Shown: in pieces, positions 1 through 31,046 of the stretch
Layout: every line of letters starts with the position of its first letter
Position numbering within the stretch: position 1 is the first letter of the stretch
From: Bacteroidales bacterium
Lineage (GTDB): Bacteria > Bacteroidota > Bacteroidia > Bacteroidales > VadinHA17
Assembly (NCBI GenBank): GCA_046260645.1
Contig: JBHEOU010000001.1
Span: 1-31,046, forward strand
Reading direction: 5' to 3'
DNA length: 31,046 bases
Notes under the pieces: generated by a model
What the model was told of the DNA's origin: nothing
Databases searched by the model: none
The model's input: the letters and a program-made list of their open reading frames with translations, nothing else
Position numbers and translations under genes: made by a program

Positions 1-72
1 GTTATCATAATTAATATATCATTGAAACAGGTTAAAATGAAACAGGAACTATTAGAATAAAAAAAAAATTTC

Positions 73-639
73 TCAGGAGAGACCGGGAAGAATGATAAGG
101 AGCAATAAAACTACTTTTTTCAGATTTTCCTTCAGGGTTTTATAGGCGGCGGCTTTATGGTTTTTAACTGTATAGACTGAGATTTTTAATTTTTCAGCAA
201 TTTCCTGATTCTTATACCCTTCAAGCTGAAGAAACAGAATTTCTCTTGCTCGTGGTGGCAATATATCCAACAACTTCAAAACCATACGCTGAGTTTCCCG
301 CTCTATATAGTTCTTAACAAAAAAGTCTTCAGAACCAGGATCTGTTACTATGTTTTCCAGATATCTTTTTCTTACTGTTTCATGCTCCAAAGCATTGAGG
401 GCCTTATTTCTGGCGGTTTGATATAAATAGCATTTCAACAGGTGAAGGTTTGAAAAACTGACATTTCTTTCCCAAACACAAATAAAAACGTCCTGGGCAA
501 TGTCTTTTGCTTCATCGGGATCATGTACAAACTTCTGAATGAATATGCAAATGCTTTTATAGTAAGTATCGAAAACACTTTTCAGAGTAATTTCTTCCCC
601 ATTAACCAATTGAAGGTGATATTGATTTCTTCTATCCAT
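73..639 (-). CDS. ECF-type RNA polymerase sigma-70 factor (Bacteroidetes expansion family)
   Basis: 188 aa; region 2 motifs (AKDIAQDVFICVW, YLYQTARNKALN) and region 4.2 HTH (LPPRAREILFL..GYKNQEIAEKLKISVYTVKNH); hydrophobic C-terminal tail typical of Bacteroidetes ECFs that precede FecR-type anti-sigma genes. AT-rich. Confidence 0.9.
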   Translation of the reverse strand: MDRRNQYHLQLVNGEEITLKSVFDTYYKSICIFIQKFVHDPDEAKDIAQDVFICVWERNVSFSNLHLLKCYLYQTARNKALNALEHETVRKRYLENIVTDPGSEDFFVKNYIERETQRMVLKLLDILPPRAREILFLQLEGYKNQEIAEKLKISVYTVKNHKAAAYKTLKENLKKVVLLLLIILPGLS

Positions 640-798
640 TAACCTTTTACTAACATAAATTGGAAGCTGAGAAAAACATATACTGTGTTAAGGTATGAAA
701 AATAATGGCGGTCTTTATGGTTTCTTTTCGCTCCGGAACTGTTTTAGTATTAAATATAAAATTAATGGTTGCAAGTGTAACCTGAAAACTTCCACAAA

Positions 799-1041
799 AT
801 GGTGAACAAAATACTTATGCTCCTTTTACTGGCAGTTATGTCTGTCAGAGTCTTTGCCCAGGAGGCAAAAACTATTGACTATAAATCATTTGATATTACA
901 AAAGTTGGCCAGAATGTGCCTGATTTTTCCTTTATAACTATTGACGGTAAGAAATATCAGATGTCTGAGTTAAAGGGAAGGACTGTCCTTCTGGTTTTCT
1001 TTGCAACATGGTGCTCACCCTGTATGAAAGAATTACCGTAG
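799..1041 (+). pseudogene. Truncated TlpA/ResA-like thioredoxin-fold disulfide reductase
   Basis: Signal peptide (..VFA|QE), then VGQNVPDFSFITIDGKKYQMSELKGRTVLLVFFATWCSPCMKELP and TAG five residues after CxxC; only 80 aa, so the rest of the thioredoxin fold is missing. Confidence 0.75.
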
Positions 1042-1152
1042 TCAAAGCATCGGGAGCCATCCCTCTTGGGAATGAGTAAGGAGCAAAGCGACCTGTATCA
1101 AATCTGCTCGAATATTATTGAAGTGCTGCATTGCTGAAAACAGGGGAAAAAT

Positions 1153-1160
1153 TATATTTG
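1153..1160 (+). promoter_or_regulatory. Bacteroidetes sigma-A -7 box upstream of the PLP enzyme gene
   Basis: TATATTTG matches TAnnTTTG, 25 nt before ATG 1186; ATTG about 19 nt upstream is a weak -33 box. Confidence 0.55.
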
Positions 1161-1185
1161 AAGGTTGTAAAACATTGATGAGAAG

Positions 1186-2676
1186 ATGCCAGACAAAAAG
1201 AACAGCCACGAGGCTTATTTCAGAGAATTCCGCAGGAATATTGTGGGTATTGACCAGGAGTACACCACGCCTTACGGCATACAGAAGATAATCTACTGCG
1301 ACTGGATAGCCAGCGGAAGGATGTACGGGCCCATAGAAAGGAAGATGGCCGACACGTTCGGCCCTTTTGTGGGAAACACCCATACCGAAACCTCCGAGAC
1401 CGGCTCAATAATGACCTGGGCCTATCACCACGCACAGGAGATAATAAAAAAACATGTCAATGCTGGTCCGGATGATGTTCTGATAGCCGCAGGGGCCGGC
1501 ATGACGGCAGTGATAAACAAGTTCCAGAGGATACTCGGACTGAAGGGATGCAGCTATCCGAAAACAGCACGCTGCCTCAGCGACATTGAGCGTCCGGTTG
1601 TCTTTATCACCCATATAGAGCACCATTCAAACCAGACCTCATGGTACGAGACCCTTGCTGATGTGGTGATGATTGAGCCCGGCAAGGACCTGACCGTTGA
1701 CCCTGACAACCTGCAGAAGGCCCTGGACAAATACAGGGACCGCAAGTTCAAGATAGGATCCTTCTCTGCCTGCTCCAATGTCACGGGGGTTTTCACTCCG
1801 TACCACCAGCTGTCACGTATCATGCATGAGAACGGGGGAATCTGTTTCATTGACTTTGCTGCTTCGGCCCCGTATGTTGATATCGACATGCATCCCGCGG
1901 AAGCCATAGAGAAGCTTGATGCCATCTTCTTCTCGCCGCATAAGTTCCTTGGCGGACCAGGCTCGTCAGGCATTATGGTCTTCGACAAATCGCTCTACAA
2001 GACAACAGTGCCGGACCAGCCCGGCGGTGGCACCGTAGATTGGACCAACCCATGGGGTGAATACAAGTATGTTGACAGCATAGAATCAAGGGAGGATGGT
2101 GGTACGCCCGGCTTCCTCCAGATGATAAGGGCAGCTCTGGCCATCGGGCTGAAGGAGATGATGGGAATTGAGAATATAGGTGCCAGGGAGGATGAGCTGG
2201 TTGCAAGAGCCCTCGAGGGGCTCTCGGCGATACCCGGCCTTCACATATTGGCACCGGAGGTCAGGCATCGCCTCGGAGCAATCTCCTTTTACATGGATGA
2301 CCTCCATTACAACCTGGTGGTCAAACTGCTCAGTGACAGGTACGGGATACAGGTAAGGGGCGGATGCGCCTGCGCAGGAACCTACGGCCATTTCCTCCTC
2401 CATGTGACCTATGACCACAGCCATCGTATCACTGAGATGATCAACAACGGAGACCTTTCAGAGAAACCCGGATGGGTAAGACTCTCGCTGCATCCCTCCA
2501 TGACAGACGAAGAGCTCGAAACGGTGATAAGGGCCCTCGGTGAGATAAGGGAAAACGGAGAAGCATGGAGCGCGGACTATAATTATAACAGGAGAACAAA
2601 CGAGTTCATTCACAAGGATGATAAGGGCGCAGGCAAAGAAAGAGTAATGTCATGGTTTAATCTTCAGAGCCTATAG
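1186..2676 (+). CDS. Aminotransferase class V-fold PLP-dependent enzyme (cysteine desulfurase/selenocysteine lyase-like)
   Basis: EHHSNQ, DFAASAP, PLP-lysine motif FSPHKFLGGPG, EDGGTP, and VRGGCACAG at the position of the desulfurase catalytic Cys loop. Confidence 0.88.
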   Translation: MPDKKNSHEAYFREFRRNIVGIDQEYTTPYGIQKIIYCDWIASGRMYGPIERKMADTFGPFVGNTHTETSETGSIMTWAYHHAQEIIKKHVNAGPDDVLIAAGAGMTAVINKFQRILGLKGCSYPKTARCLSDIERPVVFITHIEHHSNQTSWYETLADVVMIEPGKDLTVDPDNLQKALDKYRDRKFKIGSFSACSNVTGVFTPYHQLSRIMHENGGICFIDFAASAPYVDIDMHPAEAIEKLDAIFFSPHKFLGGPGSSGIMVFDKSLYKTTVPDQPGGGTVDWTNPWGEYKYVDSIESREDGGTPGFLQMIRAALAIGLKEMMGIENIGAREDELVARALEGLSAIPGLHILAPEVRHRLGAISFYMDDLHYNLVVKLLSDRYGIQVRGGCACAGTYGHFLLHVTYDHSHRITEMINNGDLSEKPGWVRLSLHPSMTDEELETVIRALGEIRENGEAWSADYNYNRRTNEFIHKDDKGAGKERVMSWFNLQSL

Positions 2677-2678
2677 GG

Positions 2679-3887
2679 ATGAGAGTAACGGAGGTAAAAA
2701 CTGAGGCACATAAAAAGGAGTTCATCAACTTCCCCAAGAGACTGTACAGGGAAGACCCATACTGGGTGCCTCCTCTCGACAGTGAGGCCGAAGCTGTCTT
2801 TGACCCTGCCAGAAATGCCGCTTTCAGTCGTGGTGAGGCTACACGGTGGATCCTTTCCGGTGACGACGGCAAGACCATAGGCAGGGTGGGTGCCTTCATT
2901 GATGAGATACGTTCCAGGGCAAACAGGCAACCCACCGGGGGCTTCGGCTTCTTCGAGGTCACAGAGTCGCGCGAAGCAGCCTTCATGCTCTTTGACACAG
3001 CCAGGGAATGGCTCACCGCAAGAGGCATGAAGGCAATGGACGGACCGATCAACTTCGGAGATAATGACAACTACTGGGGACTACTGGTGGAGGGTTTCAT
3101 GCAACCGGGCTTCGGGATGCCCTACAACAAGGAATACTACCGGCAATATTTTGAGGATTACGGATTCAGGACATACTTTGAACAGTACAGCTATCACAAG
3201 GATGTGGCATCAGTGGAGGTCTTCCCGGAGCGCTTCAGGAAGATAGCGGAATGGGTTTCAAAGAGGCCGGGTCATACTTTCCGCCACTTTGAGTTCAGTA
3301 ACAGTGATAAGTTCATCGGCGATATGGTTGAGATATACAACGCCACCTGGGCGGTCTTCAAGGAGGACTTCACCCCGCTTGACCCGGCCAGAGTACGGAG
3401 CACGATGCAGCAGGCAAGGCCGTTCATGGACCCTGACCTGGTATGGTTCGCCTATCATAATGAAAAACCCGTAGCCTTCTTTGTGCTCTTGCCTGACCTG
3501 AACCAGATAATAAAACACTTTAACGGCCGCCTGACACCGTGGAACATGATAAGGTTCGTATGGTACAGGATGACACATAAGATGACACGCGCCCGGGCCC
3601 TGGTGGCCGGCGTGCATCCGTCATACCAGAACAGCGGCATTGAATCGGCTATCTTCCTCGAGATCTTCCGCGTATTCAGAAAGAAAAGGTTTTATAAAGA
3701 ACTCGAACTGTCGTGGGTGGGCGACTTCAACCCCAAGATGATATCAATATATGAAGCCGTTGGGGCACAGAAGGCAAAGACCCACCTTACCATGAGGTAC
3801 ATGATTGATGACTCTGTCGCATTCAAAATGTACAAGGATGAAATGGATGAAAACAGGGCCGAACGCCAGGCAAAACTGAAGAGCTGA
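2679..3887 (+). CDS. GNAT-fold protein of the YghO / bacterial ceramide synthase (bCerS)-like family
   Basis: 402 aa with family pattern: [18 protein letters not shown]...[40 protein letters not shown]...N..M. Recognised by eye; function not shown. Confidence 0.65.
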
Positions 3888-3904
3888 TTTTTTTTTACCG
3901 CGGC

Positions 3905-3935
3905 TTTGTATTTTTCCTAATGTTCATTATCTTTG
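3905..3935 (+). promoter_or_regulatory. Bacteroidetes sigma-A promoter of the L31 gene
   Basis: TTTG (3905-3908), 19-nt spacer, TATCTTTG (3928-3935): matches the TTTG-N19-21-TAnnTTTG consensus. Confidence 0.8.
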
Positions 3936-3985
3936 CACTCCCTTGGAAAAGGGTTTTTGCGAACAGTAACAAACTATATCAGAAG

Positions 3986-4252
3986 ATGAAAGAAGGTATA
4001 CACCCGAAGAATTACAGGATGGTTGTATTTCAGGACATGTCAAACGGCTTCACATTCATGACACGTTCAACAGCCTCATCACGAGATAACATCAAATGGG
4101 AGGATGGAAATGAATATCCGCTCATCAAGCTTGAGATATCCAACACGTCTCATCCTTTCTATACAGGTAAGATGAAGCTTGTTGACACTGCAGGAAGGGT
4201 GGATAAATATATGAACCGTTACAAGAGTCACCTCGACAAGAAGTCGAAGTAG
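3986..4252 (+). CDS. rpmE2: 50S ribosomal protein L31 type B
   Basis: [16 protein letters not shown]...[31 protein letters not shown]; no Zn-binding Cys. Start moved to ATG 3986 from the ORF-track start 3920. Confidence 0.95.
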
Positions 4253-4271
4253 GTGACCTTCATAAACCGGG

Positions 4272-4302
4272 AAGCTGCCTTGAACAGGGCGGCTTTTTTT
4301 TT
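4272..4302 (+). terminator. Rho-independent terminator after rpmE2
   Basis: Stem AAGCTGCCTT-GAAC-AGGGCGGCTT (with G-U pairs) running into a T-run. Confidence 0.8.
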
Positions 4303-4360
4303 GTTATCGGGTCATCGGTCCGCCTCGCAACAGGAATAAAGGGTGTAAGATATAATTAAC

Positions 4361-4368
4361 TAAATTTG
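4361..4368 (+). promoter_or_regulatory. -7 box upstream of lon
   Basis: TAAATTTG(C), 17 nt before ATG 4386. Confidence 0.6.
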
Positions 4369-4385
4369 CATAGTTTAAATCAGGT

Positions 4386-6848
4386 ATGGAGAAAAAGGTT
4401 TTAAGGAAGTGGGATAATGTCGGTTTTCAGGAGCTGATAGATGAGGGGAGAGAGATAATACCCATTCTTTCTGACGGTGACGATCATGAGCTTGAGGATG
4501 TGGAGATACCCGGCAGCGTGCCCGTTCTGCCACTGCGCAATACTGTGCTTTTCCCGGGAGTGGTGATACCCATAGCTGTCGGACGCTCCAAGTCTGTTCA
4601 GCTGGTGCGCGAAGCCTACCGCGGTGACAAGCTCGTTGCGGCTGTGGCGCAGCTTGATGCCGAGATTGAGGATCCGGAACTGCGCGACCTGAATGTTGTG
4701 GGTACCCTGGGACAGGTGGTCAAGCTGCTGGAGATGCCTGACGGCACCACAACAGCCATTATCCAGGGACGCAGGCGTGTATCGATCATGAACGTCCTGC
4801 AGACCGAGCCATACATGACGGCACATGTAAAGGCCATACCTGAAGCAAGAGGCGGCGAGGAGGAGAAGGATTTCGAAATAATAATCGGATCACTCAAAGA
4901 CCTGTCGGTAAAGATCGTCAAACTCAATCCGAACATCAATCCCGAAGCCTCCTTCGCGGTGAAGAACATTGAAAACAGCACCTACCTCATAAACTATATA
5001 TGTGCCAACACCGAGATCAACGTAAACGACAAGCAGAAGCTGCTTGAGGCAACTACCCTCAGGGAACGCGGGATGAGGCTGCTTGAACACCTGGTGCGTG
5101 AGATACAGCTCCTTGAACTGAAGAATGAGCTGCAGTCGAAGGTTAAGTATGAGATTGACCAGCAGCAGAGGGAGTTCCTCCTCCACCAGCAGATGAAGAC
5201 CATCCAGAATGAGCTGGGAGGAAATCCCCTGGAGAAGGAGGTTGAGGAGTTTCGCCAGAGGGGTATGAAGAAGTTGTGGGGCGAGGACGTTGAAAAGGTG
5301 TTCAACCGTGAGCTCGAAAAGCTCTCGAGGCTAAACCCGGCAGCTGCCGAATACTCGGTACAGGTGAACTACATACAGACGCTGCTGGAGCTGCCATGGA
5401 ATGAGTACACAAAGGATAATCTTGACCTCATTAACGCCCAGCGTGTGCTCGATGAAGATCACTACGGCCTGGAGGAGGTGAAGGAGAGGATACTGGAACA
5501 TCTGGCAGTGCTGAAGCTGAAGGGCGACCTTAAGTCGCCCATACTATGCCTGTACGGACCTCCCGGGGTGGGCAAGACCTCACTCGGCAAATCCGTTGCC
5601 CGCGCCCTCGACCGCAAGTATGCGCGCATGTCGCTCGGAGGGCTCCATGACGAGGCGGAGATAAGAGGCCACCGCAAGACCTACATAGGCGCCATGCCAG
5701 GGAGGGTGGTGCAGAGCATACGCCGGGCAGGATCATCAAACCCGGTATTCATCCTTGACGAGATAGACAAGGTGGGCCAGGATTTCAGGGGCGATCCCTC
5801 CTCTGCGCTGCTCGAGGTGCTTGACCCGGAACAGAACACTCATTTTTACGATAACTTTCTTGAGTTGGAGTTTGACCTCTCGAAGGTGCTCTTCATTGCA
5901 ACCGCCAACACCCTGGCAACAGTCAGTCCTGCCCTCCGTGACAGGATGGAGCTGATACAGATATCAGGTTATCTGGTTGAGGAGAAGAGGGAGATAGCCG
6001 TCAGGCACCTCATCCCCAAGCAGCTTGAGGCTCATGGTGTCACTGAAAAACAATTCCGGCTCCCCGGTGAGGTGATAGAGGAGGTCATCCAGAAATACAC
6101 ACGCGAATCAGGAGTCAGGGAGCTCGATAAGAGGATTGCCAAGCTGGTCAGGTTCAGGGCCAGGGAGATAGGCTTTGAGAATACACCCGAGGCTGAGCTG
6201 ACAAGTGGAAAAGTAGAAGAAATCCTCGGCCCGCCAAGGTATCTTAAGGATATTTATGACGGCAATGACCAGGCCGGTGTAGTCACCGGTCTTGCCTGGA
6301 CAGCCACCGGGGGTGAGATTCTCTTCGTTGAGACCAGCCTCAGCAGGGGGAAGGGCAACCTGACACTCACAGGAAACCTCGGTGATGTCATGAAGGAGTC
6401 TGCCGTGATCGCCCTGGAATATCTGAAGGCTCACGCCTCGCTGCTCGGACTTCCCGAGACATTCTCCGAAAAATGGAACATTCATATTCATGTTCCCGAA
6501 GGGGCCATCCCCAAGGACGGTCCTTCGGCAGGTATCACCATGGCCGTCTCCGTCGCCTCCGCCTTCACCCAGAGGAAGGTCAGAAAATATGTGGCCATGA
6601 CGGGTGAGATAACCCTGAGAGGCAAAGTGCTCCCCGTGGGCGGCATAAAGGAGAAGATACTGGCCGCAAAAAGAGCCGGTATAAAGGAGATTGTGCTCTC
6701 GGAGCAGAACCGTAAGGATGTTGAGGAGATAAAGGAGAAGTATGTCCGCGGGCTGAAATTCAAGTATGTTGACACCATCATGAATGTGATTGATCATGTG
6801 CTGCTGCAGCAGAAGGTGGCCAACGCAAGGATAATTGAATTTGAATAA
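4386..6848 (+). CDS. lon: ATP-dependent Lon protease (endopeptidase La)
   Basis: N-domain PVLPLRNTVLFP, Walker A GPPGVGKT, Walker B ILDEIDK, EIRGHRKTYIGAMPG, catalytic PKDGPSAG, KVLPVGGIKEK. Confidence 0.98.
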   Translation: MEKKVLRKWDNVGFQELIDEGREIIPILSDGDDHELEDVEIPGSVPVLPLRNTVLFPGVVIPIAVGRSKSVQLVREAYRGDKLVAAVAQLDAEIEDPELRDLNVVGTLGQVVKLLEMPDGTTTAIIQGRRRVSIMNVLQTEPYMTAHVKAIPEARGGEEEKDFEIIIGSLKDLSVKIVKLNPNINPEASFAVKNIENSTYLINYICANTEINVNDKQKLLEATTLRERGMRLLEHLVREIQLLELKNELQSKVKYEIDQQQREFLLHQQMKTIQNELGGNPLEKEVEEFRQRGMKKLWGEDVEKVFNRELEKLSRLNPAAAEYSVQVNYIQTLLELPWNEYTKDNLDLINAQRVLDEDHYGLEEVKERILEHLAVLKLKGDLKSPILCLYGPPGVGKTSLGKSVARALDRKYARMSLGGLHDEAEIRGHRKTYIGAMPGRVVQSIRRAGSSNPVFILDEIDKVGQDFRGDPSSALLEVLDPEQNTHFYDNFLELEFDLSKVLFIATANTLATVSPALRDRMELIQISGYLVEEKREIAVRHLIPKQLEAHGVTEKQFRLPGEVIEEVIQKYTRESGVRELDKRIAKLVRFRAREIGFENTPEAELTSGKVEEILGPPRYLKDIYDGNDQAGVVTGLAWTATGGEILFVETSLSRGKGNLTLTGNLGDVMKESAVIALEYLKAHASLLGLPETFSEKWNIHIHVPEGAIPKDGPSAGITMAVSVASAFTQRKVRKYVAMTGEITLRGKVLPVGGIKEKILAAKRAGIKEIVLSEQNRKDVEEIKEKYVRGLKFKYVDTIMNVIDHVLLQQKVANARIIEFE

Positions 6849-6865
6849 CAGATATACCTTAGGTC

Positions 6866-7342
6866 ATGAACAAAATCGCCGTTTTTCCCGGTTCCTTCGA
6901 TCCGTTTACCGTAGGTCATGAAGCACTTGTGAAAAGAGCCCTGCCGCTGTTTGACAAGGTCATTATTGCCGTCGGTGAGAACGCAGAGAAGAAGAACCTG
7001 TTCAGCATAGAGATGAGGATCAGGATGATATCAAAGGTCTTTGAGGGGGAGAGCCGGGTGGAGATCACCAGGTTCAACGGGCTGACAGTAGATTTCTGCC
7101 GCAGCCATAATGCCCGCTACATCATAAGGGGACTCCGCACGGCTGCTGATTTCGAATACGAGAGGGCCATGGGGCATATGAACTGGAAGATGGCTCCCGA
7201 GATCGATACCATCTTCCTGCTTACCAGCACCGACCACACCCCGGTCAACTCAACCATCGTGCGTGAGATAATAAGATACGGAGGAGACGCCTCGATGTTC
7301 GTCCCGTCATCTATTGACATCAACGATTACCTCGGCAAGTGA
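6866..7342 (+). CDS. coaD: Pantetheine-phosphate adenylyltransferase
   Basis: AVFPGSFDPFTVGH, IIRGLR...DFEYE, NSTIVREI. Confidence 0.97.
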   Translation: MNKIAVFPGSFDPFTVGHEALVKRALPLFDKVIIAVGENAEKKNLFSIEMRIRMISKVFEGESRVEITRFNGLTVDFCRSHNARYIIRGLRTAADFEYERAMGHMNWKMAPEIDTIFLLTSTDHTPVNSTIVREIIRYGGDASMFVPSSIDINDYLGK

Positions 7343-7960
7343 TCACTTCACCCTCAGTGTGGTATTCAACAGGTCAAGCAGCGACTGGAATGTGTTTGAC
7401 TTGATGCGCGCTATCTCTGCAGGGGCAAGCCACTCGGCGTGGGTTATACCCTCCTCTGCCTGCGGCTCTGTTATCATTTCGCCTTTGTAGCTCATGCGGA
7501 ACCACCAGGTCTTTTTCATGTGCGGTGTGTTGTCATAAAGGTAGGTATGGTAGCTCGGCGGCAGTGAGCCTTCGATCTTATGGCCCCTGATGTTGCACTC
7601 TTCCGTCACCTCCCTGAGAGCACATTCCTCAGGTGTCTCGCCCTCTTCCATGTGTCCCTTCGGGAGATCCCACCGGCCGTAACGCATGATGAAGAGGTAT
7701 TTGCCTGAAGGATGTTTTATCAGTCCGCCCGCTGCCTCAATCACCGTAAACCATGACGAGAATACCTGCCAGAGATTGTTGATATCCGATGAATAAATAT
7801 TCAGCGAGGGTATGTCAATATTGACGGCAAACTGTGATATTTGAGCAAACAGCTCCTCCTCCACATTGTATTTATGGAAAAGAGCGTATTTTTGAACCCT
7901 GTCGGGCTCGGAGGAGAGTGTGATAACCCTGTTGTCAAAATATATTTTATACCTCAGCAT
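7343..7960 (-). CDS. NUDIX hydrolase
   Basis: Nudix box GHMEEGETPEECALREVTEECNI; AAGGL, RYGRWDLPKG; N-terminus YKIYF typical of Bacteroidetes homologues. Start set at ATG 7960. Confidence 0.88.
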   Translation of the reverse strand: MLRYKIYFDNRVITLSSEPDRVQKYALFHKYNVEEELFAQISQFAVNIDIPSLNIYSSDINNLWQVFSSWFTVIEAAGGLIKHPSGKYLFIMRYGRWDLPKGHMEEGETPEECALREVTEECNIRGHKIEGSLPPSYHTYLYDNTPHMKKTWWFRMSYKGEMITEPQAEEGITHAEWLAPAEIARIKSNTFQSLLDLLNTTLRVK

Positions 7961-8596
7961 ATGGACGATACAGCTAAGAAAACTGCAGAATACCTGCTGC
8001 AAATTAAAGCAATTAAATTACAACCCGCAAAACCTTTTACATGGGCTTCAGGCTGGAAATCGCCCATATACTGTGACAATCGCATGACCCTCTCTTTTCC
8101 GGAGGTCCGCAGTTTCATCAGGGAGGCCTTTGCCGACAGGGTCAGGAAGTTATATCCTGATGCCGGGCTGATAGCCGGTGTCGCCACCGGTGCCATAGCC
8201 CACGGAGCCCTGGTGGCTGACCGCCTGGGACTGCCTTTTATTTACGTCAGGACAGGTGCAAAGGACCACGGGCTCGGAAACCAGATAGAGGGTCACTTTG
8301 AAAAGGGGCAGAGGGTTGTGGTGATTGAGGACCTTATCTCTACCGGCGGAAGCAGCCTGGGAGCGGTGAGGGTGCTCCGCGAGGCAGGATGCGAGGTGCT
8401 GGGGATGATCGCCATCTTCACCTACGGCTTCGGTAAAGCCACCGACGCATTTGCTGCAGAGTCATGCAGTCTTGACACCCTCAGTAACTACACTGTGCTG
8501 GTAGATCTGGCAGCAACATCGGGGTATATAACTGAAGGAGATGTGGATACACTGAAGGAGTGGCGTATTGCTCCGGCGGAATGGGGAAAAGGGTAA
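7961..8596 (+). CDS. pyrE: Orotate phosphoribosyltransferase
   Basis: FTWASGWKSPIYCDNR, GVATGAIAHG, PRPP-binding VVVIEDLISTGGS. Start at ATG 7961 (MDDTAKKTAEYLL). Confidence 0.96.
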   Translation: MDDTAKKTAEYLLQIKAIKLQPAKPFTWASGWKSPIYCDNRMTLSFPEVRSFIREAFADRVRKLYPDAGLIAGVATGAIAHGALVADRLGLPFIYVRTGAKDHGLGNQIEGHFEKGQRVVVIEDLISTGGSSLGAVRVLREAGCEVLGMIAIFTYGFGKATDAFAAESCSLDTLSNYTVLVDLAATSGYITEGDVDTLKEWRIAPAEWGKG

Positions 8597-8700
8597 AGTC
8601 GAAAGTCAGTAAAGTCGAAAGTCTGTAAAGTCTAAAGTCGAAAGTCCGTAAAGTCCGTAAAGTCGAAAATCGAAAATCGCAAATCGAAAATCGCAAATTG
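8593..8700 (+). repeat. Intergenic short tandem repeat array (AAAGTC x9, then AAATC-type heptamers)
   Basis: GTAAAGTC GAAAGTC A GTAAAGTC GAAAGTC T GTAAAGTC TAAAGTC GAAAGTC C GTAAAGTC C GTAAAGTC GAAAATC GAAAATC GCAAATC GAAAATC GCAAATT; begins in the pyrE stop codon. Confidence 0.95.
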
Positions 8701-8718
8701 AGATAGGGGATGAGTCCT

Positions 8719-9156
8719 ATGACCACATACACAAGCAGAAGGGGTGAGGTGCCCTGCGGCGACAGCGACCTCTATGCCTTCCTCACAGACATCCGCAACC
8801 TGAAGACAGTTGTCCCGGACGGCCTGCTGACCGACTGGGAGGCCACGGACGATCATTGCAGCTTTAAAATTGAGCAGGCAGGCAGGATCTCGGTCTCGCT
8901 TTCGGAGGCCCTGCCTCATTCAATGATAACTTATGACGCGGAGACATTCCTGACGGGAAAAATGTCAATACAGGTAACGATTGAATACATATCCGGAATG
9001 AGATCGGCGTTTCACATCACCGCTGGAGTGAAAATGAACCCGATACTGAAGATGATGGTGGGTGATTCTGCGGGCAGATATCTTGACAGCCTGATAGATG
9101 CAATTGAGGCTTACGGGGGGTATGACAAGGTCAGAGGATGTAATCAATCTCTTTGA
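8719..9156 (+). CDS. SRPBCC/START-like family protein
   Basis: About 145 aa, LYAFLTDIRNL..V.P....W....D.CSF pattern; usual neighbour of pyrE in Bacteroidetes. Start 8719 or 8710. Confidence 0.7.
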   Translation: MTTYTSRRGEVPCGDSDLYAFLTDIRNLKTVVPDGLLTDWEATDDHCSFKIEQAGRISVSLSEALPHSMITYDAETFLTGKMSIQVTIEYISGMRSAFHITAGVKMNPILKMMVGDSAGRYLDSLIDAIEAYGGYDKVRGCNQSL

Positions 9157-9871
9157 AGGCATACATCGCCCTCTTCCCCTCTTTGGTGAGTACTGTCAGC
9201 ATCCCGTCAGGCCTGACGCACTCGATCATACCTTCAAATTCACCGCTGTCGTCGGTAAATCTGTGCCATTCGCCTGACCTGTAAAGCACTTCGTGATAAT
9301 CTTTTGCCAGGGCAGCTGTCTCACCCCTTATGATCATGCCGTACCTGCTGTCAAGCAGGCTTATCAGCCTACCCGTCACGGCCTGAAGGTCGAGCCTTGT
9401 GCCTGTAACCGAGGCCAGTGATACAGGGTTCGGGGCTCCGCTCCTGAAGACTGTCTGGTTGACGTTCAGCCCGATTCCCGCTACGGTGCTGCCGAGCGCG
9501 TCACCCATGATGGTGTTCTCAATAAGAATGCCTGCTATTTTGTCATCCCTGACATAAATATCATTGGGCCACTTAATCCTTGCCTCCGTGGTGTGCAGAG
9601 CCACCAGGTCATGCACGGCAAGGGATACCATCTGCGAAATGACAAACTGCTCCGGGGGCTTTATCATGACAGGGTACAGTAAAATACTCATCAGCAGGTT
9701 GCTGCCCGGTTCACTCTCCCAGCTGTTGCCGGCTTGTCCCCTTCCGCTCTCCTGATATGATGCCGTTATCACGGTTCCCTCCGGAGGCTTTGACTCACGC
9801 AGCAGGACAGCAGCGACCGTGTTTGTTGATGACACTTTTTCAATGTGCCTGACAGACGACCCTATAATCAT
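9131..9871 (-). CDS. birA: Biotin--[acetyl-CoA-carboxylase] ligase (no N-terminal HTH)
   Basis: SSTN, QESGRGQAGNSW, KWPNDIYV, KIAGILIE, GIGLNVNQ. ATG at 9871 (track start is TTG 9880). Confidence 0.93.
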   Translation of the reverse strand: MIIGSSVRHIEKVSSTNTVAAVLLRESKPPEGTVITASYQESGRGQAGNSWESEPGSNLLMSILLYPVMIKPPEQFVISQMVSLAVHDLVALHTTEARIKWPNDIYVRDDKIAGILIENTIMGDALGSTVAGIGLNVNQTVFRSGAPNPVSLASVTGTRLDLQAVTGRLISLLDSRYGMIIRGETAALAKDYHEVLYRSGEWHRFTDDSGEFEGMIECVRPDGMLTVLTKEGKRAMYAFKEIDYIL

Positions 9872-9936
9872 GATGAACAAATGTTTGCGATATTCATTGC
9901 ATTGAAAACCGGCGCTTTTGGCCGGGCTGCCTCAAT

Positions 9937-9951
9937 TGGCACCCTTATTGT
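9937..9951 (+). promoter_or_regulatory. Putative sigma54-like -24/-12 element upstream of rsfS-ftsH
   Basis: TGGCACCCTTATTGT matches TGGCAC-N5-TTG(C) spacing, with the last base T instead of C. Confidence 0.45.
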
Positions 9952-9992
9952 AAAAAGAGTAAGCGCCGGACAAAAATACGGATAAATGTTCG

Positions 9993-10000
9993 TAATTTTG
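9993..10000 (+). promoter_or_regulatory. -7 box upstream of rsfS-ftsH
   Basis: TAATTTTG(C), 38 nt before the ORF start at 10039. Confidence 0.6.
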
Positions 10001-10038
10001 CGGCAGTTAAAAGGAACTGTTTATTACTGAAAAGATTA

Positions 10039-10425
10039 TTGATGAGAAAAGCCGGAAAAGAGGCCACCAGGATGACGGAGACCATTGTTAAAGGTTTGTT
10101 TGAAAAAAAGGGAGAGAAGGTGGCCCTGATTGATCTGAGGAATATTGAAAGCAGGGTATGTGACTGGTTCATTATCAGTCACGCCGCATCAACCAGACAG
10201 GTCGATTCACTCGCGTGGTCAGTAGAGGATGTGGTGAGAAAGGAGACAGGGAGGAAACCATATCATATTGAGGGCAGGGAAAACTGCATGTGGGTTCTGC
10301 TCGATTACGGTGATATTCTCGTCCATATTTTTCAGCAGCCTTACAGGGACTTTTACGACCTGGAGTCGTTATGGGCTGATGGCAGTGTAACGTTCCCGGT
10401 GGATCAGACAGAAAAGAAAGGTTAA
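10039..10425 (+). CDS. rsfS: Ribosome silencing factor (Iojap/RsfS)
   Basis: EKKG..V..IDLR, DWFII.HA.STRQV, EG.....WVLLDYGDILVHIF....RDFYDLESLWAD. Confidence 0.95.
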   Translation: MMRKAGKEATRMTETIVKGLFEKKGEKVALIDLRNIESRVCDWFIISHAASTRQVDSLAWSVEDVVRKETGRKPYHIEGRENCMWVLLDYGDILVHIFQQPYRDFYDLESLWADGSVTFPVDQTEKKG

Positions 10426-10429
10426 TAAG

Positions 10430-12445
10430 ATGGCAGAGAGCAATGAGACTCCGAAGTCAGACAAGAACGATAAGAAGCCAAAATCGTGGTTCAGCTCAAG
10501 CTGGCCGATCGCAATTGTTCTTCTGACATTTATTGTTTTTCAGCTCCTCTTTTCAGGCAAGTACACACAGAAGGCCGGTCAGAGGGAGATTGAAGAGATG
10601 GTTATGAATTACGATATCGAGAAAGTTATCGTGATCAATGAGGAACAGGCTGAGATATATATCAAACCGGATTCCCTCAAGAGCGGTCGTTATCCCGATT
10701 TTGCCGAACAGCGGAGCTTCGGCCTTCAGCCTCCCAAGCCTCATTTCTACCACACTTTTGGGACGGTAGAGTTGTTCCAGGAGTTCTTTACTGCTGCACA
10801 GGACAAGGCAGGGTATGCGGAAGACGAGAGGATTTATCTGGAATACCAGAGGCGTAAAGACTATCTCTCCACCTTCCTGGGTGTCATCCTCCCGTTCCTG
10901 ATCATTGCCCTGCTGTGGATCTACTTCATGCGGCGCATGGCCGGCGGCGGCGGAGCAGGAGGTGCCGGCAGCATATTCAGCGTTGGCAAATCCAAGGCTC
11001 AGATCTTTGACAAGGACACTCATATCAAGATTAACTTCAGTGATGTCGCCGGCCTTGAAGAGGCCAAGACAGAGGTGATGGAGATAGTTGATTTCCTGAA
11101 GAATCCAAAGAAATACACTTCTCTCGGGGGCAAGATACCCAAGGGAGCTCTTCTTGTCGGCCCTCCCGGCACGGGCAAGACTCTTCTGGCGAAGGCTGTA
11201 GCGGGTGAGGCCAACGTACCGTTCTTCTCCATCTCCGGGTCAGACTTCGTAGAGATGTTTGTCGGGGTAGGGGCATCGCGTGTGCGCGATCTATTCAAGC
11301 AGGCCAAGGAGAAGGCACCATGCATCGTATTCATTGATGAGATTGATGCCGTCGGGCGTGCCCGTGGCCGCAATCCTAACTTCGGCTCCAACGATGAGCG
11401 TGAGAACACTCTCAACCAGCTGCTCACCGAGATGGACGGCTTCGGCACCAACAGCGGGGTGATCATCCTTGCGGCCACCAACAGGGCCGACATACTCGAC
11501 AAGGCCCTGCTCAGGGCCGGCCGTTTTGACCGGCAGATACACGTTGAGCTTCCTGACATCAAAGAGCGCGAGGCTATCTTCAAGGTACACCTGCGCCCCC
11601 TCAAGCTGGAAGAGGGATTTGACATTGTCTTCCTGGCAAAACAGACACCGGGCTTTTCCGGGGCTGACATTGCCAACGTATGTAACGAGGCTGCACTGAT
11701 TGCTGCCAGGAGGAATAAAACGGTAGTGGAAAAGCAGGATTTCCTCGACGCCATTGACAGGATCATAGGCGGGCTGGAGAAGAAGAACAAGATCATCTCC
11801 ATGGAGGAGAAGAGAACGATTGCCTACCATGAGGCCGGGCATGCCACCGTAAGCTGGCTCCTGGAACATGCCAGTCCTTTGCTTAAAGTGACCATCATCC
11901 CCAGGGGCAAAGCACTCGGGGCAGCATGGTACCTCCCTGAGGAGAGATCAATATCAACCCGGGAGCATATCTTGGACGAACTGGCCTATGCCCTCGGGGG
12001 CAGGGCAGCGGAAGAGCTTGTGATAGGGAAAATCTCCACCGGCGCACTGAGCGACCTCGAGAAGGTGACCAAGCAGGCTTATGCCATGGTGGCCTGGTTC
12101 GGAATGTCAGATGCAGTGGGGAACATGAGTTACTACGATTCATCGGGACAGTCTGAATACGGTTTCACCAAGCCATACAGCGAGAAGACCGCCGAACTGA
12201 TAGACCTTGAAGCAAAAAAGATTGTTGAACAGTCATACCTCAAGGCCAAGGAGGTCATCTCAGCAAATATTGACGGTCTGAAAAAGCTTGCAGAACAGCT
12301 GCTTGAGAAGGAGGTGATCTTCAGCGAGGACCTCGAGCGCATATTTGGCAAGCGCAAGGGAGATCACACCAGAGACCTGTCTGACGAGAAGCCTGTTGCG
12401 GAAATGCCGCAAATTCCGGTATCACCGGTTGACCATGGAGAATGA
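10430..12445 (+). CDS. ftsH: ATP-dependent zinc metalloprotease FtsH
   Basis: Two TM segments, FSDVAG, Walker [51 protein letters not shown] zinc motif. Confidence 0.98.
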
Positions 12446-12632
12446 GTGGGTAGTCATAGCCGGCTTTACCGATGATGTCAGAAGCCAGATAGCCGTTGAA
12501 CGCCTTCTAACAAGCGGCATAGATGCGGTGGCTGTGGACAAGCGCGACAGTATCTATAAGATAGGAGAGATCGAGGTGTTTGTTCACAGGGATAGTGTGC
12601 TCATTGCCAAGGAAATAATCAAAGATCTGTGA
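12435..12632 (+). CDS. Small DUF2007-like (putative signal-transducing) protein
   Basis: 65 aa [11 protein letters not shown]...AVERLLTSGIDAVAVDKRDSIY.IGEIEVFV; ATG 12435 overlaps the ftsH end; usual ftsH-cdsA neighbour. Confidence 0.7.
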   Translation: MENEWVVIAGFTDDVRSQIAVERLLTSGIDAVAVDKRDSIYKIGEIEVFVHRDSVLIAKEIIKDL

Positions 12633-12633
12633 G

Positions 12634-13482
12634 GTGACCAATTTTGTCAGGCGCACCGTGACAGGTGCTTTCATAGTGATATTCGTTCTCGGGGGCCTCT
12701 GGCTCCATCCTGTCTCCTTTTTCATCGTAGGGGCGGTGATGATCGGAGGGACACAGCGCGAGTACTATATTATGGTAAGGGGCACCGGGGTCAGGCCTCA
12801 ACTGGTTACAGGAATCATCAGCGGTTTCATCCTCTATTTCACCTCAACCATGATCGCGCTCGGATGGCTTCCCTTTAGTGGTTTCCTGGTGCTGATACCC
12901 GTGATATCGATCGTGATGTTTATAGAGCTCTTCAGGAATGTGCAGAGGCCTTTTGATTCGCTTGCCCATACATTCTTCTCAATACTTTACACAGCAGTGC
13001 CCTTCTCAATGTTTCCATTCGCAGCTTTTAGCCGGACGGGGCTCGAGCCGCTGCTGCAAATGGAGGGCATCCAGTTTTCCCCGGGAATACTGATCGGGTT
13101 CTTCTTACTGCTGTGGACGAATGACACAGGGGCCTATCTCGTCGGGTCACTGATCGGGAAGCACCGTCTCTTTGAACGCATCTCCCCGAAGAAGTCGTGG
13201 GAGGGCTTCTTCGGAGGATTGATTCTGACCCTTCTCGTTGCACGCCTCTTCTCCGGATGGCTCGGTGTTGCAGATACAACCGGATGGATGATCATCGCAT
13301 TCATTATCTCCGTGGCCGGCACCCTGGGCGACCTGCTGGAGTCGATGCTTAAGAGGAGCCTCGGGCTGAAGGACTCCGGGACGGTGATGCCGGGGCACGG
13401 AGGCTTTCTCGACAGGTTTGACAGCGTGGTGGTGGCATTTCCGCTGGTATATCTTTATCTGGCAATAGCAGTACAGGCATGA
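12634..13482 (+). CDS. cdsA: Phosphatidate cytidylyltransferase
   Basis: Multi-TM; WTNDTGAYLVG, ISPKKSWEG, GDLLESMLKR..G.KDSG..MPGHGGFLDRFDS. GTG start. Confidence 0.95.
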   Translation: MTNFVRRTVTGAFIVIFVLGGLWLHPVSFFIVGAVMIGGTQREYYIMVRGTGVRPQLVTGIISGFILYFTSTMIALGWLPFSGFLVLIPVISIVMFIELFRNVQRPFDSLAHTFFSILYTAVPFSMFPFAAFSRTGLEPLLQMEGIQFSPGILIGFFLLLWTNDTGAYLVGSLIGKHRLFERISPKKSWEGFFGGLILTLLVARLFSGWLGVADTTGWMIIAFIISVAGTLGDLLESMLKRSLGLKDSGTVMPGHGGFLDRFDSVVVAFPLVYLYLAIAVQA

Positions 13483-14153
13483 CTATGAGGAAATTTAAAA
13501 TACATAAGGAAGGATACAGGATAATAATGGGAGTCTTTGTCCTGCTCGTTGCCATGAACGTTGCGGGATGGCTCATCTGGCATGGCCCTACCGTGTTGCA
13601 TTATGTGGCTATGGCGGCATCACTCCTGCTCTTTGCCTTTATCCTGATGTTTTTCCGTACGCCGGCAAGGGTTGTGGAGCCTGATCCCCTGCTTATTTAT
13701 GCCCCGGCAGACGGAAAAATAGTTGTGATTGAGGAGACATTTGAAAAGGAGTATTTCAATGACAGCAGGCTTCAGATATCGATCTTCATGTCACCCTTCA
13801 ACATGCACAGCAACCGGTACCCGATCTCCGGAACAATCACCTATACCCACTATCAGCCCGGAAAAAAATATCGTGCCCGCAGTCCTAAATCATCATTGCT
13901 GAACGAAAGGAGCAGTGTGGTTGTTACTTCTGAAAGTGGCACAGGAATCCTCATAAGGCAGGTGGCCGGTGCGGTGGCCCGCCGTATAGTCACTTACTCG
14001 AAAAAGGGGGAGAAGGTGCTCCAGGGTGATGAGCTTGGCTTCATCAAGTTCGGATCACGTGTTGACATTTTCCTTCCGATCGACACCGAGGTGAACGTGG
14101 AGATGTTCGATCAGGTAAGGGCAAGCAGGACTATTCTTGCGAGAGTTATTTAA
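13479..14153 (+). CDS. psd: Phosphatidylserine decarboxylase proenzyme
   Basis: FFR.P.R, APADGKIV, ISIFMSPFNMH.NRYP, RQVAGAVARRIV, self-cleavage motif GFIKFGSRVD. Confidence 0.93.
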   Translation: MTMRKFKIHKEGYRIIMGVFVLLVAMNVAGWLIWHGPTVLHYVAMAASLLLFAFILMFFRTPARVVEPDPLLIYAPADGKIVVIEETFEKEYFNDSRLQISIFMSPFNMHSNRYPISGTITYTHYQPGKKYRARSPKSSLLNERSSVVVTSESGTGILIRQVAGAVARRIVTYSKKGEKVLQGDELGFIKFGSRVDIFLPIDTEVNVEMFDQVRASRTILARVI

Positions 14154-14165
14154 CTTTAAAAGGAT

Positions 14166-15383
14166 ATGAAAGAAGACAGCAATATACTGGATCTGACCCC
14201 CGACGTGAAGTGGATCGGGGTGCTTGATCCTGACATCAGGACATTTGATATCGTGATGCATACTGAGCACGGTACAACCTATAATTCATATTTCATCAAT
14301 GCCACCAAAAAGACCATTGTTGAAACGGCCAAGGAGAAGTTCAGCGACACTTATCTCAAAAAACTGATGAGGGTCACTGATCCGGCTGAAATAGCCTACA
14401 TCGTGCTTGATCACACTGAGCCCGATCACTCGGGTGCCATGAGGCAACTGCTTGATCTTGCGCCCTCTGCAGTAGTCGTGGGTAGTGGTAACGCCATCAG
14501 GTACCTCTCCGACATTGTCAACAGGCCTTTTAAATCGCATGTGGTAAAAGATGGTGACACGCTTGATCTGGGAAACAAGACCCTGAAGTTTATTGCCGCT
14601 CCCAACCTTCACTGGCCTGACAGCATATACACTTACCTTGTGGAGGATAAGATACTCTTCTCCTGTGACTCATTCGGTGCTCATTACTGCAGCGAGGAGA
14701 TGTTTGATGATCTTACGGCCGACTTCAGTGAAGATTTCAGGTACTATTTTGATGTGATACTCAAACCCTACAGCAAGTTCATGATCAGGGCCATCGAAAA
14801 GATCAGGCCCCTTGACATCTCAATGATTGCCACCGGTCACGGACCTATTCTCCGCAAGGGCTGGAAGAAGATCGTTGATGATACCCATGAGCTGGCATCA
14901 TCATATGTGAAGCTCACCTCGGGGTCTGGCGAAAAACGACTGCTCATAACCTATGTATCGGCCTACGGCTACACGAAGGAGATGGCCGGGCTGATCGCCA
15001 GGGGAGCCTCGGAGGTTGAGAATGTGGTGGTTGAAGTGATGGATATTGAAACTGCCGATATCGGGGAAATCGACGCCAGGCTGACAATTTCGGACGGCAT
15101 TATCGTAGGATCTCCCACGATCAATCAGAACACGCTGCTTCCTGTTTACAAGCTGATGGCGATGGTCAGTCCGTTGCGAGACAAAGGCAAGCTGGCAGGC
15201 TCGTTCGGATCATACGGATGGAGCGGTGAGGCCCCGGGTCTCATTGCGGAGATGCTGAAGAACCTGAGGCTCCGCTTTTATGACGAGCCGGCCGCCTATA
15301 AATTCCTGCCCGAGAGCGACAAGGAAAAACCACTGATTGAATACGGCGGGAGATTTGCACGTGAGCTTACCGCTCAAGAGTAA
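14166..15383 (+). CDS. fprA: FprA family A-type flavoprotein (flavodiiron O2/NO reductase)
   Basis: GTTYNSY, HTEPDHSG, LHWPDS, FSCDSFG, ATGHG di-iron ligands; C-terminal flavodoxin domain (SAYGYTKEMA, GSPT, FGSYGWSGEA). Confidence 0.93.
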   Translation: MKEDSNILDLTPDVKWIGVLDPDIRTFDIVMHTEHGTTYNSYFINATKKTIVETAKEKFSDTYLKKLMRVTDPAEIAYIVLDHTEPDHSGAMRQLLDLAPSAVVVGSGNAIRYLSDIVNRPFKSHVVKDGDTLDLGNKTLKFIAAPNLHWPDSIYTYLVEDKILFSCDSFGAHYCSEEMFDDLTADFSEDFRYYFDVILKPYSKFMIRAIEKIRPLDISMIATGHGPILRKGWKKIVDDTHELASSYVKLTSGSGEKRLLITYVSAYGYTKEMAGLIARGASEVENVVVEVMDIETADIGEIDARLTISDGIIVGSPTINQNTLLPVYKLMAMVSPLRDKGKLAGSFGSYGWSGEAPGLIAEMLKNLRLRFYDEPAAYKFLPESDKEKPLIEYGGRFARELTAQE

Positions 15384-15470
15384 AGACAGGCCTCCGACCT
15401 GTCTCATCCGTACAATGCAGATCGCTCTCTCATATAAAGCGAAAAGACAGGTCTCAGACCTGTCTTCTAC
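15380..15470. repeat. Inverted pair of REP-like palindromes (GTAG-type)
   Basis: GTAA-AGACAGG-cctccga-CCTGTCT (15380-15404, +) and AAGACAGGTC-tca-GACCTGTCTT-CTAC (15444-15470; GTAG on the - strand), between the convergent fprA and hsp20. Confidence 0.7.
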
Positions 15471-15503
15471 GGTGCACATCAGAACGCCTTCTGTAGATAT
15501 TTA

Positions 15504-15932
15504 TTACGAGATGCTAATCGAGCGTATCTTCTCCTTCTTCTTGTCTTCGCTGAGCTTCGGGATCTCAACGTTAAGGATACCATCCCTGTAGGCAGCACCT
15601 ATCTTTTCGCCGTTGACATCCTCAGGCAGATAAAAGCTGCGGCAGAATGAACTGTAGCTGAACTCCCTGCGTCTGTATCCTTCAAAATCCTCCTGCTTCT
15701 CCTCCTTCTGCTCTGCCGAGATGGTCAGAACATCATCCTTGACCTCAAGACGCAGATCCTTCTTATCCATGCCCGGAACGGCAAGCTCAAGATAAAATGC
15801 ATTCTCAACCTCCCTGATATTCACTGCAGGCAGACTCGAAGAGTTTCTGGTGAATGTCGGGAAAAAATCCTCGTTTAAGAAATCCGATAACGTGACCGGT
15901 TTGTAATTCCTTCTGGTGATCATTGGTAACAT
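15504..15932 (-). CDS. Hsp20/alpha-crystallin small heat shock protein
   Basis: PAVNIRE....FYLELAVPGM.K.DL...V..DVLTIS, RREFSYSSFCRSFYLPEDV....I.A.Y.DGIL.V.IPK. Start at ATG 15932, preceded by AAAAGGAGGT. Confidence 0.95.
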   Translation of the reverse strand: MLPMITRRNYKPVTLSDFLNEDFFPTFTRNSSSLPAVNIREVENAFYLELAVPGMDKKDLRLEVKDDVLTISAEQKEEKQEDFEGYRRREFSYSSFCRSFYLPEDVNGEKIGAAYRDGILNVEIPKLSEDKKKEKIRSISIS

Positions 15933-15987
15933 AGCGACCTCCTTTTTTATAATTGTTTGACATGTAAATATTTTCACTGGCAATATT

Positions 15988-16002
15988 TCAATCCTTATGC
16001 CA
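15988..16002 (-). promoter_or_regulatory. Putative sigma54-like -24/-12 element upstream of hsp20
   Basis: Minus strand TGGCATAAGGATTGA: GG and TTG at canonical -24/-12 spacing, about 55 nt before the start codon. Confidence 0.5.
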
Positions 16003-16014
16003 TCTAATAAATAG

Positions 16015-16059
16015 TGCCATAATGGCAGTATGAATCGCGTCATACATGACATAATGGCA
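16015..16059. promoter_or_regulatory. Two 13-bp palindromic operators TG(C/A)CATAATGGCA
   Basis: TGCCATAATGGCA at 16015-16027 and TGACATAATGGCA at 16047-16059, 32 bp apart. Confidence 0.65.
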
Positions 16060-16096
16060 TTTGGAATATGCTGGTTGTTTTACCGGGAATTCTTTA

Positions 16097-16104
16097 TAAT
16101 TTTG
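16097..16104 (+). promoter_or_regulatory. -7 box upstream of the AI-2E/DUF4492/cydAB gene run
   Basis: TAATTTTG, 50 nt before ATG 16155. Confidence 0.5.
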
Positions 16105-16154
16105 AGATGAAGTTCCTGCCGGGGCAGGATTCTGGTACCTGAAGACAAAGCCTG

Positions 16155-17288
16155 ATGAACGCAACTCTACGTAATATACTGATAATTATTGGCATAGCGT
16201 TGCTGGTATACCTTTTCTGGTATTTCCGGAGCATCTTTGCCTTTATTCTTGTTGCGGGCGTTATATCGCTGATTGGGAGGCCGGTGGTTGATCTGCTTAC
16301 CAGTATCAGGATATGGAAGTTTAATTTTCCAAGGGCATTGAGTTCTCTTCTCGCACTGCTTCTTCTCTACGGTCTGCTGGCTCTCTTCTTCGTGGTCTTC
16401 ATACCTCTTATCACCCGGCAGATTGATGCCCTCTCTGGCGTTGATGCAAGTTCGGTTGTCCAGGGGTTGCGTGACCAGCTTGACAATCTTGACCTGGCTC
16501 TCAGGAAGGTCTACAAGGATATGCCGGCGGATCAGACTTTGTATGACATGATAGTTACAGCGGTAGGAAACATTCTCAACCCTGCCTCAATAAGTGACTT
16601 TGCAGGCAATATGGTGACTGTAATAAGAAAGTTTGTGGTCGCCCTGGTGGCAATAACCTTCCTTTCGTTCTTCTTCCTGAAGGATGAAGGGCTATTCAAG
16701 GAGACGCTTATGGTAATGGTCCCCGACCAGTACGAGACAAGGATAAGGAGCGTTCTCCATTCCATAAAGCATCTTCTCATAAGGTACTTTATTGGCATCA
16801 TCATTCAGAGCACCATTGTGCTTATCAACATCACCATTGGCATGACCATCGTCGGTTTCCCGTTCCAGCAAGCCCTTGTCATGGGTCTGCTGGTCGGGAT
16901 TTTCAACGTGATACCCTACCTCGGCCCTTGGCTGGGCGGCTCGGTGGCGGTGCTCATGGGTGTGGCTACAGCCGTGACAACCGGAGGCTATCCTGTTATA
17001 TTTCTGCTGATCATATACATGGTCATTGTCATTGCCTGCACCCAGGCTATTGACAACAACCTGATCCAGCCCATGATCTATTCGCGCAGCGTCAATGCCC
17101 ACCCCATCGAAATCTTCCTTGTGATCATGGCCGTAGGAAGCTTCGCAGGAATCGGAGGCATGATAGTGGCGGTGCCAGCCTATACCGCCCTCAGGGTCTT
17201 TGCCCGCGAATTCTTCAACAACTTCGGACCGGTGCGCAAACTAACCTCGGGCCTCGGGAAAGAGGGAAAGGAAGAGGAAAAGGCATGA
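16155..17288 (+). CDS. AI-2E family transporter (PerM/YhhT-like)
   Basis: Multi-TM; GIFNVIPYLGP, QAIDNNLIQPMIYS....HP, GIGGMIVAVP. Confidence 0.9.
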   Translation: MNATLRNILIIIGIALLVYLFWYFRSIFAFILVAGVISLIGRPVVDLLTSIRIWKFNFPRALSSLLALLLLYGLLALFFVVFIPLITRQIDALSGVDASSVVQGLRDQLDNLDLALRKVYKDMPADQTLYDMIVTAVGNILNPASISDFAGNMVTVIRKFVVALVAITFLSFFFLKDEGLFKETLMVMVPDQYETRIRSVLHSIKHLLIRYFIGIIIQSTIVLINITIGMTIVGFPFQQALVMGLLVGIFNVIPYLGPWLGGSVAVLMGVATAVTTGGYPVIFLLIIYMVIVIACTQAIDNNLIQPMIYSRSVNAHPIEIFLVIMAVGSFAGIGGMIVAVPAYTALRVFAREFFNNFGPVRKLTSGLGKEGKEEEKA

Positions 17289-17289
17289 C

Positions 17290-17517
17290 ATGGCAAGGAT
17301 AGCATCGGCCATTGGTAAAGTTGCAAGGTTCTATTATGACGGATTCCGTACCATGTCATGGTGGGGCAACAGAGTGTGGATTATCATCCTTGTCAAGCTG
17401 TTTATAATGTTTCTCATCCTCAGGCTCTTTTTCTTCCCTGATTTCTTGAAAACCAATTTCCAGACAGATGATGAACGGAGCGTGTATGTTCTTGAACAAT
17501 TAACAGGAAATAACTGA
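17290..17517 (+). CDS. DUF4492 family small membrane protein (cydAB-associated)
   Basis: FYYDGFR.M.WWG..VW.IILVKLFIMFLILRLFFFPDFLK; directly upstream of cydA, as in Bacteroidetes. Confidence 0.8.
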   Translation: MARIASAIGKVARFYYDGFRTMSWWGNRVWIIILVKLFIMFLILRLFFFPDFLKTNFQTDDERSVYVLEQLTGNN

Positions 17518-17521
17518 TAAT

Positions 17522-19078
17522 ATGATTGAAAACGTTGATCTATCACTGGTAAACTGGTCCAGGGGGCAATTTGCCCTTACGGCCATTTACCACTGGCTGT
17601 TCGTGCCTCTTACCCTTGGTCTGTCATTTATCCTGGCGTTTATGGAGACAATCTATGTGCGCACCGGCGATGAGGCATGGAAGAAGATCACAAAGTTCTG
17701 GATGACACTCTTCGGGATCAACTTCGCCATCGGGGTAGCCACCGGAATAATACTGGAATTTGAGTTCGGCACAAACTGGTCTAATTACTCCTGGTTCGTA
17801 GGAGATATCTTCGGTGCACCGTTGGCCATCGAGGGCATCCTGGCCTTCTTCCTCAAGTCGACTTTCGTGGCGGTGATGTTCTTCGGATGGAACAAGGTGA
17901 GCAAAAAGGCTCACCTCACCTCAACCTGGCTGGTGGCTGTCGGAGCCAACCTGTCGGCCCTATGGATCCTTGTGGCCAACGCCTGGATGGAAAACCCCGT
18001 TGGCATGGTCTTCAATCCGGATACAGCCCGCAATGAGATGAGCAGTTTCAGGGACGTGGTACTCAATCCTGTTGCCATTGACAAATTCACTCACACTGTC
18101 ACCTCCGGTTTCGTTCTGGCTTCGGTGTTTGTCGTTGGCATCAGCTCCTGGTTCCTTATCAGGCGCAGGGAAGAGCTTCTTGCAAAAAGGAGTATCCTCA
18201 TTGCAGGCATCTTCGGTCTTGTGTCATCGCTGTTAGTGGCGTTCACCGGCGACACTTCGGCACGCACTATTGCTAAGGTACAGCCCGTGAAGTTTGCTGC
18301 CATGGAGGCGCTCTATGAAGGCAAAAACGATGCCGGCCTGACTGTCATCGGGGCTCTGACCGATAGCGGAGAGAGGATGGGGGAAAAGAGGGTCTATGAC
18401 GTAAAAATGAAGATAGAGATACCTAAACTGCTCTCCTTCATGACAACAGGGAAGGCTGACGGTTATGTGCCGGGTATCAGGGATCTCGTCAACGGGAACC
18501 CTGAACGCGGCATCCTCTCCGTCAATGAGATGATGGAGCGTGGAACATATGCGCGGCAGGTTCTCACCGACTATAAGATGGCTAAGGAGATCGGAGACAC
18601 GGAGACCATGACGGTTCTGGCAGCCAAATTCAGGGAGCGCGAATTTACCGAAAACTACTTCAGGTATTTCGGTTACAGCTTTTTTGAACATCCCTGGCAG
18701 GTTATACCTTCGGTGCCGGTCACCTTCTACAGTTTCCGGGTTATGGTGGGCCTGGGCTTTTTCTTTATCCTGCTCTTCATCCTGGCCATCTTCTTCCATA
18801 GAACGAAGAGCCTGGAGCGGAACCGATGGTTCCTCTGGATGGCTCTCTTCTCGATCCCGCTGGCATACCTTGCCAGCGAGCTGGGATGGATAGTGACGGA
18901 GATGGGACGCCAGCCATGGATCATACAGAACCTGATGCCTGTCCATGTTGCCGTGTCAAACATCAGTGCCGGCGCGGTGCAGGCCACTTTCTGGCTGTTC
19001 GCCATCCTCTTCACCGCGCTGCTCATAGCAGAGGTGTCCATTATGGTAAAACAGATTAAAATCGGTCCGAAACATTAG
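17522..19078 (+). CDS. cydA: Cytochrome bd ubiquinol oxidase subunit I
   Basis: QFALTAIYHWLFVPLTLG (heme His), GAPLAIEG, KFTHT, QPVKFAAMEA, FRVMVG, TEMGRQPW. FFLKSTF replaces the usual FFLESTF. Confidence 0.97.
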   Translation: MIENVDLSLVNWSRGQFALTAIYHWLFVPLTLGLSFILAFMETIYVRTGDEAWKKITKFWMTLFGINFAIGVATGIILEFEFGTNWSNYSWFVGDIFGAPLAIEGILAFFLKSTFVAVMFFGWNKVSKKAHLTSTWLVAVGANLSALWILVANAWMENPVGMVFNPDTARNEMSSFRDVVLNPVAIDKFTHTVTSGFVLASVFVVGISSWFLIRRREELLAKRSILIAGIFGLVSSLLVAFTGDTSARTIAKVQPVKFAAMEALYEGKNDAGLTVIGALTDSGERMGEKRVYDVKMKIEIPKLLSFMTTGKADGYVPGIRDLVNGNPERGILSVNEMMERGTYARQVLTDYKMAKEIGDTETMTVLAAKFREREFTENYFRYFGYSFFEHPWQVIPSVPVTFYSFRVMVGLGFFFILLFILAIFFHRTKSLERNRWFLWMALFSIPLAYLASELGWIVTEMGRQPWIIQNLMPVHVAVSNISAGAVQATFWLFAILFTALLIAEVSIMVKQIKIGPKH

Positions 19079-19090
19079 GAGGAGCAAACC

Positions 19091-20221
19091 ATGACAATGA
19101 TGATATCACACGCATTCCTGCAGAATTACTGGTGGCTGATAATATCACTTCTCGCCGGGCTCCTCGTCTTCCTGATGTTTGTTCAGGGGGGACAGTCATT
19201 CATCTTCTCGCTGCCGCGCAATGACATGCAGCGCAAGATGCTGGTCAATGCCCTGGGACGCAAATGGGAGTTCACCTTCACTACCCTTGTCACCTTCGGA
19301 GGGGCCTTCTTCGCCTCGTTTCCCCTCTTTTACGCCACCAGCTTCGGCGGAGCATACTGGGTCTGGATGGCTATTCTCTTCAGTTTCATCATCCAGGCTG
19401 TCTCCTACGAGTACCGTTCCAAACCTTCAAACGTGTACGGAACCAGCCTCTTTGACACCTTTCTCTTTATCAATGGCAGTCTCGGGCCATTTCTCATCGG
19501 CGTGGCTGTCGCTACCTTCTTTACGGGGTCAGACTTTACGCTTGACCTCTTCAACAGCGTTACATGGGGTTCAGGGTGGCACGGGCTTGAGGCACTGATC
19601 AACCCGGTCAACCTCCTGCTGGGGCTTGCCGTGCTGTTCCTTGCCAGGGTGCTGGGACTGATGTATCTTATAAATTCCATTGATGACGCTGGTCTGGCCG
19701 CTTCCGTGAAAAGGGCTCTTTTGAGGAATGCCATTCCGTTCCTGGTCTTTTTTCTGTCTTTTGTTGCCTTCATCCTTCTCGGAAAAGGCTACAGGGCTGA
19801 CGGTATGACGGGAGAGGTGACACTGGTGAAGTGTCATTATCTTCATAACCTTATTGGCAGCCCCATGACACTCATCATGTTTCTGGCAGGGGTGGTGCTG
19901 GTGCTAATATCCTTTTGGCTTGGCATTGTCAAAGGTTCCCGCAGTGCGATATGGTACGCCGGTTTCGGAACAGTCCCCGTGGTGATGGCACTCTTCTTTC
20001 TGGCCGGGTACGGTGAGACAGCCTTCTATCCGTCATCGGCGGACCTGCAGAGCTCCCTGACGCTGGCTAAAGCATCATCGAGCCACTTCACGCTCCGGAC
20101 GATGATGTATGTCTCGTTTATCATTCCTTTCGTTCTGGCTTACATCTGGTACGCCTGGAGGTCGATAAACAGAAAGAACATAACTGCCGAAGAGATGTCA
20201 GGCGAGGACCATATGTATTGA
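19091..20221 (+). CDS. cydB: Cytochrome bd ubiquinol oxidase subunit II
   Basis: LQNYWW.IISLL, LGRKWEFTFTTLVTFGGAFFASFPLFY, SLTL..ASSS.FTL..M; follows cydA. Alternative starts 19097/19100. Confidence 0.95.
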   Translation: MTMMISHAFLQNYWWLIISLLAGLLVFLMFVQGGQSFIFSLPRNDMQRKMLVNALGRKWEFTFTTLVTFGGAFFASFPLFYATSFGGAYWVWMAILFSFIIQAVSYEYRSKPSNVYGTSLFDTFLFINGSLGPFLIGVAVATFFTGSDFTLDLFNSVTWGSGWHGLEALINPVNLLLGLAVLFLARVLGLMYLINSIDDAGLAASVKRALLRNAIPFLVFFLSFVAFILLGKGYRADGMTGEVTLVKCHYLHNLIGSPMTLIMFLAGVVLVLISFWLGIVKGSRSAIWYAGFGTVPVVMALFFLAGYGETAFYPSSADLQSSLTLAKASSSHFTLRTMMYVSFIIPFVLAYIWYAWRSINRKNITAEEMSGEDHMY

Positions 20222-20306
20222 CCTGCTCTGAATAATGGCATGAGCCGGTGAGATGGTGATGGATATTGAGCAGACGGTACGGTGCCAGGACAGGGCTACG
20301 GAGCAG

Positions 20307-21023
20307 CTACGACGGGATGGGGGGTGTCTCCCTGCTTATCAGGAGGTTAAAGAGGAGTGATATCACAATGTAGGCTCCCATAATCATCGGCAGCGAGGCA
20401 AGCCTGAAGATAATGAACAGAAGGATAGCAGCCCCTGCAAAAAGCCAGCGCTCCTCGTTACCCTTCCATCCCAGGCTGGAGAACTTGAGCGAAAACATCC
20501 TGGTGTTTATCAGCATCATAATCGCAAGAAAAACCGCAAGCAGGCCTGTGAAGAGCGGAGAACCGGTTAATGTGTCAAAGATCCTGTGACCGGTATATTC
20601 CGAGGCTATGACGAACGACACAACGATGAAGGCGCTGCCCGGTGTGGCCAGACCCCTGAATGATGTCGACTGGGTGGTGTCATTATTGAATTTGGCAAGC
20701 CTCAGGGCAGAGGCCGCAGGTATAATGGCGGCAATGGCAAGGGCAGGGGCAAACTCCATCCCGGCCGAGGTGAGAAGGTTAATGACAATGGCGCCGGGAG
20801 CAATCCCGAAGGTAACCACATCGGCAAGACTGTCGAGGTCTTTTCCTATGTCTGAATAAGCTTTCAGCAAACGGGCCGCAAATCCGTCGGAAAAATCGAG
20901 AATCATGCCGGCCATGATGCAGAATGCCGCGTAATCATTATAACCTTTTATTGCATAGATGGTTGCAGCGAAACCTGATACCAGGTTGAGAAGTGTAAGC
21001 GTGTTTGGAATGTGTCTTATCAT
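20307..21023 (-). CDS. pssA: CDP-alcohol phosphatidyltransferase, probably phosphatidylserine synthase
   Basis: IPNTLTLLNL, signature DFSDGFAARLL......GKDLDSLAD, LRLAKFN, FRGL.TP. Confidence 0.85.
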   Translation of the reverse strand: MIRHIPNTLTLLNLVSGFAATIYAIKGYNDYAAFCIMAGMILDFSDGFAARLLKAYSDIGKDLDSLADVVTFGIAPGAIVINLLTSAGMEFAPALAIAAIIPAASALRLAKFNNDTTQSTSFRGLATPGSAFIVVSFVIASEYTGHRIFDTLTGSPLFTGLLAVFLAIMMLINTRMFSLKFSSLGWKGNEERWLFAGAAILLFIIFRLASLPMIMGAYIVISLLFNLLISRETPPIPS

Positions 21024-21078
21024 TACTCTTTATGACGGTGGTGCTAAATTACAATATTCCGTACAACTATTATTTGTT

Positions 21079-21086
21079 TATTTTTG
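21079..21086 (+). promoter_or_regulatory. -7 box upstream of the HAD phosphatase gene
   Basis: TATTTTTG(C), 9 nt before ATG 21096, which implies a very short leader. Confidence 0.55.
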
Positions 21087-21095
21087 CATCTGAAA

Positions 21096-21518
21096 ATGAG
21101 AGATCTCACCAATATTAAAATCGCGGTTGACTTTGACGGCACCATCGTTGAGCACCAGTACCCTGACATAGGCAAGGAGGTGCTCTTTGCCTTCATCACC
21201 ATGAAGGAGCTGCAGAAGAGGGGTGCCCTGCTCATCCTCTGGACATTCCGTACAGGCAGGGAACTGCAGGAGGCAGTGGATTATTGCAGGCAGAACGGCA
21301 TAGAGTTCTACGCGGTTAACAAGAACTATCCTGAGGAGCAGTGGACAGCTGACACGCCCCGCAAAGTAAACGTTGACATATTCATTGATGACAAGAACGT
21401 AGGAGGTTTTCCGGGCTGGGGTGAGGTGCTGAACATTATTGATCCGTGGTCCGAAAGAGAAGAGCAGGCAATGCGTGCAATAAAGACCAGGCGTTTCAGA
21501 CTGTTCGGAAAGAAATAA
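21096..21518 (+). CDS. BT0820-like small HAD-type phosphatase
   Basis: IAVDFDGTIVEHQYP.IGKE, LILWT.R.G..L.EAV.YC, FYAVNKNYPEE, DIFIDDKNVGG. Confidence 0.85.
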   Translation: MRDLTNIKIAVDFDGTIVEHQYPDIGKEVLFAFITMKELQKRGALLILWTFRTGRELQEAVDYCRQNGIEFYAVNKNYPEEQWTADTPRKVNVDIFIDDKNVGGFPGWGEVLNIIDPWSEREEQAMRAIKTRRFRLFGKK

Positions 21519-21528
21519 TCTACCATCG

Positions 21529-22653
21529 ATGAGGAGGCATACCATTCATATATTTATTTTCCTGCTTGTGCTGGTTGCAGTGATATCATGCTCAGGATCA
21601 GCGGGCACCGGGAAGGAGAAGGTAAAAGTCACCCCGGGTACAGGGGCTGAGGCTGACTCCAGGCCTGCAAAGAGGCTGATAGAGGTGCTTGCCCCTGCAG
21701 ACAACTCAATGATGATCTGCACTGACCGGATAGTGTTTTCCATTGCACCGGCAGCAGGCCAGACGAAAGTTGATTCAGTCCAGATATGGATCGGAGGCAC
21801 CCTTGCGCAGACGCTTCACACCCTGCCTGCCACGGCAGAGCTTGAGCCGCCAGGGATACCCGGGAGATTGTCACTGCGTGCCGTGGCTTACTCGGCAACC
21901 GCAAGAACCCAGACGGTGGCTCTTTTTGTTACACTGTTGTCAGACATAACCCCGGAGACCTACCGTTACCGCGTTGTGAAGAGTTATCCTCATGACAGGC
22001 GGGCTTATACCCAGGGATTAATATATGACAACGGGTTCTTCTATGAGGGTACCGGTCAGCCGGGAGAATCGTCACTCAGAAAGGTGGAGATCGAGTCAGG
22101 TAAGGTGCTTGCCCAGGTCAACCTCGACGGCTCACTCTTTGGCGAGGGGGTGGCGTTGCTCGGTGATCGCATATACCAGCTTACATGGACGACAAAGGTG
22201 GGGTTTGTCTATGAAAAGGAGACCATGAAGCAGATTAACAGGATCTATTATCAGACCCAGGGATGGGGCCTCACCACCATGGGCGATAAGCTTGTGATGA
22301 GTGACGGCACAAATGTAATCTGGTTCCTGGACCCCGATTTCAATGTCCTATCCTCGGTTGAGGTGTGGGACAATAAGGGGATGGTGGATAACCTGAATGA
22401 GCTTGAGATGATTGATGGGGAGCTCTGGGCGAACATCTGGCAGACAGACAGGATTGCACGCATAGATCCTCTGTCAGGCAAGGTACTCGGGTATGTCGAA
22501 CTGAATAACCTTCTGCCCCGGGAGGCGCGTTCGCAGGAGACCGATGTGCTTAACGGCATAGCATGGGATGCTGATAACAGGCGCCTCTTCGTAACTGGCA
22601 AGTACTGGCCGTCAGTCTTCGAAATCACCGTCTCGCCGGTCAGCCGCAACTGA
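21529..22653 (+). CDS. Glutaminyl-peptide cyclotransferase (type I, beta-propeller), lipoprotein with an extra N-terminal domain
   Basis: Lipobox LVAVISC; YPHD..AYTQGL, FGEG, YQLTW, GWGLT, SDGT, LNELE, NIWQ, VLNGIA. Confidence 0.9.
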   Translation: MRRHTIHIFIFLLVLVAVISCSGSAGTGKEKVKVTPGTGAEADSRPAKRLIEVLAPADNSMMICTDRIVFSIAPAAGQTKVDSVQIWIGGTLAQTLHTLPATAELEPPGIPGRLSLRAVAYSATARTQTVALFVTLLSDITPETYRYRVVKSYPHDRRAYTQGLIYDNGFFYEGTGQPGESSLRKVEIESGKVLAQVNLDGSLFGEGVALLGDRIYQLTWTTKVGFVYEKETMKQINRIYYQTQGWGLTTMGDKLVMSDGTNVIWFLDPDFNVLSSVEVWDNKGMVDNLNELEMIDGELWANIWQTDRIARIDPLSGKVLGYVELNNLLPREARSQETDVLNGIAWDADNRRLFVTGKYWPSVFEITVSPVSRN

Positions 22654-22754
22654 TCTGTTTTCCCGGCTCTGCGCTGTTGAAAACGTGTTAATAAACCCGG
22701 AAAAAATGTTTACAATAACATACACGGCCGGCTTTCCGGCGTATCCATTAATTG

Positions 22755-22762
22755 TAAATTTG
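22755..22762 (+). promoter_or_regulatory. -7 box upstream of parA
   Basis: TAAATTTG, 31 nt before ATG 22794. Confidence 0.55.
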
Positions 22763-22793
22763 AAGCTCATTAAATTAAGGTAAAAGGGATCAT

Positions 22794-23573
22794 ATGTCAA
22801 GGACAATAGCACTGGCCAATCAGAAGGGAGGAGTAGGGAAGACGACTACGGTAATTAATCTGGCCGCAAGCCTGGCCGCGCTTGAAAAGAGGGTATTGAT
22901 AGTTGATGCCGACCCGCAGTCGAACGCCACATCGGGGGTGGGCATTGACAGCAAGCAGGTGAAGGTCACCATTTATGACTGTCTCATTGACGGGGTCAAT
23001 CCGCGTGAGGCGGTTATGGCCTGCGGCATTGACAATCTCTCGGTCATCCCTTCCAATATTGATCTTGTGGGTGCTGAGATAGAGATGCTGGAGAGGCCTG
23101 AGAGGGAGAAGACACTTAAAAAGGTTCTGTCGGTCATCACTGCCGATTACGACTATATTCTTATTGACTGTTCGCCGTCGCTTGGCCTGCTCACTGTCAA
23201 TGCGCTCACCGCAGCCGACTCGGTGATAATTCCCGTTCAGTGTGAGTACTTCGCCCTTGAAGGGCTTGGCAAGCTGCTCAACACCATCAAGATCATTCAG
23301 ACCAACCTTAACCCTGACCTGGCGATAGAGGGCTTTCTCCTGACAATGTATGACTCGCGCCTCCGGCTGGCAAACCAGGTGGTTGATGAGGTCACGCGTC
23401 ACTTTCAGCAGATGGTCTTCAATACTATCATACAGCGCAATGTCAAGCTGTCAGAGGCTCCCAGTTACGGGCAGCCAGCCATACTCTACGATGCCGAATC
23501 AAGGGGTACGGTGAACTATCTCAACCTGGCCCGTGAGCTGCTCCAGAGGGTGGAGGCCAGGCAGAAGAATTAA
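22794..23573 (+). CDS. parA: ParA/Soj chromosome partitioning ATPase
   Basis: NQKGGVGKTTT deviant Walker A, VDADPQSNAT, IDCSPSLG, IPVQCEYFALEGL, IIQRNVKLSEAPSYG. Confidence 0.97.
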   Translation: MSRTIALANQKGGVGKTTTVINLAASLAALEKRVLIVDADPQSNATSGVGIDSKQVKVTIYDCLIDGVNPREAVMACGIDNLSVIPSNIDLVGAEIEMLERPEREKTLKKVLSVITADYDYILIDCSPSLGLLTVNALTAADSVIIPVQCEYFALEGLGKLLNTIKIIQTNLNPDLAIEGFLLTMYDSRLRLANQVVDEVTRHFQQMVFNTIIQRNVKLSEAPSYGQPAILYDAESRGTVNYLNLARELLQRVEARQKN

Positions 23574-23592
23574 TAATCCGCTTATCCGCGTT

Positions 23593-24480
23593 ATGAACAC
23601 AGCCAAAAAGAGCCCGTTGGGCAGAGGCCTCGGCGCCCTGATTGAAGGTGTTGAGAAAGAGGTGCTTGAGAAAAAGGTGGAGGCCAACCTCCAGATCGAT
23701 ATCAACTCCATTGACGGCAATCCCTTTCAGCCACGAACACGCTTTGACAGCCAGTCGCTTGAGGAGCTTGCAGCTTCCATAAGGCAGGTAGGGATAGTGG
23801 TACCTCTCACCGTCAGGGAGACAGGTGAAGGCCGTTACCAGCTCATCGCCGGTGAGCGCAGGCTGCGTGCCGCACGCATGGCCGGCCTGACACATGTCCC
23901 GGCATATATCCGCACCGCTGATGACACCGCGATGCTCGAGATGGCCCTCGTGGAGAACATTCAGAGGGAGGATCTTGATGCCATTGAAGTGGCAATCACC
24001 TACCAGCGCCTCATTGAAGAGTGCAGCCTGACACAGGAGCAGCTCAGTGACAGGGTGGGCAAGCAACGCTCCACGGTGGCTAACTACATGCGCCTCCTCA
24101 GGCTGCCCGCGGAGATACAACTGGGCATACGCAACAGGAACCTCTCAATGGGTCACGCCCGTACGCTGGTAAATATTGATGACCCCGCCAAACAGATCAA
24201 CGTCTTCTATCACATAATAGAGGAAGACCTCTCCGTCAGGGCTACAGAGGAGCTGGTGAGGCACCTCCAGACTGCATCGTCCAGGGACACGGTGAAGGAG
24301 GAAAAGAAAAAGAGACTTAACACCGAATTCGAGGAGCTGGCACGGCAGCTCAGCAGCCTCTTCCAGTCAGAGGTACAGTTTCGCATCAATGAAAAGGGCA
24401 GGGGCAAAATAGTCATCCCGTTCGGTGACAATGATGAGATGGAGCGCATAATCGGTTTGCTCGATAAACTTAACAGGTAA
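23593..24480 (+). CDS. parB: ParB/Spo0J partition protein
   Basis: LGRGLGALI, NPFQPR..F, IAGERRLRAA, ALVENIQREDL, HTH TQEQLSDRVGKQRSTVANYMRLL. Start moved to ATG 23593. Confidence 0.97.
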   Translation: MNTAKKSPLGRGLGALIEGVEKEVLEKKVEANLQIDINSIDGNPFQPRTRFDSQSLEELAASIRQVGIVVPLTVRETGEGRYQLIAGERRLRAARMAGLTHVPAYIRTADDTAMLEMALVENIQREDLDAIEVAITYQRLIEECSLTQEQLSDRVGKQRSTVANYMRLLRLPAEIQLGIRNRNLSMGHARTLVNIDDPAKQINVFYHIIEEDLSVRATEELVRHLQTASSRDTVKEEKKKRLNTEFEELARQLSSLFQSEVQFRINEKGRGKIVIPFGDNDEMERIIGLLDKLNR

Positions 24481-24485
24481 ATGGT

Positions 24486-24493
24486 TATATTTG
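24486..24493 (+). promoter_or_regulatory. -7 box just after parB, upstream of the DUF5683 gene
   Basis: TATATTTG(C), 25 nt before GTG 24519. Confidence 0.5.
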
Positions 24494-24518
24494 CCGGCAA
24501 ACACAAAAGGTTTGCCCT

Positions 24519-25148
24519 GTGGAGCTGTCCGGCAAAATAGCATTCATCCTTCTTTTTTCATCTGTCATGACCTGCGGCGCACAGGCCCAGGATACAGTCC
24601 GTGTCAGGAGAGAGAAGGTCAGGAAATATACCATTGAGCCTGTCAGATCTACCATGTTCGCGGCCGCCCTGCCAGGCCTGGGACAGATATACAACCGCAA
24701 ATACTGGAAGGTGCCATTTGTCTATGCCGGTTTCGGAGCACTGGGTTATGCCGTCACCTTTAACACGCAAAACTACAATACCTTCATCAATGCCTACCAG
24801 GACTTCACCGACATTATACCTGAGACAGACAGCTACCTCGATCTGCTGGTAAACCAGGACCCCGCAACCTATGATCCCGTACTTCACCCTGAGACCTTCA
24901 CCGCTTCAAACGAGGCGTGGGTGAAAACTTCGCTGCGTAACGGCGTCGATTATTATCGCAAGTATCGTGACCTCTCTTACATAGGCATAGCGGCATGGTA
25001 CCTGTTCACCATCATTGATGCCCACGTTGATGCAAGCCTGTCTGATTATGATATCAGCGATGACCTGAAAGTTTATTTGCTCCCTGTAAGTGCATCCTAT
25101 GCAAGATTATCACCCGGAATTACGTTCTCTATTACCAGGACATTCTAA
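24519..25148 (+). CDS. DUF5683-like exported/membrane protein
   Basis: Signal peptide (AQA|QD); AALPGLGQIYNRKYWKVP.VY, YRKYRDLS, YLFTIIDAHVDA.L.DYDISDDL; usual parB-mltD neighbour. Confidence 0.8.
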   Translation: MELSGKIAFILLFSSVMTCGAQAQDTVRVRREKVRKYTIEPVRSTMFAAALPGLGQIYNRKYWKVPFVYAGFGALGYAVTFNTQNYNTFINAYQDFTDIIPETDSYLDLLVNQDPATYDPVLHPETFTASNEAWVKTSLRNGVDYYRKYRDLSYIGIAAWYLFTIIDAHVDASLSDYDISDDLKVYLLPVSASYARLSPGITFSITRTF

Positions 25149-25159
25149 AAAAAACCAAA

Positions 25160-26716
25160 ATGACGCTGAAAACAATAACTATTTCCCTCTTCCTTGTAAT
25201 TTTTTCTCTTACCGCCACTGCTGTAAATGACACAATTATTATAAGAAATGATGATTCCACCGAACGAATCGAACGCGATCTCGACGGCCTGCTTAATGAC
25301 TGGTTCATCCAGATGTCTGTCGCCGGTACGGAGATCACCGCGGCTGACTCAGTCATTGCAGAGTTCAGCGACTCTGTTTACACGGACCGTCTCGGGAGGA
25401 TCAATTCCGTCATCCTCCTTCCATATAACAATATTATCCGGAGCCATATCCATGTATATACCAACCGGAAGGTTGACAGGTTCCAGGTAATGCTGGGGCT
25501 TCAGGACTACTATTTTCCCATGATAGAGGATATATTTGATTATTACGGGCTGCCGGTGGAGTTGAAATATATGGCGGTTATTGAATCTGCGCTCAACCCC
25601 AATGCAGTCAGCCGGGCAGGAGCCACGGGACTATGGCAGTTCATGTACAGCACGGGACGCATGTACGGGCTCACCATCAACTCGGTTGTGGATGAACGCC
25701 GTGACCCCGTGAAGGCCACTCACGCCGCAGCCAGGTACCTGAAAGATCTTCATGGCATTTACAACGACTGGATACTGGTCATTGCTGCTTATAACTGCGG
25801 GCCGGGCAATGTCAACAAGGCGATCCGGCGTTCTGGCAATCGCAAGGATTACTGGGAGATTTACTACCGCCTGCCGCGTGAGACACGCGGTTATATTCCT
25901 CAGTTCGTGGCTGCCACATATGCCATGAACTATTACCGCGAGCACAATATCACTCCGGTTCAGATCAACCTGCCGCTGGCGGTTGACACCGTGATGGTCT
26001 CCCAGGACATTCATCTTGAGCAGATTGCTGCAGTACTTGATCTGCCGCTCGAGGAGATCAGGGCCATGAACCCACAGTACCGGACAGGGCTCGTTCCCGG
26101 GCGGAGCAAAACCAGCGCCATCACTCTGCCGGTAGACAAACTGGGTGATTTCATCGCAATGGCTGACACCATCACCGGTTACAAGAAAGAGCAGTATCTT
26201 ACCAGGGTAAACCAGACTTCGGCTCCAACACAGTCGGCCTACGCACCACCCACGGCAACGGGGAAGACCGCTCTGACCTATGTGGTGAAAAACGGTGATA
26301 ACCTGGGCTTCATCTCCGAGTGGTATGACGTGGGGCTTTCGGACCTGAGATACTGGAATAATATCTACCGCAACACGATAAAGATAGGCCAGAAGCTTAC
26401 CATTTACGTTGACCCGGCCAGGGCTGAAAGGTACAGCAAGGTCAATTCAATGAGTTTTATCGAAAAGCAGAGGCTTGAAGGGAAGGTCACCGCGGCTGGA
26501 TCCGGAGCCTCGCCGTCAACAAGCGCCACTGCATCCGTCACCGCGTTATCTGAAGGTGATTATGAGCTTTATACCGTCAGATACGGAGACACGGTATGGG
26601 ACATTGCACAAAAGTTTAGCGGTGTATCCGCCACTGACATACTAAGAATAAACAATATCTCCGATGCTTCCAGGATACAGGTGGGACAAAAGCTGAGGAT
26701 CAGAAAAAAAGGCTGA
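25160..26716 (+). CDS. mltD: Membrane-bound lytic murein transglycosylase D-like (SLT domain plus two LysM)
   Basis: Catalytic AVIESALNP.A.SRAGATGLWQFM, AAYNCGPGNV, LPRETRGY; LysM YVVKNGDNL and YTVRYGDTVWDIA. Confidence 0.92.
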   Translation: MTLKTITISLFLVIFSLTATAVNDTIIIRNDDSTERIERDLDGLLNDWFIQMSVAGTEITAADSVIAEFSDSVYTDRLGRINSVILLPYNNIIRSHIHVYTNRKVDRFQVMLGLQDYYFPMIEDIFDYYGLPVELKYMAVIESALNPNAVSRAGATGLWQFMYSTGRMYGLTINSVVDERRDPVKATHAAARYLKDLHGIYNDWILVIAAYNCGPGNVNKAIRRSGNRKDYWEIYYRLPRETRGYIPQFVAATYAMNYYREHNITPVQINLPLAVDTVMVSQDIHLEQIAAVLDLPLEEIRAMNPQYRTGLVPGRSKTSAITLPVDKLGDFIAMADTITGYKKEQYLTRVNQTSAPTQSAYAPPTATGKTALTYVVKNGDNLGFISEWYDVGLSDLRYWNNIYRNTIKIGQKLTIYVDPARAERYSKVNSMSFIEKQRLEGKVTAAGSGASPSTSATASVTALSEGDYELYTVRYGDTVWDIAQKFSGVSATDILRINNISDASRIQVGQKLRIRKKG

Positions 26717-26729
26717 TTAAAAATCGAAT

Positions 26730-29700
26730 ATGCGCCCCGGCAGAATTCTGCTTTTTCTGCTTTCCGTCACTCTGACGCTCTTCATCCTGAGCCTTGTGAT
26801 CGCTCGACTGCGAACGGGGAGGGACCCACTGTTACACGAGTCTTATACTGATACGCTTGCACATCATGAGGAAACTCATGACACGCTGTTCAGCGACACT
26901 GTCTTAAAAGATCAGCCGGCAGCTGATGTCGGCGATCAGGGCATCGCGCGCGATTCGGCTTCGGCTTCATTTCCGGCTTCGTCTTCGTCTTCGGCCCCGG
27001 TTCCGGCTTCAGCTGAGGCAGGAATGGCTCCGGCCACTGTCAGGGCCCCGTACTATCCGGGTGACGCGCTGAGAGACTCCCTGGCTGAGGGCCGGCAGGT
27101 AAGGATACTCTACTTTGGAGACTCACAGATTGAGGGTGACAGGGTAACTTCCATGCTCAGGCAGAAGCTTAGAGCTGAAGGAGGAGGAACAGGTCCCGGG
27201 CTCTTCTCTCCGGTCATGCCGGTGATGTATACAAGGTCATATGTTGTCAGATCGTCATCAAACTGGAAGAGATATACACTTCTCGATTACAGGAAAGGCT
27301 CCCTTCCCCACAACAGGCTCGGACCAATGCTGGCCATCTGCCGCTTTACTCCCCCGGAGACGGGCCTTACTGCACGCTCATTTGCCTCGGTTAAGATAAA
27401 CCCGGTTCCCGGTGCCGATACATCTGTGTCGAAATACGAAAAGCTGAGGATATTCTACGGTAACAATTACGACACCATACTTGTCGGCATCAGGTCAGGA
27501 AATACCATGGTCGATTTCGCCATGCTGCAGATGGGCGAAGGGCCGATTGAATATGCCGTGCCTCTTCCTTCCATATCGGATATCACCATCGAATTCACCG
27601 GCCGTAACTCTCCTGATATATATGCCCTGAGTCTTGAGAGCGATACGGGAATGATCATTGACAATATCCCTGTTCGCGGAAGCGCCGGCCTTGAGTTTGT
27701 GATGACAGATATCCGGGGCTTTGAAGGATGCCTCTCCGGGCTTGACCCCGATGTCATCTTTCTGCAGTTCGGCCTTAATGTAGTCAGGAACGTCAGGAGC
27801 GAGTATCATTATTATGAAGAGGGCCTGGTCAAGCAGATCGAATACCTGAAAAAGGCAAGCGGCGGCGTACCGGTAGTACTGGTGAGCGTAACGGATATGG
27901 CACTGCGGGTAAGTGACACCATAAGACACTTCCCCAACATCAGGGCAATACGCGATGCGCAGAAGAAAGCCGCCGAGAGGAGCGGTGCCATATTCTGGGA
28001 TGCGTGGCAGGAAATGGGCGGCTCAGGCTCTATCATGAGATGGTTCAGCCACAAGCCACCGCTGGCGTCGAAAGACCTGACCCATCTGTCAAATGCCGGG
28101 GCAGACACCCTCGCCGCAAGAATAATGGCAGACCTGCTGGTCGCCCGCACAGCGCCGGCAGAGCCTGCTTTTGGGTCGACGGCTGCAACCGACTCCCTCT
28201 CTGCAGAAGCTACAGGGTCCGGAGCATATGATGCCGGGCCTGGCGCTCTGCCCGCGGGCGACACCGTCAGCGGTTATGATGAACTTCCCGGGGCTGACAC
28301 ATATGACGATGGCCAGATTCCCGGGGCTGACACTGAGGATGATGGCCAGATTGCCGGGGCTGACACTGAGGATGAGGGCGATGGCTGGGTCGCCTATATA
28401 CTGAAGTATAACCCGCGCCAGTCTTTCATATTCACCACAACGGGATTCTGGATCTTCTTTCTTGTAGTGATGGCAGGGTTTGCCCTGATGCATAAAAAAA
28501 GAGCCATGTGCCATACATGGCTGCTGCTGGTGAGCCTTTACTTCTATTACCGGGTCGGAGGTCTGTTCATAATACTGCTGATGCTAACCACGGCACTGAC
28601 TTACTTTACGGCCCTCATGACCGGCAGGGCTGAACGAAAGGCCGGAAAGCGCCTGTGGCTCATAACCAATATCGTTCTGCTGCTGGGCTTCCTCTCATAC
28701 TTCAAGTATGCAGGTTTTATCACGGAGACGATTAATTCACTCTTCAACACGGCGTTTGTAGCTCATGATATCTTCTCAGCCTGGTCAAACAGCATGTTGG
28801 GAACATCGTTTGACATCAACACTATTGTGCTGCCGGTAGGGATATCGTTCTTCACCTTCCAGGCGCTGAGCTACAGCATTGATGTCTACAGGGGTCGTAT
28901 GATGCCTGAAAGGAACTTCATCGATTTTGCCTTTTACCTGACCTTTTTTCCTCAGCTGGTGGCCGGTCCGATAGTAAGAGCCTCGGAGTTTATTCCCCAG
29001 ATGAGGGGAGAGTACACCATCAGCCGAAACGAATTCGGGTATGGGGTATTCCTGATACTGCAGGGCCTTATCAAGAAGATGCTGATCTCCGACTTGATCT
29101 CTGTCGGGTTCATCGACAGGGTATTCGATACTCCGGCACTGTATTCGGGTTTTGAGAACCTCATGGCTGTCTACGGTTACGGCCTTCAGATCTACTGTGA
29201 CTTCTCGGGATATACTGACATTGCCATAGGCGTGGCAATGCTTATGGGTTTCAGGCTGCCTCTCAATTTCAACTCGCCTTACAAGGCTGCCAATATTGGC
29301 GATTTCTGGAGGCGCTGGCACATCTCTCTCTCCAGATGGCTAAAGGATTACCTCTATATCCCTCTCGGAGGCAACAGGAAAGGCCCTGTAAGAACAGGTA
29401 TCAACCTGATGATAACGATGCTTCTCGGAGGACTGTGGCATGGTGCTGCCATGCGCTTTTTGATATGGGGCGGCCTGCACGGGGTGGCACTTGTGGCAGA
29501 TAAGGCCTGGCAGTGGATCTTCAGGGGTGTGCGAAGTAAATCACGTATGGCACGCATAGCCGGCATCATACTGACCTTCAACTTCGTGAGCTTCGCGTGG
29601 ATATTCTTCCGTGCGGGAACAACGGAAGAGGCAGGGGTAATGCTGACGCAGATATTCACCTCATTCACACCGGGAGACTATGGCAGGGTCATAATGGCCT

Positions 29701-29894
29701 ACCTGCCCGTGATGGTCCTTATTGCCTCAGGATATATTTTGCATTTTCTTCCCGTAACCACCAAGGAGGCTTACCGGGGCCTTTTCATCAGGCTGCCTCT
29801 GGTGATGAAGTTCCTGATAGCAATAGTGGTAGTCCTGCTGCTCCACAAGGTTGGAACCGATGTGGTTCAGCCTTTCATCTATTTCAGGTTCTGA
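26730..29894 (+). CDS. Fused SGNH/GDSL acetyltransferase-like domain plus AlgI/PatA-type MBOAT O-acyltransferase with C-terminal FIYFRF motif
   Basis: N-terminal TM; GDS (S132), GSAG, QFGLN, DLTH (D449/H452); acidic linker; MBOAT motifs LPVGISFFTFQALSY, FFPQLVAGPIVRA, YCDFSGYTDIAIG, NFNSPY, FWRRWHISLSRWLKDYLYIPLGG, GLWHGA (H904); ends PFIYFRF. Confidence 0.9.
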   Translation: MRPGRILLFLLSVTLTLFILSLVIARLRTGRDPLLHESYTDTLAHHEETHDTLFSDTVLKDQPAADVGDQGIARDSASASFPASSSSSAPVPASAEAGMAPATVRAPYYPGDALRDSLAEGRQVRILYFGDSQIEGDRVTSMLRQKLRAEGGGTGPGLFSPVMPVMYTRSYVVRSSSNWKRYTLLDYRKGSLPHNRLGPMLAICRFTPPETGLTARSFASVKINPVPGADTSVSKYEKLRIFYGNNYDTILVGIRSGNTMVDFAMLQMGEGPIEYAVPLPSISDITIEFTGRNSPDIYALSLESDTGMIIDNIPVRGSAGLEFVMTDIRGFEGCLSGLDPDVIFLQFGLNVVRNVRSEYHYYEEGLVKQIEYLKKASGGVPVVLVSVTDMALRVSDTIRHFPNIRAIRDAQKKAAERSGAIFWDAWQEMGGSGSIMRWFSHKPPLASKDLTHLSNAGADTLAARIMADLLVARTAPAEPAFGSTAATDSLSAEATGSGAYDAGPGALPAGDTVSGYDELPGADTYDDGQIPGADTEDDGQIAGADTEDEGDGWVAYILKYNPRQSFIFTTTGFWIFFLVVMAGFALMHKKRAMCHTWLLLVSLYFYYRVGGLFIILLMLTTALTYFTALMTGRAERKAGKRLWLITNIVLLLGFLSYFKYAGFITETINSLFNTAFVAHDIFSAWSNSMLGTSFDINTIVLPVGISFFTFQALSYSIDVYRGRMMPERNFIDFAFYLTFFPQLVAGPIVRASEFIPQMRGEYTISRNEFGYGVFLILQGLIKKMLISDLISVGFIDRVFDTPALYSGFENLMAVYGYGLQIYCDFSGYTDIAIGVAMLMGFRLPLNFNSPYKAANIGDFWRRWHISLSRWLKDYLYIPLGGNRKGPVRTGINLMITMLLGGLWHGAAMRFLIWGGLHGVALVADKAWQWIFRGVRSKSRMARIAGIILTFNFVSFAWIFFRAGTTEEAGVMLTQIFTSFTPGDYGRVIMAYLPVMVLIASGYILHFLPVTTKEAYRGLFIRLPLVMKFLIAIVVVLLLHKVGTDVVQPFIYFRF
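26953..27012 (+). repeat. In-frame hexamer-type low-complexity tract (TCGGCT/TCGTCT; Ser/Ala/Pro linker)
   Basis: gattcggcttcggcttcatttccggcttcgtcttcgtcttcggccccggttccggcttca encodes DSASASFPASSSSSAPVPAS. Confidence 0.75.
28287..28376 (+). repeat. 33-bp in-frame tandem repeat, about 2.7 copies (PGADT[YE]DDGQI)
   Basis: CCCGGGGCTGACACATATGACGATGGCCAGATT / CCCGGGGCTGACACTGAGGATGATGGCCAGATT / GCCGGGGCTGACACTGAGGATGAG. Confidence 0.9.
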
Positions 29895-29957
29895 GGAATT
29901 CCCGTTTCCTTCTGCTTTTTCCTGTACCAGGTATGAAAATCTATAGCCGCGGTGAGG

Positions 29958-31046
29958 CTATTTCCTTGACTCTGTCATCAATTCAGCTTCCGATATCCCT
30001 TTCGAGACGGCCCTTATCATTATCCTTCCCGGGTTTGTGCCGGCCCTGAGCAGGATTGAAGCTACCCCGGCTTCAGCCCTGGCAGGATTATCACCGATAA
30101 GCTCCGCATCACCCCTCACCGTGAATTCCACCAGCGAGCCAGTATTGTGGACAGGGTTACCGCCGGAGTCAACCATGGCGGCATGGATGAATATGACATC
30201 CGAGCCAACTGCCCGCAGCGGCTTGTTACTGAAGTCTGCCGTCAGGCGCAATGCAGTCGGCGGCCCTGGCGTGGTGACGCTGTGCGAGTCGAACTCGTTG
30301 CCATTCTTCAGCGCCGTCGCCCTCAGTGTTCCCGCTGAATACCCGGGCAGGGTGAAGGTAAAAGGGGGACGAGTGAGATTCGTTGCCGACGAATCCCTGT
30401 CAGGTCCCCGGACAGCAATCAGGGTATCATTCCGGAACAGCTGCACGCTGTCGGCGTTGCTGTATACCTTTACTGTATTCCCGGAAGAAGGGAGGTTATG
30501 ATGCGCTATGAAGCATACCGGGCCATCGTCTGCCTGGCTCCGGTAGAACCAGTAGGCAAACTTCGGGAGCCTGAAGATATTCATGATGCCCGAGGCAGAA
30601 ATATCAGGGGCACAACCTCTGTTGTAGTCGAACATTCCCCAGTTGGCGTCACCAATTCCCGGTCGTGCAAGGTTATCATTATGAGCCTCCTGGAAATTGT
30701 TTGCCTGTTGCAGGAGCCGGCCCTCTCTCTCACCGGGCTTCAGCCCTGAGGTTATCAAGGCCGGCACGGTGTCACTGAAGCCTGTCTGGCTGAGACCTTC
30801 ATACTCCGCGCATGACTCCCGGTCTCCATACTCAGCTATGAAGAGAGGTTTCCGGGTCTCTCTCCCGTTGTGGTAATCAGGAGGCATTACATGCTGTCTT
30901 GCAGGAATGTAGACATCGCAGATGGTATCCATCCAGCTGCAGGTATAATTGTTACCGTAGGGGAGCTCCTCCTTCACCGTCTCATGAAGGCGCCGGAGGA
31001 AGCTGTATGGCATGACGGTCTCATTGAGCGAGGCCTCCCACATCAC
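29958..31046 (-). CDS. Glycoside hydrolase family 2 (beta-galactosidase-like), 3' part only; 5' end outside the window
   Basis: WEASLNE (acid/base region), FIAEYG (nucleophile region), W.MFDYNRG, SGIM.IFRLPKFAYWFY, VKVYSNA.SV.LF.N, C-terminal Ig-like domain (TPG.P..L.L..D, V.F.V.G...L.G.NP). The ORF is open to the window edge. Confidence 0.85.
   Translation of the reverse strand: MMWEASLNETVMPYSFLRRLHETVKEELPYGNNYTCSWMDTICDVYIPARQHVMPPDYHNGRETRKPLFIAEYGDRESCAEYEGLSQTGFSDTVPALITSGLKPGEREGRLLQQANNFQEAHNDNLARPGIGDANWGMFDYNRGCAPDISASGIMNIFRLPKFAYWFYRSQADDGPVCFIAHHNLPSSGNTVKVYSNADSVQLFRNDTLIAVRGPDRDSSATNLTRPPFTFTLPGYSAGTLRATALKNGNEFDSHSVTTPGPPTALRLTADFSNKPLRAVGSDVIFIHAAMVDSGGNPVHNTGSLVEFTVRGDAELIGDNPARAEAGVASILLRAGTNPGRIMIRAVSKGISEAELMTESRK

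Follow-up and report, generated by a model that had tools for sequence, protein, structure and literature searches.

A conserved SGNH–MBOAT fusion protein in Bacteroidota, a candidate single-chain peptidoglycan O-acetyltransferase

Domain layout of the fused gene

The window analyzed here comprises the first 31,046 nucleotides of contig JBHEOU010000001.1 (assembly GCA_046260645.1) from a VadinHA17 member of the Bacteroidales. On its forward strand, Pfam identifies parA, parB and DUF5683 genes (22794..25148) at the head of a conserved block, followed by a lytic transglycosylase gene encoding an SLT domain and two LysM domains (25160..26716). An open reading frame of 1054 codons plus stop (26730..29894, also forward) begins 13 nt past the SLT/LysM stop codon, and full-length homologues support its call as one gene joining an SGNH domain, here termed SGNH-A, to a membrane-bound MBOAT domain. 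Rfam and tRNA searches returned no matches in the window.

The encoded protein opens with a predicted signal-anchor transmembrane helix, placed at residues 1-29 by hydropathy (KD maximum 2.89) and at residues 3-30 in the AlphaFold model (26736..26819), in which M1, R2, P3 and R5 are conserved in the homologue alignment; stand-alone SGNH-A proteins carry the same anchor. A disordered Ser/Ala/Pro-rich stalk (residues 31-105; 26820..27044; pLDDT < 50), with short tandem repeats detected by TRF at 26954-27014, leads into an Ape1-family SGNH domain (residues 106-475; 27045..28154) recognized by profile and Foldseek and modelled with a pLDDT of ~90. Its catalytic S132 (27123-27125) lies in a GDS motif (130-132), D449 and H452 (28074-28076 and 28083-28085) in a DLTH motif (449-452), and the oxyanion residues are G317 and N350, the latter from an FGLN motif (347-350). 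Between blocks I and II of this domain sits a beta-sandwich (residues 157-314; 27198..27671) that consists only of strands by DSSP and aligns with the insert of Ape1.

An acidic linker of 77 residues (476-552; 28155..28385), predicted by AlphaFold to be disordered and encoded in part by a 33-bp tandem repeat of 2.9 copies (28285-28379, TRF), connects the SGNH domain to a PatA/DltB-type MBOAT domain (residues 553-1047; 28386..29870) that matches PF03062 and DltB (PDB 6bug). Alignment with DltB identifies H864 (29319-29321) and H904 (29439-29441), the latter within GLWHG (901-905). The chain ends in the hexapeptide FIYFRF (residues 1049-1054; 29874..29891), a putative acyl shuttle with Y1051 at 29880-29882.

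Both domains exceed their Pfam cut-offs, at 124.6 bits for MBOAT PF03062 (cut-off 27) and 36.3 bits for Lipase_GDSL_2 PF13472 (cut-off 32.9), and the acyltransferase-3 family PF01757 has no match in the protein, whose membrane domain is an MBOAT. The architecture is far beyond chance. An initial annotation, made from the letters alone, had described a single unbroken 1054-residue frame with an anchor, an S132-D449-H452 triad, a linker, an MBOAT with H904 and a terminal PFIYFRF (1048-1054), and every element was recovered at its position. It had also pointed to the lack of an ATG between the SGNH end and the first MBOAT helix; indeed, no Met codon occurs between M466 and M581.

Integrity and spread of the fusion

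A fusion of this kind could be only apparent, produced by an assembly or frameshift error or undone by cleavage of a precursor within the linker into two chains. The repetitive linker could favor such an outcome, and among 40 further genomes of the genus four have an interrupted frame, one of them (G020) within the linker. Against this, one open frame of 934-1096 residues is found in 29 of the 40, and a single frame is likewise kept in L024 and in over 120 protein clusters that stem from separate projects. In contigs of four further metagenomes the linker carries indels of 33 nt and 108 nt, all in-frame. The contigs are Logan contigs of related strains (share ≤ 0.37) that bridge the linker in two runs only, and to that extent the read mapping proposed in the initial annotation was carried out, with neither a stop nor a frameshift found. 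At the level of the gene, the fusion is real and not an assembly artefact; a pseudo-fusion is very improbable.

Conservation is consistent with this conclusion. The linker is hypervariable, ranging from 37 to 128 residues across homologues, and it is always open and never hydrophobic. No catalytic residue varies among 48 close and 31 distant full-length homologues, H904 and H864 being constant in all 79, and F1049, I1050, Y1051 and F1054 are invariant in the 31 distant fusions. Of 97 related MBOATs, 89 carry a FIYFRF-type C-terminal motif. The frame kept across the genus, together with a linker that varies but stays open, indicates that the fusion is under selection.

The arrangement is not rare: architecture searches recovered both domains in one protein in over 120 clusters when grouped at 90% identity, and in 31 representatives at 50% identity, under generic database names. 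These fusions recur in Bacteroidota and Spirochaetota, with at least five changes on the MBOAT tree. The initial annotation held that the component parts are normally separate genes, as is stated explicitly for characterized systems, in which MBOAT and SGNH are separate proteins (PMC12148441). It also knew of no characterized example, and the open-access full-text literature yielded no report of a natural SGNH::MBOAT fusion.

In other lineages the domain joined to the MBOAT is not SGNH-A but its paralogue SGNH-B. Because SGNH-B is the fused partner there, fusion alone is no proof of coupling, and a 'Rosetta stone' argument, by which the fused domain must be the transferase, was dropped.

Family membership and origin of the two halves

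Profile comparison of the SGNH domain with NmApe1 (PDB 4k3u) gave an E-value of 8.8e-51 over Ape1 residues 37-368 of 379. Foldseek likewise matched the domain to Nm and Cj Ape1 (4k3u, 8gkd, 8gld) with target TM-scores of 0.73-0.76, a whole-domain match that covers the beta-sandwich insert, which is a CBM35-type module in Ape1. G317 aligns to the Gly of the Ape1 GING motif, and the canonical Ser/Gly/Asn/Asp/His set is present as S132, G317, N350, D449 and H452; comparison of block II between esterases and transferases shows the canonical Gly retained in SGNH-A. In the other direction, the fusion protein has no match to PF04311 (DUF459), its relatives' SGNH domains stay below the 27.2-bit cut-off with scores of 19-21 bits, PatB (7tjb) compares with an E-value of 0.21, and PatB is absent from the top 50 structural matches found by Foldseek. 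Sequence and model comparisons thus assign the domain by descent to the Ape1 (O-acetyl-peptidoglycan esterase) family; its activity may differ. A PatB-, DltD- or AlgJ-like identity was rejected in favor of an Ape1-family domain with an inserted beta-sandwich, and the PatB/DltD-type partner suggested by the initial annotation did not hold up. The whole O-acetylation pathway that it read into one chain can only be inferred, because the SGNH half belongs to the Ape1 esterase family. Homology to this family, with the oxyanion Gly and Asn canonical for hydrolases, is a feature that in itself counts against a transferase.

The MBOAT half aligns with DltB (6bug, its closest solved structure) with an E-value of 7.7e-27 and a Foldseek target TM-score of 0.67, pairing H904 with DltB H336 and H864 with H289. 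Past the region that aligns with DltB, the model has three additional helices (984-1005, 1009-1021 and 1024-1042), which DltB lacks and which precede the terminal FIYFRF. By alignment and predicted structure, this half is a member of the PatA/AlgI/DltB-type polymer-acylating family. The DltB/DltX/DltD system shares with the fusion its MBOAT, a shuttle based on a Tyr hexapeptide, and a membrane-anchored acceptor enzyme of SGNH fold. However, its shuttle is a separate microprotein, its donor is D-alanyl-DltC, its target is teichoic acid and its proteins are separate.

Gene order provides a clue to the origin of the fusion. The SLT/LysM neighbor recurs at 14 other loci, the parA-parB-DUF5683 order is shared with five, and the parAB-DUF5683-SLT/LysM housekeeping block is conserved across families. 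The conserved Bacteroidota cluster reads SLT/LysM, SGNH-A, SGNH-B, MBOAT; in Flavobacteriia and other groups, an A-B-MBOAT cluster occurs without the SLT neighbor. SGNH-A is membrane-anchored, and SGNH-B carries a cleavable Sec-type signal peptide. A survey of 99 high-quality genomes, with each family of the order represented once, found both paralogues in 50, SGNH-A only in about 7-9 and SGNH-B only in one. Some operons consist of just SGNH-A and MBOAT genes, the ATG of the MBOAT overlapping the 3' end of the SGNH-A gene by ~10 nt. Neither SGNH-B nor a PatB/DUF459 protein above cut-off was found in 41 genomes of the genus, and the fusion gene is the only MBOAT in its own genome, which is 80% complete. 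This pattern indicates that the fusion derives from the four-gene cluster, with SGNH-A joined to MBOAT and SGNH-B lost. The 'independently evolved single-chain O-acetyltransferase' of the initial annotation is thus a single chain, but it did not arise de novo; it came from the joining of genes in a cluster that is conserved in Bacteroidota.

The ape1b-ape1c-patA cluster of Bacteroides and Porphyromonas (PMC1199599) contains the same families in a matching order, with an anchored SGNH protein first, a second SGNH protein next and the MBOAT last. There the genes are separate, whereas the fusion lacks the middle gene, which was lost, and connects the outer two through the 77-residue linker. By gene order and family alone, we equate SGNH-A with ape1b and SGNH-B with ape1c. 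The Zymomonas ape gene, classed as ape1b (Weadge 2005, PMC1199599), is treated as a de-acetylase (bioRxiv 10.64898/2026.07.21.739787), a point that weighs against a transferase role for SGNH-A. Within the Bacteroidota pair, SGNH-B is closer than SGNH-A to the Ape1 block I and II motifs (SH, GxNGA), and as the paralogue nearest to Ape1 in its active-site motifs it is probably the de-acetylase. Overall, these comparisons describe the SGNH::MBOAT fusion as a conserved, uncharacterized variant of known peptidoglycan O-acetylation machinery.

Proposed function and competing readings

Bacteroidota are a dominant phylum of the gut and of sediments, with heavily O-acetylated walls. We propose, with about even confidence and by analogy to known systems, that the fusion is a single-chain peptidoglycan O-acetyltransferase formed by joining the genes at either end of the Bacteroidota O-acetyl-peptidoglycan cluster. 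In the topology we infer, the N-terminal helix would act as a signal anchor and the stalk, SGNH domain and linker would therefore all be periplasmic. The linker enters the MBOAT directly and the N-terminus of the PatA MBOAT is periplasmic (PMC12148441), so an extra membrane pass would be unnecessary. Following the PatA mechanism, in which the function of the Tyr hexapeptide and Tyr auto-acetylation from acetyl-CoA were shown in C. jejuni (PMC12148441), the MBOAT (H904, H864) would take acetyl from cytoplasmic acetyl-CoA and acetylate Y1051 of the free C-terminal FIYFRF. The SGNH domain, held on two flexible leashes of ~75-80 residues each, would then accept the acetyl group from Y1051 on S132, assisted by D449, H452 and the G317/N350 oxyanion hole, and pass it to the C6-OH of MurNAc. 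Such acetylation would block lytic transglycosylases, for example the one encoded immediately upstream, in a genus that appears to have lost the soluble SGNH-B paralogue. Complex prediction for MBOAT (553-1054) and SGNH (106-475) scored 0.00, which argues neither for nor against docking.

The relay chemistry is modelled on PatA/PatB, and the PatA/PatB/Ape1 system of Neisseria and Campylobacter resembles the fusion in its MBOAT catalytic His and C-terminal FxYxxF shuttle Tyr, in an anchored periplasmic SGNH partner with a long N-terminal stalk, and in being tied to lytic transglycosylases both functionally and in the genome. That system comprises three proteins; in contrast, the fusion is one chain with an Ape1-family SGNH domain on the MBOAT and no PatB homologue. 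Its membrane-anchored SGNH domain on a disordered stalk would resemble PatB in how it works, not in family membership. OatA of Gram-positive bacteria, an AT3-SGNH protein, offers a parallel to the proposed enzyme as a single chain that moves acetyl across the membrane through an acetyl-Tyr intermediate and acetylates MurNAc with a fused SGNH domain, although its membrane domain is unrelated to MBOAT and comes first, and its Tyr is on a loop. SGNH-A as the working partner of the MBOAT has support from the retention counts, the two-gene operons and an anchor like those of PatB, DltD and AlgJ. The link to peptidoglycan is supported by Ape1 homology, by the SLT/LysM neighbor conserved in several families and by the walls of ape1b-ape1c-patA carriers, with 27-69% O-acetylated peptidoglycan in Bacteroides and Porphyromonas (PMC1199599).

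Two other functions deserve consideration. The SGNH domain could be mainly or additionally an O-acetyl-peptidoglycan esterase, a de-acetylase tethered to the acetyl carrier, which would build editing or turnover control into the protein, with transfer performed by another SGNH protein or by the same domain working both ways. Full-length Ape1 homology, the shared beta insert and the canonical active-site residues favor this reading, as do the SGNH-B::MBOAT fusions, which show that either paralogue can be joined. Yet without a transferase, an MBOAT that keeps its shuttle Tyr intact would be pointless, and no PatB-type or SGNH-B candidate was found in the 41 genus genomes. Moreover, SGNH-A is the paralogue kept when one remains, and it matches the Ape1 motifs less well than SGNH-B does. 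We regard an esterase as unlikely, though a serious contender. Acylation of a different polymer outside the cytoplasm (capsule, exopolysaccharide, LPS or glycoprotein glycan) in place of peptidoglycan is a good deal less probable. Bacterial MBOAT/SGNH pairs do serve alginate, cellulose, SCWP and teichoic acids (PMC9487903, PMC12148441), and some A-B-MBOAT clusters are without an SLT neighbor. However, the window has no adjacent glycosyltransferase, polymerase or export genes, the gene sits in a housekeeping block conserved across families, and its closest solved relatives act on peptidoglycan.

A single-chain peptidoglycan O-acetyltransferase fits a broader proposal, to which we give slightly less than even weight: Bacteroidota peptidoglycan O-acetylation would be PatB-free, with the anchored Ape1-fold paralogue SGNH-A ('Ape1b') turned into a transferase that takes acetyl from the terminal Tyr of the MBOAT. 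SGNH-A::MBOAT would then be self-contained, its two ~80-residue leashes shuttling the catalytic domain between membrane surface and wall. Reviews and PMC12148441 treat MBOAT and SGNH as invariably separate and set them apart from the AT3-SGNH enzymes, in which the two domains are fused. With a single gene, a natural fusion could serve to reconstitute MBOAT-dependent wall acetylation and to visualize the hand-off from Tyr to Ser by cryo-EM with a ready construct, and it provides a genetic argument as to which of the two Bacteroidota Ape1-like proteins is the transferase. If SGNH-A is that transferase, esterase fold and transferase role would not be tied, which would bear on the annotation of MBOAT-adjacent 'GDSL lipase' genes.

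A single gene for both halves of a putative acetylation system

The uninterrupted frame described in the initial annotation was recovered as one ORF of 1054 codons at 26730-29894 on the forward strand, starting 13 nt after the stop of the SLT+LysM lytic transglycosylase gene directly upstream. Pfam matches to MBOAT (124.6 bits) and Lipase_GDSL_2 (36.3 bits) fall within the same protein, and all catalytic-type residues named previously occupy their expected positions in the translation: S132 in GDS, D449-x-x-H452, H904 in GLWHG and Y1051 in the terminal PFIYFRF. N350 is likewise in place. As also noted earlier, the junction lacks an ATG, with no Met between residues 466 and 581. The protein was modelled with AlphaFold from 48 homologues at a mean pLDDT of 70.5; the model comprises a TM helix (aa 3-30), a disordered stalk (aa 31-105), an alpha/beta domain of high confidence (aa 110-470, pLDDT about 90) that carries an all-beta insert (aa 157-314), a disordered linker (aa 476-552) and a helical membrane domain (aa 553-1042).

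The fusion of SGNH and MBOAT domains is real. More than 120 protein clusters (90% identity) from NCBI, JGI, ENA and Logan each contain both Pfam domains in ~1000 aa, and one open frame of 934-1096 aa spans both halves in 29 of the 40 other genomes of the genus. Frames are interrupted in four (G001, G010, G012 and G020); in the remainder the gene is cut by contig ends or its frame was left unresolved. Among homologues the linker is hypervariable in length (37-128 aa) and acidic, never hydrophobic and always open, and contigs of other metagenomes that cross it show deletions of 33 nt and of a net 108 nt, each preserving the frame. A 33-bp tandem repeat lies within the linker, and the stalk has short tandem repeats of 6, 18 and 30 bp (window 26954-27014) encoding a Ser/Ala/Pro-rich run, so both leashes of the SGNH domain evolve by repeat slippage. 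In one member of the genus (L021:2271-5256; G020:C8), the two halves are read in different frames that overlap by 320 nt, indicating a frameshift within the linker; this reflects either a genuine re-splitting of the gene or an error of the MAG in the repeat. Elsewhere, window positions 1186-22653 hold housekeeping genes (Lon, FtsH, CdsA-like, PS decarboxylase, cydAB, AI-2E transporter, glutaminyl cyclase and flavodiiron-like protein), and tRNA and Rfam searches of the window gave no matches.

Database entries for the fusions are labelled "MBOAT family O-acyltransferase", "DltB" or "AlgI", and reviews and a 2025 paper (PMC12148441) describe MBOAT and SGNH as separate parts. A full-text search of open-access literature found no description of a natural SGNH::MBOAT fusion, in keeping with the earlier statement that no characterised example was known.

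Probable origin from a paralogue cluster

Other families of the order carry this block in the arrangement parA, parB, DUF5683, SLT/LysM, SGNH-A (~480-510 aa), SGNH-B (~430 aa) and then MBOAT (~500-560 aa). Unrelated genes are sometimes inserted between SGNH-B and MBOAT, such as those for a 23S rRNA intervening-sequence protein (L011:7388-7756, G034) and a TonB-dependent receptor-like protein (L012:7353-9851, G031). By gene order and family we tentatively equate SGNH-A, SGNH-B and MBOAT with the ape1b-ape1c-patA "OAP" cluster reported by Weadge et al. (PMC1199599) from Bacteroides and Porphyromonas, organisms with 27-69% O-acetylation of their peptidoglycan. SGNH-A is marked by a strong N-terminal TM anchor and by GDSQ in block I, SGNH-B by a Sec-type signal peptide, GGSH in block I and an Ape1-like GxNGA in block II. 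By HMM score the window's domain is clearly of the A type (354 bits vs 71), and a search for SGNH-B in the 41 genus genomes returned only cross-matches to the fusion's own domain. Two-gene SGNH-A + MBOAT operons exist, including that of sister lineage L028, where the MBOAT ATG overlaps the SGNH-A end by about 10 nt; a path from three genes to two and then to the fusion is therefore likely, with likely later growth of the linker by repeat expansion.

Of the top 150 representatives at 50% identity, 31 qualify as fusions, being at least 900 aa long and matching both Pfam families; GDS, N, DxxH, the two His and FIYxxF are invariant across them. On a quick LG+G4 tree of 97 MBOAT rows, six changes are needed to explain the fused state, and well-supported branches force at least five of these. 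Two origins are a certain minimum, since in five representatives from other metagenomic lineages (P0124, P0129, P0130, P0131 and P0141) it is SGNH-B, with GDSH in block I, that is joined to the MBOAT. In the two such loci examined (L104:6001-8811, P0131; L105:5077-7863, P0124), a separate ~470-aa gene directly adjoins upstream, probably SGNH-A judging by position, size and a weak GDSL match in one. At L104, a gene for a class A PBP follows some 2 kb downstream. A further 22 fused representatives form a clade with an SGNH type between A and B, which stands outside Bacteroidota and takes in Spirochaetota and Leptospiraceae entries (including P0165 and P0184); some have an extra N-terminal region of 350-450 residues (P0174, 1232 aa; P0177, 1319 aa; P0191, 1283 aa). 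Across 99 high-quality genomes, each standing for one family of the order, the long fused frame was seen only in the window's own genus, and SGNH-A lies in a separate ~440-570-aa frame in all except G064 (839 aa). Open frames of 658-839 aa matching SGNH-B, or in one case SGNH-A (G077:C145:5927-7141, G096:C39:30984-32147, G085:C41:55773-56957 and G064:C89:19963-21081), are longer than the usual gene yet shorter than an MBOAT fusion, and may thus have gained other domains.

Transferase or esterase

The MBOAT half folds like DltB (Foldseek, target TM-score 0.67), and alignment to 6bug places H904 on H336 and H864 on H289. Beyond the DltB-aligned region lie three further helices and the FIYxxF hexapeptide, features shared with PatA, whose C-terminal Tyr is auto-acetylated from acetyl-CoA and then donates to PatB (PMC12148441). 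A PatB-like SGNH half was rejected: a profile of 35 SGNH-A domains gave E 0.21 against PatB, and PatB is absent from the top 50 Foldseek matches. The profile instead matches Ape1 of N. meningitidis over its whole length (E 8.8e-51) and of C. jejuni (E 5.6e-33), and two Ape1 structures rank first by fold (target TM-score 0.73-0.76); SGNH-B is likewise an Ape1 homologue (E 2.2e-46). The earlier observation is confirmed and its interpretation as single-chain MBOAT-SGNH acetylation partly supported: the fusion and its PatA-type MBOAT stand, but the SGNH half is of the Ape1 family.

We regard SGNH-A as a probable transferase, at about an even chance. It is the membrane-anchored paralogue, as are PatB, DltD and AlgJ, and in the 99-genome census it is retained without B (~7-9 genomes) more often than B without A (one), with both in 50. 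Moreover, an MBOAT whose shuttle Tyr is intact requires an acceptor of the SGNH type, and no candidate other than the fused domain was found in the genus; no DUF459/PatB protein exceeded the cut-off in its 41 genomes, and the fusion is the only MBOAT in the window's genome (80% complete). An esterase or bifunctional SGNH domain is about half as likely: the domain is of esterase-family descent and has retained an oxyanion hole of the hydrolase type, and a Zymomonas ape gene, of class ape1b in Weadge 2005, is treated as an esterase (bioRxiv 10.64898/2026.07.21.739787).

Peptidoglycan is the putative target, given the Ape1 homology, the conserved lytic transglycosylase neighbour and the absence of polysaccharide genes near the fusion within the window. 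Precedents for such a neighbour are Zymomonas sleB-pat and Neisseria LtgA-Ape1 (PMC7083599, as cited in the Zymomonas preprint). The anchor is predicted to be N-in, because the family is basic at the N-terminus and acidic beyond the helix, which would leave the stalk, SGNH domain and linker periplasmic. The PatA N-terminus is periplasmic (PMC12148441); were that of the MBOAT half likewise, the linker would join it with no further membrane pass, and the C-terminal hexapeptide would remain free. Acetyl groups may then pass from acetyl-CoA to Y1051, S132 and finally MurNAc O6. The fusion is valuable chiefly because it provides a natural model encoded by one gene and a clue to the division of roles in Bacteroidota wall acetylation.
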